Source of the DNA: a virus
Lineage: Duplodnaviria; Caudoviricetes
Virus record (IMG/VR): IMGVR_UViG_3300012983_000031
Coordinates: 96,001-160,000 of that record
DNA length: 64,000 nucleotides
Strand: one strand, 5' to 3'
Part shown: piece by piece, positions 1 through 64,000 of the stretch
How positions within the stretch are numbered: the stretch's first letter is position 1
Layout: the number at the start of each line of letters is the position of its first letter
Translations under genes and position numbers: made by a program
Notes under the pieces: model-generated
What the model saw: only the letters and a program-made list of their open reading frames with translations
What the model was told of the DNA's origin: nothing
Database searches by the model: none

Positions 1-2209
<2,209 letters not shown>

Positions 2210-2224
2210 TTTCTTGTGTATGTG

Positions 2225-2250
2225 AAATAAAAGTCGTATCTTTGCAACAT
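2225..2250 (+). promoter_or_regulatory. Bacteroidota primary-sigma promoter (-7 TAnnTTTG at 2237-2244)
   Basis: AAATAAAAGTCGTATCTTTGCAAC; one of 11 near-identical intergenic copies. Confidence 0.8.
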
Positions 2251-2263
2251 AAATTTAAAAACA

Positions 2264-2416
2264 ATGGACAAAGGACTAATATACATAGCTTCTGCTCTTT
2301 GTACGAGTGAATTTAATAAATGCAACAAATGCTATTGTTCAGAAGAATGTGACGCTGTTGGCGGCGAGACAATGTGTGGTCAATTAAGATTATTTTACAT
2401 AAACAAAATGCAATGA
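2264..2416 (+). CDS. Small Cys-rich protein (50 aa), below the ORF-track cutoff
   Basis: MDKGLIYIASALCTSEFNKCNKCYCSEECDAVGGETMCGQ...; follows the promoter; its stop overlaps the helicase ATG (ATGA). Confidence 0.6.
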   Translation: MDKGLIYIASALCTSEFNKCNKCYCSEECDAVGGETMCGQLRLFYINKMQ

Positions 2417-4203
2417 TGGAATCACCAGGATTGGATAAGATTAATGAACAGATTGATGAAGTAGTTCAGGAACGTTTTGGTTCGTTGTTCCGTTTCAGAC
2501 CTAAGCAAAAGGAGGCTGTTGCGGAAACGATTGATGCGTGGCTGAACGGTATTAGTGATGTAATTATGTCTGCCCCAACTGGCTCAGGTAAGTCAATAAC
2601 GGCATTGACAATAGCTGCTGTGTTGACAAAATATTACAACATGAATGGTTACATTCTTGCATCTGATCTTAATCTTATAGAACAATATAGAAATGATGTA
2701 AATAAGTATTTCCCTGATTGGCAAGTAATTAAGGGTCAGCAACAATATAAGTGCGAACGAAATGGATTGCCATTTACATCAGGATATTGCAAATTGAAGG
2801 GATGTAAGTCTTATGGTGACATCAGAAAAAAGTTCCCAGATTGTTATACAACTTGTGAATATATCGTTGACAGGGAGAAGGCGATGAAATCAAAACTTCT
2901 TGTGTGTACATATTCGTTTTGGCTGATCCAAATGAATCTTGTGAAGGAAATGCTGGGTGAAGATGCGCCGTTTAGGACAAGAAATTTTGTTATTTGCGAT
3001 GAGGCTCATAAATTGATGAGCATTGTTCAGAGTCACTTTTCTCCAAAATTTTCAGAACGTGATTTTGAGAAGATGAAACTTATTGCCGATAATGGTATGG
3101 ATGAGGATGGTGATACATATATCGGGAACGTTAAGAATATTCGTTATAAAATAGGTGCCGCGAACGATCAGCAGGTAATTTATGATCTTCTGTGCCAATA
3201 TTTGGAGGAAATGAAGATTTTCGTTGACGCTATTGATACGATTAAACGTGATATTTCATTGAGGACGGATAATGATGAACCGTTGTCAGCGGAGGACAAG
3301 CAGCTTGCAAATTGCTGTGATTTCCTTGATAATCATATTCAGGCGTTTTCAGATTATGTCAAGATTATTGAAATCATTGGATCAACTAACCTCATTAAGA
3401 ACTTTGATGACGCGAAACGTGATGAAATAACGTTTAACTGCATAGATGAATCATATTTGATGCAGAAACATTTTCATAATCATTGCCAGAACAAGATGTA
3501 TATGTCTGCAACGATTGGTGAACATTCGGCGTTCGCGAAAGATTGTGCTTTTGTTGCTTATAAAGGGATAGATATTCCGTCGACGTTTGATTTCACGAAC
3601 TCCCCGATTTTCTATATACCAGATTACAGGATGTCTTACAAGGAGAAGGATATGAGTTTTCCGAGAATAGCGGAGCTTATAGAGGCGACGATAAATATGT
3701 ACGCTGGAAAAAGGGGAATCATTCAGACTGGAAGTTATCAGTTCGCGAAGAAGCTTCTCGATTACATTGATCCAGTTGTCAGCAGGAGACTTATTTTATA
3801 TGATGACACCAAGGAGAAAACAGAGGCGTTGGATTATTTCAAGCGGTGTGATGATAAGATTCTCGTTGGACCGAGCTTAATCGAAGGTTTGTCATTTGAT
3901 GATGATCTTTGCAGGTTCCAAATAATAATGAAGGTTCCGTATCCAAGTTTGGCTGATAAGTTTGTGAGTGCAAAGAAAGACATCAAACCTGAATGGTACA
4001 ACAACACAACAGCGATATCCATTCTGCAGGGTGTCGGACGAGGAATAAGAAATGATCACGACTGGTGTGTGACGTTCATTTTTGATGGATGCTTCACTTA
4101 TCTTGCTGGCAATGCATCATATATGTTCCCAGATGAATTCAAAAAAAGAATACAGATTATACCTGCTCAATCTATATTACAATATAAAAACCAAAAAAAT
4201 TAA
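2413..4203 (+). CDS. DinG/XPD-family SF2 helicase
   Basis: Q motif (FRPKQ), APTGSGKS, Cys cluster (possible Fe-S), DEAH, helicase_C2-type KVPYP and QGVGRGIR; start moved to the ATG at 2413. Confidence 0.9.
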   Translation: MMESPGLDKINEQIDEVVQERFGSLFRFRPKQKEAVAETIDAWLNGISDVIMSAPTGSGKSITALTIAAVLTKYYNMNGYILASDLNLIEQYRNDVNKYFPDWQVIKGQQQYKCERNGLPFTSGYCKLKGCKSYGDIRKKFPDCYTTCEYIVDREKAMKSKLLVCTYSFWLIQMNLVKEMLGEDAPFRTRNFVICDEAHKLMSIVQSHFSPKFSERDFEKMKLIADNGMDEDGDTYIGNVKNIRYKIGAANDQQVIYDLLCQYLEEMKIFVDAIDTIKRDISLRTDNDEPLSAEDKQLANCCDFLDNHIQAFSDYVKIIEIIGSTNLIKNFDDAKRDEITFNCIDESYLMQKHFHNHCQNKMYMSATIGEHSAFAKDCAFVAYKGIDIPSTFDFTNSPIFYIPDYRMSYKEKDMSFPRIAELIEATINMYAGKRGIIQTGSYQFAKKLLDYIDPVVSRRLILYDDTKEKTEALDYFKRCDDKILVGPSLIEGLSFDDDLCRFQIIMKVPYPSLADKFVSAKKDIKPEWYNNTTAISILQGVGRGIRNDHDWCVTFIFDGCFTYLAGNASYMFPDEFKKRIQIIPAQSILQYKNQKN

Positions 4204-4208
4204 ACATT

Positions 4209-4529
4209 ATGCCAGAAATTGCAAAATCACCAGAGATGCCTGAATTGAAGACGATTCAGTACAATCAAACCTACAAGATGTCAGACATGTTCATCAATGA
4301 TCTGAAAAGGGTTTTGGCTGATCTTCCTTATGTGGAGGCTCAGAAGTTCTTACAGCGAGTTGAAGACAATAAGCGCATTTTCTCGATTGCTGCTTTGAAT
4401 GAATTCATCAGGGATTTGTCATATCTTCCGTACAAGGTTGTTTGCAAGTTGATGGGTGTGATTAATAACAAGGAGAATTTCTTGAAGTATTTCAATCCTA
4501 TCACAATCAACAATCAACAAAATAATTAA
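4209..4529 (+). CDS. Hypothetical protein
   Basis: 106-aa ORF in operon; internal duplicated motif (DLPYVE / YLPYKV). Confidence 0.7.
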   Translation: MPEIAKSPEMPELKTIQYNQTYKMSDMFINDLKRVLADLPYVEAQKFLQRVEDNKRIFSIAALNEFIRDLSYLPYKVVCKLMGVINNKENFLKYFNPITINNQQNN

Positions 4530-4543
4530 TAGGATATTCCACC

Positions 4544-5281
4544 ATGAGCAAGGTTGATATATTTAACTGTAGTGCTGGTGAATTAGGCGTTAAGAAAAAG
4601 AAGACCAGGGACATCCAGGCTCTTGCCGAGAACTTCATAAAAGAAAGGAGTTCTCGGTCATTCAACGCGCTTATGAAACGATGTTCATGGGGTTTGCACA
4701 ATTACATATTTAATATGGTGAAGAACGAGTACGACACCAATATTGTGATGAGCATAACCATGGAACATTTGTTTTATAAGATAGACAAGTTCAAAGACGA
4801 CATCGGTAAATTTTCAACATGGATGTACAGAATTGCGCACAATGATGCAATGACATTCATAACCGATGGTGAACACTCGACAAAAATTGATATGGTAAAT
4901 ATCGATTTGTCAGATATTCATGAACGAATTGATGCTGATGATAACTTCTATGATAATGGTGAGTACGGAATAGATTCTGAAATCGAAGACATCTTGTTCA
5001 AGAACAACCATTATACCGTCTATACCAAATCGAAAATATATGAAGACATCTATGATGCGTCTGTCGATTGCATCCAGTATCTTCCAAATCACCTTAGAAT
5101 CGTGATGATGGAAAGATACATAAACAGAAAAAAGGTTGATGATATTGCCAATGAAAATCATATGGCTAAAACGAACGTCAAGAATTGGCTTCGTAAGGGC
5201 GGAGAATGCTTAATGGATGAAATGAAATGCAGATATCCAGATTTATTGGATATATATAATGATATGAAAATCAAACAGTAA
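4544..5281 (+). CDS. ECF-like sigma-70 family RNA polymerase sigma factor
   Basis: Region 2 signature KFSTWMYRIAHN; region 4-like HTH (LPNHLRIVM...DDIANENHMAKTNVKNWLRKG). Confidence 0.8.
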   Translation: MSKVDIFNCSAGELGVKKKKTRDIQALAENFIKERSSRSFNALMKRCSWGLHNYIFNMVKNEYDTNIVMSITMEHLFYKIDKFKDDIGKFSTWMYRIAHNDAMTFITDGEHSTKIDMVNIDLSDIHERIDADDNFYDNGEYGIDSEIEDILFKNNHYTVYTKSKIYEDIYDASVDCIQYLPNHLRIVMMERYINRKKVDDIANENHMAKTNVKNWLRKGGECLMDEMKCRYPDLLDIYNDMKIKQ

Positions 5282-5287
5282 CAGAAA

Positions 5288-5737
5288 ATGGAAATAACAG
5301 AAAATAAGATATATCAGTGTTTCATGGACTTTAAGAACTTCTTTGTCTTCAGGAAAGAGATAAGTAGGGAGCTCGCCGAACCTAAGTCTGGTATGAACAC
5401 ATTGGGCATTAAGCGGAATTGGCTTGGAAACATTCTTTACACACAAATCAACTGCACTGATGCCGATTTGATGAACAGCGATTATGATTTTAACAGAATG
5501 GTGATGATGAAACTTAAACCAATTATCCAGTATCTTGGTCAAGATCTTGGATGGAGCGATTATCTTGTTCCGCAGGTTTCAAACTTTGTAGATGAAAATG
5601 ATAATCCGAGTTTGTCGTATGGTGTGCTGTTTATATTTACTGGATACAGCCTGACGTTGACAAAGGTGTTGGTCACAACACTTATAACTCTTGGATTAAT
5701 AGGTGGAGGAATTGCCGCATGGCTTTATTTCGCATAG
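5288..5737 (+). CDS. Hypothetical protein with C-terminal transmembrane helix
   Basis: 149-aa ORF with hydrophobic C-terminus. Confidence 0.7.
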   Translation: MEITENKIYQCFMDFKNFFVFRKEISRELAEPKSGMNTLGIKRNWLGNILYTQINCTDADLMNSDYDFNRMVMMKLKPIIQYLGQDLGWSDYLVPQVSNFVDENDNPSLSYGVLFIFTGYSLTLTKVLVTTLITLGLIGGGIAAWLYFA

Positions 5738-5944
5738 ACAAATACAGAGATATATATATTAAGTATGATAGGATCCCTTACCAGCGTCTTACAGGCAACA
5801 GTGTCATGTATTACACTGGAAGGATCATAACGAACGTAAAGGGTATCCCAGACGGATATGACAGGAAGAAGGATTTCTATTTCATATGCGACTGCGATTA
5901 TCCGAAATATAAAGATATTAAAAAAATTTAACCCAATTGCAATT

Positions 5945-6631
5945 ATGGGAAAAGCTAATAAGGAAGTCGCTGATGAGGCTAAGATTGCAGCACAGCGCGA
6001 AGCAGAAAGACGCAAGGCTATTGCAGATTTCAACATGCAGAACATGGGAAAGTTCTGGATAGATCCAGACAAGGTTCCGACTGATGAAGACATTAATAAT
6101 GCAAAAGAGGAGTTCGAGAAACGAACAAAGGCATTGCAAGAAAAGCATGATTATGTTTTGGCTGACAAGGCTAACGCTCTTCGTGTGGCAAAATTCATCA
6201 AGAATTTCAACGACACTCAGCATTGGAAGAAAGACATGTGGAAAGGCGTGTGCAATTTTTCCGCAATGATGAACGATTTCATTGAAGCTTTTGATGAGAA
6301 TAATCCTGTTGATCTTGTTCTTGATTATATGCCGATGCAGTATATTTTCCTCGTGTTCGAGAATTATTCTGGCGAAGGTCTTAAGGATGCACAGAAAATG
6401 TTTGACATGTGGGATGAGTTTGTCCCGATTTATGACAAGCTCCACGAATTAGTAGACTGGTACAATAACGAAGTGAAGGCATGTGAGGAACTTCGTGAAA
6501 AGTGGGCGATGCTTGAGCAAGGATATTATCTTCAGATTTTGGATCCTTCTGGAGAAGAACAAACGCAACAAGAAGATAACGGTACAATCGTTCCAGGTGA
6601 TCTCACAGCAGAAAAAGAAGAGGAGGCTTAA
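5945..6631 (+). CDS. Hypothetical helical protein
   Basis: Likely start MGKANKE at 5945 within ORF 5858-6631. Confidence 0.7.
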   Translation: MGKANKEVADEAKIAAQREAERRKAIADFNMQNMGKFWIDPDKVPTDEDINNAKEEFEKRTKALQEKHDYVLADKANALRVAKFIKNFNDTQHWKKDMWKGVCNFSAMMNDFIEAFDENNPVDLVLDYMPMQYIFLVFENYSGEGLKDAQKMFDMWDEFVPIYDKLHELVDWYNNEVKACEELREKWAMLEQGYYLQILDPSGEEQTQQEDNGTIVPGDLTAEKEEEA

Positions 6632-6650
6632 TCAGTCTCCTTTTTTCTTT
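6621..6650. terminator. Probable bidirectional terminator at a convergent gene junction
   Basis: AGGAGGCT-taatc-AGTCTCCT hairpin with a T-tract downstream and an A-rich tract upstream. Confidence 0.6.
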
Positions 6651-9600
6651 CTTATCCAGCTGTCAAGATTCTTAACAACCTTGTTCCCATATCTGTCCCA
6701 TGTTGTCATTTCTATATCATATATTCCAGGTTCATCTATGTAAAGAAGGAACGATGGGTTAAAGCATTCTGTTATAAGTTTTCCTTTTGTTCCATCAGTT
6801 CGGTAATAAACTCTCCAACGTATTTCTGTTTTGTTTAAATTACTAAGAGTTTGTTCCAATTGGAATTCTGGATTGCTTAACAGAACATAATTGCTATATG
6901 TTGTTATCGGAACGTAATATGCATATGATGCTATCTTTGAATTTATGAACAATATTGAATTTCCAAACCTCTCTATATCAAAGCCGCAATATTTTATTGC
7001 CTCAATTGTATCTATGTCTCTAAATTCTATAGAATAATCTTTACTTATGAACTTTTCTTTGTTTCTGTAAGGCGTTGTATCATTTATTACAGTGACAAAC
7101 GCCCCGTTTGATTTACTGTTCATATTGATGTCAAAAGAGTATCCCATATAATCTAAGCTTGATGATGACAGCCATGTTGATCCGTCAAAATGATCAACTT
7201 CATATTCAGACTTTGGCTTGTATTTTGCAGCTTGAAGTGTCAAGCTTGTTCCATTTATTTTTTTGACAAGATAAGAACCTTTTCCATACGCTATTGTGCT
7301 GCGATTATAATACATAGGTTGATAGGTAAGTGTCATCATGCTGTTCAAATATTTCTTGTCCGACAAATCCAATGGAACGCCGTCGAATGGGGATGGCGCT
7401 GGAAGCAATGTGAGATCAATTGTATTTTCAATTGTGGAAATCTTTGTTATTCCACAAGGAGCAAGCCACTGCGGTATAATATAATATGTATATTTGCTGT
7501 TATTTCCTCTTGCCTTTATGTCGCTTTCGGAGAATATTGACTTCTGATATTCATTTGACATCGCTTCAAACATATAATACCCAGCTGGATACCCTCCATT
7601 TTCACCAGTTGTTTCTATCATTGTTCCTGCCATTGAGTATATCGGGAGTTCGCAAAGATCGTCAAATACAAACACGGTCACATTCCAAAGCGTTCCGTTG
7701 TGCATGTCTTCGTGTGTAACGATATAATGAAGATCCTCAGAATCATATGTGCTGACTTGGTCGAATCCGTATATCTTCTTTACACCTGCAACCTCTTGTG
7801 TATATGACTGAGCGAACGTGTGGGAATCTGTGTTCCTTTTGCTAAACAAATATTGTATAACATCTTCATCGTAAACATTTGAAAATACTTCTCCAACAAG
7901 TTCATATCTATCTGACATTGAAGAAATTACAGTTTTTGTATATGAATAGTCGTTCTTAAAACTCTTCATATATCCATTTTCATCAAGTTCATTGTATGAA
8001 ATTTGTTCACCATTTTCTCCGCTTTTGTTGAGTATCTGATATTTAGGAACATATTTAAACATACTATGTTGAAATGCTGCAAGAATGTTATATTGGTTTA
8101 TTAGAATCTGTCTGTTTTCAGATAACTCACAATTTATACCATCTATATTAAATGGCTCACCAGAGTAATCTTCCCGTATGAATGACATAATTGATGAATC
8201 ATTCTTAAGGACAATTACATTTGTTTCAGAACGTTTAGTGAATATGTTATTGAATTCATCGCACAGAACAGCCTCTATTTCATATGTTCCTGCATTGTTG
8301 ACTTTCACTGAAGCGATACCATCATATTTAACGTAATCGTCAACACATTCATCATATCCGTAAACGAAATCAGCATAAGATGACATGTCAGAGAATCTAT
8401 TTACAGTTTGAGATGCATCAGACCTGCTTGTTCTATACTTATATGCTGTTTTGTGAGATGTTTCCTTATATGTTTCAACGTAAACCGAACGTTGATCTGT
8501 ATCTTTGTCGTACTTGAAGTTCAACGTTACTGTTTGATCTGTGCTGCTATCATAGAATATCATGCGACCGTCAAAGATCTCCAATATGTATTCACCTGGT
8601 ACATGATTTTCTTCATCGATGTAGATAGATGGAAAATCGTCTTTATAAGATGATGTTTCTCCATTGTGCTCTATTCCATCGAAATAAATGTTCTTTTCCA
8701 TGTAACCAGTTATGAAGAAGCACGGAACTTTATCTGGGTTATCTATGCTGAAACGTAATCCATTTGATGATTTATGTATTTTGTGCTTAATTATGTCAAT
8801 GTGCTCACCTTCACCGACATCATAAGGATAATTGTCATCAACCTTATGGAATGAAGAATCTGGAGCGAAAACAGGATGAATTATGCTGTTTGAATCTACA
8901 GAAGGAGGAAGCAACGACGGAACATCATAAAGGAAATATGATCTATCTACATCATGATCACTCTCTGCTGATATCTTATAAACCCTGTTTCCGTTGGAAT
9001 CCTCATCTTTTGTTATTGTTGCATAGTATTCATATTCCCTTGTCGCCTTGTGATTGTCTTTATATCTCTTTATTATACCATTTTCTATCTGTATGACTGG
9101 GCAATGATCGGATGTAAATGTTGTATTCTTGCACGTCTTTGCACAATCAACCATAAGAAATCTTATTTCATTATCATCAACAAGCAAACTTGGAGAATAG
9201 AAATCAACATAAGAATATTGATTTACACTAGACGAATTACCAGATTTCCGTAACATGAATGAATCATGCTTTCCTTTTGTTCTGAGGAAAATTGAATTCA
9301 TGTTGTCATGCATTTCATATGTCTTTCCAAAATATCTATATAAAGGATTATCTGGAAGAACATCAAAATTGGATCTTGATTCGTTAGCGTTATAATTCGT
9401 CGTTGTGTTAAATGCATGATATATTTTATCCTCATCAAAATAACCAATGCAAAGATCCTTAAAGCGAACGTACTCCAGGTCATTTATTGTCGTGCTTAGG
9501 TCAGATGTGTGTATCTCAACATCAATCATAACTGAAGAATCGTATCCGCTGAGAACATAAGTGTTGTAAACTGGAATCGGAGATATTGTTCGTTCGTTGT

Positions 9601-11137
9601 TGTAGTCGAGAACTTGCTGGATGCCTCCGATTTTCGGCAACGTGTATCTCTCAACTGCCAAACCTTCTCCGTTTATGTCTGCTATGTATGTGTTTACACC
9701 AATTGCATTTTTAGACACCCATTTCTTCAGGTTTGTTAACTTTAAAATCTTTTCTGTGTTGAAATTCTTGTAGTTCGTTATAACTGTTGGGAATCCGAAT
9801 TTGTCAACAATGTCATCAGTCTCTTCGTTGATCTTGTATATCATCGACTGCATGTTCATCTTCTTGATGGACTGGCGTTCGTCAAGATCTGTATCTAAAT
9901 CTATTCCGCGAGAATTGCTTGTTTTGTTTTGAACTTCATATGAAACATAACCATTGTCAATGATAGAATTGTTACCAACCTCCTTGTACCATTCTCTGAA
10001 GAATACATCATTTTCATAACCAAGAAGCCTAATGAGACGATCAAGAGCTTTATAGCTTCCGAGATAAGGAAGAATCTCTGAATATGTGAGATATATCTTT
10101 TTTGAGTTCTTATTAATACTAACATAGTCTGGAAGATCCTCAACTATTTCTGTATCAGAGAATATTGCGTTGTAGTACTTTGGATCTGGTATACCGAAGT
10201 TAGCAAAGAATGCACGGTAACGCTCATCTTCACCCTCTGCCTCAGCCTTAAGAATAATATCTCCTATCGGATAAACAGTACCTGGGAAATTGTTTGCTGG
10301 ATCAGCGTCATTTGTATCAAGAAGGCAAACATAAAGTGTTTGCTCGTAAACGCCATCTAGTTCTCCAGAGAATCCTATGTTTACAGAGTATCCGTTGTCG
10401 TTTGATCCGTCTGTGTCTGTGTGTGTGAAATCAAGAACAGATCTATCGCTCCATGAAAGTTCATCCTTTTCTGTATGGAACATCCTGAAATCAGTTTGTT
10501 CCCTGTTATCTATGAAAAAGAACAGCTTAAATCGGTTTATGTAATCTCTTGCATCGTTATACTTTTCAGCGTAATCCTTAACTGTTGAGTAAATTTTATT
10601 TCCGTTCTCGTCAACGTCCTCAACAAGAACATATATTGTCTGGGTTTCTATGAGACCAGTGGATATCTTGTCAAAGTTTATGTATGAGCTGAATGTGTAT
10701 GTAGGAAAGAAGTCAGCGTTTTGATCCAAACCTAATGTTGACAAGAATGATATTTTTTGAGATGACGTTAAAAGGTTATATCTAAGATCAGGATAATTGT
10801 CTTCGCCGTTGCTTGTTCGATATGAAGTTCTCGAAAAAAATGCCATCCCTTGATTCTTATATGTGGATCCATCAGGAGTATTAATTGAAATCTCATAATC
10901 AAGATGTTTTGATCCTTCCTGCATGTTGAATTTCATACCAGCTTTCAGCTGCACCAATGATGAATTCAAAGCCAAAGATGAATCTCCAGGTACACTTTTT
11001 ACCAAAGCATATTCACCTGAAAACTCTGGATACTGAGAGTTCAGAACTTTAAGATGTACATTAGAATGGTGATTAAGGATTAACTCATTGCCTTCCTTAT
11101 CAAAAAAATGAAATCTACTATAATTAAAAACACCCAT
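6632..11137 (-). CDS. Large virion structural protein (probable baseplate wedge/tail protein)
   Basis: 1501 aa, D/N/S/Y-rich, Ig/PKD-like segments (AGTYEIEAVLCDEFNN; PGIYDIEMTTWDRYGN), downstream of a late-promoter motif. Confidence 0.55.
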   Translation of the reverse strand: MGVFNYSRFHFFDKEGNELILNHHSNVHLKVLNSQYPEFSGEYALVKSVPGDSSLALNSSLVQLKAGMKFNMQEGSKHLDYEISINTPDGSTYKNQGMAFFSRTSYRTSNGEDNYPDLRYNLLTSSQKISFLSTLGLDQNADFFPTYTFSSYINFDKISTGLIETQTIYVLVEDVDENGNKIYSTVKDYAEKYNDARDYINRFKLFFFIDNREQTDFRMFHTEKDELSWSDRSVLDFTHTDTDGSNDNGYSVNIGFSGELDGVYEQTLYVCLLDTNDADPANNFPGTVYPIGDIILKAEAEGEDERYRAFFANFGIPDPKYYNAIFSDTEIVEDLPDYVSINKNSKKIYLTYSEILPYLGSYKALDRLIRLLGYENDVFFREWYKEVGNNSIIDNGYVSYEVQNKTSNSRGIDLDTDLDERQSIKKMNMQSMIYKINEETDDIVDKFGFPTVITNYKNFNTEKILKLTNLKKWVSKNAIGVNTYIADINGEGLAVERYTLPKIGGIQQVLDYNNERTISPIPVYNTYVLSGYDSSVMIDVEIHTSDLSTTINDLEYVRFKDLCIGYFDEDKIYHAFNTTTNYNANESRSNFDVLPDNPLYRYFGKTYEMHDNMNSIFLRTKGKHDSFMLRKSGNSSSVNQYSYVDFYSPSLLVDDNEIRFLMVDCAKTCKNTTFTSDHCPVIQIENGIIKRYKDNHKATREYEYYATITKDEDSNGNRVYKISAESDHDVDRSYFLYDVPSLLPPSVDSNSIIHPVFAPDSSFHKVDDNYPYDVGEGEHIDIIKHKIHKSSNGLRFSIDNPDKVPCFFITGYMEKNIYFDGIEHNGETSSYKDDFPSIYIDEENHVPGEYILEIFDGRMIFYDSSTDQTVTLNFKYDKDTDQRSVYVETYKETSHKTAYKYRTSRSDASQTVNRFSDMSSYADFVYGYDECVDDYVKYDGIASVKVNNAGTYEIEAVLCDEFNNIFTKRSETNVIVLKNDSSIMSFIREDYSGEPFNIDGINCELSENRQILINQYNILAAFQHSMFKYVPKYQILNKSGENGEQISYNELDENGYMKSFKNDYSYTKTVISSMSDRYELVGEVFSNVYDEDVIQYLFSKRNTDSHTFAQSYTQEVAGVKKIYGFDQVSTYDSEDLHYIVTHEDMHNGTLWNVTVFVFDDLCELPIYSMAGTMIETTGENGGYPAGYYMFEAMSNEYQKSIFSESDIKARGNNSKYTYYIIPQWLAPCGITKISTIENTIDLTLLPAPSPFDGVPLDLSDKKYLNSMMTLTYQPMYYNRSTIAYGKGSYLVKKINGTSLTLQAAKYKPKSEYEVDHFDGSTWLSSSSLDYMGYSFDINMNSKSNGAFVTVINDTTPYRNKEKFISKDYSIEFRDIDTIEAIKYCGFDIERFGNSILFINSKIASYAYYVPITTYSNYVLLSNPEFQLEQTLSNLNKTEIRWRVYYRTDGTKGKLITECFNPSFLLYIDEPGIYDIEMTTWDRYGNKVVKNLDSWIRKKKGD

Positions 11138-11391
11138 TAGTTAACCCTTATATCGTTTTTATCGAGAGAGAACATAAACTGAAGCCTTATCTGCTTGACT
11201 GTATCAATCAAATAAGTTATCATCGGCTCAATCTTAGCCATTATCAACTTGTTCTTTCTGTTCAGAAAGATGACTGGACTCATTGTCTTTTCAAACACGT
11301 GACCGTGATAATCGTAACCCAAATCTGTGTACATGTCTTGATGACGCGTGCAGTACCATCTTCCGCTATGTTTGTTTGGATAATACATCAA
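11137..11391 (-). CDS. Small hypothetical protein (probably structural)
   Basis: Coupled to the 1501-aa gene; AGATAAATA motif upstream on the minus strand (11412-11420). Confidence 0.65.
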   Translation of the reverse strand: MMYYPNKHSGRWYCTRHQDMYTDLGYDYHGHVFEKTMSPVIFLNRKNKLIMAKIEPMITYLIDTVKQIRLQFMFSLDKNDIRVN

Positions 11392-11424
11392 AGTTAAAAA
11401 ATCCTTTGGACTATTTATCTAAAA

Positions 11425-11460
11425 TTTAATCGTTTTGTGTTTTTTGCAGTATAATAATGT
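11425..11460 (+). promoter_or_regulatory. Putative phage middle promoter TTTAATCGTTTT-N12-GTATAAT
   Basis: Same motif and spacing recur at 30882 and 36796. Confidence 0.65.
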
Positions 11461-11519
11461 AAAAGGATGTTAAATGTTAGCATAAATGCATTTTTTTAAC
11501 GAAAACGTTTTGCTATGTC

Positions 11520-11545
11520 AAATAAAAGCTGTATCTTTGCAACAT
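11520..11545 (+). promoter_or_regulatory. Bacteroidota-type promoter (TATCTTTG 11532-11539)
   Basis: AAATAAAAGCTGTATCTTTGCAAC. Confidence 0.8.
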
Positions 11546-11586
11546 CAAAAAAGAATTGTTTAACGAATTAAAAAGAATAACAGAAC

Positions 11587-11838
11587 ATGGACATTATTGG
11601 AAGCTTACTCAGCGGCGCAGTTGGTTACGGAATTTCAGAGGCATCAAAGTCACATCCGCTTCGTGACCTTATCGATCAGAAGATTAACGCTCATACAGCA
11701 AACAAGGATCTTCGCGATGTAATCAATTCGTATGCAAAGGCGAACGGCATTTATGGCGGTCGTAACAACAGATTCGCTTATCTCCTTCATCAAATCGCAT
11801 CCGAATGGGAGGAATACAATTACAGCGATATATATTAA
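11587..11838 (+). CDS. Hypothetical protein
   Basis: 83-aa ORF after the promoters. Confidence 0.7.
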   Translation: MDIIGSLLSGAVGYGISEASKSHPLRDLIDQKINAHTANKDLRDVINSYAKANGIYGGRNNRFAYLLHQIASEWEEYNYSDIY

Positions 11839-11855
11839 AATAAACAGAAAAGAAT

Positions 11856-12362
11856 ATGGCAAATGTTAAAAAACTATCTGTTGATCAATTCTATAAAGAC
11901 GTGATCAACTTCATGCTAAAAAAACATGGGGTTGATTACGATTATATTATTAATCTTCCTAAAGAGCCACAAAACAAAGAAGAAATTGATCCAAACGTTG
12001 AGTATCAGGATAAATGGTACACAAGATATACTTTTGCCACATATGAGGAATATGATGCGTATAGGCAGTATTTCTATGAGCACTTTAAATTATGGCAACC
12101 GCAATACAGATGGAAACGGTACTATGTGGATAACTGTTTTGCGTGGTTCGATCTGGAGTTCGGATTGAAGATCGATTTCGACTTTGATGAGCTTATTAAG
12201 CGGAAGAAGGAAGATGACATGTACTGGAGGGTGTTCGGCAAAACAGTTCGTAAAGATCGTCTTCAGAAGAAACTCCAGAAGCAGCAAATGCTTGATCAAA
12301 AACAAACCAAAAACGATAATGAAACCAAACCAGAACTATCCACAGAAGATAGTAGCATCTGA
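11856..12362 (+). CDS. Hypothetical protein
   Basis: 168-aa ORF. Confidence 0.7.
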   Translation: MANVKKLSVDQFYKDVINFMLKKHGVDYDYIINLPKEPQNKEEIDPNVEYQDKWYTRYTFATYEEYDAYRQYFYEHFKLWQPQYRWKRYYVDNCFAWFDLEFGLKIDFDFDELIKRKKEDDMYWRVFGKTVRKDRLQKKLQKQQMLDQKQTKNDNETKPELSTEDSSI

Positions 12363-13467
12363 TGGAAATGTGTATTACAGCATCAGGAATCTGGCTGAAG
12401 CGATTCATTCAGACAGAACTTGTATCGCCAGAGATTTCAGATTAAAGGGTAGATACGAAAAAAATGGTGTTGTCTATACACTTTGTGACATAAATGACGA
12501 AAGCAATAAAGTTAAAGTTGTTACAATTGAAAAGGAAAGGGATGACGAAGATGAATATCAGGAGTTCCTTGAAGCCAAAAAGGTAACTCAGCAACCTTTC
12601 CAGATTTACAAATTAAAACCGTGGAAGCGTTCAAGGGGATACAGATATGCTGTTGCTTTATTCAGTGATGCTCACATTGAGGAAACCGTTAAACCTGAAT
12701 CTGTTAACTTCCTTAATGAGTACAATATTGATATTGCTGAAAAGAGAATAAAGAACTATTTTGTTAATCTTGCGACGTGTCTTGAACGCGATGAGGTTGA
12801 GGAACTTATTTTTGCATCGCTTGGAGATACAATCAGCGGTTACATTCATGCCGAACTTGAGCAAACAAATGGAATGTCACCGCTTGAAGCTACATTCAAG
12901 GCGCAATCTTTGATTTACAGTGGATTACGTTATCTTAGACTTGATGCAAATCTTCCTAAACTGAAGAAAATCCGTTTTGTTGGAATTGTTGGTAATCATT
13001 CTAGAACAACAAAGAAAATCCAGCACAGCAATGGGTACAAGCTGTCATATGAATGGCTGATGTATCAGAACATAAAAAAGGAATGCGAAATTACGAATCT
13101 TGATATTGACTTCTTTATTCCTGAAAGTGAGCTTGCCATCATAAAGACTGTTGATGAGAAGACTTTCATTTTTGCACATGGCTTCCAGATTAAATCAGGC
13201 GGAACAGGAACAGTGTGTGGAATATATCCAGCGCTTAACCGTTTGGTGCTGAAATATTCAAAGGTGTTCAAACAGGATATGCTTTTCATCGGTCACTTCC
13301 ATTCAAGTGTAAACACACCCAATGCCGTTGTTAACGGATCCATAATTTCCTACAACGCGTTCGCGCTTACAAACGGTTTTGAATACGAACGCCCGCAGCA
13401 GCAATATATCTGTTACGATTCAGAGCTTGGCGGGCAATTATTAACAAGACAAATTTATTGTGATTAA
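12319..13467 (+). CDS. Calcineurin-like metallophosphoesterase/nuclease with N-terminal HTH-like region
   Basis: SDAH, LGD, GNH, AHG and GHFH metal-binding motifs; ATG at 12319. Confidence 0.8.
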   Translation: MKPNQNYPQKIVASDGNVYYSIRNLAEAIHSDRTCIARDFRLKGRYEKNGVVYTLCDINDESNKVKVVTIEKERDDEDEYQEFLEAKKVTQQPFQIYKLKPWKRSRGYRYAVALFSDAHIEETVKPESVNFLNEYNIDIAEKRIKNYFVNLATCLERDEVEELIFASLGDTISGYIHAELEQTNGMSPLEATFKAQSLIYSGLRYLRLDANLPKLKKIRFVGIVGNHSRTTKKIQHSNGYKLSYEWLMYQNIKKECEITNLDIDFFIPESELAIIKTVDEKTFIFAHGFQIKSGGTGTVCGIYPALNRLVLKYSKVFKQDMLFIGHFHSSVNTPNAVVNGSIISYNAFALTNGFEYERPQQQYICYDSELGGQLLTRQIYCD

Positions 13468-14228
13468 TGAATCTACGTTTATTGTCAGATATGCATGGGG
13501 ATCTCCCCACCATAAGAAAGAAGTGTGATGTCGTTTGTATTTGTGGCGACATCATGCCTCTTGATATTCAAAGAGATTATGAAAAGAGCATCATATGGAT
13601 ATCAAGTAAATTTATACCTTGGTGCGAGAAGTTGCCTTGCGATAAAGTTATTTTTATTGCAGGGAACCATGATTTCGTGTTTGATGAAATGTATATCAGG
13701 TTCAAAAAGAAATACAATTTCTACGAACAAGGGATTGATAGCGATGTGTCTGAATCGTTTTCAAAATATGTAGCTTCTACATTTGGTTTGTTCCGTCTCG
13801 ATAAGATTAAGTATCTTCATAATTCTTCATATGAATATAAAGGTGTTAAATTTTATGGCACGCCTTATATACCAGAATTAAAAAACTGGGCGTTTTATGC
13901 TGATTCAGAAGAACTTAAAGCGATTTTTTCACATATCCCACAAAATGTGGATGTGCTATTGACACATTCCCCAGGAAAAAATGTAAACTTAACTGGCACA
14001 GTGCTTCAATCATTCTACAGACCAGAATATGGTTCACAGGAATTAACTGATGCTGTTAATGAAAGAAACGTGAAGTACTGGTTCTGCGGACATGTACACA
14101 CTGGCAACCATAATGTTACGTATTACAACGGAATAACAGTTGCGAACGTGAGCATCAAGGACGAAAACTATAATGTGACTTTTAAACCATTATCAATTGA
14201 AATAGAAGATGGCGAAACCGTTTGTTAA
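13467..14228 (+). CDS. Calcineurin-like metallophosphoesterase
   Basis: SDMHG, CGD, AGNHD, THSP, CGHVH. Confidence 0.9.
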   Translation: MNLRLLSDMHGDLPTIRKKCDVVCICGDIMPLDIQRDYEKSIIWISSKFIPWCEKLPCDKVIFIAGNHDFVFDEMYIRFKKKYNFYEQGIDSDVSESFSKYVASTFGLFRLDKIKYLHNSSYEYKGVKFYGTPYIPELKNWAFYADSEELKAIFSHIPQNVDVLLTHSPGKNVNLTGTVLQSFYRPEYGSQELTDAVNERNVKYWFCGHVHTGNHNVTYYNGITVANVSIKDENYNVTFKPLSIEIEDGETVC

Positions 14229-15102
14229 ATGGGCAGGAGGTAAATCGCAACTCCTTACACAGATAGACGAGAAAATAGGTGAGTTCAGAGATAATCTTGA
14301 CGAGTTCATCTATGTTGAACCGTTTGTCGGAGGAGGATCTGTGCTTTTTCATCTTCTTGATACTTGCTCAAATCTGAAATATGCTGTAATCAATGACGCG
14401 AACGAACAGCTTATGAACGTATATAAGGTGTTCGCAGATGATTACGATTATGTTGATTTCAAGAAACATCTTTATCAGATTCAGGAGGAATATAATAGTG
14501 ATTGGTACAAGAAGGAAAAGTATGTTCTTTATCGGTATCAGTATAATCATTGGATTAAGCATGAAATAAAGATGTCAGATGCGTGGGGAGCTGCAGCATT
14601 CATATTCTTAAACAAATGCGGATTCAACGGTTTGTATAGAGTGAATCAAAAAGGAGAGTTCAATGTTCCATGGGGACAGAAGAATCATGTTAACATATTT
14701 AATGAGGATGAACTTGACAAGTGTCACGTTGCATTGAGGGATAAGGTTGTGATAATGACAGGTGATTATCGTCGAACAGACGTGGTTCTGGATTTCGCAA
14801 GAAAGGATAAGTGCGATGTGATTTATTATTTTGACCCTCCATATAAACCAATAAGCCAGACATCGTCGTTTACTTCATACACAAAGGAGGCTTTTGATGA
14901 TGATGAGCAGGTTGCACTGAAGCAATTTTGTGATCAGGTTGATAATCATGGCGGGAAATTCATTCTGAGCAATTCAAAGTGTGGGGATTATTTCGATAAA
15001 TTGTATAACAAATACACTGTGGATACAATAAATGCAAAGAGAATGATAAATTCAGTAGGTTCAAAACGAGGAAATGTTGAAGAAATTTTAATACATAATT
15101 GA
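14209..15102 (+). CDS. dam: DNA adenine methyltransferase (Dam/D12 family)
   Basis: KWAGGK, EPFVGGGS, FNGLYRVN, DPPY. Confidence 0.93.
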   Translation: MAKPFVKWAGGKSQLLTQIDEKIGEFRDNLDEFIYVEPFVGGGSVLFHLLDTCSNLKYAVINDANEQLMNVYKVFADDYDYVDFKKHLYQIQEEYNSDWYKKEKYVLYRYQYNHWIKHEIKMSDAWGAAAFIFLNKCGFNGLYRVNQKGEFNVPWGQKNHVNIFNEDELDKCHVALRDKVVIMTGDYRRTDVVLDFARKDKCDVIYYFDPPYKPISQTSSFTSYTKEAFDDDEQVALKQFCDQVDNHGGKFILSNSKCGDYFDKLYNKYTVDTINAKRMINSVGSKRGNVEEILIHN

Positions 15103-15108
15103 TTGTAT

Positions 15109-15360
15109 ATGAAGGAAATAAACATTACAAAAATGCAAAAGGAGTATGCTGTTAAAGAATTACACCGTCAAGATATTAATGGGTGGATTCAAGCATATAA
15201 AGGCATTGATGGAATACCAGCTTATCGAGAAGGTGTTTTTGTTGGATCTTCGAATGGATATCTGGAGTGCGCGTATGATATAAAGAATTTAATATTATCG
15301 TTGGTTAAAGAAAATCCAAATGCATTGGCGGCTGATGTGCTAAAATTAATCAAGTTTTAA
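15109..15360 (+). CDS. Hypothetical protein
   Basis: ORF in operon. Confidence 0.6.
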   Translation: MKEINITKMQKEYAVKELHRQDINGWIQAYKGIDGIPAYREGVFVGSSNGYLECAYDIKNLILSLVKENPNALAADVLKLIKF

Positions 15361-15361
15361 C

Positions 15362-15973
15362 ATGGAGATCAAACAAGATTATAATAAAGGGATATTTACA
15401 GCATCCGCTATGCGTGATGTGCCTAATCCTATAACTGGAGAAATAAAACGCTTTGGTGTTAACTGTGAGTATACTGAGGAACATGTTATATCAATGAAAA
15501 GAATGAATATCGATTATAACGACCTTATACGAAAAAACGTTCAAGATGAATTAACAAGAAGTATTCAACAATATGAAATTGATGAGATAACAAAATGTGC
15601 AGAAGATAATAAAAATGTTTCTCATAAAGATTTTATATGTAACGGTCCTAATGATATTTTGGCAGATATTTGCCTTCATGATGTTGCATTTTATTCTTTA
15701 AATTACAAGTCACCAATTGTTATAGTCACACCATCGATTTACTCAATACTGAAATGTTCCAATTCTTTTAATGAAAGTAAAGCTGAATCATCTGGAATTT
15801 CATGTAAAAAATATTGTGGTGAAGTGTGTGTGAAGTGGACTAAAGACAAAATTGTAAATATGCATCTTTATTGTAACCAATATAAATCATGGAAGCATTC
15901 TGATATTCTTATCTATGATGATAAGAATCCAAAAAACAATCATATCATAAAATGTAATTTAATTTTCAACTAA
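15362..15973 (+). CDS. Hypothetical protein
   Basis: 203-aa ORF. Confidence 0.65.
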   Translation: MEIKQDYNKGIFTASAMRDVPNPITGEIKRFGVNCEYTEEHVISMKRMNIDYNDLIRKNVQDELTRSIQQYEIDEITKCAEDNKNVSHKDFICNGPNDILADICLHDVAFYSLNYKSPIVIVTPSIYSILKCSNSFNESKAESSGISCKKYCGEVCVKWTKDKIVNMHLYCNQYKSWKHSDILIYDDKNPKNNHIIKCNLIFN

Positions 15974-15985
15974 ACTTAATACATT

Positions 15986-16114
15986 ATGGCTAAATCTAGT
16001 AAACAATCATCGATTCCTTTCTTTAAGGGAAACGACAAGAAAGCTGGTAATAGTAACATTAACAGCAACCCAAAGGTTAATAACAAGAAACAGAACCAAT
16101 TCAGAAAAGTTTAA
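15986..16114 (+). CDS. Small basic peptide (42 aa), below the ORF-track cutoff
   Basis: MAKSSKQSSIPFFKGNDKKAGNSNINSNPKVNNKKQNQFRKV fills the intergenic gap almost exactly. Confidence 0.55.
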   Translation: MAKSSKQSSIPFFKGNDKKAGNSNINSNPKVNNKKQNQFRKV

Positions 16115-16125
16115 ACTATATCGTT

Positions 16126-17013
16126 ATGAAGCTGTTAGAACAGAAAGCAACATATATTCCACAGCAGCCTGGTGTTGAGGGAATATATAAACAGATAGAG
16201 CGATGTGCAAGGGTGTGCTATCAAAGTGAAGCAAAGATTGATGGGACATTTGACAGCGCAAAGGCATTCGTTGATAGGATGATTAAGTCACATCACACCG
16301 CTATGCTGGAATCTTGTTCAATATACTTAATGTGCGAGCGGAATTTTTATGATAACGTTGAATTTGAAAATGCATTGATTAAGTATGCGAACAACAAGTA
16401 TTCCAAACTTTATTATGATATGAATAATGTGTATGTGACCACGAATCTTAGGGTTATTGTTGAAAATCAGTGGGAGGATGATTTGAAATATGTCGTTGAG
16501 CCAACAGATAAGCATGAGAAACGATACACGTTTATACTTACGACTGACAGGGCAATAGCAAACGAGATTGTTCGCCATAGAGTGTTTTCATATGCCCAAA
16601 GTTCAACGCGATTCATTGATTACGCAAAAGATAAAGAAGCAGCGATAACGTTCATAAAACCTGAATGGTTCGATAATGCATCACCGCAGCAACAGGAAGC
16701 ATTTTTGCAACTTTGTATGTCAGCTGAATATACATATTTTGAATTAAGAGGGAAGTTTGGAGAAAATAAAGGATTTGATGGATCACCTCTTAGACCAGAG
16801 CAAGCAAGAAATGTGCTTCCGCTTGATTTGCAAACAGATCTTTGTATGACAGGATATGAATCTGATTGGAGATTTTTCCTTGATTTGCGATTGTTGGGAA
16901 AGACTGGAAAGCCGCATGAACAGATTAAAAATCTATGCGAGTTGATAGTCAATCAAATGAAGAATAATGGTTTGTATGATGGAATAATGAATTATAAAAG
17001 CAGGTTCGAGTAA
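16126..17013 (+). CDS. thyX: Flavin-dependent thymidylate synthase
   Basis: ARVCY, H(TA)MLE, RHRVFSYAQSSTR ThyX motif, EQARNVLP. Confidence 0.93.
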   Translation: MKLLEQKATYIPQQPGVEGIYKQIERCARVCYQSEAKIDGTFDSAKAFVDRMIKSHHTAMLESCSIYLMCERNFYDNVEFENALIKYANNKYSKLYYDMNNVYVTTNLRVIVENQWEDDLKYVVEPTDKHEKRYTFILTTDRAIANEIVRHRVFSYAQSSTRFIDYAKDKEAAITFIKPEWFDNASPQQQEAFLQLCMSAEYTYFELRGKFGENKGFDGSPLRPEQARNVLPLDLQTDLCMTGYESDWRFFLDLRLLGKTGKPHEQIKNLCELIVNQMKNNGLYDGIMNYKSRFE

Positions 17014-17039
17014 TTTTTGCTCGAACTTTTTTCTATATC

Positions 17040-17065
17040 AAATAAAAGTAGTATCTTTGCAACAA
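17040..17065 (+). promoter_or_regulatory. Bacteroidota-type promoter (TATCTTTG 17052-17059)
   Basis: AAATAAAAGTAGTATCTTTGCAAC upstream of the PolB C-terminal gene. Confidence 0.8.
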
Positions 17066-17078
17066 AATATAAAATCGT

Positions 17079-18884
17079 ATGGAAGATAAAATATTTGATC
17101 CAGAAACATGTTCATTGGACGAACTTCAGACCAGAATTGATGAGCTGGAGAATGAGGAAGATTATTATAACACGATGCAGTTGTCTGCAAAACAATTCAT
17201 CAATTCTGTATATGGTGTCTTTGGTACCAATTTTTTCAACTTGTCAGATGCGCGTATCGCAGAATCTATCACGCTGCAGGGTCAAGATCTGATTAAATTT
17301 TCAGTGGTTGAGATTAATGATTATATCAATAACCACTGGAACACTGATTATGATGGTCACAAACGAATCGCCGATAAAATGAAAAGCATATTCGGCGATA
17401 AATTTAAGTATGATGAATTTCTTGAAGCAGCGAAGACAAATAAGATAAACATTGAAACTGCACAAATATATGGAGATACGGATTCAATTGATTCTCAGTC
17501 ACTTATAAGAACATTAAAGCATCCTAACGGAATAAAAGTTGAGGATTTCTATAATGAGAATATTGATAATGTTGGTGAAACAACATTGATTGGTCATGAG
17601 TCTGTTCATACAGATGATATGGTTCTTAACTTTGGTGGGCATGAACTTACAAATTTTTCGTTGCTTTATTATGGTAAAGTTAAACGAATCATAAGACATA
17701 AAGTCACAAAGCCAAAATGGACTTTAACGACAAAGGCAGGTCATTGTGTGCATGTTACTTCAGATCATTCTATCATGGTATTGCGTGATGGGAATTTGCA
17801 GAAGATGTCACCAACTGAGACAAGACCTGGCGATTGTGTCATTTCAGCTGATGTTATGCGTGGCGATATTGTTGAAAAAGAAGATTCAATTGTTTCATGC
17901 ATTGAAACTGGTACGTTTAATGATGAATATGTGTATGACATTGAAATGGATGATAACACGCACACGTTTTTCGCGAACGACATCCTTGTACATAATTCAG
18001 CTTACATCACAATGCAGCCTATCATTGACGCATGCTATATACCGTTGGATCAGCAGCTGGATTTTGACCTTGTGTTTTATGATGAGATTCTGGAAGCATA
18101 TATGGACAAGAAGTTCGATGAGTATGCGGAAAAATTCCATTGCTCAAAAAACCTTGAGAAGTTTGAGCTCGAAAAGATCTCAAGGACAATCATCATGCTT
18201 GCAAAGAAGAATTATATATGTGATGTTGAATGGATTGATTCTGGAGCAAGATTTGATCCTCTTGCACATATTACATATACTGGATATGATGTAGTCAAGG
18301 GAACAACACCAGAATACTGCAGACAGGAAATGAAGGCGTTCGTTAACTTTGTGATGGGGATATTGAATGAAGGAAGAAAACCGTCAATGGATGAAATATG
18401 CAAATTCCTTAAGGCGATAAAGAAACGATTCGTCATGCAGCACCCTAATGACATATCAAAGGCTGTCGCTATATCTAATTATGAGAATTTTGTAAAATGC
18501 GACAACGGGGAGAAGATTGAGTATTTCCTTTTTAAGAAGAGTGTTGATGAAAACGGCAACACGTATGAAACGAACCAAAAGCTTCCAGTGCCGATCCATG
18601 TCCGTGCTGCCGCAGTGTATAACAATATGCTGTTCAATAAAGGAAAGAAGTACAGAAGCAAATACTCGTTAATTAAATCTGGTGACAAGGTTAAATTTTA
18701 TTACACTGGAGAGGATGAGGTGTTCGGATTCGTGCCAGACTTATTCCCCGTGGAGTTCGCCCCACAGATGAATATTGACATACAGTTTGAAAAAATGTTG
18801 CTTAGTCCGCTGAACAGAATAGTTGTCGCTATGGGCTATAATGAAATTCCGCCTACGTTGGCGTATACTCCAGGGTTGTTCTGA
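17079..18884 (+). CDS. Family B DNA polymerase, C-terminal subunit (motifs B and C, thumb), intein-containing
   Basis: KQFINSVYG (motif B), ITLQGQ, YGDTD|S (motif C), KKNY; lacks exonuclease and motif A. Confidence 0.92.
   Translation: MEDKIFDPETCSLDELQTRIDELENEEDYYNTMQLSAKQFINSVYGVFGTNFFNLSDARIAESITLQGQDLIKFSVVEINDYINNHWNTDYDGHKRIADKMKSIFGDKFKYDEFLEAAKTNKINIETAQIYGDTDSIDSQSLIRTLKHPNGIKVEDFYNENIDNVGETTLIGHESVHTDDMVLNFGGHELTNFSLLYYGKVKRIIRHKVTKPKWTLTTKAGHCVHVTSDHSIMVLRDGNLQKMSPTETRPGDCVISADVMRGDIVEKEDSIVSCIETGTFNDEYVYDIEMDDNTHTFFANDILVHNSAYITMQPIIDACYIPLDQQLDFDLVFYDEILEAYMDKKFDEYAEKFHCSKNLEKFELEKISRTIIMLAKKNYICDVEWIDSGARFDPLAHITYTGYDVVKGTTPEYCRQEMKAFVNFVMGILNEGRKPSMDEICKFLKAIKKRFVMQHPNDISKAVAISNYENFVKCDNGEKIEYFLFKKSVDENGNTYETNQKLPVPIHVRAAAVYNNMLFNKGKKYRSKYSLIKSGDKVKFYYTGEDEVFGFVPDLFPVEFAPQMNIDIQFEKMLLSPLNRIVVAMGYNEIPPTLAYTPGLF
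17484..17996 (+). mobile_element. Mini-intein (171 aa, no homing endonuclease) in PolB motif C
   Basis: Begins with Ser after YGDTD; block B VTSDHS; block F YVYDIE; ends ILVHN followed by Ser; splicing restores YGDTDSAY. Confidence 0.92.
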
Positions 18885-18886
18885 TT

Positions 18887-19357
18887 ATGAAACTATATAC
18901 GTCATATTACGCAAACATGAAAAACCTGCCATCTAATTATTTGATGGTGGGTATTTCTCGTTCATGCCCAAATTGGTTGAAAGGTGAAAATCAGCCAGGA
19001 AATTTTCTTTTCGTTCCAGATAATGTTCTTGCTCCGCCTGCATCTTTGCTGTCAGAAAGAAAATCAGGAAATGTGTCGGATGAAGAATATAAAAGACGAT
19101 ACAAGGAACATATACATTATTCTTTCTCGCATTCAATTGATTACAAAGACATTAAGGATTGGTATGAAAAGATGTGTGATGAATTTGAAGATAAATACGA
19201 AGGGATTGTATTTCTGTGTTATGAGAAACCTACTGACTTTTGTCACAGGCACATATTGAGAGAAATATTCAATAGAGAATATCATATACAGATCGATGAA
19301 TTTCCAGTAAAAGAAAAAATGGAAAAGAAAGAACCAATAACTAACGCACTGTTTTAA
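18887..19357 (+). CDS. DUF488-like protein
   Basis: YTSYY, LAPP and LCYEKPTDFCHRH motifs. Confidence 0.75.
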   Translation: MKLYTSYYANMKNLPSNYLMVGISRSCPNWLKGENQPGNFLFVPDNVLAPPASLLSERKSGNVSDEEYKRRYKEHIHYSFSHSIDYKDIKDWYEKMCDEFEDKYEGIVFLCYEKPTDFCHRHILREIFNREYHIQIDEFPVKEKMEKKEPITNALF

Positions 19358-19358
19358 G

Positions 19359-20225
19359 ATGGTAAAGTATGATTCAAAGGCATGTTATATAATTGTGCCA
19401 GACGTTCATGGAAGGACGTTCTATTATGATGCTGTTGACATGTTTATGAAGAACAGCAAACTTAAGATGATATTTCTTGGGGATTATGTCGACCCTTATC
19501 CTCAAGAGCAAATAACAAAAGATGACGCGCTTAAACGATTCAAGAAAATAATAGAGTTTAAGCAACGATATCAGGATAGGGTAACACTTCTTATCGGAAA
19601 TCATGATCTTCATTATTTTGATGGATCACGAACAGGTTGCCGTATGGATTTCAATAATAAACAGGAAATCTCTGATCTGTTCATGAATAACATGGATCTG
19701 TTTGAATGGGTGAAGTGCGAAAAGATAGGGAAATCGAACTTTATCTTCTCACATGCTGGAATACCATATAATTGGTTTGATACGTATGCTGTTGATCTTG
19801 GAATATGCAAAGAAGATGAAAAAACGGATGAACTAGTGGAAGAAAACTTCACATATAATAATATAAAGAACATTGATTGGAAAGAGCTTGCAAAGGATCA
19901 AAAATGGATCGAAAGCTTTGGCGATGTTGGCTCATCAAGAGGTGGATGGTGTTCACATCCAAGTTTCCTGTGGGCAGATCTTTCTGACCAACTTCTTGCC
20001 CCTGAAAGAATAAAAGGATGCAAGCAGGTTTTCGGTCATACCATACAAACATCAACATCACCTGTTAAATTCGATAATTACTATTGTCTTGATTGCAGAA
20101 ATGTATTTTATATAAACGAAAAAGGCAATGTTGTTACAACAGATTATAAGTCTATATATGATAATGGTAAAAAATATAAAGAGGCTTATATGGCGTATTT
20201 TAGACGTATGTCATATTTCTTCTGA
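19359..20225 (+). CDS. Calcineurin-like metallophosphoesterase
   Basis: PDVHGR, FLGDYVD, IGNHD, SHAG, FGHT. Confidence 0.9.
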   Translation: MVKYDSKACYIIVPDVHGRTFYYDAVDMFMKNSKLKMIFLGDYVDPYPQEQITKDDALKRFKKIIEFKQRYQDRVTLLIGNHDLHYFDGSRTGCRMDFNNKQEISDLFMNNMDLFEWVKCEKIGKSNFIFSHAGIPYNWFDTYAVDLGICKEDEKTDELVEENFTYNNIKNIDWKELAKDQKWIESFGDVGSSRGGWCSHPSFLWADLSDQLLAPERIKGCKQVFGHTIQTSTSPVKFDNYYCLDCRNVFYINEKGNVVTTDYKSIYDNGKKYKEAYMAYFRRMSYFF

Positions 20226-20293
20226 TTACAATAAATGATAAAACAATGATTTTTTCAAAAGATAAATAATGAAAACGACAAACTAATTGACAA

Positions 20294-21694
20294 ATGAAGA
20301 GATATAGTTATAAAACAAAGAAGCTCTATGAATCTGTTCAAGTATACGGTATGGAACTTGTCAAGTATGATGCTGACGGTAATAATATTGATGAGATGAA
20401 AAGCGTGAAAACTTTTGATACAGTTGAAGATGCGTTTGAAGAAGCATACCGTGATATTACAGAGTATGCAAAAGATAATGGCATAGATCAACACGACATT
20501 ACATGGGAACGTGATGAAAATTCTGTTACATTTGAACTTCCAGACGGCGAACAATGGGTATATACATTAAATGTGTCAACAAAGGATGTAGAGTTAGAAA
20601 GAATGGATAATGTGCAGAGTCGTTCTGCTATCATTGATGATGTTACAGATGTTGATGAATCTGTGGATAATCATTTATCTAAGCGTAACAAGATGTTTGA
20701 GTCAGTTGCTAATGATAATTGGATTCTTGTTAAAATTCAAAAAGCTGGCAGCAAAGATACTTTCATTGTGTCTCATTCTGTTTCTGAAGCAATCAGAACA
20801 TTCATAAGAATGCACAAAGGTGAATATATTGATAAGAACGATGTATTAAATAAATGTGAAGTTTCAAAAGTAGAAACATTCTATAGTTTGTGGGATTATT
20901 TGCCTGATGATTCTGATTATAATGATAAATTATATGTTGTTGGTGCGTATAGTGATGTGGATAAAGAAGAAATTTATATAATGGCAAAAACAGGTAGTGA
21001 TGCACTAGAAAAAATTAAAAACCTATTTCCAGATGAAAAACTTCGATTAGGTGCTCCAGAGGAAGTTGGTGGGTACGGAGGTTATGATGTCTTTATTGAT
21101 AGGGGAACCAATGAATCTGTAGCTGAACGTTTTTCAAGACTTCGCCAGATGTTTGAATCTGATAATCTTAATGAGAAGGATGATGACGATGATGAAAACG
21201 TTGAAGGTTCAAGCGAGGATCCAGACGCAAAGGAAACAGGAGAACCAGATGATAACAACGATGAAAAGGATGATGATAATGACAATAACAACGACAACGA
21301 AGAAGATTCTGATGAGGATCAGGATATGAAAGCTGTAATTATCACAGTAAAGAAAGGTGATGAAGATAAATGCAAGGATGAACTTGTTGACGCAGGAATC
21401 GCAGAAGATGATATTGAAATCCTTGAAGCTGGAGAAGATGATGAGAATGTTGACATTCGTATCGATGTTAATTCAGTTATGGAGCTTAAGGACTATCTTG
21501 AGAAGAAAGGTATTGATCTTGAAAAGGAAATCGGTGGAGAAATCGTCACAGATGATGAAGAAGGAGAAGGTGATGAGGAAGGTGATGAAGATAAGGATGG
21601 AGAAGGTGAAGGAGAAGGTGATGAGGAAGATTTCGATTTCGATAATCTCGGTGATATCTTTGGAGCAGGAGAAGACGAAGGTGAAGAAAAATAA
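20294..21694 (+). CDS. Highly acidic late protein, probable internal head protein
   Basis: D/E-rich C-terminus, repeated x-x-E-S motifs, late-promoter motif at 20260. Confidence 0.55.
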   Translation: MKRYSYKTKKLYESVQVYGMELVKYDADGNNIDEMKSVKTFDTVEDAFEEAYRDITEYAKDNGIDQHDITWERDENSVTFELPDGEQWVYTLNVSTKDVELERMDNVQSRSAIIDDVTDVDESVDNHLSKRNKMFESVANDNWILVKIQKAGSKDTFIVSHSVSEAIRTFIRMHKGEYIDKNDVLNKCEVSKVETFYSLWDYLPDDSDYNDKLYVVGAYSDVDKEEIYIMAKTGSDALEKIKNLFPDEKLRLGAPEEVGGYGGYDVFIDRGTNESVAERFSRLRQMFESDNLNEKDDDDDENVEGSSEDPDAKETGEPDDNNDEKDDDNDNNNDNEEDSDEDQDMKAVIITVKKGDEDKCKDELVDAGIAEDDIEILEAGEDDENVDIRIDVNSVMELKDYLEKKGIDLEKEIGGEIVTDDEEGEGDEEGDEDKDGEGEGEGDEEDFDFDNLGDIFGAGEDEGEEK

Positions 21695-21723
21695 TGACAA
21701 TGAAAATAATTTATATTTGTTTG

Positions 21724-21751
21724 GGCGATTCCTTGGGGGATCGCCTTTTTT
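21724..21751 (+). terminator. Rho-independent terminator
   Basis: GGCGATTCC-ttgg-GGGATCGCC followed by TTTTTT. Confidence 0.85.
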
Positions 21752-21810
21752 GATGAAATGAAATAAATATATCTTTATTCAATTTTTATAAAAATCATCT
21801 CTTCGCCAAA

Positions 21811-21819
21811 AGATAAATA
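21811..21819 (+). promoter_or_regulatory. T4-like late promoter AGATAAATA
   Basis: Recurs upstream of virion genes; resembles T4 TATAAATA. Confidence 0.65.
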
Positions 21820-21868
21820 AAGAAAAGATTTTCAAAAATAGCTAATTAAAAATAACACATAGAAAGTT

Positions 21869-24328
21869 ATGTCACAAAAAATTAATTTTTCGGACTATCC
21901 TGCCTCTGGTGTTTATTTTGTTGAGATTGATAATTCTATAATCACATCGTCAAATGTGCAGAGTGCTCTTCGTATGGCTGTTGGTTTTAACATGCAAGGA
22001 CCGTTCAACCGTCCTGTGTACATTTCCAACACAGACGAGATCAACAAGTTGTTTGGTGGTATAGACAAGAAGATGGAAAATCGTGGATGTTTCACTAATA
22101 GAAATATCCGCACAATGATTAAGAAGTCTCCAATCTATGTGATGAATCTTCTCAATGTTGACACTAGTGACACAGATACAAACAAGGACACTGTTGGGTA
22201 TACACTGCTTTCTTTAGATTCTAGTATTGCTTCAAAGACAACAACTGCACCTTATGCTTTCATGTATGATAGGACACGTTTCTGGATTGCTGATGATGAT
22301 GCGTTTGTTGAGAACAACTTTGTGAAAGGTTCAAAAGAAATGGTTACTCCATCAAAGGTAACAACTGTTTCCGAAGGTGCTCTTCTTGGTATTTCTAACT
22401 GTGGTACAAAGGATATTTCTGTCATTGTTAGAAAATCAGAAGCAGTTCAGGGTTATAATGTAACGTTCCTTGATTATTATGGCAACCAGGATGATATTCC
22501 ATATAAGTGGATTAATCCTAATGATTTCATTTCGGATTATTTCATAGATGTAATTCTTATAGCTGGTAATTGGGACAAATCTAAGTATGATGCGTTCTCA
22601 AGTGACGTTGTTTGGTCGAACTACTTCACGCCAGATGGTTTGAAGAAAGATAAGATCAATAAATTCCTTCGCCTTGACGCTGTTAATATGATCGGTTCAT
22701 GGACAGGATGTATCCTTCCAAACTTTACAGATAAGCAGGGAAACATTAAATCCATTGATTATCTCGTTAATAAGAAATGCAATGAGACTGGTCTCATGTT
22801 TGGTGTAAACCAAAAGGCGCTTGAGCTTATTAATCGTGATGGTTCTACATACTATTATGACTATGATGGTGATGGAGAAAAGGGAACAGGCGATAAGTAT
22901 GCGAACTTTATACCTGATCTTGTTGGTAACAATTTAACTACGTCAACAACAAATACATTCACGTTCCTTTCATGCAATATTAAAACACCTAAAAATTATA
23001 TTTTTGATTGCAGCACAAAAATTGGATCAGTTGATAGCTCAACGCAATTTATTTTAGATTCTTCTGCTGGATCAAAGGTTAATATAGGTGATTATGTTCG
23101 TTCAAAGGGCGGAAGCATGACACGTATTATTAAGAAGCGTGGATCACAATCAGGAACTACAGTTTCATATACATTTACTGCGGCTGATATTGTTTTAGAT
23201 TCTTCTACAAAGCAGTCTGTTGAAATTCATAAATCATATCAGGAGATGTATGATACTGTTACGTTGTTTGCCCTTACTGGTCTTAAGATCTGTAATAGAC
23301 ACATGCCTGGATATGATGCAAATGGATCAGTTGATGAGGAAGCTGGTGTAGAAAAGATTTATGCGATGCTTGAAGATAAGGGAATTCGCAGAGGTTTGTT
23401 GAATAATGATTCTATTGATTTCCGTTACATTGTTGACACAATGGCTTATGGTCTTCGTGAGAATTGTGGTGGTAAAGTTCACCTTGCTAATTTAGCCCTT
23501 GATAAGAAACATTGTACGGCACTTATCAATGCTCCATCAATGACACAGTTTGCACAATCAGATCAGCCATTCTTTGGTGATACATATGATAAGTCACTTG
23601 GACAGGCTAGACCAACATTTGATGTGGCTTATATTCCACAGGGAGGTAATCAAGATATGGTTTATAGTTCTGATACACAGTCGTTTACGTTACCAGATTT
23701 TGAAAATGGTGCAGATCATGTAGGTGTGTTCGCTCCATTCTTCAAGTATGCTGACGGACAACGCACAATTCTTGTTCCTCCTGCAGCAGATGTGTCTAAC
23801 ACATTCATGAATAAGTTCACAGGTGGCGATCCTTACAAGACTGTTGCAAATATGAATGGTATCATTAATAATGGACAAATCAGAGGAATGGAATTTGATT
23901 TTGACACAAATGACCGTGGTAACCTTGAGCCATTTGGTATCAATCCAATTATTAATCGCAATGGAAACATAGTGATTTATGGTGACAGAACCGCTTATCA
24001 GATTGTTAACTCTGATTTAAGCTTCCTCCATGTTCGTGAACTTCTGAATACAATTCAGATTAGCTGTAAGGCTGTTCTTGATGATTATGTATTCACATAT
24101 AATATTCCTACAACTCGTGCTGAAATCGTTACACGCATCAATCCTATCCTTAGCCAAATGAAAGACTCTGGAGCTCTTGTGAAGTATGAGATTGAATGCG
24201 ATGACCTCAATAACGACAAGGAAGTAATTGATAATAAATTCTGTATCGTTGATATTGGTGTATGGATCTCTCAAAATATGGAGAAGATTGTTGTGCCTAT
24301 CACACTTAACCGATCAACGACCGCGTAA
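21869..24328 (+). CDS. Tail sheath protein (gp18-like)
   Basis: SGVYFVEID N-terminus, GPFNRPV, C-terminal GINPI...IYGDRT...LHVREL...CDDLNNDKEVID. Confidence 0.92.
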   Translation: MSQKINFSDYPASGVYFVEIDNSIITSSNVQSALRMAVGFNMQGPFNRPVYISNTDEINKLFGGIDKKMENRGCFTNRNIRTMIKKSPIYVMNLLNVDTSDTDTNKDTVGYTLLSLDSSIASKTTTAPYAFMYDRTRFWIADDDAFVENNFVKGSKEMVTPSKVTTVSEGALLGISNCGTKDISVIVRKSEAVQGYNVTFLDYYGNQDDIPYKWINPNDFISDYFIDVILIAGNWDKSKYDAFSSDVVWSNYFTPDGLKKDKINKFLRLDAVNMIGSWTGCILPNFTDKQGNIKSIDYLVNKKCNETGLMFGVNQKALELINRDGSTYYYDYDGDGEKGTGDKYANFIPDLVGNNLTTSTTNTFTFLSCNIKTPKNYIFDCSTKIGSVDSSTQFILDSSAGSKVNIGDYVRSKGGSMTRIIKKRGSQSGTTVSYTFTAADIVLDSSTKQSVEIHKSYQEMYDTVTLFALTGLKICNRHMPGYDANGSVDEEAGVEKIYAMLEDKGIRRGLLNNDSIDFRYIVDTMAYGLRENCGGKVHLANLALDKKHCTALINAPSMTQFAQSDQPFFGDTYDKSLGQARPTFDVAYIPQGGNQDMVYSSDTQSFTLPDFENGADHVGVFAPFFKYADGQRTILVPPAADVSNTFMNKFTGGDPYKTVANMNGIINNGQIRGMEFDFDTNDRGNLEPFGINPIINRNGNIVIYGDRTAYQIVNSDLSFLHVRELLNTIQISCKAVLDDYVFTYNIPTTRAEIVTRINPILSQMKDSGALVKYEIECDDLNNDKEVIDNKFCIVDIGVWISQNMEKIVVPITLNRSTTA

Positions 24329-24355
24329 AACTAAAAGTAATTAAGATTAATAGAT

Positions 24356-24991
24356 ATGGCAAGTGATGGAACTGGAATGACATCTGTCGGTTTGATGGGT
24401 CTTCCTCATTTTAAGACATCTCGTGTTTCAATGGAGATGTACGAGCCTGTTTATCAAAACTTGTTTACTGTAGAGATTCAGCTCCCAAAAGGTCTTACTG
24501 GAACAGGCGGTGTATCGGAAGAAGATAAGAACCTGCTTTTGGAAGGTGTTCAAAACGTGAAGGGTCTTGACACGAATAAGGTTCCTGGTGCTGTTGATAC
24601 ACAGACATATAAGGGAGCTCAACGTAGCTTCGCACAGTCTGTGACAGACAAGACCAATATCGACGTGACAATGGACTTTGAGATCAACGTTCGTGGTTCT
24701 GCCGATGGTACACCAGACCTTTACACACTGAAGATTCTTAGACGTTGGAATGATCTTATTTGGGATCCTCTCACAGGTAGACAGGGATTGAAGGTAAACT
24801 ATGTTGCTCCTTCTGTTACCGTGACTATTCACGATAAAGCTAATCAACCGTTCTGGCAATGGATTTTGTACAACGTTTTCCCAACAACAAATCTGCCACA
24901 ACCAGACTTAGATTATGCGAACAAGAATAGTTTGTATAAAGTTACAAATTATACATTACGTTGTGACTACTGGGATGAAACATTCCTATAA
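24356..24991 (+). CDS. Tail tube protein (gp19-like)
   Basis: Directly after the sheath; NLFTVEI, WILYNVFPT, LDY, CDYW motifs. Confidence 0.85.
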   Translation: MASDGTGMTSVGLMGLPHFKTSRVSMEMYEPVYQNLFTVEIQLPKGLTGTGGVSEEDKNLLLEGVQNVKGLDTNKVPGAVDTQTYKGAQRSFAQSVTDKTNIDVTMDFEINVRGSADGTPDLYTLKILRRWNDLIWDPLTGRQGLKVNYVAPSVTVTIHDKANQPFWQWILYNVFPTTNLPQPDLDYANKNSLYKVTNYTLRCDYWDETFL

Positions 24992-25045
24992 TTTGATGAA
25001 AGTCAAACAGTTGTTCACACGACTATTATAATTTCCTCCTTTCTT

Positions 25046-25083
25046 GAGATGGCTGCACAAAAAATGCAGCCATTTCTTTTTAT
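25046..25083 (+). terminator. Rho-independent terminator
   Basis: GAGATGGCTGCA/TGCAGCCATTTC stem plus T-tract. Confidence 0.8.
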
Positions 25084-25139
25084 GCAAATTTAGCAATTAT
25101 CGAAAATTCAGATAAATAGTGTAAATCTAACGCCAACAG

Positions 25140-28100
25140 ATGCAAACAAATACAGTCCAGATATTATCAAGTATAAATGCGACGGTTAAGCAAATAGCAG
25201 ATTTAATGGCTCCAAAGAATGGATCCAGTGCGGAAGCTACAGCTAAACTGTCTAAAGGTGATCTGCACACAAAAGCTGATGTGAATCCAGCTGGCGACAA
25301 GATGAAAGACAATTTATCCACAGAAAATATTGGAAACATAGTAATTGCACTTAATCGTCTTTCTCCTGCAGTTTTGGCTACTGCAAAACTTTCAGGTAAA
25401 ACCGTCAATGGATTCAATAAGGTGATTAATGCTATTATAAACAGCGTTAAGAAACTAACCGAATGTGCGAACGAAAACAAAGACGTTGCTGAAAAGACAA
25501 AAGTTCTGACTGAATCAATCGACATTCTTGCAACAAGCATGAAGAAACTTCCAGCGCTCGCGCTTACAGCACCGTTGGCAATTGTCGCTCTTGGCTTAAC
25601 AAAGGTTGTCATGGAGACGCTTATTATAGTTGTTAAGACTGTTGACAAGATTGATAACGTAAATGAGAAAATAAAGAGCCTGAATGGATTAACAAGTGTT
25701 ATCGATCCTATCATGAAATTCACACTTAAAGCAACTGCGCTTGTTGCGATTTGTATCGGTCTTGGCGTTTTGCTTAAGTTGGGTCAGACTCGTGATTTGA
25801 TCATTGGCGGACTCCAGGTGTTAGGTATGGTGCTTGGAACAATGACTGTAATCATATTGCTTGTCGGTTTGGCTGGTAAGGTTATAAAGGGTGTTGGTGC
25901 GTTCTCATCACTTAGAGATATAACAATGTTAACACTTTCTTCCATTCTTCTTCTTGTTGCTTGTGTTGGCATAGGCGTGTTCATTAACAAGTATGGAGGA
26001 TGGAAATATATCTTGGATGGTTTAGCTGGATTGGGCGCGACGATTCTTCTTTTAGGATTTACGTTCTGGCTAATGGGTGCTGTCGGTAAAGTTGCTCTGT
26101 CAAAAGAGGTTATATCAGGATATTGGGGAATATATCTTTTAACAATTGCTTCCATTGTTCTTATTGTTGCCGCGAAATTCCTTGGTGACTTTGTTACTGA
26201 AAATGTAGGTGATATTCTTATTGGGCTCGTTTCTGTTGGTGTTGTGATGGTCGGTCTTATATTCCTTGCCAGATTTGCAGCAGGATCAAAAACGGCAACA
26301 AGAGAAGGATTAATCGCACTTGCAGGAATGGAGCTTATTGCGCTTGGTGCAATGATCGTTGTTCTTGCTGCATGGGGTCTTGCCAAACTTATTGGAGATG
26401 ATTGGGATAAACTTGCAGCTGCTGTTGGCGCAGCAATCATTGTTGTTGCCATGTTTGGTGTTTTGGCGTGGGCGGCAGGCACAATGAAAGAAACGCTTAT
26501 TGCAGGTATAGGAGCTGTCGCACTGGTTGAATTACTTGCGGTTGGTGCCATTGGTGTTGTTTATGTGACAATTCTTTTGCATCAATATATGGATCAAAGC
26601 GGATTGAACTGGGGTGATGTATACATAGATTCTCTTGCGATGCTTGGCATCGTAAGTGTTTGGGGTCTTGTTGCTTTAGGTGCTGGTTTCGTTGCAGAAT
26701 TTATTGCACTTGGTGCCCTTGCAATGGCGTTAATTGAACTACTAATATGTGGTGCGATTGAAGTAACAAAACGGCTTATTGATTTACATAATACAATGAC
26801 CGATCAAGGAATCACATGGGAAATTGTTGTTAATGATGTTATTGGAATAACAGACTTTTTGTATGAGTTTGGAAAGTTTGCAGCGTTGGCTGGTTTGCTT
26901 GTAGGACCATTAACATTGGGAAATTTTGCTCTTGGACTTTGTGAAATCGTATTGACTGGTGCAATAGGTATAGCACATATGCTTATTAAATTACATAAGG
27001 TAAAAGAAGAAGCTGGCGTAGGGTGGATTGAACTTGAAAAAGATGTACTTGGTATGGCAATGATAATTGGTACGTTCGCTGTACTTGCTGCAGCTGCTAT
27101 CCCTTTAGCTGCGCCTATTTTACTTGCAACTCCAGCTATGTGGAGCGTATCAGCATTTTCTGTTGTTGTTATTGCTGTGATAACTAGTATGTTATCTATT
27201 AAAAAAGCAATTGATGTTGGTGGTGGACAGGCTGCTCTTGTGAAGACACTTACACAAGATATACCTAAGATAATGCAATCAATTAATCCAAATAATTTTA
27301 GTCCAGGGATAGGATTAATTGAATTAGGAAAACTCAATGCCAAATATGCCCTCGTTGCAACGTTAATGTTGGGTATATGGGATATTGTAGATTCGATCAC
27401 AAAAATTGCTCAGTTGTCTGGTGCTGTGGATGAGCAAGGGAACATACGACCTGTGCTTAATATAAATCCGTTCACTGGAGAAGTAAAGTATGGTGAAAAG
27501 GTTAACCTTGTGAACGTTTCTACGCTTATAGGAAACGCTGTTAGAGCATTTGCTGATAATACTCAATTTACGTTCCAGGATATAAAGAATGCGTTTAAGT
27601 CAGCAATTATGTTTGAAGTTATTTCAACAATGATAGATCCTATCACAAAATTTGTTGAAATGCTGACACATTATAAGAGCACATCTGACAATGAGCTTAT
27701 TCCTCTTTATATTGATGAACAAGGAAATGTGAAAACTGGAGAACCAGTAAAGGTTGTTGATGTTGCGAACATTATAGCTAATACAATTAGTGCGTTTGTT
27801 AGTAGTCTTTATGCAGAAGAACATACACAGAAATGGTCTGAAATAATGTATGGAGATAAGGGATTCATCGCCAGAACGTTAGGATACAAAACAGCAAAGG
27901 CAAGATCTGTTGAGGATGCAGCTGGTGTTCTTGGTATCGTGATAGAACCTATCACAAAATTCATAGATATGCTTGTGACTTTGCAGGCATCTGCAGATGG
28001 AAAGAAACTTGCAAAACTAGAATTAGATTCAGAAGGAAACGTTAAAACTGGAGAATTTGTTGATGTTGCCAACATTGCATCAGTTATATCAAATGTCATC

Positions 28101-28970
28101 ACTACATTTGTAACGAAACTTTATGAAAAATCAGATCAATGGAAAAATCAATCCTATCTAAACGGAGCAGTCCTTGCTGCACTTATAAAACCTATTAGCA
28201 CAATGATAGGTTACGCAAAAGAGCTGTCAGGAGAAGATATTAATGTTGATAAAATAAAATCAAGCACAGATGCAATCATTTATGCCAACATTGGAATAAT
28301 TACATCTCTTACATCAATTGATCCATTGTCGTATTCATCTGCTTATTCGTCAATGAAACAGGTTCTTGGTATCGCTACTGATTTGACGAACAATATAGAT
28401 AGGCAGAAAATTCTTGTAAACAGTAAAGCGATCACAACGTTCGTGACGGATGTTGTAGAGAAAAAGTTTAATAAGAATATTAAAACAATAACTACATTTG
28501 CAGCAAGCATAAAAACTTTGAAGAAACAGTTCAAGGATCTTGATGACATTCTTACAAAGGATGAACAGAAACGTGAAAGGGCAATGGATAACTTCACAGA
28601 TAGAGTGAAGGTTATTGTTGAAACATTGGGAGAATCAAAAGATGACATAAATAATTTCCTCGAACTTCTTAGAAAGACAGAAGAGTTCAATCCTAACAGA
28701 GGAGGAGGAACAGTAACACCAGATGAAAATAGAAGTGGAGGTGGAGCATTTAGCGGTTGGGGCAATCAAGTGCGTTCAGTTGTTGATAATGCTGTCAGTC
28801 CTCCAAAACAAGAGGAAACTCCAGCAACACAGCAATTTGATGTTACGGCTTTGGCGAATGCTTTTGCATCAGCATTGCACAATACACTTAATAATGCTAC
28901 TATTGATGATAATAATGATGATACAAAAGATTACACTTTACGTCTTGTTGGTGGATTAGGAGAAGGTTAA
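25140..28970 (+). CDS. Tape-measure-like protein with a very long hydrophobic region
   Basis: 1276 aa, Ala/Gly/Leu-rich helical repeats, lies between tail tube and baseplate genes, late promoter at 25110. Confidence 0.65.
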   Translation: MQTNTVQILSSINATVKQIADLMAPKNGSSAEATAKLSKGDLHTKADVNPAGDKMKDNLSTENIGNIVIALNRLSPAVLATAKLSGKTVNGFNKVINAIINSVKKLTECANENKDVAEKTKVLTESIDILATSMKKLPALALTAPLAIVALGLTKVVMETLIIVVKTVDKIDNVNEKIKSLNGLTSVIDPIMKFTLKATALVAICIGLGVLLKLGQTRDLIIGGLQVLGMVLGTMTVIILLVGLAGKVIKGVGAFSSLRDITMLTLSSILLLVACVGIGVFINKYGGWKYILDGLAGLGATILLLGFTFWLMGAVGKVALSKEVISGYWGIYLLTIASIVLIVAAKFLGDFVTENVGDILIGLVSVGVVMVGLIFLARFAAGSKTATREGLIALAGMELIALGAMIVVLAAWGLAKLIGDDWDKLAAAVGAAIIVVAMFGVLAWAAGTMKETLIAGIGAVALVELLAVGAIGVVYVTILLHQYMDQSGLNWGDVYIDSLAMLGIVSVWGLVALGAGFVAEFIALGALAMALIELLICGAIEVTKRLIDLHNTMTDQGITWEIVVNDVIGITDFLYEFGKFAALAGLLVGPLTLGNFALGLCEIVLTGAIGIAHMLIKLHKVKEEAGVGWIELEKDVLGMAMIIGTFAVLAAAAIPLAAPILLATPAMWSVSAFSVVVIAVITSMLSIKKAIDVGGGQAALVKTLTQDIPKIMQSINPNNFSPGIGLIELGKLNAKYALVATLMLGIWDIVDSITKIAQLSGAVDEQGNIRPVLNINPFTGEVKYGEKVNLVNVSTLIGNAVRAFADNTQFTFQDIKNAFKSAIMFEVISTMIDPITKFVEMLTHYKSTSDNELIPLYIDEQGNVKTGEPVKVVDVANIIANTISAFVSSLYAEEHTQKWSEIMYGDKGFIARTLGYKTAKARSVEDAAGVLGIVIEPITKFIDMLVTLQASADGKKLAKLELDSEGNVKTGEFVDVANIASVISNVITTFVTKLYEKSDQWKNQSYLNGAVLAALIKPISTMIGYAKELSGEDINVDKIKSSTDAIIYANIGIITSLTSIDPLSYSSAYSSMKQVLGIATDLTNNIDRQKILVNSKAITTFVTDVVEKKFNKNIKTITTFAASIKTLKKQFKDLDDILTKDEQKRERAMDNFTDRVKVIVETLGESKDDINNFLELLRKTEEFNPNRGGGTVTPDENRSGGGAFSGWGNQVRSVVDNAVSPPKQEETPATQQFDVTALANAFASALHNTLNNATIDDNNDDTKDYTLRLVGGLGEG

Positions 28971-28993
28971 TTTTAAATAATAAATAATTCATA

Positions 28994-30865
28994 ATGGGTA
29001 AATTGGATTTTAAAATATTCAAGACCAATAGGATAGGTCTTACACAAATGTATCAGGATGTAACAAATTACATCAAGACTGTGTACAAAGCGAACGACAA
29101 GGATTTCACAGCAGCGTCGCCGTTCGCGCAAATTCTTAATGTTATTTTGAATCTTGGTAGAATGATATTGTTCTATATTGAGAACTCTATCACTGAGATG
29201 AACATTAAGACAGCATATCAGGCAAGATCCATAAAAGGTTTGGCAACATTGACAGGTCATATGCCATCAATGGGTATAGCTTCACGAGGTGCTGTTTATC
29301 TTACTTACAATATGTCATCTGATTACGAAGGATCAACCGTGTTCATTAAGAATTACACGAAGATAACAAATGGAGCGAATGGTCTTCCTTATCTTCTTAT
29401 ATTCCAGTCTCCAGAGCTTCAGGTTACTGTTGGCGCACATGATTCGAAGATAGAGGTTCCTATTATTCAGGGTGAATTAAAATATCAGCAGGCGACTGGT
29501 ACAGGCGAAGCATTGCAGTCATTTAATTTCGCAAACAAGACGGATGGAATAATTGACGATTTCTTCCTTAACGTTTATGTAAACGGGAAACGTTGGGAAA
29601 CTGTTAAATCCATACTTGATATGAGTTATGAACAAGAAGCTTGTATAGTTAGACCTAGCTTAAATGGAGGTGTGGATGTGTTCTTTGGTACAGGAAACAA
29701 CGGAAAGATTCCATTTGTTGGAGCAACAATAATCTGCGAATATATTGTGTGTGGCGGAGAAAGCGGAAATGTTGAAAATGTAAGTGACGAAAACTATTGG
29801 GTGTTTGCTGATTCAGGTACAGATATGAATGGCGATTATGTTGATCTTAACAGCATATATAACATTTCGTCAGCATCAGATATTTTATTCGGCGCATCTG
29901 GGGAGAGTATAGAGATGACAAGACAACTTGCACCTCATGCATCAAGGAATTTTGTTTTTGCGAACCCAATCAATTACAAGACGTTCTTGTCAAAGCTTAA
30001 TATATTCTCAATAATCGATGTGTTCTCTGGATTCAACACTAAAGAGGATCAAAAGATAGAGGAAGAGTACAATGACCTTAAGGCTAAATACAACACGACA
30101 AAGCAGCTTTATTCGGATCAAATACAATTAAGCGGAATCTCGTCGAAGGCTGCACAGGATATACTTGAGGAACTTAATCAGATGAAACTTGAGCTTGATG
30201 CGATGAAGATTAAGTATGATGAATCAAAAATGGACGATAACATCATATACCTGTATCTTATTCCTGATATAAGCAAGCGTCTTGCTTCTGGTGAGAATTA
30301 TTTTACATGTTCTGAAAACAGATTCAAGCTCACTGATGATGAGAAGAAAAACATAATCGAACTCATAGATAAATCGGGACAGAAGATCATAACAGTTGAC
30401 AATAAGATTATAGATCCAGTGTATGTTAGATTCGCAATGAACATTTTCATACAGATGTGGGATGAATATGATTTCAATGCTGTTAAATCGGAAATAATAT
30501 CACAAGTGTCCGATTATCTCATTAACAATGAACGCCGTGATAGGATACCTGTTTCAGATTTTATTAGGGTTATAGAGATGATTGATGGAGTAGATTCTGT
30601 GTCCGTGTTCTTTGATGCGGATAAGAACAATCAGAACTATTTCGGAAGAGGCAATTACGGCATCGATGATTACGGAGATATTGTACTTACAAGATCAATG
30701 AGGGATAGATTTGGTAATATATTGGATATCAATGATATACAACCTATATTCAGAGGTAATTTCACATCAGCGAATGGTGTATATTATGAAGATAATATCA
30801 ATTCTCTTGTAGGTCCTATTAACATCACATTGAGAGGCAGGACAAAAAAGATTCAAAAAACATAA
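28994..30865 (+). CDS. Baseplate wedge subunit (gp6/J-like)
   Basis: TAYQARSIKGLA, VFFGTGNNGKIP, YIVCGGESGN and GESIEMTRQLAP motifs typical of gp6. Confidence 0.8.
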   Translation: MGKLDFKIFKTNRIGLTQMYQDVTNYIKTVYKANDKDFTAASPFAQILNVILNLGRMILFYIENSITEMNIKTAYQARSIKGLATLTGHMPSMGIASRGAVYLTYNMSSDYEGSTVFIKNYTKITNGANGLPYLLIFQSPELQVTVGAHDSKIEVPIIQGELKYQQATGTGEALQSFNFANKTDGIIDDFFLNVYVNGKRWETVKSILDMSYEQEACIVRPSLNGGVDVFFGTGNNGKIPFVGATIICEYIVCGGESGNVENVSDENYWVFADSGTDMNGDYVDLNSIYNISSASDILFGASGESIEMTRQLAPHASRNFVFANPINYKTFLSKLNIFSIIDVFSGFNTKEDQKIEEEYNDLKAKYNTTKQLYSDQIQLSGISSKAAQDILEELNQMKLELDAMKIKYDESKMDDNIIYLYLIPDISKRLASGENYFTCSENRFKLTDDEKKNIIELIDKSGQKIITVDNKIIDPVYVRFAMNIFIQMWDEYDFNAVKSEIISQVSDYLINNERRDRIPVSDFIRVIEMIDGVDSVSVFFDADKNNQNYFGRGNYGIDDYGDIVLTRSMRDRFGNILDINDIQPIFRGNFTSANGVYYEDNINSLVGPINITLRGRTKKIQKT

Positions 30866-30881
30866 AAATAATTGCCAAAAT

Positions 30882-30917
30882 TTTAATCGTTTTTCAAAAA
30901 CATCAGTATAATAATGT
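30882..30917 (+). promoter_or_regulatory. Putative phage middle promoter TTTAATCGTTTT-N12-GTATAAT
   Basis: Second copy, upstream of the clamp-like gene. Confidence 0.65.
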
Positions 30918-30996
30918 AGAGGGAGATTAAAAAACTCTCTCTACTTTCACAGAGAAGAATTTACATTATTGTTTCATTTTTAAAATATCATTCTAA

Positions 30997-31923
30997 ATGA
31001 CATTAAAACTAAACATGAACGGAAGTGCCGAACCGTTCTTAAACTATCTTAACAGGTATCTCAAGATAAGAGATTCACTGCTTCTTGAAATCGACACAAA
31101 CAAACGTGCGTTCGTCGCAAAAACTTTCACTGAGGACAAATCCTCAATTCTTTTCTCATCACTCATGTTTGACGATGCCAACATCAAGATTATTTCAGAT
31201 GATGGCGAAGCAGAAAGAGGCGATAACCGTATTAAAATCGGTATCCTTGTTCAGCTTGCAAAATTTATCAAGATCGTTAAGCAGTTATCAAATCTCACTT
31301 CCAAAGTTGTGCAGAAGGAAGTAACAGAAGGCGAAACAAAGGTAGAAAAGAAAGAAACAATTTCTAACTTTAACATCGAAATTGAATATGATGTTCTTGT
31401 CAATCAAAAAGATAAGAGCACAAATTTCGTCGCTACATCAACGTATTTTAAGTCAGATAAACTTAAAATGAGACTTGACGGTTTCCGTATCTCAGAGTTC
31501 TCATATTTGTCTGATGAAGTGTTCAAGAACCAGGTGTTCTATGCAGAAGATGCTGTTACTCTTGAAATTACAGCAGCAGCGATTAATGACATCATTAAGA
31601 TATCTGACATCGTGAAGTTTGATGCACGAAAGGATGCACTTATATTCTACACAAAGGATAAAACGTTGTTCGTTGAAGACCGTGGTAACGGTACAGAGGG
31701 GAAACCTAACTTTGTTTACAACATTGGTGAACTTGATGCTGAACCACAATGTTCTGTTTCTATACCGCTTACGCGCGAACGTTTTATCAGAATGCTTGGA
31801 AATGCCAGTGAGGATTTTAAGATCATCATAGGGAAGAGCAGCAACGGCAGTGTCGATAGATTATTGTTCGATTCTGTGACATCTACTACAAAAATAGCTA
31901 TTGCGGCTATGCAGAATTTCTAA
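30997..31923 (+). CDS. Probable DNA sliding clamp (gp45/PCNA-like)
   Basis: Two repeated helix/strand domains, size and ending (KIAIAAMQ) resemble clamps; shares a promoter class with PolB. Confidence 0.5.
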   Translation: MTLKLNMNGSAEPFLNYLNRYLKIRDSLLLEIDTNKRAFVAKTFTEDKSSILFSSLMFDDANIKIISDDGEAERGDNRIKIGILVQLAKFIKIVKQLSNLTSKVVQKEVTEGETKVEKKETISNFNIEIEYDVLVNQKDKSTNFVATSTYFKSDKLKMRLDGFRISEFSYLSDEVFKNQVFYAEDAVTLEITAAAINDIIKISDIVKFDARKDALIFYTKDKTLFVEDRGNGTEGKPNFVYNIGELDAEPQCSVSIPLTRERFIRMLGNASEDFKIIIGKSSNGSVDRLLFDSVTSTTKIAIAAMQNF

Positions 31924-31954
31924 CATAACAGTTTAAAATTAAACCTTTATCAGC

Positions 31955-33013
31955 ATGAAAGCTACAATATATTCACATATTAAACCATTAGACGATTTCG
32001 ACTGGAGTATTTATGATGACGGATACAACGGGAAAAACCTGATTGTGAATTCACGAATTCGTACAAATAATGGAACAAAGGTGTATTGTCATGAATCATA
32101 TGCGAACGAAATGTATGACAAGTTCGAGGGCAAGATGGGCGGACAGGTATATACATCAAAGGATCAAATCAAGGGAAATATTTATAACATTAAGGATATA
32201 ATCAAGATTTCAAAGAATGAAGTTCGCCTTGATACAGATGGTGGCGGTTCCGCTGTTGTCGATCTTAACAAGGAGCATCAATTCATTGAAACTCTTGGTG
32301 TAAATACTGTTTCAGAGTTTATGATTGCTCTTGATGATCCAGAGAATAAGAAGATTGTTCTTAACTATGCAAAGAACGCAAAGGTTGTTGCGAATAGAGT
32401 GTCCATTTGGGAGGGCATTCGATACAACATTGAGAAAGACTTCATGGATCAGTTGGTGAACGGGCAGACAAAGGGATACACTGCGAAGATTCTCATGATT
32501 AATAACGGTGGTTATACTGTCGACATTAATGGTGTGAAGTGCTTCCTACCAGGTTCTTTGGCTGCAAGCGGTCCAATTGATGACTTTGAATCTCTTCTTG
32601 GAAAAAATGTCAATGTTTGTGTAGTTAACTACTCAAAGAACACAAATAACTTTGTCGTATCACATAAGAAATATCTTGAACTCACTCTTCCAGATAGAGT
32701 CAAGGAAATGTTATATCCAGGTCTCAAGGTTTATGTTAAGGTTACAGGCATTTCAAAAAATGGTATGTTCTGTGCCATTCGTGATGATAATGGGGATTTC
32801 CCATATTCAAGCCTTATGCATCGTAGCATGATGTCACCAGAGCAGGAAAGCAATTTTGATAAGGGTGAATTCTCTGTTGGAGATTGCTTCTATGCGTATA
32901 TTCAACGCGTTGACTGGAGCGATAACGGAAACTTCAGGATATATGTGTGCGACCAGAAATCATATTGTAAAATCGAACAAGAAGATTTAATAGAAGATGG
33001 ATCAACAAATTAA
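31955..33013 (+). CDS. Ribosomal protein S1-like protein (S1 RNA-binding domains)
   Basis: NGGYTVDINGVKCFLPGS...VVSHKKYL matches bS1 domain 2; a further S1-like domain follows. Confidence 0.75.
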   Translation: MKATIYSHIKPLDDFDWSIYDDGYNGKNLIVNSRIRTNNGTKVYCHESYANEMYDKFEGKMGGQVYTSKDQIKGNIYNIKDIIKISKNEVRLDTDGGGSAVVDLNKEHQFIETLGVNTVSEFMIALDDPENKKIVLNYAKNAKVVANRVSIWEGIRYNIEKDFMDQLVNGQTKGYTAKILMINNGGYTVDINGVKCFLPGSLAASGPIDDFESLLGKNVNVCVVNYSKNTNNFVVSHKKYLELTLPDRVKEMLYPGLKVYVKVTGISKNGMFCAIRDDNGDFPYSSLMHRSMMSPEQESNFDKGEFSVGDCFYAYIQRVDWSDNGNFRIYVCDQKSYCKIEQEDLIEDGSTN

Positions 33014-33281
33014 TTATTCAGGAGTCATTGATTCTCCTAACATAGTCTGTGAATGCGGATGCAAAACGTTCACTCCAGCTGCTATCCTAAAGAAGGTTCC
33101 TATGCTTGTCACAATGACAGGACGTGATGAAATCGTTGATATACCTGTATACATCTGCACAAAATGCGGAAAGATTCCACAGGAATATATTGATAAGGCT
33201 AACTTCAAGCGTATTATGGGTGAGGAAAATGAATCATCCGATGAAAGTAACAATATAAATAATAATGGTATAATTTTATAA
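32997..33281 (+). CDS. Small zinc-ribbon protein
   Basis: CECGC...CTKCG. Confidence 0.7.
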   Translation: MDQQINYSGVIDSPNIVCECGCKTFTPAAILKKVPMLVTMTGRDEIVDIPVYICTKCGKIPQEYIDKANFKRIMGEENESSDESNNINNNGIIL

Positions 33282-33292
33282 ATCAAACAATT

Positions 33293-33745
33293 ATGAGAGT
33301 TAATAATAGTGAATGGTTTGAATGCAAGGTTTGCTACGACCAGATGCAGGACAATGGATCCGTTAAGAAAGTGAAAGAACTTTATACAGTTGACGCTCTT
33401 TCATTTACAGAATCAGAAACTCGTATTATCGACGAAATGGCTCAATTTATAAGTGGAGAATATGAAGTTACTGATATGAAGAAAGCAAAGTATAAGGAAA
33501 TTTATTTCAGTGAAAACGACGATGCTGATATATATTATCAGGTGAAGATTAAACTTATTTTCTTTGACGAAAAAACTGAAAAGGAAAAGGCTTCTTTGTA
33601 TTTGATTCTTGTTCAATCAAATAGTTTGCAACAGGCTGTTAAAGATGTTGAAGAAATAATGAAAGGATCATTGTCTGATTATAGAATCGCAGAAATAAAA
33701 GAGACGAACATCGTTGATGTTATTGAGCATAAGGTGGAGGGATAA
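33293..33745 (+). CDS. DUF4494-like Bacteroidota protein
   Basis: WFECKVCY...KKVKELYTVDALSFTESETRI...IKETNIVDV. Confidence 0.8.
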   Translation: MRVNNSEWFECKVCYDQMQDNGSVKKVKELYTVDALSFTESETRIIDEMAQFISGEYEVTDMKKAKYKEIYFSENDDADIYYQVKIKLIFFDEKTEKEKASLYLILVQSNSLQQAVKDVEEIMKGSLSDYRIAEIKETNIVDVIEHKVEG

Positions 33746-33779
33746 TCCCTCCTCCTTCTTAAACTTAAATCAAAAAGAC

Positions 33780-34139
33780 ATGCCTTTTGCTTTTGACTTC
33801 AATGCTGCTCATGGTGACGTTCATAGTGTTGAGATCTCCCCAGAAGGATGGAATGGGAAGGTTACCGTAGACTATATGGTTGCGCAGGCTCATAAATTTG
33901 ATACGATGTTGTCAATTGTATGGAAAGTTAGAGGGACTGAACACTGTTTCACAATAGAGGAAAGGAGACTTAATCAACTCTCTCATGGAAATTATAAACA
34001 ACACTTTAAAGAAGCTCTGGAAGCTTTTCGGAAAGATTATCTCAGCTGGTTCACGGACGACATGTACAAAGACTGTGAATGGAAATACGAGTACGAACGA
34101 CAGTTCTGCAAACTCATCAAGCCAGATAAAGATAACTGA
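33780..34139 (+). CDS. Hypothetical protein
   Basis: Likely start MPFAFDF. Confidence 0.65.
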   Translation: MPFAFDFNAAHGDVHSVEISPEGWNGKVTVDYMVAQAHKFDTMLSIVWKVRGTEHCFTIEERRLNQLSHGNYKQHFKEALEAFRKDYLSWFTDDMYKDCEWKYEYERQFCKLIKPDKDN

Positions 34140-34171
34140 CGTTAAAGTGAAAAAAATAAATTTACATTAGA

Positions 34172-34972
34172 ATGAAGAAGAAAAGATATTTTCAATGGAT
34201 CGAAGGTGAACAGATTGGGGAAATCGAAACACTGGAAAGCATAGAGAAATTTGAAGATGAAACAATCTTTAATTTTGATAGCGGCGAATCGTGCAATCTT
34301 AGGTTTATATCTAAGATGACTGACAATGTTGTTGACCTCAAGAAGAAGTTCATGGTTGAAATAGATTCTCCATCAAATGCTTGGACAATTGACACAGTAA
34401 AGCCAAAGATTTACACGGACGAATCAATGAAAGGTGAGGTTGCAGAGATACCATCACTTCATGATATGCTTCAATGCAACGGTCAATCTTCAGAAATAAA
34501 TTCAAACATCGGAACAACAAAACTTGTGAAGCCACGTAATCCGCAAAGCATGCGTGAACTTCCAACAATTAATGAATATGGCGTGAAACCTGTAGTCAAA
34601 CCAAAGACTCTTGAAAATGTTTCTGCTACAATTATAGACAATACAGCTACACCTAAAGATGAACCTGTTAATGTTCAGGAAGATCAAAAGGCAAAGGTTT
34701 ATGCTGCTTCAGAACAAAAATTTTCTGACTTCGCGATAGATCCTGTAAGGATTCTTGTTGATAAATGTAAGAAGCATGATACGCCAGTTGAACTTGAGAT
34801 AACAATGAAACTTCCTGCTAAATCTGTTGCGGACATAGCAAGAAACGAATTTGATGACGGATTTGATAAATTTATAGATTGTGTTGTCGCTGACATAGAT
34901 TTAAGTAAAGTGATAGACGCACTTCGTGATTCCTTGCGTTCGGCGTATTCGGATGAAAATGAATCACAATAA
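34172..34972 (+). CDS. Hypothetical protein
   Basis: 266-aa ORF. Confidence 0.7.
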   Translation: MKKKRYFQWIEGEQIGEIETLESIEKFEDETIFNFDSGESCNLRFISKMTDNVVDLKKKFMVEIDSPSNAWTIDTVKPKIYTDESMKGEVAEIPSLHDMLQCNGQSSEINSNIGTTKLVKPRNPQSMRELPTINEYGVKPVVKPKTLENVSATIIDNTATPKDEPVNVQEDQKAKVYAASEQKFSDFAIDPVRILVDKCKKHDTPVELEITMKLPAKSVADIARNEFDDGFDKFIDCVVADIDLSKVIDALRDSLRSAYSDENESQ

Positions 34973-35030
34973 TAACTAGAATAAATACCTTTGAACTATT
35001 GCAAAATTTTCAAAGGTATTTTTAATAATT

Positions 35031-35531
35031 ATGAAGTTCTATGGCACAATCGAACCATGCAGAAGGCTAAAAAATTTGTTTAGTAATTTAAGTTCGTTTT
35101 ACATTATTGATGTAGATACCATACTTAAAGAGTCTGGGCTTGATCCAAATAAGAATACGCATAAGTATCTTATAAACGCCGAACTCGAACGGCTTATAAC
35201 ATCAGGCGCGAAATCAAAAAGGTATCTTGGTATGATCTATATAAACAGTAAGCTTAACTGTGATACAATCATATCAATTAAAAAATCGATCGAAACGTTA
35301 ACCAATTCAGCTATAGAAAGTTTTGTCATCCTTGATGATTTCGATACGCCAAAATTACATGATTACTATACGTTGTTTGATGAGGTTGTGTTTTTCCCGT
35401 CATTAAAGAAAACGAAGATAATCGAGTGTGTACCTCGAATTATGCCAAAAATCAATAAACTAGAAAATGTTAAGAAGAATAATATCTTTTCTGAAGAACC
35501 TGTTCAAGAAGAAACGGTTCAAGCCGATTAA
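35031..35531 (+). CDS. Hypothetical protein
   Basis: 166-aa ORF. Confidence 0.7.
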   Translation: MKFYGTIEPCRRLKNLFSNLSSFYIIDVDTILKESGLDPNKNTHKYLINAELERLITSGAKSKRYLGMIYINSKLNCDTIISIKKSIETLTNSAIESFVILDDFDTPKLHDYYTLFDEVVFFPSLKKTKIIECVPRIMPKINKLENVKKNNIFSEEPVQEETVQAD

Positions 35532-35627
35532 GCACCCTAAACAAATAGAACTTGTTGGTGGAGGTTTTGTGCCAGCCTCTGACTACATGTGCGTGAAAGT
35601 CTCTGAACTTAAGGAAATGAAAAAAGG

Positions 35628-36740
35628 TCAAGGATAGCCTGGTATTCCAAATGTGCATTTTCCAGCAGGTTCAAATCCTGTCATTAGAAACGTCATGAAT
35701 CTTATATTTGTAACATTAAGCTTTTCATATTTAGGAAGCGCCTCTGCCTCCGTCAACGTCTGAAGGATAGCATATATTGCTGTCCTTATTGTTTGTGGAT
35801 CAAATTGCGGGAGTTCACCGAACGAACCAGGGTTAAATCCAGTAGCGGATGTAACGCTGTTCATTCCAGCCATACCCATTTGTGCAACTTTGGCGTTTTT
35901 AATTTGACCTTTGGTGTGTTCCCATTGCGTTTCAGCTTCCGATATAAGTAAATCAACAATTGGAGGAATGCTATATGTGGTTGACATATTTGTGTTAGCA
36001 ACAAGAATCTCTGTCTTGATTATGCTCTTTGGTGTTGGGAAGAATGCCATTCCAGCTCCATTAACGTTCATTGCAAACTGTCCGCTTATGGCTGTTGTTA
36101 TTGAGCTAATGATGTTTAGAATGTTATTAATTGCTACAGCTGCCTGTGTAATGTGAGAAACTACAGAAGAAACTTTCGCATCAGAAGCGTCTCCTTTCCC
36201 TTCAATTATATGAAGAAGTTCATCTTTTGTTAGTTCCGCTGAGGTTATGCTTAGATTTGTCTTCGTTAATTCAAGTTCATATTGTATAATTTGATATTTT
36301 TTTAGAACAATTTGAATAGCAAGAAACGGTACGTAAACTGCATTTATAATAATAGATGTAGATGCGTCCATTGTTTGATAAAATTTCTTTGTGGCGTTCG
36401 CTATTACTGTATTCACGTCACCGTTTACTTCATTTTGAAGTTTTTGCGCTTCTGACAAAACCGTGTTAAGGGCTGATGGGAGAATGGTTGTTAACTCTGT
36501 AACATCATTTGTAACATTATTAACCTTTTGAAGAATCTCAGGTATATCACAACTTTCTGTTGACGTTGGCATAATATCAATAGATGCCTTTTTTATGTTT
36601 TTCACTTTCTTTTCAACACCATTCATTATATCATAAGCGAACGCCAGTCTATTGACGACATCCGCTTGTTCTTCGGCTTGCGATATTATTTTATCCTTTG
36701 GGTCGTTTATTTTCTCTTTGGATGTGATTTTTTTAGCCAT
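35628..36740 (-). CDS. Hypothetical helical protein (possibly virion-associated)
   Basis: Likely start MAKKITSKEK at 36740; the upstream extension overlaps promoters. Confidence 0.65.
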   Translation of the reverse strand: MAKKITSKEKINDPKDKIISQAEEQADVVNRLAFAYDIMNGVEKKVKNIKKASIDIMPTSTESCDIPEILQKVNNVTNDVTELTTILPSALNTVLSEAQKLQNEVNGDVNTVIANATKKFYQTMDASTSIIINAVYVPFLAIQIVLKKYQIIQYELELTKTNLSITSAELTKDELLHIIEGKGDASDAKVSSVVSHITQAAVAINNILNIISSITTAISGQFAMNVNGAGMAFFPTPKSIIKTEILVANTNMSTTYSIPPIVDLLISEAETQWEHTKGQIKNAKVAQMGMAGMNSVTSATGFNPGSFGELPQFDPQTIRTAIYAILQTLTEAEALPKYEKLNVTNIRFMTFLMTGFEPAGKCTFGIPGYP

Positions 36741-36754
36741 TTTCTTTTCTATTT

Positions 36755-36826
36755 GAAAAAATAGTTGTACATTTGCAACATATTTATTTATAAGATTTAA
36801 TCGTTTTTGTTTTTTAATCGTATAAT
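36755..36826 (+). promoter_or_regulatory. Tandem host-type (TACATTTG 36768-36775) and putative middle (36796-36826) promoters for the PolB N-subunit
   Basis: Both motifs directly visible. Confidence 0.7.
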
Positions 36827-36862
36827 GAATAGAAGGGGAATCATTTAAGCATATCAAAGACA

Positions 36863-38368
36863 ATGATAGTAAATACAGAAATCCGAAATTACACGCAGAA
36901 CGGAATTGATGTGATGGATCCATATGGGAGACCACAGAAATTCCTATATATATCTTATGTAGGCGAAGACAAGAGAATTAAGTCATTCTATTGGATGATA
37001 CCGCAGGAATTGATGTACCAGTGGAAATATGCAACAAAGAATGATGTGCCAGATCCAACATATAAGTCGTGGGACGGCAAAGGCGTAATTAAGGTTCCAA
37101 TTGTAAACAAGTTCACCGAACAGCGCGTGCATGAAATCATCATGGATTTAGAACGATGGTTCCCAGATGATCCAAACCTAAAGCAAATCCGTGAAATGAG
37201 AAAACCTAATACAGCGTTCATGGATATTGAGGTTGATGTTGATGATGATGGGTTTCCAGCAGCGGATCAAGCTAAAAATCAAGTAAATACATGTTCAATC
37301 GTTTATAATGAAAATGTTTATGTTCTTGGTTTAGCCCCGTTAACGCAAGATGATATACAATGGATTCAGGATGAAATTGATAAGCATTGTGAAAAGTTTG
37401 ATACAAAATATAAATTCCAGTACAGATATCATCCAAGTGAAATATCATTATTCACAGATTTGTTCAGGAATTTCATAGGAACAATTGATTGCATAACTGG
37501 TTGGAACTGGTTCGGATACGACTGGCCATACTTATGCAACAGGGCAGAACGAATAGGGTTTGATATATCCTGGCTTTCACCTACAAAGACATGGTATACC
37601 TATAAGCTGCAGATTGGCAACAACAGCATGATTAAACTCCCAATGCATAAATGTATGTATGACTACATGGAAGTTTACGCAAAGTATGACAGATCCATCA
37701 CACCAAAAGAAAGTAATAAATTGGATTGGGTTTCAAACCGTGTTCTTGGAACAAAGAAAGTTGTACACCAGCTTGGGTTCAAGGAAATGTGGGAACGCCA
37801 GAAGAAGGAATATGTGTTCTATAACGCGATAGACAGTGTGCTTGTGAGGGAAATCGATAATAAGTTAAAGACAAGCTCAGTTGTGTTCGGTCTCGCATCG
37901 CTTATGAATGTTCCACTGCTAAATACCTTTAGCTCCACAAAGAGCATCGAAATAGTGCAGGCGGAATATCTGTATAGGGAAAATAAGGTGTTCCCTGTTG
38001 TTAAGAATGATAAGAAAAAGGAAGAGTATGAGGGAGCGTTCGTATTCAGACCAATACAAGGTATATATAATAATGTATATACTCTTGACTACTCATCACT
38101 TTATCCTACAACGATGAGGCAGTTTAATATTTCACCAGACACACTTCTGTTCAAGGATAAGGATTACGAACCCAAGGAAAACGAAATTAAATGTACCAAC
38201 GGATGTGTGTACACAAATGACTTTGAAGGATTCATACCTAAGATTCTCAGTGATTATTTTGCAAAGAGAAAGGGATATAAGAATCAGATGATAGCTGCAC
38301 AAAAAGAGAAGTACAGGCTTATATCTATACTGGAAAGACGTAAAAAGAAATTAAACAATTGTGCATAG
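36863..38368 (+). CDS. Family B DNA polymerase, N-terminal subunit (3'-5' exonuclease and motif A)
   Basis: ExoI MDIEV, ExoII GWNWFGYDWPY, ExoIII YNAID, YEGAFV, motif A LDYSSLYPT; ends in the first fingers helix. Confidence 0.92.
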   Translation: MIVNTEIRNYTQNGIDVMDPYGRPQKFLYISYVGEDKRIKSFYWMIPQELMYQWKYATKNDVPDPTYKSWDGKGVIKVPIVNKFTEQRVHEIIMDLERWFPDDPNLKQIREMRKPNTAFMDIEVDVDDDGFPAADQAKNQVNTCSIVYNENVYVLGLAPLTQDDIQWIQDEIDKHCEKFDTKYKFQYRYHPSEISLFTDLFRNFIGTIDCITGWNWFGYDWPYLCNRAERIGFDISWLSPTKTWYTYKLQIGNNSMIKLPMHKCMYDYMEVYAKYDRSITPKESNKLDWVSNRVLGTKKVVHQLGFKEMWERQKKEYVFYNAIDSVLVREIDNKLKTSSVVFGLASLMNVPLLNTFSSTKSIEIVQAEYLYRENKVFPVVKNDKKKEEYEGAFVFRPIQGIYNNVYTLDYSSLYPTTMRQFNISPDTLLFKDKDYEPKENEIKCTNGCVYTNDFEGFIPKILSDYFAKRKGYKNQMIAAQKEKYRLISILERRKKKLNNCA

Positions 38369-38395
38369 TTATAAACGTTTAAAAATAAAATAATT

Positions 38396-38833
38396 ATGAA
38401 TACAACTAATTTAAAATGTACAAGATGTATGCACGATCTTGAAGTAGAGGAATTTCTCGAAAGTGAAGATCCTGAGTTCGGTAACACAACTTTTCTTTTC
38501 TGTCCCTACTGTGGTGCCAAATATGAATGCACAGAGGCACCAGAAAATGAGAAGGATAAGTATGAATTCTATCAGAATGGGGAAGATATCGACGGAAGGA
38601 TCACCGAACCAGATATCCTTAACGGTCACTGCACAAACTGTGGGCATAAAGTTACTGTGTCCAATAATTTCATGCTTTCAGATTATGATGATACAATCAC
38701 GGATGAAAATGAAGATAAGATGAATTTCATCATGAATGAATGCCCATATTGTGGAATGTGTGAAGTTCGTTGGGATAACTCAAATAACGAACGTGAAGTG
38801 TTCCCGTACTGGAAAGAAAACCAACAAGAGTGA
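38396..38833 (+). CDS. Double zinc-ribbon protein
   Basis: Four CxxC pairs. Confidence 0.7.
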   Translation: MNTTNLKCTRCMHDLEVEEFLESEDPEFGNTTFLFCPYCGAKYECTEAPENEKDKYEFYQNGEDIDGRITEPDILNGHCTNCGHKVTVSNNFMLSDYDDTITDENEDKMNFIMNECPYCGMCEVRWDNSNNEREVFPYWKENQQE

Positions 38834-38835
38834 TT

Positions 38836-39117
38836 ATGGAAAAGAAAGACAAAAAACAGAATGTGTTCGATATAAACGATTTCAAGCCAATCACAACGGA
38901 AAAATATAAATCATGCGTTTCATATAATGAAATGATTCCTGCTGAAACACTGACAACAATGTACAGGTGGGGGTGGAAATTGATTCATTTTTCTGCGTTT
39001 GCTAAATCAAAAACAATAGGATATAGCACACAAGAAGGCGTAGGAATGGAAGTATATGCATATATGTTTGAAAATAAACGATTTATGGACGATATTAAAA
39101 ACACATTAAACGAATGA
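38836..39117 (+). CDS. Hypothetical protein
   Basis: ORF in operon. Confidence 0.6.
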   Translation: MEKKDKKQNVFDINDFKPITTEKYKSCVSYNEMIPAETLTTMYRWGWKLIHFSAFAKSKTIGYSTQEGVGMEVYAYMFENKRFMDDIKNTLNE

Positions 39118-39812
39118 TAAAACATGATCGAAACAATAAAAACGTTCTTGAAGGATCCGATTCTTTTGCATTATTCGGCGACGACGTTTGTGTTCATATT
39201 GACAATAGGAATACTGGCGTTCGCAATAAAGATGAACAAGAGGCTGAAAAGACTAAATTTGAAAAACAGACTGGAGCACAACCAGCTGATGAAAAACCAG
39301 ACAAATCTGAACATGGTTCTGAGAAAACTGGACGCAAAATTAGGAGAGGATTCAGAGCACTTGAAAACAATAAAAACTCTATTGGTTCAGAAAGTGATGC
39401 CGATGCTGTCAAAGGATCAAGTCATTCAAAAACTGATGGACAACGTGAACACGTTGGAAACGAACAACAAAGCTTTGATAAAGCAAATACAAGACGTGTC
39501 AGAAGAACTCGACGAACTAAATCATCAATATCAAACGATGAAGGAGGAAATGGAGTTCAAAAGCACGGCACTACCGCTACAGAAACTGTAGATATATCAG
39601 CATATCCTCTTAGGGAATTTGAAACAACTTCTGTTATACAAAACTGTGCAATAACTGGAAGACCGAAACAAACAGATGAGTTCGGAACAGTTGAGGTTCT
39701 TATCGATGGAGTTCGCCGCAAGGTTTCTGAATGGTCAATTAAAGGCGGACAATATATTCAAGGTCTCGATAGCAGATTTCTTGTTTCAAAATATAAAACT
39801 GGAAAGAAATAA
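39114..39812 (+). CDS. Hypothetical protein overlapping 39124-39591 in another frame
   Basis: ATGA coupling to the upstream stop; protein-like C-terminal region ending just before a terminator. Confidence 0.45.
   Translation: MIKHDRNNKNVLEGSDSFALFGDDVCVHIDNRNTGVRNKDEQEAEKTKFEKQTGAQPADEKPDKSEHGSEKTGRKIRRGFRALENNKNSIGSESDADAVKGSSHSKTDGQREHVGNEQQSFDKANTRRVRRTRRTKSSISNDEGGNGVQKHGTTATETVDISAYPLREFETTSVIQNCAITGRPKQTDEFGTVEVLIDGVRRKVSEWSIKGGQYIQGLDSRFLVSKYKTGKK
39124..39591 (+). CDS. Membrane-anchored coiled-coil protein
   Basis: N-terminal TM helix (TTFVFILTIGILAFAI) followed by heptad-rich helix. Confidence 0.6.
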   Translation: MIETIKTFLKDPILLHYSATTFVFILTIGILAFAIKMNKRLKRLNLKNRLEHNQLMKNQTNLNMVLRKLDAKLGEDSEHLKTIKTLLVQKVMPMLSKDQVIQKLMDNVNTLETNNKALIKQIQDVSEELDELNHQYQTMKEEMEFKSTALPLQKL

Positions 39813-39816
39813 AATG

Positions 39817-39845
39817 ATGGCTGGATAACGCTCCAGCCATTTTTT
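39817..39845 (+). terminator. Rho-independent terminator
   Basis: ATGGCTGGA/TCCAGCCAT plus TTTTT. Confidence 0.8.
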
Positions 39846-39858
39846 ATTTAGATAAATA

Positions 39859-40581
39859 GTGAAAGAAAATCCAAAAACAATGCTAGTTCCACAACGAACA
39901 ATAAAAAGTGACAGAAAAGATTTTGAACAGCTGCTAAATGGTTTGGATCCAATCCATACACCTTCTCCAGTGCAAGATCCTCAACCATCGGAAAAGGCAC
40001 CTAAACCTACACCTGTTGACAATACAAGTGCAGCCGAAACGATGAAAGTAAAAATGTTTGATTACGATTACGATTTAAACAAAAAAATACTTAGGAAAAA
40101 GGCAAGAAAAACTATACTTGGGGCTGTTAAGCATATCATGAGTGATGATTTGCTTGAATATGAATATGTTAAGGATAAAATTGAACAAGATATAGATACG
40201 TTGACATCATTATATGTTCAGCTTGATAGCAACATGACGATGCAAAGATCCATCATGGAAAATGTTAACTCTGGAAACTCTGCGCCAAGAATGTATGAGG
40301 TGTTCGCGCAACTGACTGATAAAATACAGGCGATCACTAAACAAATATTCGAGTCTGAACAAAGAATCAGGAAAACATATATTGACCTGAAGTTCGAGAT
40401 TAGAGATAAAGAGGGAGAAGCCAATATAGCAGCACAGCAGCAGAAAGACCCAGCTAAACTTGAAGCTCCTACATCTATGGTTGTCACATCTACAAAAAAT
40501 CTTATCAGCGGGGCAAGGCAAAGACACATAGACAAGATAAATAACGTAAAAGAAGCTGAATTTGAAATTAAAGATTGGTAA
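39859..40581 (+). CDS. Hypothetical late protein, candidate small terminase
   Basis: PRMYEVFAQL resembles T4 gp16-like proteins; two genes upstream of TerL. Confidence 0.45.
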   Translation: MKENPKTMLVPQRTIKSDRKDFEQLLNGLDPIHTPSPVQDPQPSEKAPKPTPVDNTSAAETMKVKMFDYDYDLNKKILRKKARKTILGAVKHIMSDDLLEYEYVKDKIEQDIDTLTSLYVQLDSNMTMQRSIMENVNSGNSAPRMYEVFAQLTDKIQAITKQIFESEQRIRKTYIDLKFEIRDKEGEANIAAQQQKDPAKLEAPTSMVVTSTKNLISGARQRHIDKINNVKEAEFEIKDW

Positions 40582-40585
40582 CGTT

Positions 40586-40963
40586 ATGCAAATCAAAGAG
40601 ATATATATAAGAGACGAAAATGATCCATATTACGATCCAACAATGATTGATTTTAACAACGAAATCGAATCAATCATAACGCAAATCAGAATGATACTTG
40701 GAACGCAAAATGGACAGGTGTTAGGGAACTATGATTTTGGAATTGATCTTGAATATATGGTTTTTAACACGAAACATGCAGCAGAACAGGTTTTAGATAA
40801 ACTAAATACACAAATAAGAACTTATGTGAATCATGGGGAAAATACTTACATAACAACAAACATAGAGTTCGGAGATTCAGGACTAGGATATGATTATGCT
40901 GTTCTTGACATATACATCAACGGAGTAAAAAGCATAGGTTTCCTCATAGATAAAAACCAGTAA
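40586..40963 (+). CDS. gp25-like baseplate/sheath initiator
   Basis: IRMILGTQNGQVLGNYDFGIDL motif. Confidence 0.75.
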   Translation: MQIKEIYIRDENDPYYDPTMIDFNNEIESIITQIRMILGTQNGQVLGNYDFGIDLEYMVFNTKHAAEQVLDKLNTQIRTYVNHGENTYITTNIEFGDSGLGYDYAVLDIYINGVKSIGFLIDKNQ

Positions 40964-40971
40964 AGTGGAAC

Positions 40972-43065
40972 ATGGCTGAAAATACACAGGAAGGAAATAA
41001 ACGGAAACAAAGAAAGATATACTCAACAGAAAGGATCAATTCGCTCATCGAAGAACGAAACAATGGATATGAAATTGATTTTGAACCGTTCTTCATGAGA
41101 GATCTTGATCTTAGAGCGGCTAATATACCGTTCCAGATGACTGAGGAGGAAATGATAGAATATCAAAAATGCTATGATGACCCCCTCTATTATGCGTCTC
41201 ATTATGCAAAGTTCATGACGGATCATGGATTCAGAACAGTAGAGTTGAGAGATTATCAGGTGGAAATAATTGACAAGGCAACAGAAGAAGTGTATGATGA
41301 GGAAAGGGATCTTCTGCTGCCAGTTAACCGCAATATTATACTTTGCTGTAGCAGGCAAACTGGAAAAACGACCACCATCGCCGTATTTCTTTCATGGATG
41401 CTTATCTTTCATATCGACAGGAATATTCTTGTTGTAGCCAATAAGGAAAAGACATCAATAGAGATTGTTGATAAAATTATCAATATATTCAAAGGTCTTC
41501 CATTCTGGTTGAAACCTGGCACAGAAATATGGGCAAAAACACAGCTTAAACTCGATAACGGATCTAAAATACTTTCATCAGCAACAACAAACACAGCATC
41601 AATCGGTTTCACGATCCACTGTGTGCTGCTTGATGAGTTTGCGCATATTCCAGATAATATAGTTAACAACTTCTGGCGTTCAGTTTACCCAACACTTTCT
41701 TCTTCAGATGTATCACAGTGCATCATATGTTCTACACCGAACGGAACTACTAACAAATATTATGATCTTTGGTCTGGAGCACTGGAAAAGAAGAACTCTT
41801 TCATACCAATAAGGGTAGATTACTGGCAGTTCCCAGGACATGATGAGGAGTGGGCTAAGAAGATGAGGGCAGACTTCGGTGAAGATGAGTTCGCGCAGGA
41901 GTTTGAACTTCAGTTCAATAAGAACTCCAGAATGTTGATGAAGGCTGATGACATGAGATTTATCGAACGTATTGCCGTAGAATATGAACAAAAGCACATA
42001 TATATAAACAATCAGTACGTCAACGATGAACATATAACATGGCATCCAGATTTTGATCCTAATGATATAAACGAGAATGATGTGTTTGTTTTCCTTGTTG
42101 ACTTGGCTGAAGGAAACGGCGATCCAGATGAACGTGTTCAATCAAAGAAAAAAACACCAGATGCTAACTCGATACAGATATTAAAGGTTGTTCCAAATTC
42201 ACCAGCGAACTTAAGGCGTTACTCTCATCTTAGTTGCAGGATATCGGACTGCATACGTTTTGTACAGGTTGGAAAATACAAGAACAGTTCTGAGGACGAA
42301 ATACAGTGCGCACGCGTTTGTTCAGCTCTGGCATACAATCTTTTCAAAGATCATGAACGCAATAATGTAAGAGTTATGGTTGAGATGAACTTCAACGGAA
42401 AATCGTTTTTCGAGGAATTCAAGAGACATTCATCATACAGCGGTGCGACGATACAGAAAACATATCACAAGAAACCTATCCCTGGAGAAACGCAGAAAAG
42501 AAAATACGGTTTCAAGACAACCACAAACAAGGAGTATTACTGCAATAAGGGAAACAAGATGATTACAATGAAGCGAACCATTGTCACATGCAAGGAGACA
42601 TTCGATCAGATGAAATCATTCGGTTACATTAAGAGTAAGCTCGGAGGAATATCTTGCCATGATGACCTTTCTCTCCCAATTTTCAATCATATACCCAGAA
42701 TGATCGATGACAGCACATTCATTGGATGGATTGAAGAATACCTGTATTTTAAGACAGATGGAACGAAACTTTATCAGATGAATGAAATCATAAAGCAATG
42801 GGCAATAGACAATCCAGACATGACCGATGATGAATTTACATCTTTGTATGGAATTGAAGAAACTAAATCCTCTATGGTGAACTTCAATGATGTCACATAC
42901 GGACAGACGGAAATGGGATGGCTTGAACCTAGACCGTATGGAAACGCTTATGCTAGTGGATACGGATCCATTTATATCGAAGGAAGCGGTCTTGGGCTTG
43001 GTATGGGAACAATAGGAAGCAGTGTTGGACACCTTACCTACTCTCAAATCGCAGGATTAAAATAA
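40972..43065 (+). CDS. terL: Terminase large subunit (T4 gp17-like)
   Basis: LRDYQ, RQTGKTT, LLDEFAH, STPNG, FAQEF, nuclease VDLAEG and HDD. Confidence 0.95.
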   Translation: MAENTQEGNKRKQRKIYSTERINSLIEERNNGYEIDFEPFFMRDLDLRAANIPFQMTEEEMIEYQKCYDDPLYYASHYAKFMTDHGFRTVELRDYQVEIIDKATEEVYDEERDLLLPVNRNIILCCSRQTGKTTTIAVFLSWMLIFHIDRNILVVANKEKTSIEIVDKIINIFKGLPFWLKPGTEIWAKTQLKLDNGSKILSSATTNTASIGFTIHCVLLDEFAHIPDNIVNNFWRSVYPTLSSSDVSQCIICSTPNGTTNKYYDLWSGALEKKNSFIPIRVDYWQFPGHDEEWAKKMRADFGEDEFAQEFELQFNKNSRMLMKADDMRFIERIAVEYEQKHIYINNQYVNDEHITWHPDFDPNDINENDVFVFLVDLAEGNGDPDERVQSKKKTPDANSIQILKVVPNSPANLRRYSHLSCRISDCIRFVQVGKYKNSSEDEIQCARVCSALAYNLFKDHERNNVRVMVEMNFNGKSFFEEFKRHSSYSGATIQKTYHKKPIPGETQKRKYGFKTTTNKEYYCNKGNKMITMKRTIVTCKETFDQMKSFGYIKSKLGGISCHDDLSLPIFNHIPRMIDDSTFIGWIEEYLYFKTDGTKLYQMNEIIKQWAIDNPDMTDDEFTSLYGIEETKSSMVNFNDVTYGQTEMGWLEPRPYGNAYASGYGSIYIEGSGLGLGMGTIGSSVGHLTYSQIAGLK

Positions 43066-43134
43066 TTTTTTCATGAATATTTTTGTTATGTGAAATAAAA
43101 GTTGTATCTTTGCAATATAAAAATACAAACAATA

Positions 43135-43938
43135 ATGAAAATAATATCAAAATACAAGGATTTCTATGATTACCTGACACAGGATCATGACGCAGACCTG
43201 ATGTTCGTCAGAGATGTTAACGTGCATTATGAATATCTTGATGATATGTTCAGGAGAGATGGTGACAGGATACCATATTATTTCAAGGCATATGGATATT
43301 CAACATACTTCATGTCTAAAGAGAAAGAGGGTATGGTATATGTTGATCAATATATATTTGGTGTATATCCATATGTGTACTCTCAACCTGTAATAAGGGT
43401 GATGTATTCTGATGATAAAAATATGAACAAGTATCTGAAATTCATTGCACCAAATGAAATTATTGACGGATGCATTCAAAATGATAAAAATTCTATAAAA
43501 GAACTTGAATCTATTGCGCAGCAGGAAATTGACAATCTTGAACTTAATCATAAAGTTGTTGCCATTGTTCCAAACGAAATAGATAAAATCATCAAAAATA
43601 ATACGTGGAAGCATGAATGTAAGGATATTTTCTTCAAGCTTAGTTCGCCAGTGTTTACAAAATATTACAGAGACGTGTTTGAAAAGACAGTGTATGAAAA
43701 TGTAACAAAAGGTGACAGCATTAAAAATCCGATTCATTATATAAGCGGAATATGCTTTAATAAGCTGAATAAGAATATCACAAAGTATTGGTTTGATGAA
43801 CTTAATGATCTCAATACATATATAAATATAGAGAATTTTCTCTGGAGTTCGAAGCAGGAACCAATATCAAACCCCGATAACAACACAAAAATAGTGTCAC
43901 ATGGATTTGATTTGAAAACATCTTTCAGAAAAATGTGA
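43135..43938 (+). CDS. Hypothetical phage protein
   Basis: Start MKIISKYKDFYDY after a host-type promoter (43105-43112). Confidence 0.7.
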   Translation: MKIISKYKDFYDYLTQDHDADLMFVRDVNVHYEYLDDMFRRDGDRIPYYFKAYGYSTYFMSKEKEGMVYVDQYIFGVYPYVYSQPVIRVMYSDDKNMNKYLKFIAPNEIIDGCIQNDKNSIKELESIAQQEIDNLELNHKVVAIVPNEIDKIIKNNTWKHECKDIFFKLSSPVFTKYYRDVFEKTVYENVTKGDSIKNPIHYISGICFNKLNKNITKYWFDELNDLNTYINIENFLWSSKQEPISNPDNNTKIVSHGFDLKTSFRKM

Positions 43939-43977
43939 GATAAATATAAGGTACGAACAAAACAAAAACAATATACA

Positions 43978-44547
43978 ATGGCAAAAACTGTTAAGAAAAA
44001 TGAAGCTAAGGCAAAGGAAACTGCAGCACCAAAGAAAAGTGTTGTGGAAAATGTTGTTGCCGAAAGCAAACAGGACGAAAAGGTAATCAGCCTTGAGTCC
44101 GCAGAAAAGATTGAATCAACCGATGTATCGGAAATCATCAACAACGAAACAACTGAGGAATTTACAAACCTTAACACGGAAATCGTTGAAGAAGGAATCG
44201 TTAATCTTGAAGGTGAAACCAAAGACGAAAGTGAAACATTAAACGAAACAGAAGATACACAAAGTGAAACAACCGATGAATCATCAGATGATGATCAGCC
44301 ACAGGAAACACCAGTGGAGGAATACGCATCACTTCCAGAAGATATTTGGGTTGACGAACCTGTGACGTTAGATCCTACAATCTTTGAGAGAATCCCTGTG
44401 TATCCTATCACACCGAAATACACAGCGTGCCCTCCGACGGCGTTAACAAAAGTGTCACCTTCCGATACACCAAAATATAATGCACAATGTCCACCTAAGC
44501 CAGATACGGAAAAAGCAAAGTCATATGTTGCACAAAGACCGTATTAA
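43978..44547 (+). CDS. Acidic, low-complexity late protein
   Basis: E/T-rich, TPKY(T/N)AxCPP repeat twice, late-promoter motif at 43938. Confidence 0.65.
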   Translation: MAKTVKKNEAKAKETAAPKKSVVENVVAESKQDEKVISLESAEKIESTDVSEIINNETTEEFTNLNTEIVEEGIVNLEGETKDESETLNETEDTQSETTDESSDDDQPQETPVEEYASLPEDIWVDEPVTLDPTIFERIPVYPITPKYTACPPTALTKVSPSDTPKYNAQCPPKPDTEKAKSYVAQRPY

Positions 44548-44610
44548 TTGGCAAAAATAAAAAAAATAATGGTGGATCGTAAAAAATTCACCATTTTATT
44601 TTTCTATGTG

Positions 44611-44662
44611 AGAAAAAAGTTGTAACTTTGCAACAGATTTGAATAAATATAACGTTCTTTGA
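44611..44662 (+). promoter_or_regulatory. tRNA-operon promoter (TAACTTTG 44623-44630) plus boxA-like CGTTCTTTGA (44653-44662)
   Basis: Same arrangement upstream of the second tRNA cluster. Confidence 0.75.
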
Positions 44663-44674
44663 CAATGAAAACAT

Positions 44675-44748
44675 CGCGGGGTGGAGCAGTTGGTAGCTCG
44701 CCAGGCTCATAACCTGGAGGTCGCAGGTTCGATTCCTGCCCACCGCAA
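44675..44748 (+). tRNA. tRNA-Met(CAT), initiator-like
   Basis: CGCGGGG start, CCAGG-CTCATAA-CCTGG, GGTTCGATTCC; C1 unpaired, irregular acceptor stem. Confidence 0.85.
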
Positions 44749-44757
44749 CTAAGATGC

Positions 44758-44830
44758 GCCTCAATAGCACAGTGGCTAGTGCAGCTGATTTGTAATCAGC
44801 AGGTCGTTGGTTCGAATCCGACTTGAGGCT
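44758..44830 (+). tRNA. tRNA-Thr(TGT)
   Basis: Cloverleaf; GCTGA-TTTGTAA-TCAGC. Confidence 0.93.
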
Positions 44831-45098
44831 CAAATCCAAACTACCGAATGAGGATAATAATAAATTCGGCTGATATAGACGAAACTATCAGATGTAGCAT
44901 TAGCATCGGTTACTGGAACGAGTGGTGATCGTAAACAGATTAATAAACGTATAAGCCTGATGTGAATAACACAAAAGTTAGACGTGGGTGCAGTTTATGT
45001 TTCAAGAAAACGCTGAAATTGAAAGTCGTAACCAGCGATGTTGGTTTAATCTACTGCCCAGAACAACAAGATAAAAACTCAATACGATATCAGCACAC

Positions 45099-45173
45099 GG
45101 GGGATTAGCTCAGTTTGGCTAGAGCACCTGCTTTGCACGCAGGGGGTCATCGGTTCGAGTCCGATATCCTCCA
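45099..45173 (+). tRNA. tRNA-Ala(TGC)
   Basis: Cloverleaf with G3:U70. Confidence 0.95.
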
Positions 45174-45219
45174 CAAAATATGACAGTTTAGAGAAATTGT
45201 TCATTAATTTATGCATCAG

Positions 45220-45293
45220 TGTGTATTAGTTCAGCTGGTTAGAATGCCTGCCTGTCACGCAGGAGGTCACGGGTTCGAGTCCCGTATGCACAG
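45220..45293 (+). tRNA. tRNA-Asp(GTC)
   Basis: CCTGC-CTGTCAC-GCAGG. Confidence 0.93.
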
Positions 45294-45352
45294 CAAATCT
45301 TTGTCATTTTTGCCTACCTCGAAAAAGAGGATGACTTTTTTGACAAGAATAT

Positions 45353-45500
45353 GGAAGACATACAGCAAAACTTTGAATAAACTTCCTAGATTCAATTTTG
45401 TTTAACTATGGCAAAAACTTTAGTCTTCTGATTATTTAAGGCACGCGTACAGCAAAAAAACTTTTATTTTCATTTTGGGATCAAAAAAGTTTGCGTGCTG
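45353..45500 (+). ncRNA. Two tandem copies of an unannotated stem-RTACAGCAAAA-stem structured element
   Basis: GGAAGAC/GTCTTCT and GGCACGC/GCGTGCT closing stems; third copy at 50532-50589. Confidence 0.55.
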
Positions 45501-45505
45501 TTTTT

Positions 45506-45579
45506 AGGGTAGTATTTCAGTTGGTTAGAATTCTGCATTTGGGATGCAGAGGTCGCACGTTCGAGTCGTGTCTACCCTA
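45506..45579 (+). tRNA. tRNA-Pro(TGG)
   Basis: CTGCA-TTTGGGA-TGCAG. Confidence 0.92.
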
Positions 45580-45586
45580 CTACATC

Positions 45587-45682
45587 GGAGGGATAAGCCT
45601 AATTGGTAAGGCAGTGGTCTTGAAAACCACCAGTAATCAACTAAGACTTGATGTGTCGGTTCGAGTCCGACTCCCTCCTCCA
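45587..45682 (+). tRNA. tRNA-Ser(TGA)
   Basis: Long variable arm, encoded CCA. Confidence 0.9.
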
Positions 45683-45687
45683 GGAGA

Positions 45688-45778
45688 GGTGGGTTACCCA
45701 AGTTGGTGAAGGGGGGACATTGCTAACGTCCTAGGTCAGCTAATACCTGGCGCGGGGGTTCGAGTCCCTCACCCACCG
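45688..45778 (+). tRNA. tRNA-Ser(GCT)
   Basis: GGACA-TTGCTAA-CGTCC, long variable arm. Confidence 0.88.
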
Positions 45779-45868
45779 CAACAAAATAACAAACATATGA
45801 TGAACTTCATAAAACATAAGAAACAATAGTTCATCCGTAACCAGATGAGTTATGGATGAATGATTTAT

Positions 45869-45941
45869 GTATCCATAGCTCAGTAGGTAGAGCAACAGAC
45901 CTTTAATCTGTGGGTCGAGAGTTCGAGTCTCTCTGGATACA
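45869..45941 (+). tRNA. tRNA-Lys(TTT) with non-canonical C33
   Basis: ACAGA-CCTTTAA-TCTGT. Confidence 0.88.
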
Positions 45942-45962
45942 CAAAAGACACTAATGTGAAGC

Positions 45963-46943
45963 ATGAACAAAAATTCTACAATTCGTTCAGCACAGGTAAC
46001 AAAGAATGATGAGTTCTATACACAAACAAAAGATATTGAAAAGGAACTCCAATACTATGTAAAACATTTCAATGGAAAAATTGTTCTATGCAATTGTAAC
46101 GATGCAACGCATGATGGGTTTGCAAAGTATTTCAGCGCAAATTTTGAAAAGCTAGGTCTTAAGGAACTTATCTGCACATCATTTTCAAAGGATGGGCATG
46201 GTAGGATATATAGATATTATGGAATAAAAAACGGAAACATTGTTCCTGATATAGATGAATTGGAACAAACAGAAATGGAAGGAAACGGAGGGTTCAATAC
46301 AATTGAAGGAATTGAACTCATAAAGAAATCTGATATTATCGTAACAAACCCGCCATTCTCACTGTTTAGAGAATTTATATCCATCCTGGAGAAGTACAAT
46401 AAAAAATATCTTATCATGTCAAACGGAAACGCAGTGACATATAACGATATATTTCCGTTAATAAAGGATAATAAAATGTGGTTGGGTTGCACCCTTTTTG
46501 TTGGTGAAATGCCATTCTTCAGGGTGAATAATGACACAGACGTATCAAAGGGTGAATATTATTATGATGATGACGGGAACTTATATAAACAAGTTAACAG
46601 CATTGCGTGGTTTACAAATCTTGATCACAATAAAAGGCATAAACAAATTGAATTGTATAAAAAATATAACCCTGATGAATATCAGAAATATGACAATTAT
46701 GATGCAATAAATGTTGGAAAGACAAAAAATATTCCTATGGATTACGATGGTGTGATGGGTGTACCTATTACATTTTTGTCAAAGTATTGTCCAGAACAAT
46801 TTGAAATAGTTGATTGCAGAAATTATACATCTAATGATCATTTGAAAAATAAACCGTCATTGCTGATTAAAGATTCAGCAAGCGCAATAAACGGTAAACC
46901 TGTATATGCAAGAATAGCGATTAAACGAATTCCGAATAAATAA
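45963..46943 (+). CDS. Adenine-specific methyltransferase, M.EcoRI-like family (orphan)
   Basis: KNDEFYT, VLCNCND, VTNPPFSLFREF, YDGVMGVPITF. Confidence 0.88.
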   Translation: MNKNSTIRSAQVTKNDEFYTQTKDIEKELQYYVKHFNGKIVLCNCNDATHDGFAKYFSANFEKLGLKELICTSFSKDGHGRIYRYYGIKNGNIVPDIDELEQTEMEGNGGFNTIEGIELIKKSDIIVTNPPFSLFREFISILEKYNKKYLIMSNGNAVTYNDIFPLIKDNKMWLGCTLFVGEMPFFRVNNDTDVSKGEYYYDDDGNLYKQVNSIAWFTNLDHNKRHKQIELYKKYNPDEYQKYDNYDAINVGKTKNIPMDYDGVMGVPITFLSKYCPEQFEIVDCRNYTSNDHLKNKPSLLIKDSASAINGKPVYARIAIKRIPNK

Positions 46944-46961
46944 AAGAAAAAACAATATACT

Positions 46962-47186
46962 ATGAGCTGGTTTACTGAAAGCAACCGTAAAAAGCATTTC
47001 TTCTATGGCATCCCTGTTGGGTTCGTGTTTACGATCCTTTGCGCTCTTGGTGTTGCATCTGGAATGGAGTTTAAGGATAAGCTATATGGAAACAAATGGG
47101 ATTGGATTGACTGGTCGATGACAATGGCAGGAGGTCTTGTCGGACAGATTTTGCAGGCTGTTATTTTATACTTTATATTTAAGTAG
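46962..47186 (+). CDS. Small membrane protein
   Basis: KH...EFKDK...WDWIDW motif, hydrophobic segments. Confidence 0.75.
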   Translation: MSWFTESNRKKHFFYGIPVGFVFTILCALGVASGMEFKDKLYGNKWDWIDWSMTMAGGLVGQILQAVILYFIFK

Positions 47187-47328
47187 ATCGGAGCAGCAAA
47201 CATTCGAAATATACAATTGAACATTCAATGAAAGAAGCAAAAAATATAAAACAAAAATAGAATTTAAAGCATAAATGAGGGATGCCTTACGATATATAAT
47301 TTGAGAATTGGTGGCGATTTTGAAAAAC

Positions 47329-47359
47329 TACGGCTAATCAAAAAAAGAGCCGTATTTTT
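47329..47359 (+). terminator. Probable terminator upstream of the nuclease locus
   Basis: TACGGCT/AGCCGTA plus TTTTT. Confidence 0.55.
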
Positions 47360-47453
47360 GCAAAAAAAATAATCTAATGCTTATATAATGTACTAAACGA
47401 TAAAAATTTTTTCGTGTTTGAATTAATTTTTATCGTTTTTTCTTTTCTATGTC

Positions 47454-47480
47454 AAATAAAAGTTGTAACTTTGCAACATC
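47454..47480 (+). promoter_or_regulatory. Host-type promoter driving the TnpB/Cas12-like locus (TAACTTTG 47466-47473)
   Basis: AAATAAAAGTTGTAACTTTGCAAC. Confidence 0.8.
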
Positions 47481-47514
47481 AAACGAAATTAATAACTCAT
47501 AAATTAAAAAGAAT

Positions 47515-48789
47515 ATGGCTAATATCGCTGTCAAGTACAGAATATATCCTACCAAAGCACAAAGGAATTTTATTAATAAAAACATTGGTGCGAACAGATG
47601 GTTCTGGAACTATTGCATCGAGAAGAAGCAGAACGCTTATATTGAAAGCAAAAGAACAGGTGATAAAGCGTTGGCACGTATTGATGGTCAAACATTACGT
47701 GGTCATGTTAAAACATTAAAAGAAGAAGAAGAGACAAAATGGTTAAAGGATGTAAAGTTAAATTCCTTTAATTATGTTGTTGAACATTTTGATGAAGCAT
47801 ATAAAAGGTTTTTTGAAAAAAAAGCTGGAAAGCCAAAGAAGCATAAAAGAACAAGATCTGGCGCATTCACAACTCAAATTACTAAAGCTAGAAATATAGA
47901 AAATCTTATTGATTATAAGAATAATCGTATATATCTTGGTAAATTTATCAAAAACGAAAATGGTGAACCAGAACGTTTTGTAAAAGCCAAGATTCATAGA
48001 AAGGTTGATGGTACAATCATGAACATGACAATATCAAAAGATATTGATAATAGATACTATATATCTTTTTGTTTGAAGGTTGATGATTGGAAAAAGCCAA
48101 AGTCTCCAACATTAGATGGAACTATTGGTATAGATATGGGAATGTCAGAGGCTGGCGCTCTTTACGGATCTGATTTAAAAGTTAGATATGGATCTGATAA
48201 TATTGCTGGACTAACGGATAAAATAAACCGTATGGAAAGGCATTTAAAGAAATGGAGCAAAATAAAGTCAAAACGTTATAGCATTGAACGTAAGAAAAAA
48301 CGTACAGGGCAATCCAAAGGATATGTTGAAGCTGTTGAAAAATGTGCTGTTATACAATGCAAAATAAATCGTTTAAAATCTTATATAACTCATATGATGA
48401 CATCATCGATTGTGCATTGTGAGAATATTGATTCAATCGCAATAGAATCTTTGGATGTTAAAGAGATGATCGAGAAAAAGACAACAAACAATTTAAAAGA
48501 ACAAAAGGCTCGCAAGAGGAGAGCAAGAAGAAACCGCATCGTTCGTCTTGGCGAAATTTCCAGGCAACTTGAGTATAAAGCTGAAATAAATGGAAAGAAT
48601 TTTGTTAAAATTAATAAATGGTACCCATCTTCAAAAACATGTTCAGTGTGTGGATATAAAAATGATAATCTGAAATTAACTGACAGGTCTTGGGTTTGCC
48701 CTCACTGTCATACAGAACATCATAGAGATTTCAATGCTGCTGAAAATATTAAAAATGAAGGGTACAGGATGTTAACAAGTAAGAATTGA
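47515..48789 (+). CDS. tnpB: CRISPR-associated TnpB-like RNA-guided nuclease (miniature type V / Cas12-like effector)
   Basis: IS605 OrfB-type N-terminus (KYRIYPT...RWFWN), RuvC-I GIDMG (D207), RuvC-II IAIESL (E311), CSVCG/CPHC zinc finger, RuvC-III HRDFNAA (D405); adjacent to a CRISPR array. Confidence 0.92.
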   Translation: MANIAVKYRIYPTKAQRNFINKNIGANRWFWNYCIEKKQNAYIESKRTGDKALARIDGQTLRGHVKTLKEEEETKWLKDVKLNSFNYVVEHFDEAYKRFFEKKAGKPKKHKRTRSGAFTTQITKARNIENLIDYKNNRIYLGKFIKNENGEPERFVKAKIHRKVDGTIMNMTISKDIDNRYYISFCLKVDDWKKPKSPTLDGTIGIDMGMSEAGALYGSDLKVRYGSDNIAGLTDKINRMERHLKKWSKIKSKRYSIERKKKRTGQSKGYVEAVEKCAVIQCKINRLKSYITHMMTSSIVHCENIDSIAIESLDVKEMIEKKTTNNLKEQKARKRRARRNRIVRLGEISRQLEYKAEINGKNFVKINKWYPSSKTCSVCGYKNDNLKLTDRSWVCPHCHTEHHRDFNAAENIKNEGYRMLTSKN

Positions 48790-48799
48790 TCATAATATA

Positions 48800-49030
48800 A
48801 AACGTTGGTCGCGTTTCAGACCCTACCCGTGTGTAGCGGGAATGTAATGTCCGTGGACAGATTTGTCGATTTAATCGATTGAACTTTTGTTCAACAGTGG
48901 CGTTCTTGATACATTTGTAATCGTAGAATAGTTGCGGAATGTGATTTGAAGCGGAAAAAATGAAATGACATCGGTCATTTCACCAAGCAGAACGTAAGTT
49001 CTGTATACAATATTTCTCCATAGCTCTTTG
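48800..49030 (+). ncRNA. Putative tracrRNA / omega-RNA-derived scaffold
   Basis: Anti-repeat segments at 48915-48924 and 49008-49022; several hairpins, including a perfect 9-bp stem at 48961-48982. Confidence 0.6.
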
Positions 49031-49055
49031 ATATACACAATGTTATACAACATAA

Positions 49056-49532
49056 GCTGTTTATTATGGCGAAATGTTGGATGGTTACAACTTAAACCAC
49101 ATGAATGATGATGATCCAGCGCTGTTTATTATGGCGAAATGTTGGATGGTTACAACTACGGGACAGTTCAAGAGAATAAATGATGGCTGTTTATTATGGC
49201 GAAATGTTGGATGGTTACAACGATATTCATAAGGCTCCTTCCTGTTCTAAGCTGTTTATTGTGGCGAAATGTTGGATGGTTACAACCCTACGATCTTTAA
49301 GCCATCTTTCATTGATGCTGTTTATTGTGGCGAAATGTTGGATGGTTACAACAGACAGTTGCACCAGATGACTGTTTATTGTGGCGAAATGTTGGATGGT
49401 TACAACTAACCCATTCGCCTCCTTGATGACGAGCCAGCTGTTTATTATGGTGAAATGTTGGATGGTTACAACTAGGATTTCTCCCTTCAGATTCTTGCTG
49501 TTTATTGTGGCAAAATGTTGGATTGTTACAAC
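49056..49532 (+). CRISPR. CRISPR array, 8 repeats (36 nt) and 7 spacers
   Basis: Repeat GCTGTTTATTRTGGCGAAATGTTGGATGGTTACAAC at 49056, 49121, 49186, 49251, 49317, 49371, 49437, 49497; spacers 29, 29, 29, 30, 18, 30, 24 nt; repeats degenerate toward the distal end. Confidence 0.97.
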
Positions 49533-49576
49533 CAAAAATAAATATCAAAAGCCAAAAAACAAACCAATAAATTAAA

Positions 49577-49888
49577 ATGGCAGCTATTCAAGAAATTTTT
49601 AATGCAGCGTTTTGGTACATGGCACCAATTCTTGTTGCGCTTTCTACAACTGTTACGGGTCTTGTGAATCAATGGTTCAAAATCCCTGATAAGTTTAAGC
49701 AACTTGCATCCTGGATTGTGGGCGCAGTTCTTTCCTGTGGAGCAATCTTCTTTGGATTCCTTGGTGAAAGCATAGGATGGCCAAGTTACATTGCGTTAAG
49801 CATCGTCGTGGGTCTATCATCAAATGGTATCTATGACATTGAAGCTATTAAGAAAATTATAGATTCATGGTTTAATAAGAAGAAATAA
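49577..49888 (+). CDS. Holin-like membrane protein
   Basis: Three TM helices, GLSSNGIYD motif, basic C-terminus. Confidence 0.65.
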   Translation: MAAIQEIFNAAFWYMAPILVALSTTVTGLVNQWFKIPDKFKQLASWIVGAVLSCGAIFFGFLGESIGWPSYIALSIVVGLSSNGIYDIEAIKKIIDSWFNKKK

Positions 49889-49909
49889 TTTCATTCAATA
49901 ATAGCGTTT

Positions 49910-49946
49910 TCGATCCGTTGTCATCTTACAATGGGTCGATTTTTTT
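49910..49946 (+). terminator. Rho-independent terminator
   Basis: TCGATCCGTTGT/ACAATGGGTCGA plus T-tract. Confidence 0.75.
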
Positions 49947-50078
49947 ATTTTTTCGTTAAAATGTTTTTCTATGTCGAAAATAAGTTGTATCTTTGCAACG
50001 GAATTAAAAATAATTACAAAATGAATATCTCATATGTTCTTAGAGAGTTCAGATGTTACATTAATTGTAAGTTGAAAC

Positions 50079-50528
50079 ATGTTGGATATTGAGTTAACAA
50101 ATAAAACCTGCCAGGATTTTCTTGATCCTCAGCATGTGCATATGTTGCTGGATGCAGGTATTGACATGAGTGACGCTAAATATTGCGTTGTATCGCGTGA
50201 TGGAAAGCAATACGTTATGATGAAGGACAATGTTGATAAAACGCAATACAGCGAATGTTTGCCCACCTATTCGACCTCTGAGCTTTTATATAAGATTCCA
50301 GAATACCTATATATTGAAAAGAATGGGGAAGAATATTCAGGGGGATTCAAATTAAGCAAGGACGCTCCATTTTATCCAGCGTATTTTAGTTTACACAACA
50401 AAAATAAATCTATGTTTGATGAAAGCATACAGTGTTGTGCAGAGTATCCCATCCTGAGTCTTGCATATATATTGATACAATGTGTTAAACATGGTCATAA
50501 AATTGTGCAGGATATCAGTTCCAAATAA
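50079..50528 (+). CDS. Hypothetical protein
   Basis: 149-aa ORF after a host-type promoter (49988-49995). Confidence 0.7.
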   Translation: MLDIELTNKTCQDFLDPQHVHMLLDAGIDMSDAKYCVVSRDGKQYVMMKDNVDKTQYSECLPTYSTSELLYKIPEYLYIEKNGEEYSGGFKLSKDAPFYPAYFSLHNKNKSMFDESIQCCAEYPILSLAYILIQCVKHGHKIVQDISSK

Positions 50529-50911
50529 AAAGGAAGCCGTACAGCAAAAATCCTTTATCAAAAATATTCAGGTGAATTTTTGGCTTCTGTTTCTTTGAAA
50601 TAAATATAAAGTCTGTTTCCAGCAGTAAGGGCGAAGTCGATTAACCATCGAACCTGTCCGTGAAGGTGGATACCGTCCAGTTGTGTTGCATCTGTGGTAG
50701 GTGCATGAGGTGACTGGCTGTCAAACAATTGAAAAATAACTTAGACGTAAGACAACACGGATGTTGGGTTCAGATTTTTATAACTATTTCTATATCAGTA
50801 AGAACACTGAGTGAAAAATAAAGTTGAAATAAATACAAGGATAGACGAAAACAATTAGTGATATTTTAACAATATTTTCTTAAAACACTTAAAACAAAAA
50901 TTAAAGAGAAA

Positions 50912-51085
50912 ATGAAAAAGATTCTTTTTTTGGCAGCTGCCATGGTAGGCATGACTTTCGCTGCATGTAACAATGGTACAGCTACAGAAACAGTTGAAAA
51001 CGACAGCATCAGTGCAGACAGCGTTGAGGTTGTAGACACAACAGCCGTTGATAGCATCGTTGCAGATTCTGTTGTCGCTGAGTAA
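50912..51085 (+). CDS. Small lipoprotein (57 aa), below the ORF-track cutoff
   Basis: MKKILFLAAAMVGMTFAA-C lipobox; acidic tail with repeated D-S/T-x. Confidence 0.8.
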   Translation: MKKILFLAAAMVGMTFAACNNGTATETVENDSISADSVEVVDTTAVDSIVADSVVAE

Positions 51086-51298
51086 TTTAATCAATGTAAA
51101 TGAAAAAGATCATGAATCGTTCCATTCTTACATTATCAAGACATGCTCTTATTTCCTGTGAGAATCAGGAACGATTGTACGAGCAGACTGACTCTGTTTT
51201 GGATTAATTTCCAAGACAGAATATCTAATATTTCAAAGACGGTCTCTTGATACAAAAGTCAAAAGACCGTCTTTCTTTTAAAACTAACACATTTATGG

Positions 51299-51736
51299 AT
51301 GAAGAAAATTATCACGTTTCTCGTAGCAGCGTTCATCGCTGTAGCTCTTAATGCACAGGAAGAAGATTTCCTGCACAAGAAATGGCACTATGTTGTGGAT
51401 GCTATCGCCACAGTTGAAAGCGGAAAAAACCCTAAAGTAGTTTCAAAGAATGGTCTTTATGTCGGCTACCTTCAGATAGCAAAGATTATGGTAGACGAAT
51501 GTAACAGAATTAACGGTTATAAGAAATACACCTATGCAGACCGTTATAATAAAGAGAAAAGTATAAACATGTTCATTGATTTCCAGGAGCACTACAATCC
51601 TGATTGCAATGTTGAGAAAGCAATCCGCCTATGGAATTCTGGTGATATAAAGTGCATGGAAAGGAAAGCAAGAACAGAAGGTTATTTTCAACGTGTGATG
51701 AAACATTACGTTGTACAGGAAGAAAAAATTATGTAA
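51299..51736 (+). CDS. Secreted lytic transglycosylase (SLT/lysozyme-like)
   Basis: Signal peptide; AIATVES catalytic Glu; GYLQI; AIRLWNSG. Confidence 0.75.
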   Translation: MKKIITFLVAAFIAVALNAQEEDFLHKKWHYVVDAIATVESGKNPKVVSKNGLYVGYLQIAKIMVDECNRINGYKKYTYADRYNKEKSINMFIDFQEHYNPDCNVEKAIRLWNSGDIKCMERKARTEGYFQRVMKHYVVQEEKIM

Positions 51737-51771
51737 AACTTAAAAAAATGTTCAATTTGTTTTTCTGTTTT

Positions 51772-51817
51772 GAAAAAAAGTTGTAACTTTGCAACAGATT
51801 TAGAAATCGTTCTTTGA
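51772..51817 (+). promoter_or_regulatory. tRNA-operon promoter (TAACTTTG 51784-51791) plus boxA-like CGTTCTTTGA (51808-51817)
   Basis: Mirrors 44611-44662. Confidence 0.75.
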
Positions 51818-51968
51818 AATATAACTGGCAAAGCAGTTGATTTTGATCAATAAATTAAAGAACAAGGTTCGAAACCAAGATGACCTCAAGATAATATCGG
51901 TTGAAGGCGTTAGTTTAGTTGGAATAAAACGATAATTTATCAATCAATAAAATTGCTTGCCGTTTTTT

Positions 51969-52692
51969 GGACCTGTAGCTCAGTCGGTTAGAGCAACAGA
52001 CTCATAGTAATTGTGTGCTATGGCGAGAAATCCCATAGTAGAATCTTCCTAAAACGGTGGAAGACCTTTAGATGAATGTGATGGACCCCAAGTGGCGAAA
52101 GTGAAACGATTGACGTATGCAGTAAAATTCCTATATGGTTTGCATAATTGGAGGTGGAAACCCTCCCTTGAGAAGCATTCATCGAACAAACAAAACACTA
52201 ATCAATAATGTGTAAGGTTAATACCGTGCTAAATTGAGAATGCGTGAGAATAAAGAATCGGTCTATGAGAATAAACCATCTGCATAGAATCCCCTTTCTT
52301 ACGTTTTTAAATGAATAAATAATCGATGATGGCTCTTTTGTTTATTCCGTTCTCATAAATGTGTAGAGAGTATATAGGAGATATGAGGGAAATACATTGA
52401 ATACCCTCACATTCCATTCAGATGTATCTGATAAGAATGCCTAAGTTGAAATTAGAATATACAATGATAAAAGTAGTTCAAACGCAGAATTAAGAATGGT
52501 GTCCCATTTGGTCAGAGCAGATTGGCCTTCTGTAAGAATAATTGTATTGACACTTGCAAGAATTTCAATATGGTAATAATGTATTCCAGACTACAACAAC
52601 TTAATGAGTCGCCAAGCGTCTGAAAAAGTTGGCTATGGTAACATAGAGCAGCAGGAATCTGGAGGTCGTAGGTTCAAGCCCTACCTGGTCCA
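51969..52692 (+). tRNA. tRNA(CAT), Ile2 or elongator Met, split by a group I intron (exons 51969-52005 and 52656-52692)
   Basis: Joined exons give ACAGA-CTCATAA-TCTGG arm, T-arm GTAGG-TTCAAGC-CCTAC, acceptor GGACCTG/CTGGTCC. Confidence 0.88.
52006..52655 (+). mobile_element. Group I self-splicing intron (650 nt, no ORF)
   Basis: 5' exon ends in U with a P1 U:G pair; terminal G; P4 ACGGTG/TACCGT, P3 TCTTCCT/AGGAGA, P7 GAGAGTA/TATTCC. Confidence 0.85.
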
Positions 52693-52701
52693 CATATCTT
52701 C

Positions 52702-52775
52702 GCTCCAGTAGCTCAGTTGGTTAGAGCAACGGACTGTTAATCCGTGTGTCGGTGGTTCGAGCCCACCCTGGAGCG
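52702..52775 (+). tRNA. tRNA-Asn(GTT)
   Basis: ACGGA-CTGTTAA-TCCGT. Confidence 0.95.
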
Positions 52776-53078
52776 CAAAATAAGAAAAATAAGTAATTGT
52801 ACCACAGACCGCTGAAAGCAGTAAGGATTCCAAATTAGATAAATCAAATAGGTAGCCGTACTACCGAATTTACGCTTGTGGACTATCCAACTATGGATGA
52901 ACGTGGTTTACCACCTAAAAAGTAGTGATAGGTTGAAGCAAGAAATAAAATGTATGAGATTCATAGATTTTCATAGAATTTTATATACGGTAATATCATA
53001 TGTAAAGACTTACAGGCGTACAGCTATTAAGAGGAAATAAACGTTAAAGCGAGGTTGTTCCTTTATTTTTCTTATTAT

Positions 53079-53162
53079 GGCTTCATGGTGGAATGGTAGA
53101 CACGAGGGACTTAAAATCCCTTGGGCATTGCGCCCGTGCGGGTTCGAGTCCCGCTGAAGCTA
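53079..53162 (+). tRNA. tRNA-Leu(TAA)
   Basis: AGGGA-CTTAAAA-TCCCT, long variable arm. Confidence 0.94.
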
Positions 53163-53167
53163 CAACC

Positions 53168-53249
53168 GTTCCTGTGGCGGAATTGGTAGACGCGTCAGAC
53201 TTAGGATCTGATGTCTCATGACGTGCAGGTTCGAGTCCTGTCAGGAACA
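53168..53249 (+). tRNA. tRNA-Leu(TAG)
   Basis: TCAGA-CTTAGGA-TCTGA. Confidence 0.94.
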
Positions 53250-53254
53250 CAAAT

Positions 53255-53326
53255 TGCCCTGTAGTATAATTGGTAGTACAACAGATTTTGGTTCTGTCGG
53301 AACAGGTTCGAATCCTGTCAGGGTAA
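53255..53326 (+). tRNA. tRNA-Gln(TTG)
   Basis: ACAGA-TTTTGGT-TCTGT. Confidence 0.92.
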
Positions 53327-53350
53327 CAAGTAACAAACTTAAGCATAAAT

Positions 53351-53524
53351 ATGTTAAGACGTGATGAATTGATAGAACTTTCTGGACAGGTCATTAATGG
53401 CATGATGTCTGCTGACAATAACATATGGGTACAGTTGCTTGACAGAACTGTACACATTCAGGCAGCAAAGACAGCTGTAGCGATTGCAAATGACATGCTT
53501 AAGGAAATTGATAAGCTTGAATAA
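53351..53524 (+). CDS. Small hypothetical protein (57 aa) within the tRNA cluster
   Basis: MLRRDELIELSGQVINGMMSAD...AVAIANDMLKEIDKLE. Confidence 0.65.
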   Translation: MLRRDELIELSGQVINGMMSADNNIWVQLLDRTVHIQAAKTAVAIANDMLKEIDKLE

Positions 53525-53525
53525 T

Positions 53526-53600
53526 CTCTGGTTGGCTGAGTGGTCAAAGGCGACGGTCTGCAAAACCGTAAAACCAGCGGTTCGAATCCGCTACCAGAGT
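53526..53600 (+). tRNA. tRNA-Cys(GCA)
   Basis: ACGGT-CTGCAAA-ACCGT. Confidence 0.92.
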
Positions 53601-54179
53601 CTAATTATAGTTGACAAAATCAATGAGTAGTATTTCTCTGTTTGTTCCTTTGCTTATATTTTGTTTATTATTGAAGTAAGCGTAGATTCTTGGGAACCAA
53701 TCGTCAATTAATCTCGGTGCCATAACCGAAGAATACTTTCCTTCTTCCGATGGTTTGTGTTTGAATGAATAATCATTTTCATAATTATACAAATTATTGC
53801 CGCACCAAAACTTGATGTCTGGCAATTCTTTTTCTATTGCACTGCAAAAATTACGGAATCGTTCGACATTATTTGCAGTGTATTCTTTTTTTGTCCTTGC
53901 TTCGTGCAACACTCTGACGTAGCAGTCTTTCTTGTTGTTGATGTATTGAAGATCCTTTGCCATTTGTTTAGGTGTGTAGTCATACACATATTTTCCATGA
54001 GCGAACAATGTTTTACCGTCTTTGTCATATTTGACACGAAGATCGAAGCATCTTACTCCATATTTTTCATATTGTGTCTGGATGTCATAATCCTGACATT
54101 GAGCCATAAAGTGAAACAGATTCATCCACCATTTTTTACCTTTCAAATATGACCATGAATTGTGTGATCCGAGTATCAT
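53601..54179 (-). CDS. PI-PLC-like phosphodiesterase (truncated TIM-barrel type)
   Basis: GSHNS, AQCQ...IQTQ...GVRCFDLRV...HG X-domain motifs. Confidence 0.75.
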   Translation of the reverse strand: MILGSHNSWSYLKGKKWWMNLFHFMAQCQDYDIQTQYEKYGVRCFDLRVKYDKDGKTLFAHGKYVYDYTPKQMAKDLQYINNKKDCYVRVLHEARTKKEYTANNVERFRNFCSAIEKELPDIKFWCGNNLYNYENDYSFKHKPSEEGKYSSVMAPRLIDDWFPRIYAYFNNKQNISKGTNREILLIDFVNYN

Positions 54180-54420
54180 ATGTATATATTTTTTCTTTTA
54201 TTATATTTATATTAATAAATGATTATGAAAATATTAATAAAAATAATGTACAAAATGTATCTTAATATTTTTCATATTATCGTATTTTGTGTCACATATG
54301 TAGAAAATTAGATACAAAATTGTAACTTTTTCAAAACATTTCAGGAATTTGGAAACATAACAAGATAAATAAGGAAACGATGATCAGCGGGTAGAATATT
54401 AAACCAAAACGATAATCATT

Positions 54421-55230
54421 ATGAAAAAATTCTTTATCAGCGTGTTATGCTTCTTGTCATTCGGATTATATAATTCCGCAATGGCACAAAATTCTACGGT
54501 TGATCAGAAAATTCCAGATTTCAACAATAGTGGTAAGTACATCGGAAGTAAGAAGAACGGAAAGATGCATGGAAAGGGAACGTTCGAGTGGACAAATGGA
54601 GACAGATTTGAAGGAAATTTCCAGGACGGAAAGATTAACGGATATGGTCGTTATTCATGGGTAGATGGTGATGTGTATCAAGGAGACTTTAAGAATGGGG
54701 TTCAAGATGGATTTGGTTCAGCATTCTATGCTTCTCGTTGCAACACTTACGAAGGTGAGTGGAAGAATGGAAAGAGAAACGGTCATGGTAAGTTGACATG
54801 GGCGAACGGTGATGTTTACGAAGGTGAATGGATCGATGACGTTCGAGTTGGGGATGGTGTGTTCACGTCTGTAAATGGTGACAAGTATGTTGGTCATTAT
54901 GAAAATAATCAACGTAATGGTTACGGTACATATTATTATAATAATGGTGACGTTTATGTCGGTCAATGGATAAATGGAGAGAAAGAGGGTCTTGGCAAGT
55001 ACACTTATGCGAACGGCAACGTTTACGAAGGTCAGTTCTGCAATTCATACATAGAGGGTCAAGGAACTTTCATTTGGTCTTCAGGTGCAACTTACACAGG
55101 TCAGTTCAAAGAGGATATGCGAAATGGTGTAGGTACATACACTACTGCTGGAGGGAAAGTTATTTCTGGTAGCTGGAAAGACAATCGTTTTGCAGGTGAC
55201 AAGGGAAATATTGATGTGGCGATGAGATGA
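54421..55230 (+). CDS. Secreted MORN-repeat protein
   Basis: Signal peptide plus about 9 YxGxWxxGxxxGxG repeats. Confidence 0.9.
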   Translation: MKKFFISVLCFLSFGLYNSAMAQNSTVDQKIPDFNNSGKYIGSKKNGKMHGKGTFEWTNGDRFEGNFQDGKINGYGRYSWVDGDVYQGDFKNGVQDGFGSAFYASRCNTYEGEWKNGKRNGHGKLTWANGDVYEGEWIDDVRVGDGVFTSVNGDKYVGHYENNQRNGYGTYYYNNGDVYVGQWINGEKEGLGKYTYANGNVYEGQFCNSYIEGQGTFIWSSGATYTGQFKEDMRNGVGTYTTAGGKVISGSWKDNRFAGDKGNIDVAMR

Positions 55231-55284
55231 ATAATATAATTATTCAGATAAATAGCTGTAAAGATTAATTCAAAAGATAAAAAG

Positions 55285-56568
55285 ATGAAAAAATTATTTT
55301 ACTTGCTGTTTGTTTTTTGCTTTGTTGTGTCTTGCCAGGACTATGATTATTACACTGACGAGTACAAGAGCAACGGTATTGAATACGAGAATGTTTTCAG
55401 AAGTTATGTTGGCGGCGATGTCGCTCCCGATCAGACATGGGGATTTGGTTCAAAAGATGTTGGTACGAGAAGCACATATCCTAATTCAAACATGTGGGAA
55501 GATGAAGGATATGTAGTTCCTGATCCCATCACAGATGCTGAGGTTGAAAAGGTAAAGGCTGTGTTCGCAGAGAAGATGCCAGAAGGTTATGTGTGTGAAA
55601 GCCTTGTTGACTGGGATAGTTTCTTTGTTCAGCATGTTTACAAGGGTGATTCCATATATAAGAACGGATACAACCAGGATGTTGTTGGTTCTGATCATAT
55701 GGATTGGCTGTGTTCATATTCTGACAAGGAACGCCAGATTATATCATATTATCCATATGAGGATAGGCTTGTTAATGTGGAAGGATATGACGACCACATC
55801 TACAATTTCAACGCGGCGTTCGGCTCCATACAGTTGATGTATGATACAACAACAAAGAGATTCGGTTTCCACAATTCAGAGGACAGTAAGATACATTACA
55901 ATTTCAGGATGGTTGAAATTGATGGCGCGTATTATGTTGGCTTTGATTTTGAGGGAGATTTAATGGTTCCTTGGGGCGAGAACCTTAATTCTGACGTTCC
56001 AAGAGACTATGTGTTCGATGATTGGATTGTAAAAATATGTCCAGGAAAGGGTGACGGCGGAAACAAAAAGAAAGATGAAGACAAATATTGCAGGATAATT
56101 GTAGAAGATCTTGTTGCAACAAATAATCTTGAACACTTAACGGAATCGGATTGGGATTACAATGATGTTGTATTTGATGCATATATTGAAGATGGAGTTG
56201 CTCATATTAGAGTTGTCGCAGCAGGAGGTACTCTTCCTTTATATGTTGCTGAAAGAGAAGTTCATGATTTGTTTGGTCTTTCACAACGTCTTCCTGTTAA
56301 CGTTGGCACTGGATTGGATCTCGATCCTGTTGAATTCACAATAAATGTTCCGTTCACTGACATCAACATGATACCAGTTGTTGTTTACAACAATGGAACA
56401 GGATACGAACTCCTTTCAAAGATGGGGCAGGCTCCAGCAAAGATTTGCGTAGGAACAGATTATCAATGGTGCAAGGAACATCAGCACATAAAGAGCAAGT
56501 ATCCTAAGTTCGTTGAGTGGGCTACACAAAACCCAAAGGATTACGAAGACGGTTATTGGTACAAATAA
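55285..56568 (+). CDS. Bacteroidota-type lipoprotein with DUF4842/LruC-like C-terminal region
   Basis: VVS-C lipobox; IVEDL...DWDYNDVVF...AAGGTLP. Confidence 0.7.
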   Translation: MKKLFYLLFVFCFVVSCQDYDYYTDEYKSNGIEYENVFRSYVGGDVAPDQTWGFGSKDVGTRSTYPNSNMWEDEGYVVPDPITDAEVEKVKAVFAEKMPEGYVCESLVDWDSFFVQHVYKGDSIYKNGYNQDVVGSDHMDWLCSYSDKERQIISYYPYEDRLVNVEGYDDHIYNFNAAFGSIQLMYDTTTKRFGFHNSEDSKIHYNFRMVEIDGAYYVGFDFEGDLMVPWGENLNSDVPRDYVFDDWIVKICPGKGDGGNKKKDEDKYCRIIVEDLVATNNLEHLTESDWDYNDVVFDAYIEDGVAHIRVVAAGGTLPLYVAEREVHDLFGLSQRLPVNVGTGLDLDPVEFTINVPFTDINMIPVVVYNNGTGYELLSKMGQAPAKICVGTDYQWCKEHQHIKSKYPKFVEWATQNPKDYEDGYWYK

Positions 56569-56592
56569 ATGACAACAAATTATATTACTTTT

Positions 56593-56624
56593 GAAGGTTT
56601 TTAGAAATAGAAACCTTCTTTTTT
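56593..56624 (+). terminator. Rho-independent terminator
   Basis: GAAGGTTTTTA/TAGAAACCTTC plus T-tract. Confidence 0.65.
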
Positions 56625-56685
56625 ACATTTTTAACATAATTTTTTTTGTTATTTAAAATAAAAGTTGTAACTTTGCAACATCAAT

Positions 56686-56758
56686 GCAGCAATAGCTCAT
56701 CTGGCAGAGCGTCAGGCTTCCATCCTGAAGGTGGTGAGTTCGATCCTCACTTGCTGCT
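56686..56758 (+). tRNA. tRNA-Gly(TCC)
   Basis: TCAGG-CTTCCAT-CCTGA; directly after a host-type promoter (56668-56675). Confidence 0.9.
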
Positions 56759-56954
56759 CAAACAACATTAGGCTCATCATAGTTTGGCTTTAGGATAAGC
56801 GCGGTTGAGGATTTGATCACCTTGGCGACGTTGTGCTGACACCGATGGCGAATTAAGATAAGAATTGTAACACTACGAGACGGCTCTGTGAGTGTCTGAC
56901 ATGATAGGTTACGCCTGCAGGAATTCTGATTTTGATTATATGTGAGTCTAATTC

Positions 56955-57028
56955 GCTCTCTTAGCTCAGTTGAATAGAGCAACAGATTTCTAATCTGTGG
57001 GTCGAGGGTTTGAATCCCTCAGAGAGTA
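56955..57028 (+). tRNA. tRNA-Arg(TCT)
   Basis: ACAGA-TTTCTAA-TCTGT. Confidence 0.9.
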
Positions 57029-57049
57029 CTATTTTAAAATCAAAACATT

Positions 57050-57403
57050 ATGAAAAGAATAGATTTATCAGGAATTAAAAAAGGAGATTCGGTGTATGTT
57101 GTATCACCAGATACAAGAAATAAGCCGTATGAGGCAACTGTTAAAACGGTTGGAAGAAAATACATCACCATTGATAATGGGTGGAATTCTAAATATGATA
57201 AGGAAACTGGGTTTAATATCGAGTGGAGCGCGTGGAGAATATATCCATCAAAAAGAGAATATGAAGTTGAACAGGAACGGTATGAAATGCTGAAATACAT
57301 CAGTCGTAACATTGACAGGGCTGATCTTTCATGCGCTGAAATTAGAACAATATATAACATCATTAAATCATCAATTGAACGTGATGGCAAAAAACCTTTG
57401 TAA
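57050..57403 (+). CDS. Hypothetical phage protein
   Basis: VKTVGRKYIT motif. Confidence 0.7.
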   Translation: MKRIDLSGIKKGDSVYVVSPDTRNKPYEATVKTVGRKYITIDNGWNSKYDKETGFNIEWSAWRIYPSKREYEVEQERYEMLKYISRNIDRADLSCAEIRTIYNIIKSSIERDGKKPL

Positions 57404-57794
57404 GGAAATACGAAATAATATATTCGAGTTTCCAATTGATATATATCATCGCAAACTATGGATTGCCGTTGGAGCAGACGTAAACGATTTGAATAAGTTA
57501 TTTCCAGAGGGTGATACAATTGGTGATCCATTTAGAGAAGTTAATGGATATGTTGCTGTTACGGATAGAGTTCGTAAAGTTAGACCAGAAATGTTGGGAG
57601 GGATACTTATTAGGTTCTGTGATGCTACGGAGATTACGTTTGAGAATGTTACACATGAATCTTCACATGCCGCCTTGTTCATATTTTCTTTTATAGGGGC
57701 AACCGTCGATGCTGAACATCAGGAAACGTTTGCTTATCTTGCTGGATATATTTCAAAATGTATAGGAATTGTTAAAGAAAAACTTTACTCCTAA
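57384..57794 (+). CDS. HExxH-motif protein (putative metallopeptidase-like)
   Basis: THESSH...QETFAY. Confidence 0.6.
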   Translation: MAKNLCKEIRNNIFEFPIDIYHRKLWIAVGADVNDLNKLFPEGDTIGDPFREVNGYVAVTDRVRKVRPEMLGGILIRFCDATEITFENVTHESSHAALFIFSFIGATVDAEHQETFAYLAGYISKCIGIVKEKLYS

Positions 57795-58096
57795 TGACTA
57801 CAATTATAGAAATATTATTAATAGTTATTACATTAATTCTTTTGGATCTCAAGGGAATTGTATATTGGTTCTGCTCATTTGATAAGGAGTTTGGAACCGT
57901 CATCTGTAATTTTGGGCAAGGTGGTAAATATATTATCGAGGTAAGAAAATGGATATTTTCTTATGATATTGCAGCAACATCTACCAATCCGTATATAATG
58001 GAAGGAACAAGAGTTTGGCTTAAAGGAAATAGGAAAGATGGATATAATATAAATATGTATATAACAGATGAGGACAATGATGAAAACAATGGTTGA
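57794..58096 (+). CDS. Hypothetical protein with N-terminal TM helix
   Basis: ORF track. Confidence 0.6.
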   Translation: MTTIIEILLIVITLILLDLKGIVYWFCSFDKEFGTVICNFGQGGKYIIEVRKWIFSYDIAATSTNPYIMEGTRVWLKGNRKDGYNINMYITDEDNDENNG

Positions 58097-58379
58097 TGAA
58101 ATAGTAAGCTTTGATGAGGCAAAGAAACTCGCAGAGGATTATGGATATTCTGAAAATGTCAAGTACTGCTACATCATCGGGGACAAAAATGTCCTTGATG
58201 AATGCGAACGCCCGATGAACGCAAACGCGAAGACATGGACAGGACGTTCATTCACTCATCAGACATATTCGGCTCCTACAAGAAAGGATGCGCTGGCGTT
58301 CATGGTGAGAATAGCTGACAGTTTGAAAGATGATGTTGAATATGTGAACAATAAAGTTACAAACATAGAAATGAAATGA
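58089..58379 (+). CDS. Hypothetical protein
   Basis: Likely start MVDEIVSF. Confidence 0.6.
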   Translation: MVDEIVSFDEAKKLAEDYGYSENVKYCYIIGDKNVLDECERPMNANAKTWTGRSFTHQTYSAPTRKDALAFMVRIADSLKDDVEYVNNKVTNIEMK

Positions 58380-58380
58380 T

Positions 58381-58620
58381 ATGGAAGCAAATCCAAAGAA
58401 GGTTTATCTTCTAATACAATCTTTGATGAACGGTTCCATTGTGATGGAATCATATTATTCAGTTTTCAGCACAGAGGAATTGGCGAAAAAGGCGGAGGCT
58501 GCTGTAAATTCTGCAAACACAGCGAACAGGATAGCTCTTGGCGTTCGTATGATCACTGATGTTAAAGAGATAGATTTGTATTCCAATGAAGATCATGTTC
58601 CGATTTTAAACAAAAAATAA
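58381..58620 (+). CDS. Hypothetical protein
   Basis: ORF track. Confidence 0.6.
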   Translation: MEANPKKVYLLIQSLMNGSIVMESYYSVFSTEELAKKAEAAVNSANTANRIALGVRMITDVKEIDLYSNEDHVPILNKK

Positions 58621-58630
58621 TCTTAATACA

Positions 58631-58834
58631 ATGGCACTTTGCAGAGAACAAATTGAGCACTTTGAACACGAATGGATTGAGAATTCGGATCAGCCGTGGA
58701 GAAAAAAGTCAGATTCAAACAAGTGGCGCAAACGTCAGTACAACAAGTACCTGCGCATAAAGAACAAGGAGATAGATGAAGACGAGACAGGGTTCAAGCG
58801 AGGTAAAAAACATTTTAAAGGTTATCAGTATTAA
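58631..58834 (+). CDS. Small basic hypothetical protein
   Basis: ORF track. Confidence 0.6.
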   Translation: MALCREQIEHFEHEWIENSDQPWRKKSDSNKWRKRQYNKYLRIKNKEIDEDETGFKRGKKHFKGYQY

Positions 58835-58875
58835 GTTACATCCGTAAATTTTATCGGCATAAAAAATAATACATA

Positions 58876-59664
58876 ATGGTTACAAGCGTAAAGATAAATG
58901 ACAACACTAATTCAGCTGTCAGGTATATATGTGAGGTTCCAGCATTCTCGAACGGTAAGGAATGGGTTTTTAAGCCTGGAATCAATATAATCGTTGGAGA
59001 GAATGGTTCTGGAAAGACAACATTGCTTGAGATTATTCGTCGTTATCTTCTTGTGGATTTTGATGAATGCGGTTGTGGTATGTTTAATAATCGCATAAAC
59101 ATGATTTGCAAAGGAAAATCGAATAAAGGGTTTGATGGTGTTGATGTTTATGCTGATTACAAGAAGAATACGTTCAGGCTTTGTCATAAGGATGAGAAAT
59201 CTAATGATGACATCATGACGAACTTTAATAGTTTCGGAACATTTTTCACGCAGGCTACGTCGTCAACTGGTGAAAGTGTTTCAATTGCTTTGAGTTCACT
59301 TTTTGAGAAGATGTTTTCCCAAGATGCAAAGCTTACATTTGATTATGATCACATTGATAAAATATATGATTTCTATATTCAATATGTCAAGAAGCACCGT
59401 ATAAAGTTCAAGCAAGGTGATGATAATGACAGGTACACTATATTGATGGATGAACCAGACAGGAACTTAAGCATACAGAACATTGATTATCTAAATGGAA
59501 TGTTGTCATATGATCGTCCAGACACACAGGTTATAGCAACAATTCATAATCCGTTATTAATATACAGTCTTTCAAATGATGAGAACATAAATATCATTGA
59601 AATGTCAGAAGGGTATGTCGAAACGGTTAAACAATACATTGATAAAATAATAAACAAAAAATAA
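58876..59664 (+). CDS. ABC/AAA-type ATPase
   Basis: GENGSGKT, STGE signature variant, LMDEPD, IHN. Confidence 0.85.
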   Translation: MVTSVKINDNTNSAVRYICEVPAFSNGKEWVFKPGINIIVGENGSGKTTLLEIIRRYLLVDFDECGCGMFNNRINMICKGKSNKGFDGVDVYADYKKNTFRLCHKDEKSNDDIMTNFNSFGTFFTQATSSTGESVSIALSSLFEKMFSQDAKLTFDYDHIDKIYDFYIQYVKKHRIKFKQGDDNDRYTILMDEPDRNLSIQNIDYLNGMLSYDRPDTQVIATIHNPLLIYSLSNDENINIIEMSEGYVETVKQYIDKIINKK

Positions 59665-59666
59665 TT

Positions 59667-59999
59667 ATGGAAAAATTTTTAGATAAACATTTTGGAAAAA
59701 ATCTTATCGACAAGGAAAAAATAGATAAGTTTCTTGATAAGGTATCGGATAAGGTAGCGGAAATAATCGCGAACTACATTATTGTGAATGTGTTTAACGG
59801 AGAAAATAAAAAAAGCAACATAGGTGTCGAACCATTTAAACCATATAATCCTCCGACAATAACAAATCCTCCGTTTGGACCAAACACGGTTGTGATGTAT
59901 GGTTGTATATCTGCACCTTACACATCAAACGTTGATGATATGAATAATCAGTTTACGGATACAACTTCATGTACTGTAAATACAAAACAAACCACATAG
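59667..59999 (+). CDS. Hypothetical protein
   Basis: ORF track. Confidence 0.6.
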   Translation: MEKFLDKHFGKNLIDKEKIDKFLDKVSDKVAEIIANYIIVNVFNGENKKSNIGVEPFKPYNPPTITNPPFGPNTVVMYGCISAPYTSNVDDMNNQFTDTTSCTVNTKQTT

Positions 60000-60002
60000 A
60001 AA

Positions 60003-60296
60003 ATGAAAAAAGATCCATTTGATTATCAATCTTTTAAGAAAAGAAACATTAATAATCCAGATGAAAATGAGAAGCTGTGCAAAATATTTAATGAAAACTG
60101 TATAGCGTTGTCCGATTTGGAATTCGCAAGGTATAAGGAATTCTGTCAGAACCATTTACACAAAGAAGTATATAAAGGTGCAAGTGGAGGAACCATAAGC
60201 CTTAGATTGACGTTAACATCAATAGGAACAGGAAAATCCTGTCATTGTTCAGTGTGCGATCAGGTTGCGAACATCACGGATTACGATATTTGGTAA
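60003..60296 (+). CDS. Hypothetical phage protein
   Basis: GASGG...TSIG...C..C...NITDYDIW. Confidence 0.65.
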   Translation: MKKDPFDYQSFKKRNINNPDENEKLCKIFNENCIALSDLEFARYKEFCQNHLHKEVYKGASGGTISLRLTLTSIGTGKSCHCSVCDQVANITDYDIW

Positions 60297-60333
60297 TGAG
60301 ATAAATAAAGCGAAAAGGAACCTGCTTTTAAAA

Positions 60334-60588
60334 ATGAAGAAGATTCTTGCGCTTATTCTGATTGCTACATTCACATCCTGCATAGGATTGGTAGATTATG
60401 GATATGATTATCCTGTGATGCCTCCACCACCTCCAAGACCGATGGTGACCTATGTTACAAGAACATGCTATTCATGCAACGGATCTGGCAGAGTTAGGTT
60501 AGTTGACAGATATGGAAGGGTTATGTCAAGACGTTGCCATAGCTGCGGAGGAACTGGAAGAGTTACAATTAAAAGTTCGAGATATTGA
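60334..60588 (+). CDS. Small lipoprotein with DnaJ-type CxxCxGxG zinc finger
   Basis: FTS-C lipobox, poly-Pro linker, CYSCNGSG and CHSCGGTG. Confidence 0.7.
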   Translation: MKKILALILIATFTSCIGLVDYGYDYPVMPPPPPRPMVTYVTRTCYSCNGSGRVRLVDRYGRVMSRRCHSCGGTGRVTIKSSRY

Positions 60589-60691
60589 TTTTTGTAGTCA
60601 TAATTTAGATTTTTTGTTTTTGGGTCGAACTTTTTTGTTCGATCCTTTTTTATTTAAAAGAAAAGTTGTATCTTTGCAACAAATTTAAAAT

Positions 60692-60901
60692 ATGTTTATA
60701 GTGATGGAAGATAATAAAAACACAAATGTCAGCTGTGGCGGATGCGGATGCGGATGTCTTTCGCTTATTGTCACATTTCTTTTAATTACATTTACAGTTA
60801 CATGTTTGGTTAATTCATGCAAGAGAGGCTCTCTGTGGGAAGGATGTGTGGAGACAGCACACGAGTATTATCAGACGGCGGATAGTGTTTGGAACAAATA
60901 A
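60692..60901 (+). CDS. Small Cys-rich membrane protein
   Basis: CGGCGCGC followed by a TM helix; after a host-type promoter (60669-60676). Confidence 0.6.
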   Translation: MFIVMEDNKNTNVSCGGCGCGCLSLIVTFLLITFTVTCLVNSCKRGSLWEGCVETAHEYYQTADSVWNK

Positions 60902-60922
60902 TTTAAAAATAAAAAAACAATT

Positions 60923-61357
60923 ATGTTAAACATCAACGATTTAATTATGAAGGCGATGAAGGAACGCCAGGAGCGTACTGTCATCGACACTTACCGTGCA
61001 ATTAAGGCAAAGATTCTTGAGTTTAAGACACAAAAGAACGCACCAGTATATGATGAGGCTGCTGAAGTTAAGCTGCTCCAGAAGATGTTAAAGGAACGCC
61101 AGGAGTCAGCTAATATCTACAAAAGCAACGGAAGAACAGATCTTGCTGACAATGAACTTCAGCAGGCGGATGTTATTTCACAATTGATTCCAGATCTGCC
61201 AAGCGAATTAGATGTTGAGGAATATATAGTTTCTCATTATCCTGATTTAATAGAGCAAAAGAAGATGGGTGCTGTTATTAAAGATGTTAAGTCAGTTTTC
61301 CCGTTGGCTGATGGATCTGTTATCGCTAATGTTGTTAAGAAATATATAAAGAAATGA
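60923..61357 (+). CDS. GatB/YqeY domain protein
   Basis: MKAMK...KMLKERQESANIY...GRTDLADNE...KMGAVIK. Confidence 0.85.
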   Translation: MLNINDLIMKAMKERQERTVIDTYRAIKAKILEFKTQKNAPVYDEAAEVKLLQKMLKERQESANIYKSNGRTDLADNELQQADVISQLIPDLPSELDVEEYIVSHYPDLIEQKKMGAVIKDVKSVFPLADGSVIANVVKKYIKK

Positions 61358-62136
61358 TTATGTCTCAAAAAACCATTGCAGACGTTTTGCGCAATTGTCC
61401 GTTGAACAAAAAATTGTATTCAACGGCATATGGTGATTTGCTTTTTAAGTACGTTAAGTTTGACGACATTGTAACATTTTCAAATGAACATAATAAAGAA
61501 ATAATATTCGATAGGAATGGTTATCTTTGTTATGGCGAGGTTGTCTTTAGTTGCACAGTAAAAGGAATGAAAGATGGTGGCGGATTTGTAAAAAAAAGCG
61601 ATTCGTGCCTGTTGTTCCCGTGCAGAGGTAATCATACATGGGAAAATTGGAGGTCTGTGTTATTCGATCAAGGAGACATTCTTTTTGATGATGTTAGAAC
61701 CAATGATGCTTATCAATTTGTTGCCTATGATGATATTGGTTGGATCGAGGTAGAAAATTCAAAAGCTCAAATATTAAATATGCCAATCAGTCATTTTCGG
61801 TTTGCATCGTTTGATGAATGTGAAAAATTTTATAATGATTTCACAACATCTGATGATGTAAAAAAAGATGAACCATCATGTGATTTTGACAAAACGAAAT
61901 ATTTCTGTAAGCAGGATGAAAGTGAACATGATCCTAAGTTCAAACCATACGATAAGGTTATCATTCGTAATAACGACAATGATAGCTGGAAAGCGACATT
62001 CTATTCACATGGTGTGATGAATCCAAATGGAACAATTGAACACTATACAACTGGCTGCACATATTGTGGTTACTGGCAATGCTTACCTTATAATGATCAA
62101 ACAAAACATCTTATCGGAACAGCAAACAAACCATAA
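61354..62136 (+). CDS. Hypothetical Bacteroidota-phage protein
   Basis: LYSTAYG, LLFP, KFKPYDKVIIR...QCLPYN...HLIGT. Confidence 0.7.
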   Translation: MIMSQKTIADVLRNCPLNKKLYSTAYGDLLFKYVKFDDIVTFSNEHNKEIIFDRNGYLCYGEVVFSCTVKGMKDGGGFVKKSDSCLLFPCRGNHTWENWRSVLFDQGDILFDDVRTNDAYQFVAYDDIGWIEVENSKAQILNMPISHFRFASFDECEKFYNDFTTSDDVKKDEPSCDFDKTKYFCKQDESEHDPKFKPYDKVIIRNNDNDSWKATFYSHGVMNPNGTIEHYTTGCTYCGYWQCLPYNDQTKHLIGTANKP

Positions 62137-62142
62137 AACAAA

Positions 62143-62706
62143 ATGGTAAAGGATAGACTATATGTTTTTTGCTTTTCCCATGAGGACTTTAATGACTACA
62201 TGAGGATGTCAAACCTGTTCGAGTCACCTGATTCTGAAATGGCTGTTATATCCATATGCTCACAGAACGATGATGACCCGTTCCATTGGTTTCAGGAAAA
62301 CCCATACGGAAATGTACTGAACATAGATTTTGATGATATGGATCCATCAATATGGTGGAGATCAAACATGTATGATATTCTTATGGATAAGTATCTTGAT
62401 GGGAAAAATGTGGATGATGAATTTAAGTTTTATGTTGATGATTGCCAATCATGTGAATTACATGCGATGACATATAATCAGGCTGAAAAAATAACAAATT
62501 ACATACGAACTAATATAGATCTTGGAATAAGAAAATTTTTCATCCATTGCTCCGCTGGAGTCTCGCGATCCCAAGGTGTTGTCAGGTATATCATGGATAC
62601 ATATGGCAATGAGTTTCAGGTGATAACAAGAAAAGAAAATCCATGCATCACACCTAACATACACGTTGTCAGAATGCTTAAACGAGTTGATCGTTTCAAG
62701 AGATAA
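62143..62706 (+). CDS. Protein-tyrosine/dual-specificity phosphatase-like protein
   Basis: HCSAGVSRS (CX5R) motif. Confidence 0.85.
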   Translation: MVKDRLYVFCFSHEDFNDYMRMSNLFESPDSEMAVISICSQNDDDPFHWFQENPYGNVLNIDFDDMDPSIWWRSNMYDILMDKYLDGKNVDDEFKFYVDDCQSCELHAMTYNQAEKITNYIRTNIDLGIRKFFIHCSAGVSRSQGVVRYIMDTYGNEFQVITRKENPCITPNIHVVRMLKRVDRFKR

Positions 62707-62729
62707 ATAAAAAAAAAATGTAATACGCA

Positions 62730-63632
62730 ATGGTACATAAACTCAATGAGCAACGCAGAATACATAAGGCTGTTCAGATTGTAACAACTGTGGGAAACAA
62801 AACGGCTAAAGCTGGAGATATTACTGCGGAAACGATATATAATTCTACTAAGAATGAAGCGCATAATGAAGCAATTAATAAAATCGCAAATTATGTTGTG
62901 TATGAACTAAAGAGAAATAAAAGAAAAACTGAGGCAGAAAAGAAACCAGTGCTGAAGAATGGTGACTATTTTGCAGTGGATGGTGGCGCGGTAGGGATAT
63001 TCAAAGAATATAGTAACGACGGTTTTATATCTGCATACGCTATTGTTGACAATGAAGGAAGATTGTTCGCTTCACCAAACGGAACGCATACCGTTGAAGT
63101 TCGTAACGATAGCACACGATTTGCTTATAAGCATGAAATATCAATGATAAACAGCGAACTCCAGGAACATGGATATACATGGAAAGCTGACACAAAAGAA
63201 TTAATATATGGAAGATGGACACCTAAGATGGGTGAACTCTATTATTATCTTCTCATAAAAGGAGCGTGCGAGTTCTTTGTTGCAGATGGTGAATGGAAGG
63301 ATTCCGCAGCAGATAAGAACAGGAACGAGAACGGTAACTGCTTCATGACAAGACAGGATGCTGCTGCATGGATGAAGAAACTTAATGATGCAACAAAAGA
63401 AGTTCGTGAGGAAATGATGAACAAGGCGAACCCTTGGATTGGATATGTGCCGAAGGATGAGATCAAAGATGAGATTAAAGATGAGCCGATTGTTCCAAAG
63501 GATGAGTCAAAGGATGAGCCGATACAGGAACAGATTGAAGAAGAAACTCCAAAAACAACAGAAACAGATAATGTCGAAAAGAAAAGTAAAGTTGGCATAC
63601 TTATCAATGCCTATCACAGGTTATTCGGTTGA
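62730..63632 (+). CDS. Hypothetical protein
   Basis: 300-aa ORF with (K)DE(I/P/S) short repeats near the C-terminus. Confidence 0.7.
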   Translation: MVHKLNEQRRIHKAVQIVTTVGNKTAKAGDITAETIYNSTKNEAHNEAINKIANYVVYELKRNKRKTEAEKKPVLKNGDYFAVDGGAVGIFKEYSNDGFISAYAIVDNEGRLFASPNGTHTVEVRNDSTRFAYKHEISMINSELQEHGYTWKADTKELIYGRWTPKMGELYYYLLIKGACEFFVADGEWKDSAADKNRNENGNCFMTRQDAAAWMKKLNDATKEVREEMMNKANPWIGYVPKDEIKDEIKDEPIVPKDESKDEPIQEQIEEETPKTTETDNVEKKSKVGILINAYHRLFG

Positions 63633-63885
63633 TGAAAGAATTAAACGGGCTGATATGCTGAAGGTCGCTCTGGCACATGAATACGACTGTGGCGTTATCA
63701 GCCCTTTTGATGCAGCACCGTATGATCCGAACAAGCCTTATGGACAATGCATGAAAGAATGTATTTCCAAATTGATTGATTGCGATATGGTTATATTTGA
63801 TAGCGGATGGTATAACTCCAACGGTTGCAGGATAGAAGCAGAGGTAGCAAGAGGATGTGAAAAGGAAATGATATTCTTGCACTGA
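63571..63885 (+). CDS. DUF4406-like (nucleoside deoxyribosyltransferase-fold) protein
   Basis: YLSMPITG, SPF, LIDCD...GWYNSNGCRIE. Confidence 0.75.
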   Translation: MSKRKVKLAYLSMPITGYSVDERIKRADMLKVALAHEYDCGVISPFDAAPYDPNKPYGQCMKECISKLIDCDMVIFDSGWYNSNGCRIEAEVARGCEKEMIFLH

Positions 63886-64000
63886 TGAATGATTATCATT
63901 ATAATATTGATGTCATGAAATATGTTGACAAGATGAAGCATTTCTGCCAGGTAAACGGAGTAAAGCTTAATCTTGTAAATCCTATAACGATACAGGATAA
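63885..64000 (+). CDS. Hypothetical protein, 3'-partial
   Basis: ATG overlaps the preceding stop; frame open to the window end. Confidence 0.5.
   Translation, partial: MNDYHYNIDVMKYVDKMKHFCQVNGVKLNLVNPITIQD

Follow-up and report, generated by a model that had tools for sequence, protein, structure and literature searches.

A phage-borne TnpB with an omegaRNA-like scaffold and a CRISPR array, a probable miniature type V system of the TranC or V-U kind

Introduction

Is a TnpB gene that lies just ahead of a CRISPR array in a phage genome a transposon protein beside an unrelated array, or is it the effector of a small CRISPR-like system? The question is raised by a locus in a 64,000-nt stretch of a Caudoviricetes record (IMG/VR IMGVR_UViG_3300012983_000031, positions 96,001 to 160,000), hereafter the window, in which all features described below are found on the + strand. 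An earlier note on this DNA had taken the locus for a domesticated TnpB that exchanged a single omegaRNA guide for multiple crRNAs, and had proposed it as a candidate new type V lineage. We find the first notion to agree well with comparative data and the second not to be supported in view of published work, and we consider the locus likely to encode, on a phage genome, a miniature CRISPR-like system of type V that derives from TnpB, depends on a tracrRNA and belongs to the TranC or V-U kind.

The effector and its cassette

The gene (47515..48789) encodes a TnpB-family RNA-guided nuclease of 424 aa, as seen from Pfam, NCBIfam, a PDB sequence search and an AF2 model. HTH_OrfB_IS605 (PF12323) covers residues 1-46 and Cas12f1-like_TNB (PF07282) residues 347-412, and the NCBIfam profile guided_TnpB (NF040570) gives 216 bits against a cut-off of 100, the HTH/WED-REC-RuvC-zinc ribbon architecture of TnpB thus being found above curated profile cut-offs. 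The RuvC residues D207, E311 and D405, to which the earlier note had already pointed, are invariant in alignments of 15 and of 52 homologues and, in the PDB sequence search, correspond in position to the RuvC motifs of a TnpB chain like that of ISDra2; a zinc ribbon of the form CxxC…CxxC is also present. Among natural proteins in the PDB, ISDra2 TnpB is the best match, over the full length (E 7e-31), and the closest folds to the AF2 model (pLDDT 86) in Foldseek are 8h1j (TM 0.65/0.74) and 8iaz (TM 0.71/0.77), ahead of Cas12f and LaTranC, so that likeness to ISDra2 TnpB (8h1j / 8exa) extends over full-length sequence and fold, DED triad and zinc ribbon. These matches give strong support to an IS605-type TnpB whose RuvC site is intact. 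In the alignment its C-terminus follows directly after RuvC-III, and between RuvC-II and the zinc ribbon it carries a basic insert, KEQKARKRRARRNR (48493..48534, approximately residues 327-340), modelled by AF2 as a helix at 327-343 with a pLDDT of 65-83. The earlier note had singled out this insertion after E311 as unusual; it is indeed real when compared with most relatives but it is not unique, since the homologue alignment has the approximately 15-residue insert in W, L011, L014 and L133 only, L011 and L014 forming the nearest subclade, W being the window's own locus or effector and L-numbers denoting homologue loci.

The gene is preceded, 37 nt before the ATG, by a Bacteroidota-type promoter (…AAGTTGTAACTTTGCAAC, 47443..47477), a recurrent cassette element whose presumed function follows from the TAnnTTTG consensus. 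For the promoter word AAGTTGTAnCTTTGCAAC (47460-47477), 11 copies are counted on the window's + strand where 0.33 would be expected, which makes the phage's standard promoter, as it had been called, a fair description, and a direct repeat of the promoter element lies at 49965-49999. The sole terminator-like site of the region is found at 49910-49939. As a correction to the earlier note it should be mentioned that the same promoter-to-terminator cassette also holds a holin-like membrane ORF of 103 aa (49577..49888; phrog_1299 holin, E 5e-7), which is probably outside the CRISPR-like system.

The 220-kb virus record, which is about 60% complete, contains one TnpB copy, one scaffold and one array. 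It has no match to Cas1, Cas2 or Cas4 and no Y1 TnpA transposase above cut-off, extending to the whole record what had been reported for the window, although the portion of the genome that the record does not cover could hold adaptation genes. Neither the marks of a mobile IS, namely a neighbouring TnpA or multiple copies with defined ends, nor the cas1 and cas2 pair of an adaptive CRISPR-Cas system was thus found in these 220 kb, and the position of the locus is syntenic in the sister strain L009. It is accordingly well supported that this TnpB is single-copy, without transposase and fixed in a phage gene cassette, the carrier being a large gut or rumen phage of Bacteroidota.

A conserved link between gene, scaffold and array

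A search of the homologues for neighbouring arrays, which had been suggested as a check, showed that the gene is accompanied by a conserved scaffold of ~200-270 nt and an array of 36-nt repeats in all 15 readable homologue lineages. The proteins of these lineages are 34-98% identical to the window effector and stem from phage-like metagenome contigs of up to 381 kb, and scaffold and array are both present in W, L009, L011/12, L014, L097/98, L099-101, L103, L104-L109, L133, L266 and L267. The clade thereby comprises 15 or more lineages, carried by Bacteroidota jumbo phages of about 370-390 kb, with effectors of 383-438 aa whose catalytic sites are intact and with repeats that are all 36 nt long and end in A(C/T)ACAAC or TGCAAC. 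In a FastTree phylogeny of 147 TnpBs the array-linked proteins are monophyletic with an SH-like support of 99, or 93 with L133, and just three changes of the array label are needed on the tree. Clade members aside, no array was found just downstream of the gene in any of 80 IMG/VR, 80 JGI and 80 genome loci, all of them at most 35% identical, and many of the more distant array-less relatives, whose identity is 34% or lower, are multicopy in genomes. No clade member was found among 185,579 cellular species genomes, the clade being found on phage-like contigs only, and the 2.5-kb locus had no match in the phage collection.

The RNA module may also be separated from the gene, as seen in L011, where an inserted gene unlinks the two and the module has its own promoter, and in L103, where it is detached and found 3.1 kb upstream of the gene. 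Conserved adjacency of TnpB and array, which marks TranC and type V-U systems, is thus found in 15 lineages of one clade, and judged from this conservation the gene-array link is not due to chance. The proposed tie between a domesticated, non-transposon TnpB and a multi-spacer array is in other words conserved across a monophyletic clade.

The scaffold as a split omegaRNA

The stretch between gene and array holds a putative tracrRNA-like scaffold RNA (48811..49055), which conservation, RNAalifold and alignment with an IS omegaRNA suggest to be omegaRNA-derived. It is kept in 11 aligned lineages, contains a conserved 5' motif, CCCTACCCGTGTGTAGCGGG (48821-48840), and has a fixed distance from this motif to the first repeat, either 195-201 nt or 235-269 nt across lineages. 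The fold has a z-score of -2.5, and for a subgroup of eight scaffolds RNAalifold gives 24 pairs, of which 11 show compensatory changes; the 11-sequence MAFFT alignment yields just 5 pairs since the hairpins are misaligned in it. The scaffolds of the W/L011/L014 subclade carry extra hairpins. Rfam has no family for the scaffold, and no extra scaffold or mini-array copies were found scattered in the 220-kb record.

The origin of the scaffold can be traced by its alignment with the omegaRNA of a multicopy Porphyromonadaceae IS, four copies of which on one contig share the scaffold's 5' motif and internal blocks. This omegaRNA ends in …GGTAGTTGAC at the exact point where the IS copies diverge, which may be compared with the repeat end GGTAGTTACAAC of L103, and in the alignment the 3' end of the repeat is indeed homologous to that of the omegaRNA. 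As in IS200/IS605 elements, the scaffold starts at the 3' end of the gene, with the motif of the Porphyromonadaceae omegaRNA, and the guide is placed 3' of it. There is thus strong support from the alignment for the notion that the scaffold is the homologue of an IS omegaRNA.

An anti-repeat core, CAATATTTCTCCATAG (49008..49023), is predicted by RNAduplex to pair with repeat nucleotides 9-24, forming 15 pairs with one mismatch, and the pairing is also seen in the MFE and centroid folds; the scaffold is continuous with repeat 1, with which the anti-repeat folds as one hairpin. The cognate repeat is the best anti-repeat partner in 8 of 12 lineages, for which we estimate a binomial p of ~1e-6 at a chance of 1/12 per lineage, and in the other four the best partner of the upstream 70 nt is a repeat other than the cognate one. 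A candidate pseudoknot between GTTACA of the repeat and TGTAAT of the scaffold (48843-48848) can pair in W, in the L106/L108-type, in L014 and in the IS, and fails in the L097, L101, L103 group, as checked by hand on the alignments.

As far as pairing and alignment can tell, the omegaRNA has been divided between a tracrRNA that bears an anti-repeat and the repeat of a crRNA, and the supposed passage from omegaRNA to crRNA gains considerably from an intergenic RNA that is an omegaRNA derivative with its 3' end complementary to the cognate repeat. The details of this passage are strongly supported as well. A long stem has been added to the RNA before its guide-adjacent end (…GGTTACAAC). The 5' strand of this stem, the anti-repeat at 49008-49023, has remained on the scaffold, the 3' strand has turned into the first ~26 nt of the 36-nt CRISPR repeat, and the spacers 3' of the repeat take the exact place of the omegaRNA guide.

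The array and its turnover

The array (49056..49532) consists of eight 36-nt repeats ending in GGTTACAAC and seven spacers, and with the stop codon ending at 48789 and the first repeat starting at 49056 it lies 266 nt after the gene, precisely as the earlier note had it. The repeats, with the consensus GCTGTTTATTRTGGCGAAATGTTGGATGGTTACAAC, are 85-100% identical to each other and the spacers mutually unrelated, and the locus is hence a CRISPR array in the sense of at least three near-identical direct repeats of 23-55 nt with unique spacers of similar length. Instead of one omegaRNA carrying a single right-end guide, the locus has an omegaRNA-homologous scaffold followed by eight repeats and seven spacers. 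The spacer lengths, which are in order 29, 29, 29, 30, 18, 30 and 24 nt, are a second point on which the earlier note is to be corrected. Such irregularity, with lengths of 15-35 nt, is unusual for products of Cas1-Cas2 and could reflect partial decay of arrays. Some 90 spacers were read in the clade altogether.

The array evidently turns over, with spacers changing quickly between near-identical strains. The effectors of W and L009 are 98% identical, and among the seven spacers of the former and the eight of the latter, whose array has nine repeats, only spacers 4 and 5 are common to both. Likewise, L099 and L101 encode an identical protein, yet their arrays are different.

Comparison with known systems

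TnpB-sized effectors with arrays have already been described as V-U6 to V-U45 (PMC10691335), and TranC, a transposon-CRISPR intermediate, was described by Jin et al. (Cell 2025, doi 10.1016/j.cell.2025.09.004, as cited in PMC13565253). TranC effectors are of 300-600 aa, and in these systems tracrRNA and crRNA are the two parts of a split omegaRNA (PMC13565253; bioRxiv 10.64898/2026.03.27.714800). The claim of a candidate new type V lineage is therefore not supported as worded, the kind being known from PMC10691335 and PMC13565253. The locus resembles TranC in its TnpB-sized effector nested among TnpBs, its split omegaRNA, its short downstream array and its lack of cas1 and cas2, and differs in that its clade comprises at least 15 jumbo-phage lineages, in two of which the RNA module is detached from the gene. 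An active phage-borne TranC, CauTranC9, of about 414 aa, has been reported from a Caudoviricetes genome (bioRxiv 10.64898/2026.03.27.714800); it is without the C-terminal tail of ISDra2 and has no enlarged REC/WED, and the window effector likewise ends after RuvC-III, the comparison with the window clade being drawn from published descriptions. TranC clade 9 has a mean of 414 aa and, in contrast to the 36 nt of the window clade, repeats of 38 nt (bioRxiv 10.64898/2026.03.27.714800). The window effector does not belong to the LaTranC clade, since LaTranC is matched at just E 8e-14 over the C-terminal third in the PDB sequence search.

The locus shares with V-U6 to V-U45, Cas12f and Cas12n a short downstream array, the lack of adaptation genes and an independent origin from TnpB (PMC10691335), but membership of Cas12f is made unlikely by several facts. 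PDB Cas12f chains match the effector only in the zinc ribbon (E 3e-4 to 1e-3), Cas12f structures reach a TM by target of 0.45-0.68 in Foldseek as opposed to 0.74-0.79 for TnpB structures, and the PADLOC profile Cas12f (about 150 bits) scores below the TnpB profile (216 bits). As to Cas12n (type V-U4), the match to RdCas12n (9j09) is confined to residues 130-422, at E 2e-20, and the PADLOC profile Cas12u4 gives 153 bits, again fewer than the TnpB profile. Cas12n proteins are of about 400-700 aa with an unstructured C-tail encoding part of the tracrRNA; the window protein ends right after RuvC-III and is without the enlarged N-terminal lobes of Cas12f and Cas12n. From IS200/IS605 elements the locus differs by the absence of transposase and multicopy spread and by its fixation in a phage cassette, by its several array guides as opposed to one guide flanking the right end, by the extra anti-repeat/repeat stem of its RNA and, in the window subclade, by the insert after RuvC-II. 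Finally, landfill viromes have yielded two viral TnpBs (401 and 433 aa), complete in their RuvC motifs and encoded near arrays, and it was proposed that phages carry TnpB-to-type-V intermediates (PMC12607003); that study is without the RNA analysis, clade definition and conservation test which are given here for the window clade.

Proposed mechanism and alternative explanations

In the miniature type V system that we favor, whose mechanism would be the one published for TranC (PMC13565253; bioRxiv 10.64898/2026.03.27.714800), tnpB, scaffold and array would be co-transcribed from the cassette promoter at 47460, and the scaffold would be excised by TnpB or by host RNases. Scaffold, repeat 1 and spacer 1 may then form a natural single guide, and the later repeat-spacer units could be paired in trans by free scaffold acting as tracrRNA. 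The resulting RNP is expected to cleave DNA that bears a short TAM/PAM 5' of a spacer match, and during infection it likely interferes with phages that compete or with other mobile DNA. As the spacers change fast and no Cas1-Cas2 is found in the record, their renewal would depend on host adaptation proteins in trans or on array recombination.

The same components might serve a homing or marker-exclusion device, which in mixed infections would cut related phage genomes that are without the cassette or have rival alleles, thus driving its own inheritance rather than providing immunity. This would be reminiscent of the ancestral role of TnpB, in which guided cleavage and recombination bring about selfish retention (bioRxiv 10.1101/2023.03.14.532601), and it is in agreement with a spacer G+C of 0.35-0.44, close to that of the phage loci, and with the restriction of the clade to phage-like contigs. 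We nevertheless regard it as unlikely, since spacers of W, L009, L011 and L014 compared with the phage's own 220 kb and the related phage loci examined matched solely the arrays themselves. No credible protospacer was found either when the arrays of W, L014 and L009 were compared with 50,697 phage records, hits up to E 1 being considered, and exact scans of IMG/VR with spacers 3, 4 and 6 gave zero matches. A 25-nt match to MT835625 (E 0.5), made up of 7 nt of repeat and 18 nt of spacer 3 with one mismatch, was judged to be due to chance.

A more far-reaching variant is that a TnpB guide RNA turned into a CRISPR array within a lineage that is carried by phages alone and renews its spacers without Cas1-Cas2 of its own, in which case jumbo phages would be a birthplace of new type V systems. 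We hold this to be rather improbable, and it stays under consideration because spacers turn over fast at 98% identity, their lengths are irregular and no clade member was found in the cellular species genomes. Possible routes of renewal would be host adaptation proteins working on the omegaRNA-derived 36-nt repeat, recombination, or a TnpB-dependent mechanism.

It could also be argued that the working guide is a cis-acting omegaRNA only, consisting of scaffold, repeat 1 and spacer 1, and that further units are functionless tandem duplications of the right end, seeing that the scaffold runs directly into repeat 1, that anti-repeat and repeat 1 form one hairpin, that clade arrays are short (2-13 repeats) and in some cases decayed, as in L099, and that spacer lengths are irregular. 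Duplications of this sort are however in poor agreement with internal repeats that are nearly identical while the spacers are unrelated and degeneracy is confined to the terminal repeat, with spacers differing between W and L009 along the whole array, and with the persistence of arrays in 15 of 15 lineages read. Split guides are moreover used by published TranC systems (PMC13565253; bioRxiv 10.64898/2026.03.27.714800), and altogether we find the proposal very unlikely.

Still less probable, in our opinion, is an array that supplies crRNAs to a host Cas effector, or acts as a decoy for one, with TnpB as a mere neighbour. Besides the missing adaptation genes of the phage record, the idea draws on the format of 36-nt repeats and ~30-nt spacers, which is common in class 2 systems of Bacteroidota, and on the repeat ends of the window, which we take to resemble Cas13b direct repeats. 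It is contradicted by the co-variation of the anti-repeat of the TnpB-linked scaffold with the repeat, by the homology of the repeat 3' end to that of the omegaRNA, and by BLAST of the array against 401 genomes from the family of a Prevotella MAG, which gave no similar repeat and no credible protospacer, the repeat word likewise giving no match in IMG/VR. An orphan array of Cas13b-like or type II-C-like nature, suggested by repeat motifs, is outweighed by the same scaffold co-variation. One 22-nt match at a spacer-repeat junction (E 6.6e-4 per genome) is attributable to chance across the 401 genomes searched.

The last alternative, that a common IS200/IS605 TnpB happened to insert next to an orphan array to which it has no relation, may appeal to a protein that is TnpB by every profile and to the fact that TnpBs are common in phage contigs, but it is hardly credible and already refuted by comparative data, since gene and array stay together in 15 lineages at 34-98% identity and within one clade only, and since the gene is single-copy, without TnpA and in a position syntenic in the sister strain.

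Implications

With the miniature type V system as the favored reading, the window locus is a further example of the known TranC half-way stage between transposon and CRISPR. It opens no new category, as TranC and V-U systems, including one phage example, have already been described. Given their 383-438 aa and intact catalytic sites, the effectors of the clade are candidate genome editors of very compact size, for which a first guide can be designed from the boundaries of scaffold and repeat. What the clade offers in addition is that stages of the transposon-to-CRISPR transition are displayed side by side, from a mobile IS relative with the same omegaRNA, over a phage scaffold fused to an array, to a phage RNA module that is a separate gene with its own promoter. 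It furthermore sharpens, for type V systems without cas1, the question of what causes arrays to change so fast that just two spacers are shared at 98% identity.

The effector protein

The gene at 47515-48789 (+) encodes a 424-aa TnpB-family effector, as judged by Pfam, NCBIfam, PDB sequence and fold. Pfam places HTH_OrfB_IS605 at residues 1-46 and Cas12f1-like_TNB at residues 347-412, NCBIfam guided_TnpB scores 216 bits (cut-off 100), and the top natural PDB chain by sequence is ISDra2 TnpB (E 7e-31, residues 3-416), with partial matches to Cas12n (2e-20), LaTranC (8e-14) and Cas12f (~1e-3). An AlphaFold2 model derived from 52 aligned homologues (mean pLDDT 86, pTM 0.79) likewise has ISDra2 TnpB (8h1j, TM 0.65/0.74) and ISFba1 TnpB (8iaz, 0.71/0.77) as its top Foldseek matches, and all Cas12f, Cas12m and LaTranC chains rank below these two. 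The catalytic triad D207, E311 and D405 is intact and unchanged throughout alignments of 15 and 52 sequences.

The unusual basic insertion that the earlier note had placed after E311 is indeed present, KEQKARKRRARRNR being a portion of an insert of ~15 residues between RuvC-II and the zinc ribbon, but it is common to the window protein and its relatives at loci L011, L014 and L133 (the last with a different sequence), and in the alignment it is missing from the remaining members of the array-linked clade and from the outgroups. In the AlphaFold2 model it forms a helix (residues 327-343, pLDDT 65-83). Together with the non-coding scaffold RNA encoded downstream of the gene, which is 35-70 nt longer in the subclade of the window, L011 and L014, the insert suggests that protein and RNA may have grown together, and the enlarged bridge helix of TranC clade 3 (bioRxiv 10.64898/2026.03.27.714800) is a precedent of sorts.

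Genome setting and array

The virus record of 220,295 bp, of which the window is bases 96001-160000, is ~60% complete by estimate and belongs to a tailed phage, with tail sheath, baseplate wedge, large terminase, DNA polymerase, helicase and NAD-dependent ligase identified in the window by PHROGs. The locus is flanked by two clusters (44676-45942 and 52702-57029) that together hold fifteen tRNA genes, and directly upstream of it an EcoRI-type adenine methyltransferase is encoded at 45963-46943 (Pfam E 7e-115). TACAGCAAAA has three copies in the window, at 45361 and 45448 between tRNA genes and at 50540 after the ORF 50079-50528. Clade members also occur on contigs of 380,806 bp (L266) and 392,833 bp (P0025), and since these sizes match the ~370 kb implied for the window's record (220 kb, taken as 60% of the whole), the clade is carried by jumbo phages of similar size.

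The standard phage promoter word AAGTTGTAnCTTTGCAAC, with 11 + strand copies in the window against 0.33 expected, has one copy 37 nt upstream of the tnpB ATG, and 266 non-coding bases separate tnpB from the first of the eight 36-nt repeats of a CRISPR array (49056-49532, +), the final repeat being degenerate. A holin-like ORF of 103 aa (49577-49888, +; phrog_1299, E 5e-7) lies 3' of the array and is followed by a terminator-like hairpin (49910-49939), the sole one nearby. Since the promoter word precedes tnpB and the sole terminator-like site lies past the holin-like ORF, gene, non-coding stretch, array and ORF look like a single cassette, and as the promoter word is absent between array and ORF, the array may furthermore be part of the mRNA leader of a lysis gene. 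On the minus strand at 49076-49093 the reverse complement of the repeat 3' half (AAGTTGTAACCATCCAAC) resembles the promoter word AAGTTGTAACTTTGCAAC with its TTTG core replaced, a likeness that is likely a coincidence.

All features observed in the earlier note were thus found again and its observation is confirmed in every detail; the absence of tnpA, cas1, cas2 and cas4 noticed in the window even extends to the 220-kb record (~60% complete), which has zero matches to Cas1, Cas2 and Cas4, nothing over the cut-off for Y1 TnpA, and a single copy each of TnpB, scaffold and array.

A clade of array-linked TnpBs

A word-indexed protein search gave 1,948 relatives, and the flanking DNA was read for the closest. 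That homologues also adjoin arrays, as the earlier note had asked, holds clade-wide: the sister strain L009 (98% identity to the window protein) has nine repeats in an unchanged layout, and arrays likewise follow the gene in L011/L012 (P0002; 45%, 6 repeats), L014 (P0004; 44%, 13 repeats), L097/L098 (P0008; 39%, 8 repeats), L099-L101 (P0007; 37%, at least 3 repeats), L266 (a 380.8-kb contig) and L267 (37% and 4 repeats each), L133 (34%, 7 repeats) and the six JGI metagenome contigs L104-L109 (34-40%). All these repeats are 36 nt long and end in A(C/T)ACAAC, but in TGCAAC in L108. The sole apparent exception is L103 (P0009), where the same scaffold and a two-repeat mini-array (L103:592-902) lie 3.1 kb upstream of tnpB (4001-5203), with three unrelated genes in between. 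Apart from the JGI clade members L104-L109 and L133, no array was found directly downstream of the gene among 80 IMG/VR loci (<=34% identity), 80 JGI metagenome loci and 80 loci from 185,579 species genomes (<=34%, many multicopy).

On a FastTree phylogeny of 147 distinct TnpBs from these loci, the proteins linked to arrays group as a single clade (SH-like support 99, or 93 including L133), the array label needs just 3 changes, and the 'no array' calls within the clade are all due to truncated contigs or L103. The clade was found only on phage-like contigs, with neighbours including gp25 baseplate, RtcB, RNA ligase, NADAR and radical-SAM genes, and has zero members in the 185,579 (cellular) species genomes.

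Spacers turn over rapidly relative to the effector. The window spacers measure 29, 29, 29, 30, 18, 30 and 24 nt (15-35 nt over the clade lineages, mode 29-30); the effectors of window and L009 differ by 2%, yet only spacers 4 and 5 are common, flanked on both sides by unique ones, and L099/L100 and L101 combine an identical protein with different arrays. With no Cas1-Cas2 found in the (incomplete) record, new spacers may come from host adaptation proteins acting in trans or from recombination between arrays. The L014 array (L014:3211-4028) blends two repeat variants, …AAAGGCCTGACTTTGTTGGGTTGACACAAC and …AGACACCTTCATTTGTGGGGTTGTCACAAC, and a second, longer TNB-domain gene (L014:7206-7866) starts 3 kb downstream of it; two effectors may share or split this single array. 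In L133 (4255-4686) the repeat is GGTGTGAGTGATCCACAAATGAAAGGTAATCACAAC, the end of which resembles that of Bacteroidota Cas13b direct repeats (…GGTAATCACAAC); this could reflect shared adaptation machinery or have no meaning.

The scaffold and its descent from omegaRNA

The motif CCCTACCCnGTGTAnCGGG is found in every lineage 8-76 nt past the stop codon (32 nt in the window), and 195-201 nt separate it from the first repeat in most lineages, 235-269 nt in the window's subclade. Eleven aligned scaffolds have many invariant blocks, and RNAalifold predicts 24 pairs for the 8 of equal length, 11 of them with compensatory changes. The 70 nt preceding the array hold a segment that is complementary to the repeat of the same lineage over its 5' two thirds; the window anti-repeat CAATATTTCTCCATAG (49008-49023) forms 15 pairs with one mismatch against repeat positions 9-24. 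Anti-repeat and repeat co-vary, the cognate repeat being the best partner in 8 of 12 lineages by 12 x 12 duplex energies (about one by chance) and ranking 2, 3, 6 and 8 in the other four.

The scaffold is homologous to an omegaRNA. The 87-kb Porphyromonadaceae contig CAMEGQ010000001.1 carries four copies of one TnpB IS (L194, L198, L200, L201), whose protein is 30-31% identical to that of the window and whose copies have the gene-end 5' motif and internal blocks in common with the phage scaffold. The IS omegaRNA ends …CTTAGCGGTAGTTGAC just where the copies diverge, i.e. at the guide start, and as the phage repeats have similar 3' ends (GGTAGTTACAAC in L103, GGATGGTTACAAC in the window), the repeat 3' end is what used to be the omegaRNA end next to the guide; on the coding strand each spacer comes 3' of its repeat, in the position of the omegaRNA guide. 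The anti-repeat/repeat stem is an added element that has since been split, and this IS is a useful 'before' state for the split.

In L011 (6334-6990) an unrelated 100-aa DUF7352 gene lies between tnpB and a scaffold with its own TAnnTTTG-type promoter word TGTACCTTTGCATTG ~30 nt upstream, and such a word is also found just upstream of the L014 scaffold. These arrangements and the unlinked L103 module argue that the RNA module can work as its own gene, which is consistent with a trans-acting tracrRNA.

Mechanism, role and relation to known systems

The proposal that this TnpB uses multiple crRNAs instead of one omegaRNA guide is thus favoured by scaffold homology and anti-repeat co-variation. 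The cassette promoter would drive co-transcription of the locus and the scaffold would be freed from the transcript; processing of its own mRNA is a known activity of TnpB (PMC10278001). Scaffold, first repeat and first spacer, still fused, would serve as a single guide of natural origin, free scaffold would pair in trans with later repeat-spacer units, and TAM/PAM-dependent double-strand cleavage would follow. The same mechanism has been published for TranC systems as 'functional RNA splitting' (Jin et al. 2025, described in PMC13565253 and bioRxiv 10.64898/2026.03.27.714800).

By default, its role would be to interfere with competing phages or other mobile DNA; a serious alternative is that it acts as a homing or marker-exclusion device when infections are mixed. 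Spacers had no matches in the phage itself, the related loci and 50,697 phage records, nor in IMG/VR, scanned with three spacers, or in the 401 genomes that represent a Prevotella MAG's family; two short hits were dismissed as protospacers, both being at chance level.

The window locus has the defining features of TranC and V-U, TnpB-like effectors with arrays. IS-borne TnpBs have the same sequence and fold, but two of their defining features, mobility and a single guide, are not found here. Cas12n membership is unlikely, and Cas12f is rejected because TnpB is the better match in both fold and profile and the enlarged N-terminal lobe is missing. The novelty of a candidate new type V lineage was overstated, since precedents are published: TnpB-like proteins with arrays make up 40 candidate V-U groups (PMC10691335), the proteins of the TranC clades measure 300-600 aa (bioRxiv 10.1101/2025.09.28.678669), two viral TnpBs (401 and 433 aa) adjoin arrays (PMC12607003), and the active, phage-borne CauTranC9 (clade average 414 aa) has five 38-bp repeats and spacers with matches in phages (bioRxiv 10.64898/2026.03.27.714800). 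The window clade is therefore of the TranC/V-U kind already described, possibly as a new clade, and its value lies not in a new principle but in being well suited to comparison and in supplying candidates for compact editors.

Follow-up and report, generated by a model that had tools for sequence, protein, structure and literature searches.

Systems that are intermediate between transposons and CRISPR, termed TranC, were described in 2025 (Jin et al., Cell 2025, doi 10.1016/j.cell.2025.09.004; as cited in PMC13565253). As described there, TranC loci combine a TnpB-derived nuclease with a downstream array, split the guide into a tracrRNA (derived from the reRNA/omegaRNA) and a crRNA, and carry no adaptation genes. 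A phage-encoded representative of TranC clade 9, called CauTranC9, is TnpB-sized (mean 414 aa), active and has a compact PAM, and the same preprint reports a consistent tracrRNA structure only for TranC clades 3 and 11 (bioRxiv 10.64898/2026.03.27.714800). The candidates designated type V-U* are TnpB-like clades that are consistently linked to downstream arrays without cas1, cas2 or cas4 (Altae-Tran et al. 2023, PMC10691335). For the transposon-encoded ISDra2 omegaRNA, the solved structure reveals a pseudoknot in which positions -5 to -3 pair with a loop region beside stem 1 (PMC10097598).

The locus described here lies in a stretch of 64,000 nucleotides (the window) taken from the IMG/VR phage record IMGVR_UViG_3300012983_000031. 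We propose, with a probability of roughly 0.78, that the interval between a TnpB-like nuclease gene and a CRISPR array in this window specifies the tracrRNA for a TranC-type TnpB-CRISPR system carried by the phage. Because transposon-to-CRISPR intermediates have already been described as TranC, the locus should be viewed as a new example and not as a new principle. With those systems, as they have been described, it shares the TnpB-derived nuclease, the downstream array, the split guide and the lack of adaptation genes. In contrast to TranC, however, the proposed tracrRNA keeps a hairpin (H6) at the position of omegaRNA stem 4, and behind it comes the repeat:anti-repeat helix as an extra element.

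The other systems offer similar partial likenesses. By description, CauTranC9 resembles the locus in being phage-borne and TnpB-sized, in having a small array and in being without expanded REC or WED domains; compared by description only, it has a 38-bp repeat present five times, whereas the locus has a 36-bp repeat present eight times. The type V-U* candidates can be likened to the locus by their class description, as a TnpB-like clade with a downstream array and no cas1. ISDra2 and the canonical Bacteroidota elements (our L110, L114, L102 and L119) have full-length protein homology to the locus, scaffold homology over hairpin H1, the GAAGC motif and two 3' hairpins, and a comparable pseudoknot between the H1 loop and the bases just before the guide. 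Unlike IS200/IS605 elements, the locus has no TnpA, is present in a single copy and carries a candidate phage promoter, and its pseudoknot strand and guide would come from the CRISPR repeat and spacer instead of the scaffold RNA. Cas12f systems are similar in using two contacts, one a pseudoknot next to the guide (repeat:anti-repeat 1) and the other a longer duplex farther away (repeat:anti-repeat 2), but the protein of the locus is TnpB-like, and the part of it with which PDB Cas12f chains align is confined to the zinc-finger region of TNB (E of 1e-3 or weaker).

A nuclease gene and a CRISPR array in a phage genome

The window belongs to a tRNA-rich, 220-kb IMG/VR phage record that is approximately 60% complete. 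Within it, the scaffold interval is flanked by the TnpB-like nuclease gene (47515-48789, plus strand) and by an array of eight 36-nt repeats ending in ACAAC (49056-49532, plus strand), which starts 266 nt 3' of the nuclease gene end. Searches of the 220-kb record (about 60% complete) uncovered neither Cas1 nor a Y1 transposase (TnpA), and the nuclease gene is present only once. The locus is therefore neither a transposon, given the lack of TnpA and of multiple copies, nor a full CRISPR locus, given the lack of Cas1. Upstream of the nuclease gene is a candidate phage promoter (47440-47489, plus strand), a promoter-like member of a family of direct repeats (D2; copies at 47440, 49962 and 51758) that includes a TAnnTTTG-type motif, which we take to be the Bacteroidota -7 box. 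An Rfam scan of positions 47000-50000 returned only a chance miRNA match, no DNA-level match to the locus was found among INPHARED phages, and a motif scan of IMG/VR with the H1 region yielded no match. The window also contains 15 tRNA genes, which form two clusters (44676-45942 and 52702-57029) located on either side of the nuclease-array locus.

The 424-aa product of the nuclease gene (P0001) was identified as a TnpB-like RNA-guided nuclease by using NCBIfam, Pfam and structure-chain alignment. It scores 216 bits against the NCBIfam model guided_TnpB (cut-off 100), carries the Pfam domains HTH_OrfB_IS605 and TNB, and gives a full-length alignment to ISDra2 TnpB (8bf8; E 7e-31). The RuvC triad is intact, with D207, E311 and D405 opposite D191, E278 and D361 of ISDra2. 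The guided_TnpB score and the full-length alignment place the protein in the IS605/IS607 TnpB lineage. Sequence membership in Cas12f (type V-F) was not found beyond the common TNB/RuvC core, as PDB Cas12f chains align only with residues 347-413 or 282-414 (E 3e-4 to 1e-3), whereas TnpB chains match the full length of P0001. We also place the protein outside the LaTranC clade because LaTranC (PDB 9jfo) aligns only with its C-terminal 155 residues (E 8e-14).

Conservation of the gene order among relatives

Relatives were gathered through protein searches and contig look-ups, and reside mostly on large phage contigs. The same order, in which a nuclease gene is followed by a scaffold RNA of approximately 200-270 nt and then by an array of 36-37-nt repeats ending in ACAAC, occurs in 11 lineages (window/L002, L004/5, L006, L007, L010, L011, L012, L014, L015/16, L017 and L095). 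The L002 nuclease is 98% identical to that of the window, and the nucleases of the remaining lineages are 35-47% identical. A tree that also included 20 TnpBs without arrays sets the ten array-bearing proteins apart by one bipartition (SH-aLRT 100). An adjacent, downstream array is thus an evolutionarily conserved feature of these 11 lineages.

In five lineages (L004, L006, L007, L010 and L014), TAnnTTTG motifs occur 5' of the scaffold, and in L004 an unrelated ORF is present between the nuclease gene and the scaffold. These two observations indicate that the scaffold is a gene in its own right. Among the lineages, L010 has two peculiarities. Its nuclease gene has an in-frame TAG (L010:1352-1354) where relatives have K or R, which could signify a pseudogene, a sequencing error or stop-codon recoding, and the 3' half of its scaffold is rearranged.

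Architecture of the scaffold RNA

An nhmmer profile derived from the 11 scaffolds spans window positions 48809-49054 (E 3e-34), although this value serves to define the envelope only and is no independent evidence, because the window scaffold is among the profile's training rows. Together with predicted ends, the profile outlines a candidate tracrRNA-like scaffold at 48809-49024, which, like all its parts described below, is on the plus strand. Hairpin H1 (48826-48840; stem 48826-48829 with 48837-48840, loop 48830-48836) is found in 11 of 11 lineages and is followed by H2 (48848-48859). H3 (48866-48878) and H4 (48879-48894) are insertions limited to long-scaffold lineages; they exhibit compensatory differences between the window and L004, L006 and L007, and are missing from the six short-scaffold lineages (L011, L012, L014, L015, L017 and L095). 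A variable hairpin, Hv (48903-48928), has 48915-48924 as its 3' arm and folds weakly as a local hairpin (-9 kcal/mol, z -0.4).

The 3' portion of the scaffold begins with a conserved GAAGC sequence and A-run (48948-48960), which is succeeded by H5 (48961-48982; -10.0 kcal/mol, z -7.6) and by H6 (48988-49003), a hairpin with a GNRA tetraloop that is, by order, the counterpart of omegaRNA stem 4. Every lineage has a hairpin at the H5 position; two to five pair types occur per level over stem levels 1-8, and a single one at level 9. H6 is kept in nine of the ten lineages counted (L010 was left out, and L017 has no fold there), with two to four pair types per level and with GUAA, GCGA or GUGA loops. 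Both of these hairpins are maintained by compensatory change across lineages.

The original prediction for this interval, made from the window sequence alone, had listed three hairpins, and all are present as H2, H4 and H5. It had also proposed a long-range pairing that involves the 5' end of the interval. This pairing does form in the minimum-energy fold (approximately 48809-48820 with 48945-48955), but it is supported by no other lineage and uses sequence that several relatives do not transcribe. The same single-sequence fold misses H1. RNAalifold applied to MAFFT alignments gave few or no pairs because hairpin registers shift between lineages, and for this reason each hairpin was folded per lineage and its pair types were counted by stem level. 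Helices proposed by RNAduplex over the whole scaffold were rejected as long-loop artefacts.

Descent from an omegaRNA

When all collected loci were searched with the scaffold profile, it also hit multi-copy Bacteroidota TnpB genes that have no array (E ~1e-17). The hits fall in the omegaRNA region, which overlaps and follows the 3' ends of these genes. The matched canonical TnpBs come from Bacteroides, Phocaeicola, Parabacteroides, Paraprevotella, Prevotella and Rikenellaceae as well as from many gut phage contigs. Alignments reveal that the scaffold and the canonical omegaRNAs have in common H1, the conserved block that follows it, the variable hairpin, an A-rich stretch, the GAAGC and A-run motif and two 3' hairpins. 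Because of this homology, the suggestion that an omegaRNA scaffold became a tracrRNA is supported, and a tracrRNA and crRNA that arose from a split reRNA/omegaRNA would fit the profile match, the presence of the pseudoknot strand in the repeat and the co-variation of both contacts discussed below.

Copies of the canonical elements diverge directly after an 8-nt tail located behind stem 4 (the second 3' hairpin), the point at which the scaffold gives way to the guide. The 8-nt tail includes four bases that are complementary to the H1 loop. The phage locus does not show the layout characteristic of IS200/IS605 elements, in which a single RNA has a scaffold that closes with the pseudoknot strand and the guide comes next, at the right-end boundary, since a conserved anti-repeat follows H6 and the ACAAC-type terminus is on the repeats. 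The resemblance that had been proposed between the segment running from GAAGC to TTCAC and the 3' end of omegaRNAs is correct for GAAGC and the A-run, which are homologous to omegaRNA sequence. It does not extend to TTCAC (48979-48983) as a terminus, which is the 3' arm of H5, and in real omegaRNAs the GAAGC motif lies approximately 75 nt before the 3' end. According to the alignments, what corresponds to the omegaRNA terminus in the phage locus is not TTCAC but the repeat end. The descendant of stem 4 could be either H6 or the repeat:anti-repeat helix.

Two contacts between the scaffold and the crRNA

A split anti-repeat had been proposed, with one part at 48915-48924 and the other at 49008-49022. 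The former matches repeat positions 26-35 at all ten bases (two G:U; -8.1 kcal/mol), as had been claimed. The latter, which we call the main anti-repeat, pairs with repeat positions 10-24 at 14 of 15 bases (one G:U, one mismatch; -13.9 kcal/mol) and can be extended to 49007-49024 (-16.7 kcal/mol). When the scaffold was subjected to dinucleotide shuffling, 11% of the shuffles reached the energy of the best 18-nt window (the main anti-repeat, -16.7 kcal/mol), and 65% gave a perfect helix equal to or better than that of 48915-48924. Neither pairing is beyond chance within one sequence, and therefore we used comparison across relatives to decide between them.

This comparison favours the distal duplex. 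The main anti-repeat has a constant position, 2-4 nt after H6, and co-varies with the core of its own repeat in 10 lineages, such that the cognate duplexes sum to -150 kcal/mol versus -103 +/- 9 kcal/mol when permuted (P<5e-5, with a permutation that ignores relatedness). Its pairing with the repeats co-evolves, and this half of the split anti-repeat is real. Pairing may be extended to the 5' end of the repeat by the leader (49023-49055). The guide-proximal half is not supported, and the loop of H1 appears to take its place.

The H1 loop has an invariant GUGU core, in which UGU is followed by two variable bases, and the repeats have an invariant ACA-AC terminus with two variable bases before it. 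We propose a pseudoknot between loop bases 48832-48836 and repeat positions -3 to -7. Five contiguous pairs between the H1 loop and its own repeat can form in eight of ten lineages. The pair at repeat position -7 is G.U, C-G, U-A or A-U, and that at -6 is A-U, G-C or G.U; at these two variable positions, 17 of 20 cells pair versus 12.0 when permuted (P 0.0025, again with relatedness ignored by the permutation). One pair type is common to L012, L017 and L095, and a U x U mismatch is present in L014 and in L010, which has the broken nuclease gene. At least three independent pair switches would be needed to produce this pattern. The predicted H1-loop contact has the same arrangement as the pseudoknots of ISDra2 and of the canonical Bacteroidota omegaRNAs. 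As with Cas12f, the repeat would thus make two contacts, one of its positions -7 to -3 with the H1 loop and one of its positions 10-24 with 49008-49022. Two other segments were considered as pseudoknot partners and rejected. L011 has no counterpart of a UUGU string 5' of H3, which in the window could form only 4 bp. A segment just 5' of the A-run is not consistently placed and overlaps with a motif whose conservation does not depend on the repeat sequence.

Proposed mechanism and alternative explanations

We envision that the tracrRNA has retained an omegaRNA scaffold that is nearly whole, from H1 through H6, and that it would fold like an omegaRNA and bind the nuclease, whereas the anti-repeat at 49008-49022 would have taken the place of the guide and of the pseudoknot strand that once formed the 3' terminus. 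The crRNA would consist of the 3' part of the repeat plus a spacer, and would dock through two contacts. Its repeat core would form a tethering helix with the anti-repeat beside H6, and its bases -7 to -3 would pair with the H1 loop and thereby supply in trans the pseudoknot strand. A pseudoknot adjoining the guide is required by every TnpB/Cas12 guide. The 424-aa nuclease, with its intact RuvC triad, would then cut DNA that matches the spacer, presumably in competing phages or other mobile elements. The window scaffold is probably co-transcribed with the nuclease mRNA, while at least five relatives have a predicted promoter dedicated to the scaffold. The direct basis for this model is synteny, homology to omegaRNAs and the co-variation of both contacts; RNA ends, processing, DNA cleavage, PAM and spacer acquisition we only infer.

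One might instead retain the idea of two separate anti-repeats, as in Cas12f, with 48915-48924 forming the guide-proximal duplex and 49008-49022 the distal duplex. The 10-of-10 complementarity of 48915-48924 is real, the hairpin that contains this segment is weakly stable, and within the window lineage no contact made by the last 14 nt of the repeat is stronger (-9.8 kcal/mol, compared to -2.9 to -6.7 kcal/mol with foreign repeats). However, in addition to the ease with which shuffled sequences equal or beat its helix, the segment belongs to a hairpin position for which the six short-scaffold lineages have no equivalent, and where the other lineages have unrelated hairpins without matching complementarity, such that no preference for the cognate repeat 3' end is evident across lineages (P 0.13). 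The segment would also compete for the very repeat bases that are used by the conserved, co-varying H1-loop contact. We therefore judge a two-anti-repeat arrangement to be improbable, and we see a similarly small chance that 48915-48924, which is complementary to the repeat in the window alone, serves there as an extra contact.

The retention of almost the entire omegaRNA fold might also be explained if the interval produces a stand-alone omegaRNA with a fixed guide, either in the 20 nt after TTCAC or after H6, that functions independently of the array or alongside it. Pairing in cis with the H1 loop is conceivable for a short UACA-like string directly after H6 (49006-49009), and TranC systems are reported to use both RNA forms (PMC13565253). 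Yet the 20 nt after TTCAC, which had been put forward as a possible guide, are the conserved, GNRA-capped hairpin H6, and the sequence beyond H6 is conserved in step with the repeats, as an anti-repeat and not as a free guide, and, as judged indirectly from a repeat search, matches only the repeats in the 220-kb genome. A fixed guide therefore seems very unlikely. Finally, the array could be a phage mini-array that serves a Cas system of the host, with the adjoining TnpB gene and omegaRNA being unrelated to it. This proposal agrees with the absence of adaptation genes from the phage and with the inverted termini of the repeats (GYUGU...ACAAC), a feature that is common in other CRISPR types. 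It is scarcely credible, however, given that the nuclease-scaffold-array order is found in 11 lineages down to 35% protein identity and that two scaffold sites co-vary with the repeats.

Implications for the origin of split guides

If the interval is indeed a tracrRNA of the TranC type, then its architecture bears on how an omegaRNA is divided. In the textbook splitting scheme, stem 4 of the omegaRNA is opened. A tentative scenario, which we consider rather unlikely, is that the split in this lineage did not occur by simple opening of stem 4, as the complete omegaRNA body including H6 is kept and the anti-repeat is located where the ancestral pseudoknot strand and guide began. The first 'crRNA' would then have been captured by the guide segment of an omegaRNA. 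If true, such capture would represent a distinct route from transposon guide to CRISPR, and this route may have arisen in Bacteroidota jumbo phages, where arrays turn over without phage adaptation genes. The canonical omegaRNA relatives from the same host phylum provide an outgroup for testing this splitting scenario.

To our knowledge, TnpB-sized CRISPR effectors are the smallest programmable nucleases, and they mark a step from transposon guide to CRISPR. The locus and its ten related lineages yield an RNA model that distinguishes core hairpins from dispensable inserts and that predicts the sites of both crRNA contacts. In a recent preprint (bioRxiv 10.64898/2026.03.27.714800), most TranC clades, including a phage clade of similar size, yielded no consistent tracrRNA structure, and therefore the model could guide the design of single-guide RNAs. 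The detailed RNA model, with its retained hairpin at the stem-4 position and an anti-repeat where the ancestral pseudoknot strand and guide began, may be new.

Array, leader and additional observations

The seven spacers of the window array are 29, 29, 29, 30, 18, 30 and 24 nt in length. The array of L002, whose scaffold is nearly identical to that of the window, has nine repeats (L002:1864-2390, compared with window 49056-49532). Because only two spacers, located mid-array, are common to L002 and the window, we conclude that the arrays turn over, and the pattern points to recombination or deletion rather than to simple addition at one end. Several spacers in these two arrays are short (15, 18 or 24 nt). 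A search of INPHARED with the whole array identified no protospacer; a single 24/25-nt match (E 0.5) spans a repeat-spacer junction and was treated as noise. The spacers also have no self-targets in the 220-kb genome. Loose automatic extraction of spacers across loci was dropped, as it returned only false 'spacers' in homologous regions.

The repeat termini in all 11 lineages are imperfect inverted repeats of the form 5' GYUGU(A)...(U)ACAAC 3' (for example, window 49056-49091). In the pre-crRNA, the H1 loop could thus face competition for the pseudoknot strand from the repeat's own 5' end. The L006 array (L006:3211-4037) is a mixture of two repeat variants that both pair with the scaffold tail, and the 3' arm of H5 together with the 5' arm of H6 is strongly complementary to one variant (about -30 kcal/mol).

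Between the anti-repeat and repeat 1 is the leader (49023-49055, plus strand), which was delimited by cross-lineage alignments and duplexes. A motif 8-30 nt 5' of repeat 1 is conserved beyond the repeats in the window and in L004, L006, L007, L010, L012, L015 and L095. The motif might promote transcription of the array, act as a leader signal when spacers are integrated, or lengthen the anti-repeat toward the repeat 5' end. We also considered whether the stretch might be a 'degenerate repeat zero', and note that it is more conserved between lineages than are the repeats.

An orphan fragment of the scaffold family is present elsewhere in the window, at 52867-52945 (plus strand) between tRNA-Asn and tRNA-Leu genes. 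It matches profile positions 42-125 (E 2e-10), is closest to the short-scaffold lineages, and is without H1, an adjoining nuclease gene or an array. This fragment is likely to be either what is left of a second locus or a piece that acts in trans.

Follow-up and report, generated by a model that had tools for sequence, protein, structure and literature searches.

A TnpB-like nuclease of a large phage is accompanied by a CRISPR array in a Bacteroidota class 2 format that host Cas1-Cas2 may extend in trans

A CRISPR array that is located on a viral genome next to a TnpB-like nuclease gene, and without cas1 or cas2, raises the question of where its repeat came from and which enzyme provides it with spacers. 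Here, we have analysed such an array in a stretch of 64,000 nt, referred to as the window, which corresponds to bases 96001-160000 of the IMG/VR virus record IMGVR_UViG_3300012983_000031 (220,295 bp, estimated to be ~60% complete). The public runs that contain the TnpB/array locus are bovine gut metagenomes. A preliminary description of the array had proposed that its repeat was captured from, or mimics, a host array, so that the class 2 Cas1-Cas2 of the host would extend it in trans. The best overall explanation, which in our judgement has about an even chance of being correct, is that the array stores the guides of a phage-borne, TnpB-derived system, that its format is old, and that its spacers were most likely inserted by Cas1-Cas2 of the host acting in trans.

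The nuclease gene, a conserved scaffold RNA with its anti-repeat, and the array of 36-nt repeats form one cassette on one strand. In the direction of the plus strand, this cassette starts with a promoter-like 35-nt element containing a TAnnTTTG motif (47443..47477), which was found by a repeat-family search and lies ~40 nt upstream of the gene for the 424-aa nuclease (47515..48789). The gene is followed by the scaffold RNA, which resembles an omega-RNA or a tracrRNA (48818..49055) and includes the anti-repeat (49008..49023), and by the array (49056..49532), whose leader end is at 49056 and which begins 266 nt 3' of the nuclease ORF. A 103-aa ORF lacking a Pfam match (49577..49888), also present in near-identical phage contigs, is located 3' of the array, and a terminator-like hairpin followed by a T run (49910..49949), detected by a sequence scan, closes the cassette. 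A second copy of the promoter-like element (49965-49999, plus strand, 89% identical and in direct orientation) heads the next cassette. We take TAnnTTTG to be the -7 box of Bacteroidota promoters, and the element is therefore presumably a promoter, a reading that follows the published Bacteroides promoter consensus. Similar TAnnTTTG boxes are present upstream of the scaffold RNA in two relatives (L012 and L015), where it seems likely that the scaffold and the array have a promoter of their own.

The 424-aa protein contains the Pfam domains HTH_OrfB_IS605 and Cas12f1-like_TNB, and scores 216 bits against the NCBIfam model guided_TnpB. The closest solved structure is ISDra2 TnpB (E-value of 7e-31); the catalytic columns of the two proteins align, and the RuvC residues D207, E311 and D405 as well as a CxxC...CxxC zinc finger are retained. 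The phage locus shares with ISDra2 TnpB and its omega RNA (PDB 8EXA, 8H1J) the order of the domains, the catalytic triad, the zinc finger and the position of the scaffold just 3' of the gene. It differs in that transposon ends and TnpA are absent, that an array replaces the single guide, and that the scaffold is functionally split into a part bearing the anti-repeat and the repeats themselves. The 220-kb record contains a single copy of TnpB and no Y1 transposase (TnpA), and the locus is thus not a mobile IS200/IS605 element. We infer from these sequence comparisons that the array stores the guides for a type V (V-U-like) CRISPR system that is derived from TnpB and borne by the phage, and for which RNA-guided interference with DNA is predicted. 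No Cas13b was detected in the 220-kb record or in control genomes, while the same model gave 809 bits on the bacterial locus L037.

Other miniature nucleases that combine a tracr-like RNA with CRISPR repeats are LaTranC (PDB 9JFO) and Cas12f (type V-F), and the repeats of Cas12f are ~36-37 nt long. The similarity of the phage nuclease to these proteins is much weaker, with E-values of 8e-14 for LaTranC, confined to the C-terminal third, and of 1e-3 for Cas12f. The Cas12 hacker (Cas12p) proteins of phages are 500-700 aa long (bioRxiv 10.1101/2025.01.20.633832), and this family was ruled out as an assignment on the basis of size and of the ranking of PDB matches.

The array consists of eight in-register repeats of 36 nt on the plus strand (49056-49091, 49121-49156, 49186-49221, 49251-49286, 49317-49352, 49371-49406, 49437-49472 and 49497-49532), which end with ACAAC and start with GCTGTTT, or with ACTGTTT in one copy, as had been described. 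The spacers measure, in order, 29, 29, 29, 30, 18, 30 and 24 nt, such that the earlier wording "mostly 29-30-nt" holds for five of the seven. The three repeats on the tnpB side are identical, and relative to these the following five have 1, 1, 2, 1 and 3 substitutions, the last repeat being the most degenerate. The preliminary description had placed the leader next to tnpB on account of this gradient, and its placement is borne out by the degenerate distal repeat and by the nuclease gene and the anti-repeat being on the same strand as the array. The repeat is confined to the array: a search of the 220-kb record returned eight forward and no reverse matches, and a control with the reversed pattern gave none. 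A scan of JGI metagenomes with a 20-mer of the repeat yielded only two single chance matches outside arrays, and searches of IMG/VR with the protein and with the repeat returned no close relatives. In four repeats, which are of the variant with A at position 11, the minus strand contains a pair of sigma-70-like boxes, TTGTAA-16-CATAAT (49063-49090, 49128-49155, 49193-49220 and 49444-49471). These boxes recall the repeat-borne promoters of II-C arrays; they were set aside as promoters because the consensus of Bacteroidota differs.

The scaffold RNA opens with a hairpin, ACCCTACCC...GTGTA...GGG, that is common to all related loci. Its sequence is conserved (57% mean column identity in alignment A1, which covers 8 lineages), its helices covary, and the CCY at its 5' end pairs with RGG of the repeat. 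The anti-repeat can form 15 of 16 pairs, including G-U, with positions 9-24 of the repeat. An equivalent anti-repeat of different sequence is present in each related lineage, 20-60 nt upstream of the first repeat, and the complementarity is kept. The anti-repeat was assessed lineage by lineage, and the z-scores of its complementarity across lineages were only -1 to -3.4. The helix that it forms was not returned by a consensus fold of the scaffold with the first repeat, because the part that includes the anti-repeat aligns poorly. Between lineages, the centre of the repeat varies together with the anti-repeat of the phage, whereas the termini stay fixed. Since the scaffold pairs through its 5' end with the GG that is conserved in the repeat, part of the conservation of the repeat is imposed by the fold of the guide RNA and not by an integrase. 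According to the mechanism that we propose, the locus would be transcribed from the tnpB side, the repeat would pair with the anti-repeat, and the nuclease would use guides composed of a repeat and its downstream spacer against DNA, probably that of rival phages.

At least nine phage lineages have the same combination of nuclease, scaffold and 36-nt array, the identity between their nucleases being 35-45%. These homologues are encoded by other large phage contigs, of up to 380 kb, in which the start of the scaffold is followed by 36-nt repeats ending with ACAAC and by spacers of mostly 29-31 nt. Such arrays are located 3' of P0002, P0003, P0005, P0009, P0014, P0024, P0029 and L064, and a degenerate one is present at P0008. 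Both the scaffold motif and the array were absent from 79 more distant phage TnpBs in IMG/VR, and the loci equipped with them therefore constitute a delimited clade of CRISPR-associated TnpBs. This clade is of the kind catalogued as TnpB-derived type V-U* systems, V-U6 to V-U45 (Altae-Tran et al. 2023, PMC10691335), and seen earlier as V-U variants in huge phages (Al-Shayeb et al. 2020, PMC7162821). Features in common with these systems are a small RuvC nuclease that resembles TnpB and belongs to the typical DRDxN clade, an array located 3' on the same strand, the absence of cas1, cas2 and cas4, and a nuclease gene that is immobilised (a single copy, no TnpA) within a phage genome. The present clade could not be assigned to a numbered V-U branch. 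In one relative, L012, the nuclease gene is separated from the scaffold RNA by an inserted 100-aa ORF with DUF7352 (L012:7334-7636), and in another, L015, a second TnpB-like ORF of 547 aa lies 3 kb downstream (L015:7206-8849).

In order to compare the phage repeats with those of bacteria, a tandem pattern was built solely from columns that do not vary among three phage lineages, requiring two successive repeats 28-31 nt apart, and was scanned against 185,579 species with one genome each. The pattern matched 17 loci, versus ~4 expected by chance according to our own calculation, and nearly all of these belong to Bacteroidota. The matches with multiple copies are arrays located directly 3' of Cas13b, in which the repeats measure 36 nt, the spacers 30 nt, and the far repeat is degenerate, a layout as in the phage locus. 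Aligned in register and without gaps, the phage and VI-B repeats are on average 58% identical, and up to 78%, whereas 5000 position shuffles gave 26 +/- 4%; when only positions 7-30 are considered, the identity is 45%, versus 27% for the shuffles. None of the shuffles reached the observed identities. Four lineages that were outside the design of the pattern gave 58% for the full repeat and 47% for positions 7-30 against the VI-B repeats.

According to the preliminary description, type II-C repeats of Bacteroidota have the form GTTGT...AAACAGC, with spacers of about 30 nt. This statement proved accurate: multi-copy arrays with a 47-nt repeat of that form and spacers of 29-30 nt are present in ~10 of 401 Bacteroidaceae genomes, and in one genome, which also carries a 36-nt VI-B-like array, genes for Cas9 and for type II Cas1 and Cas2 lie directly upstream of such a 47-nt array. 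Read from the leader, the II-C repeats begin with GCTGTTT or GTTGTT and end with CACAAC, and a Flavobacterium has a II-C repeat of 36 nt whose ends are the same. The array format of the phage is that of Bacteroidota class 2 systems, with a G-N-TGT start on the leader side, an ACAAC end next to the spacer and spacers of 29-30 nt. Judged from the sequences, the whole-repeat match is with Cas13b (VI-B) arrays, and the match with Cas9 (II-C) arrays consists of the two termini and the spacer size. The class 2 resemblance noted earlier thus stands for the termini, the polarity and the spacer size, but the best match is to VI-B repeats on the plus strand over 36 nt and not to the reverse complement of II-C repeats, which agree at the ends only and, in Bacteroidaceae, are 47 nt long.

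A third setting in which the format occurs is provided by five Sphingobacterium loci (L029, L030, L033, L036 and L038), which encode an ECF sigma factor and a short TnpB-like protein and contain degenerate, irregularly spaced 36-nt repeat copies of the VI-B/phage format. The sigma-linked TnpB was rejected as a member of the phage nuclease clade since it has no significant BLASTP similarity to it. Remnants of the format beside an unlinked TnpB argue that the format follows something other than the effector. Taken together, the VI-B, II-C, sigma-linked and phage data indicate that termini, leader polarity and spacer length are common to the arrays of four unrelated effectors.

Is the phage repeat, then, a recent copy of an array of its present host? 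The agreement of its ends with the commoner 47-nt II-C repeat of Bacteroidaceae read from the leader (the first 7 nt and the last 5 nt are equal, as are 11 of the 14 bases at the leader end) could be taken to favour such an origin. However, the two repeats differ in length, 36 versus 47 nt, and the ends are also the same in the sister lineages, apart from one or two changes, so that the match that is specific to the window amounts to about two bases. Moreover, the repeat of the window is the least VI-B-like of the clade, being 42-56% identical to VI-B repeats, and no pattern-fitting array closer to it than ~56% was found in the genomes of the 185,579 species. Recent capture or copying of a host array, as had originally been put forward, is therefore very improbable in our view, also given that the format extends across the clade and that the repeat centre co-varies with the anti-repeat of the phage. 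The low identity to any bacterial array, the position of the window repeat as the least VI-B-like one and the same ends in its sisters point to a format that is probably ancestral to the nuclease clade, in which case the present repeat would not be a fresh copy. Either an early member of the clade would have docked onto an array type that already existed in Bacteroidota, or the array types may have an older common origin.

The 220-kb record contains neither Cas1 nor Cas2, and both are also absent from the relative G406 (335 kb, 96% complete), whose array is regular at 29-30 nt, and from the 5-6 kb around the arrays of all relatives that were fetched. The earlier proposal had named adaptation genes of the phage itself and dissimilar repeat termini as outcomes that would speak against it; cas1 and cas2 were found in neither the record nor the 96%-complete relative, and the termini do resemble those of Bacteroidota class 2 repeats. 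It could be argued that adaptation genes, or an unrecognised integrase, reside in the ~40% of the genome that is absent from the record, which is estimated to be 60% complete, and a few phage CRISPR systems do have cas1 and cas2. Given the consistent absence of Cas1 and Cas2 from the record, from the 96%-complete relative and from the surroundings of the related arrays, we consider this improbable. The CRISPR systems of huge phages are generally devoid of adaptation genes (PMC7162821).

Arrays of the present format can also persist in bacteria without a resident integrase, since Pfam Cas1 was found nowhere in the assemblies of two bacterial genomes with long Cas13b arrays, G003 (L037, 18 repeats) and G004 (L024, at least 27 repeats). 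In the phages, 24 of 37 unique spacers are 29-30 nt long, and the remaining 13 are off-size (15-28, 31 or 35 nt), whereas a spacer length of 29-30 nt is nearly invariable in the bacterial arrays that were examined. The off-size spacers of the phages look like the result of decay rather than of active upkeep. The arrays also bear traces of rearrangement. The 13-repeat array of L015 (3211-4037) interleaves two repeat variants, one of which resembles the repeat of lineage L012 and is the one that the anti-repeat fits better; the last two 19-nt spacers of L018 (L018:6760-6905) are near-duplicates, which indicates that a repeat-spacer unit was duplicated in tandem at the trailer end; and L019, a twin of L018, differs from it solely by lacking spacers 2-4. 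Recombination, deletion and duplication thus clearly shape the phage arrays, as evidenced by the mosaic array, the internal three-spacer gap and the duplicated terminal unit.

Spacer turnover can be followed most closely between the window and a near-identical phage (98.9% identity over nuclease and scaffold), which have only two middle spacers in common. Each of them carries its own repeat variant, which is uniform throughout three leader-side units, as would result from copying of the first repeat into new ones. Their trailer-end units differ as well, and the polarity of the changes is not settled by phages that differ at both ends of their arrays; the polarised spacer gain among related phages that had been looked for is consequently not demonstrated. 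Deletion accounts for part of the spacer differences between these near-identical phages. Contigs from four bovine-gut runs break inside the repeats, only the known second variant was recovered from them, and they are therefore uninformative on heterogeneity at the leader end.

These observations bear directly on a different view, namely that the format was inherited together with the nuclease, that the 36-nt repeat and its ends are required by this TnpB and its scaffold RNA, and that the array is a slowly decaying heirloom, to which no integrase of host or phage adds spacers today and in which the only changes are deletions, duplications and recombination events between co-infecting phages. 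The presence of the format in all sampled lineages of the clade, the pairing of the repeat centre with the anti-repeat and of the conserved GG with the 5' end of the scaffold, the off-size spacers and rearranged arrays, and the differences between the window and its near-twin at both ends are all in line with this view. On the other hand, spacers of 29-30 nt and of unrelated sequence must once have come from an integrase that measures them, and 98.9%-identical phages carry wholly different leader-side spacers between uniform new repeats. In addition, the constraint exerted by the effector is by itself insufficient to explain why the same format accompanies Cas13b, the sigma-linked TnpB and, as far as the termini are concerned, Cas9. 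We therefore regard a purely inherited, decaying array as unlikely, although it is an explanation that has to be taken seriously.

Another way in which the phage could obtain spacers is by homologous recombination between its array and host arrays of the same format, a kind of spacer theft that would not involve an integrase acting on phage DNA. The format is indeed held in common, and the L015 array is a mosaic of two repeat variants. Such exchange would, however, need near-identical repeats, and the best bacterial repeats are only 42-56% identical to that of the window, none closer having been found, which renders this route highly improbable.

The combination of an integrase-like modal spacer length and of spacer turnover with the absence of cas1 and cas2 from the phages makes insertion by host Cas1-Cas2 the most likely source of the spacers. 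Action of the host enzymes in trans on the phage array is plausible, and by our estimate falls slightly short of an even chance. New spacers would enter at the tnpB-proximal repeat during infection, in the same way as the type II-C integrase fills the VI-B array of Flavobacterium columnare, where acquisition in trans by the II-C Cas1 was proven by deletion of cas1 (PMC8092290). Selection for being served by the integrase of the host would keep the termini of the repeat fixed while its centre drifts along with the anti-repeat.

The VI-B arrays (Hoikkala et al. 2021, PMC8092290) resemble the phage array in other respects as well. Both have a 36-nt repeat, spacers of ~30 nt, the order effector, leader and array, a degenerate far repeat and no adaptation genes of their own; the VI-B arrays further have a leader-distal motif in common with II-C arrays, and their repeats show 42-78% in-register identity to those of the phage clade. 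In F. columnare, the leader-distal GTTGT is the only part that the VI-B and II-C repeats have in common (PMC8092290). The phage system differs from VI-B in that its effector is a predicted DNA-cutting TnpB instead of Cas13b, in that its guide would be read as repeat-then-spacer and be paired to an anti-repeat, and in that the array sits in a virus, so that an integrase could only be provided by the infected cell. The II-C arrays of Bacteroidaceae resemble the phage array in their terminal motifs (GCTGTTT or GTTGTT by the leader and CACAAC at the opposite end), leader polarity and spacers of 29-30 nt, and differ from it by their 47-nt repeat (36 nt in a Flavobacterium), their unrelated repeat centre and the adjacent cas9, cas1 and cas2 genes. 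Furthermore, a II-C array is transcribed towards its leader (PMC8092290), unlike the reading proposed for the phage array.

It should be mentioned that the II-C repeats of the likely host family are 47 nt long, and that a ruler-type integrase from such loci would therefore not reproduce a 36-nt repeat. The same problem of 47- versus 36-nt repeats has been raised for VI-B arrays (PMC8092290). In the acquisition model of the latter study, the PAM end of a new spacer points towards the leader. We infer that, combined with transcription from the leader, this orientation would place the motif 5' of the target, the side on which TnpB and Cas12 recognise their own motifs.

Searches for targets covered several sources. 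Allowing mismatches, no protospacers of the spacers of the window and its relatives were found in the phage's own 220 kb or in the fetched loci; a comparison of whole arrays of four lineages with GenBank phages at a loose E-value gave only chance-level matches, the best of which overlaps repeat bases; and exact 23-mers of two spacers had no match in IMG/VR. Comparison of the fetched bacterial loci with the phage returned only tRNA-like and chance matches. Because no protospacer was found, there is no acquisition motif that can be compared with that of a host integrase.

A broader interpretation can also be proposed, which we put forward as a tentative possibility. Bacteroidota and their phages may use one "public" array format, defined by a 36-nt repeat with fixed ends and spacers of 30 nt, which would be written by the class 2 integrase of the host. 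Cas13b, the phage TnpB clade and the sigma-linked TnpB would have become, or stayed, effectors of this format by means of an RNA adaptor, and a virus would obtain guides against its rivals from the cell that it infects. A single array format that is used by different effectors and across the phage-host boundary was not found in PMC10691335, PMC7162821 or the other literature cited here.

Should host integrases indeed write phage arrays, this would amount to a phage-against-phage immunity that is updated by the infected cell, and, if true, it would account for the way in which phage CRISPR systems that lack adaptation genes, of which there are many, are kept up to date. A common format would also offer a concrete route by which a transposon nuclease can become a CRISPR effector, with its scaffold RNA docking onto an array type that is already served by an integrase. 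This docking route is complementary to a model in which duplicated segments of the omega RNA give rise to arrays (PMC10691335). From a practical point of view, the ~420-aa nuclease with its defined scaffold and repeat is one of at least nine natural variants whose guide parts co-vary.

With respect to the surroundings of the locus, fifteen tRNA genes, all on the plus strand and arranged in three clusters (44676-45942, 52702-53601 and 56686-57029), flank the region of the cassette. An EcoRI-type adenine methyltransferase of 326 aa (45963-46943; Pfam E-value of 7e-115) is encoded two genes upstream of the nuclease and is also present in the near-identical contig L009, and a 145-aa ORF at 51299-51736 shows weak similarity to a lytic transglycosylase (SLT) domain (E-value of 3e-5).

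Follow-up and report, generated by a model that had tools for sequence, protein, structure and literature searches.

What interrupts a tRNA gene of a tailed phage directly behind its anticodon, and could that gene still give rise to a tRNA? The question is raised by a locus in an IMG/VR record of 220 kb, estimated to be 60% complete, whose source is a large gut or rumen phage. We call the window the whole 64,000-nt stretch of this record that was analysed; among its gene products are a tail sheath, a baseplate wedge, a large terminase, a DNA polymerase, a helicase and a ligase. With introns allowed (-i), ARAGORN calls a split tRNA(cat) of 75 nt at 51969-52693 and sets a 650-nt insert (52006-52655) right after CAU. 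Comparison with related sequences makes it very probable that the locus is one tRNA(CAU) gene, interrupted between positions 36 and 37 by an ORF-less, IC3-like group I intron that is predicted to splice itself.

The split tRNA(CAU) gene and its uninterrupted homologues

The gene is absent both from the default ARAGORN output and from the output of the Rfam tRNA model, which report 15 tRNAs and 15 matches in the window, respectively; an earlier sequence-only reading of this DNA had anticipated that standard tRNA callers would miss it. When the two halves are joined by script, ARAGORN recognizes a plain 75-nt tRNA(cat). The joined exons are identical at 71 of 75 positions to intact tRNAs of the crAss-like phages cr273_1 and cr7_1, including the entire anticodon arm, and the four differences include a compensating change on both sides of a T-stem pair. 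A blastn search of the region against 50,697 phage records identified uninterrupted homologues in four crAss-like phages (cr7_1, cr124_1, cr272_1 and cr273_1), in which the two tRNA halves match as two pieces that together span 80–88 nt. Since these homologous tRNAs are uninterrupted and the exons can be aligned with them, the insert is placed exactly in CTCAT^AATCTGG. A one-base ambiguity of the border, due to an A on both sides, was settled by the group I rule of a U before the intron and a G at its end. The ARAGORN -i call and the match to intact tRNAs thus bear out the earlier description of tRNA halves around a 650-nt insert directly 3' of CAT. The encoded 3' exon lacks CCA. The next gene, a tRNA-Asn, begins at 52702, 10 nt past the 3' exon, and with introns allowed the ARAGORN total for the record comes to 17 tRNAs, of which 16 belong to the window and one is probably false.

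A CAU anticodon can belong to tRNAs of the Met or the Ile2 type. The other CAT tRNA of the window (44676-44747), presumably the initiator, is only 50/75 identical to the split tRNA. As a proxy for the latter we used the 95%-identical intact crAss-like tRNA, whose best E. coli match by blastn is a tRNA-Ile(CAT) annotated by PGAP; the match is weak (80.4% over 56 nt) and was found in 17 of 5426 E. coli genomes, and no match to elongator Met was obtained at E ≤ 1e-3. Because the nearest annotated E. coli look-alike is a tRNA-Ile(CAT), we propose the Ile2 type, although a single weak blastn match of a proxy tRNA makes it just somewhat likelier than Met. In ten large ORFs of the window, ATA accounts for 38% of the Ile codons.

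Core anatomy, homology and covariation of the insert

The insert displays the arrangement of a group I core: a P1 with U:G at the splice site, a terminal G, a P3-P4-P6/P7-P8 core with the P3/P7 pseudoknot, and a G-C pair beside a bulge in P7 (Table 1). A bulged A next to a G-C pair in P7 is the usual guanosine site of group I introns. All of the elements named in the sequence-only reading, i.e., the P1 U:G pair, the P3, P4 and P7 pairings and the terminal G, could be located. The conserved 3' end including the terminal G is present in 67 of 69 fetched relatives searched, and RNAalifold applied to short relatives recovers P3, P4, P6, P8 and P9.

Table 1. Features of the split tRNA(CAU) gene in window coordinates. 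Family pairing gives the percentage of cells paired and the pairs changed on both sides in the alignment of family sequences.
Feature	Position	Strand	Family pairing	Basis and remarks
5' exon, tRNA positions 1-36, anticodon CAT at 52003-52005	51969-52005	+		ARAGORN -i; alignment to intact crAss-like phage tRNAs
Predicted group I intron, 650 nt, 36.5% G+C, without ORF of ≥60 aa	52006-52655	+		ARAGORN -i, ORF scan, profile match, sequence
P10 (putative), ATT, can pair with 3' exon AAT at 52656-52658	52010-52012	+		sequence only
P1 guide GTG, pairs with exon CAT, U-1:G at splice site	52013-52015	+		sequence; guide-exon change in relatives
P2 hairpin, GAAA tetraloop at 52027-52030	52018-52038	+	71% (misaligned)	sequence; stem variants of relatives keep pairing
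P3	52043-52048 with 52377-52382	+	89%; 5/6 (slid controls 33-62%)	RNAalifold; one U:G in window copy
P4	52054-52059 with 52222-52227	+	92%; 6/6	
J4/5, GAAG, between P4 5' strand and P5 5' strand	within 52054-52068	+		sequence
P5	52064-52068 with 52214-52218	+	86%; 5/5	
P5 expansion, 145 nt, closed by 9-bp stem	52069-52213	+		fold z -0.79
P5 3' strand, J5/4, P4 3' strand, P6 5' strand	52214-52240	+		covariation, blastn, sequence
P6	52235-52240 with 52350-52355	+	74%; 6/6	covariation, sequence
P6 expansion, 109 nt, two hairpins	52241-52349	+		fold z -2.65
P6 3' strand, J6/7, P7 5' strand, P3 3' strand	52350-52382	+		block 97-100% identical to relatives
P7	52366-52373 with 52581-52587	+	97%; 1/7 (C-G 27, G-U 18, G-C 8)	bulged A 52367 beside G-C pair 52368:52586
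J3/8 insert, 57 nt, two hairpins, between P3 and P8	52383-52439	+		fold z -2.88
P8, CCTAAG...TATGG motif of 11-nt GAAA-tetraloop receptor	52440-52453 with 52561-52573	+	91%; 4/7	
P8 expansion, 107 nt, enclosed by P8	52454-52560	+		fold z -0.04
J8/7	52574-52580	+		covariation, sequence
Closing helix of 3' domain (52590-52655), only 3/5 pairs in window copy	52590-52594 with 52648-52652	+		covariation, sequence
P9	52597-52602 with 52626-52631	+	86%; 5/6	covariation, sequence
P9a hairpin, GTAA loop	52633-52646	+	97%; 4/5	covariation, sequence
Terminal G (omega G)	52655	+		sequence
3' exon, tRNA positions 37-73	52656-52692	+		ARAGORN, alignment, sequence

The Rfam group I model (RF00028, Intron_gpI) yielded zero matches for the window at its gathering score and none at E ≤ 10 on 951 bases, so that the Infernal search with this model, which had been suggested as a check, came out negative for the window copy. 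The model was likewise blank for related loci of IAS virus, Lak-B1 and cr116_1 (0/3). A match to Intron_gpI is a detector and not a defining trait of group I introns, and in our reading the likely cause of the miss is the approximately 410 nt of insertions. The group I link of the window copy runs via profile homology to relatives that do match. With the intron alone as query, blastn revealed short conserved blocks in IAS virus, cr116_1 and ten Lak megaphages, and a 27-letter pattern taken from the best block led to 67 IMG/VR loci, 60 of which were placed in a split tRNA gene by ARAGORN -i. Four of eight short relatives (196–280 nt) match Intron_gpI over the full model (L063 with 52.4, L034 with 49.7, L020 with 46.4 and L068 with 43.3 bits), L063 alone exceeding the cut-off of 50 bits; the other four (L016, L054, L033 and L065) gave no match, and in a mixed set of relatives the model matched 1 of 20.

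Two further models connect these short relatives with the window copy. An HMM of 11 short tRNA introns, none of them a member of the window's own subfamily, was searched against both strands of the 64-kb window and matches at 52027-52380 (E 7.9e-10) and 52565-52657 (E 1e-8). The two matches are colinear; one extends from P2 to P3' and the other from P8' to the 3' splice site. The third-ranking match has an E value of 3.4. Twenty-one short members, with the window excluded, went into a 110-position covariance model of the 3' domain, which finds only the intron in the window, in two split and weak matches (32.6 bits, E 1.4e-4, and 19.2 bits, E 0.077); the 57-nt and 107-nt insertions separate the paired strands. 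The core blocks of the intron are 92–100% identical to relatives sitting in other tRNAs. Within the same phage, block profiles that include the window's own sequence find this copy only.

Covariation was analysed in a MAFFT E-INS-i alignment of 54 distinct family sequences, derived from the 63 of 70 sequences with both ends set (left out were IAS virus, L040, L045, L046, L057, L059 and L070). The core helices are paired in most cells and many of their pairs have changed on both sides, while slid controls, in which the partners were moved by 1–3 columns, were mostly 18–62% paired; P1 and P2 were misaligned in this automatic alignment. Within P7, the pair 52370:52584 occurs as C-G, G-C and G-U among relatives. 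For the 3' domain, a covariance-model alignment of 50 matches, which was fitted to the structure and hence leans towards pairing, has 96.0% of 1180 cells paired compared with 85.4 ± 0.5 in shuffles. In this domain 14 of 25 pairs change both sides compared with 7.6 in shuffles, slid controls are 25–47% paired, and none of 500 shuffles reaches any of these measures. In the 3' core, 20 columns were set by the search pattern and therefore cannot vary.

A second kind of change links the guide to the exon it has to recognize. We read the guide triplet 0–2 nt before P2 in 16 members whose 5' splice site was fixed from the tRNA loop. The guide is GTG where the exon reads CAT (three loci: the window, L019 and L071, at the homologous spot), GGA where it reads TCT (five tRNA-Arg loci) and GAG where it reads CTT (seven loci, comprising Leu, Ser-UGA, two Lak loci and L042, where a tRNA-Arg is interrupted one position earlier and the GAG guide was read by eye); at L030 the guide, also read by eye, is GGT and the exon ACT. 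No guide was identified at the homologous spot of L024, the last of the 16 members. The first P1 pair is U:G in every member with a guide read at that spot. Guides that track their exons are what a working P1 would require, and the pattern is hard to explain otherwise. The identical CAT site is occupied by the family in three more IMG/VR loci, namely L071 (623 nt), L019 (~420 nt) and L046, the last being cut by the contig end and seen at the 3' exon only. Core anatomy, homology to relatives that match Intron_gpI, helix covariation and guide-exon co-variation together support the assignment of the insert to the group I introns.

Peripheral expansions and predicted splicing

About 238 nt of the intron, in five blocks, are shared with relatives at 80–100% identity, and the remaining ~410 nt are peripheral expansions. 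The P5 expansion is found in no fetched relative, with zero blastn cover at intron positions 76-175, and the J3/8 insert occupies the place of P7.1/P7.2 of other subgroups. From the J3/8 insert to the end of the P8 expansion, the sequence is ~75% identical to L023 and L009, and the P9 loop is common to the window and L023. The additional nucleotides had been described as structured; compared with shuffles, this is true of three of the five peripheral pieces, as the P6 expansion, the J3/8 insert and the P9 piece (z -2.83) fold above chance but the P5 and P8 expansions do not. A candidate explanation of the expansions as tRNA-like cassettes was rejected, as the tRNA model has no match inside the intron at E ≤ 10.

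The intron has no ORF of at least 60 aa on either strand, the longest being 54 aa on the minus strand. Relatives carry ORFs of the LAGLIDADG_2 (E 1.7e-30), HNH (two), HNH_3 and PD-(D/E)XK_5 types. Endonuclease ORFs of such types are carried by mobile group I introns. A tblastn search with five endonucleases of the family gave E ≥ 0.4 in the intron, i.e., no remnant, and nothing in the 220-kb record, in agreement with the earlier statement that the intron is ORF-less and without a homing endonuclease.

From this anatomy we infer how the gene might be expressed. Upon transcription of the tRNA cluster, the intron would fold and the exon end CAU would pair with the guide GUG and so create P1, whose U:G pair marks the splice site. 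A free guanosine, held by the P7 G-C pair, would attack after U-1, and the 3' exon would be aligned by P10 (AAU with AUU). The terminal G would then enter the guanosine site and the freed 5' exon would attack behind it, joining ...CUCAU to AAUCUGG... in a normal anticodon loop. Host enzymes would trim the ends and add CCA, and, should the tRNA be of the Ile2 type, host modification of C34 to lysidine would make it an AUA reader. The phage's sole non-initiator CAU tRNA, probably an AUA reader, would thus depend on RNA splicing.

The RNA data comprised assembled Logan contigs of four runs, namely three metatranscriptomes from animal gut or rumen and a run of unknown kind, and DNA carry-over into the libraries is possible. 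These contigs hold many relatives of the family core, and a 107-nt stretch of one contig from an independent public run matches 52445-52551 in the P8 expansion without a difference. No contig of the four runs joins the tRNA(CAU) exons with the gene's own T-arm. In one RNA contig the 5' exon is followed by 11 letters that agree with the 3' exon, which could equally represent an intron-less relative, and in the run of unknown kind the sequence after the 5' exon differs from that of the window gene.

Whether the window copy is active has to be judged against several alternatives. Its 3'-domain closing helix, a 5-bp element that returns the 3' end to P7 and lies beside the terminal G, contains two A-C mismatches compared with 96% of cells paired in the family. 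Together with the very large expansions, two of which fold no better than chance, the missing Rfam match and the lack of an assignable splice junction in the RNA contigs, this could indicate a group I intron by descent that now splices poorly or not at all, leaving tRNA(CAU) as a tolerated pseudogene. We consider such decay unlikely, because U-1, guide, terminal G, the bulged A and G-C pair of P7, the GAAA loop and the receptor motif are all intact and the copy's own changes preserve pairing: a C to U change in P3 results in U:G, and P5 has A-U where relatives have U-A. The near identity of the core blocks to those of relatives in other tRNAs, and that of the exons to intact tRNAs, with a compensated stem change, likewise argue against it.

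Splicing could also require a protein helper, either an RNA chaperone of the host or the phage, or a maturase from another locus, as the large peripheral expansions may slow folding. This is more improbable still, given that the intron contains no maturase or endonuclease ORF, that the five family endonucleases have no homologue in the 220-kb record, and that it has the tetraloop, receptor and core contacts by which compact tRNA introns can fold unaided. That the insert is no intron at all, and instead another mobile element, a structured RNA gene or an assembly artefact to which Rfam assigns no family, is scarcely credible in view of its colinear homology to introns matching Intron_gpI, its precise U-1 and terminal-G borders within the anticodon loop, three other IMG/VR contigs in which this site is occupied by a family member, the absence of both terminal repeats and a transposase ORF, and the 107-nt stretch of the P8 expansion recovered identically from an independent public run. 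Overall, a self-splicing group I intron is the reading we prefer for this locus, and the window copy is probably a near-neutral passenger.

Known tRNA introns and the proposed spread of the family

Introns of this kind are known from bacterial tRNAs and rarely described in phages. The compact core of the window intron, with a GAAA loop on P2 and a CCUAAG/UAUGG receptor motif in P8, corresponds to that of the Azoarcus tRNA-Ile(CAU) intron, which we take to contain a GAAA-loop/receptor contact. As in IC3-type bacterial tRNA introns, the insert is positioned in the anticodon loop and a regular tRNA results upon its removal. The Azoarcus intron is described as splicing after CAU under the direction of GUG with a U:G pair (PMC2709566) and as a 205-nt element of the anticodon loop (PMC13168695). 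By these published descriptions the two introns share the CAU tRNA, the splice site after CAU, the GUG guide with U:G, the terminal G and the lack of an ORF; site and guide agree, in line with the equivalence of the insertion sites proposed in the sequence-only reading. Likened on the same basis, they differ in that the Azoarcus intron resides in a bacterial chromosome, whereas the window intron resides in a phage and reaches 650 nt through expansions in P5 (145 nt), P6 (109 nt) and P8 (107 nt) and a 57-nt two-hairpin insert in J3/8. Its size, the expansions at its helix tips and its occurrence in a phage make the window intron unusual.

These expansions also affect classification. IC3 introns are characterized as being without P5a-d (PMC11835236). 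The corresponding compactness, i.e., no P5abc-type extension, is not found in the window intron, which has a 145-nt expansion at the tip of P5 and more in P6 and P8. As the core is IC3-like but the size is not, we call the intron IC3-like and not a typical IC3 member. It does show the features of class '5Ug' of Williams 2020, with loop position 5 (CUCAU/.../AA), U at -1 and g at omega, and would be Ile2.5Ug in that naming if the tRNA is of the Ile2 type; the survey underlying that class is described as covering tRNA introns of bacterial and archaeal assemblies, not phages. The tRNA-Leu(UAA) introns belong to the same core family: most fetched relatives reside in tRNA-Leu(UAA) after U34 and have a near-identical 3' core. 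The window intron, in contrast, is inserted after nucleotide 36, uses the guide GTG instead of GAG and is much longer.

A 2014 review states that all phage introns then known were in protein genes despite the many phage tRNA genes (PMC3984707), in line with the sequence-only reading, according to which phage group I introns are mostly described in protein-coding genes. Group I introns in protein genes have been reported for crAss-like and Jug jumbo phages (PMC7886860, PMC12880540); the word tRNA is absent from the main text of the latter paper, its supplementary intron tables aside. Those phages share habitat and host-genome kind with the window phage, and the primase genes of IAS virus and cr116_1 are split by a member of the present family, whereas the introns treated in these two papers lie in protein genes. 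For Lak megaphages, the preprint presents tRNA introns as new for phages, as unclassified after an Rfam test, as missed by bacterial tRNA finders and as located in Phe, Gly, Thr and Tyr tRNAs (10.1101/356790). They resemble our case as phage tRNA introns, and tRNA-Leu(TAA) of Lak-B1 holds a member of the window intron's family; unlike the introns of the preprint, the window intron can be assigned a type and interrupts a CAU tRNA. In the double-intron tRNA of Lak-B1, ARAGORN accepts almost any cut, so that the ARAGORN test provides no discrimination there. Our literature search, outside of supplements that could list such loci, found no paper on group I introns in phage tRNA genes.

More interesting than the single locus is the lineage to which it belongs, with members retargeted across phage tRNAs and a primase gene. 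As judged from the exons, its tRNA sites include Leu-UAA, Arg-UCU at two loop positions, Ser-UGA, CAU tRNAs and tRNAs with the anticodons CUA and UCA. The primase ORF site, AGACTT|AAAAT, copies the anticodon loop of tRNA-Leu. Tentatively, and with somewhat more doubt than confidence, we suggest that one ribozyme lineage hopped between many phage tRNA genes, and at least once into the primase ORF, by changing its 3-nt guide alone while its core remained 90–100% identical. Since the lineage is present in many phage tRNA genes with matching guides, and without an endonuclease here, guide retargeting through reverse splicing or recombination is the most likely mode of spread. Should this be correct, the family would constitute a natural record of guide-directed spread, by reverse splicing into RNA and subsequent fixation in DNA, in a lineage with many endonuclease-free copies. 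The tRNAs with CUA and UCA anticodons would read stop codons. A bolder corollary of the same proposal is that splicing of such stop-codon-reader tRNAs could time a phage's switch of genetic code.

The locus adds a well-documented example of group I introns in phage tRNA genes, contrary to what reviews state. Because default tRNA finders and the Rfam group I model both overlook such split genes, phage tRNA repertoires and codon-supply estimates are undercounted. The family further offers a natural series in which a single ribozyme core is combined with varying 3-nt guides and exchangeable expansions at its helix tips; such a series is useful for the study of group I intron retargeting and insertion tolerance. 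Beyond the phage records, a search of 185,579 species genomes for the exact 3'-core pattern yielded only 15 contigs; every one came from a bacterial or archaeal MAG bin, and in 14 of the 15 the match lies inside a split tRNA called by ARAGORN.

Primase genes and a tRNA-Leu(TAA) interrupted in other phages

The "two" DNA primase CDSs in IAS virus and cr116_1 are a single gene interrupted by an intron of the family, i.e., of the group I introns related to that in the window tRNA(CAT). In both phages the annotated CDSs extend into the intron from either side, and the primase frame is preserved if ...AGACTT is joined to AAAAT.... The guide that pairs with the 5' exon end is GAGT, immediately 5' of P2, and the exon junction copies the anticodon loop of tRNA-Leu(UAA).

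A tRNA-Leu(TAA) of Prevotella phage Lak-B1 (MK250020.1; L003, 587-1330) seems to contain two introns, the family member and a second element upstream of it, and neither insert was matched in Rfam. The doubly joined exons were called tRNA-Leu by ARAGORN, which, however, tolerates many cut points.

Coordinates of introns and window ORFs; L-numbers denote fetched loci with locus-internal positions
Feature	Location	Strand	Remarks
Family intron, DNA primase gene	L002 (IAS virus NC_049978.1), 889|1489		crAss-like phage
Family intron, DNA primase gene	L004 (cr116_1), 1039-1631		crAss-like phage
Lak-B1 family intron	L003, about 931-1278		After U34 of tRNA-Leu(TAA)
Lak-B1 second element	L003, about 610-917		D-loop region; group I-like P7/P8/J8/7 motifs
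Family intron, putative TAG-reading tRNA	L015, about 811-1063		Oriented copy
Family intron, putative TGA-reading tRNA	L021, about 449-1068		Oriented copy
DNA polymerase ORF	Window 36863-38368	+	phrog_262 profile positions 110-491
DNA polymerase ORF	Window 17079-18884	+	phrog_262 profile positions 581-839

Putative stop-codon tRNAs and multiple copies in one genome

Judging by the exons, the tRNA split in L015 has the anticodon CTA and would read TAG, and that split in L021 has TCA and would read TGA. In ARAGORN the two are labelled Glu and SeC, respectively. A PD-(D/E)XK_5 endonuclease ORF lies inside the L021 intron. The L015 tRNA is adjoined by a ROOL RNA (299 bits).

Three separate family introns (L049, L064 and L071) on one 129-kb IMG/VR contig, hosted by tRNA-Arg(TCT), one further tRNA and tRNA(CAT), suggest spread within the phage genome. 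The window's own record holds a single copy.

Further observations on the window and its record

The window DNA polymerase looks to be encoded as two distant pieces. The two ORFs that match the DNA polymerase family phrog_262 are separated by about 18 kb, and their order is the reverse of that in the profile. Outside the window (176594-176770, minus strand, of the full 220-kb record), ARAGORN -i reports a "tRNA-His (atg)" interrupted by 78 nt; its anticodon position is odd, and this intron-containing tRNA is probably a false call.

The initiator-like tRNA(CAT) at 44676 is preceded, about 150 nt upstream, by a stretch (window positions 44486-44522) that resembles the P3'-P8-P7' block in the profile of the family weakly and without significance (E 3.4). 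Among the assembled contigs searched for RNA evidence, one of a relative in run X1 leads from the intron 3' end (window 52648) through 14 other letters back to the P2 start (52015), a join that would fit either circularisation of the intron RNA or chimeric assembly of different family members.
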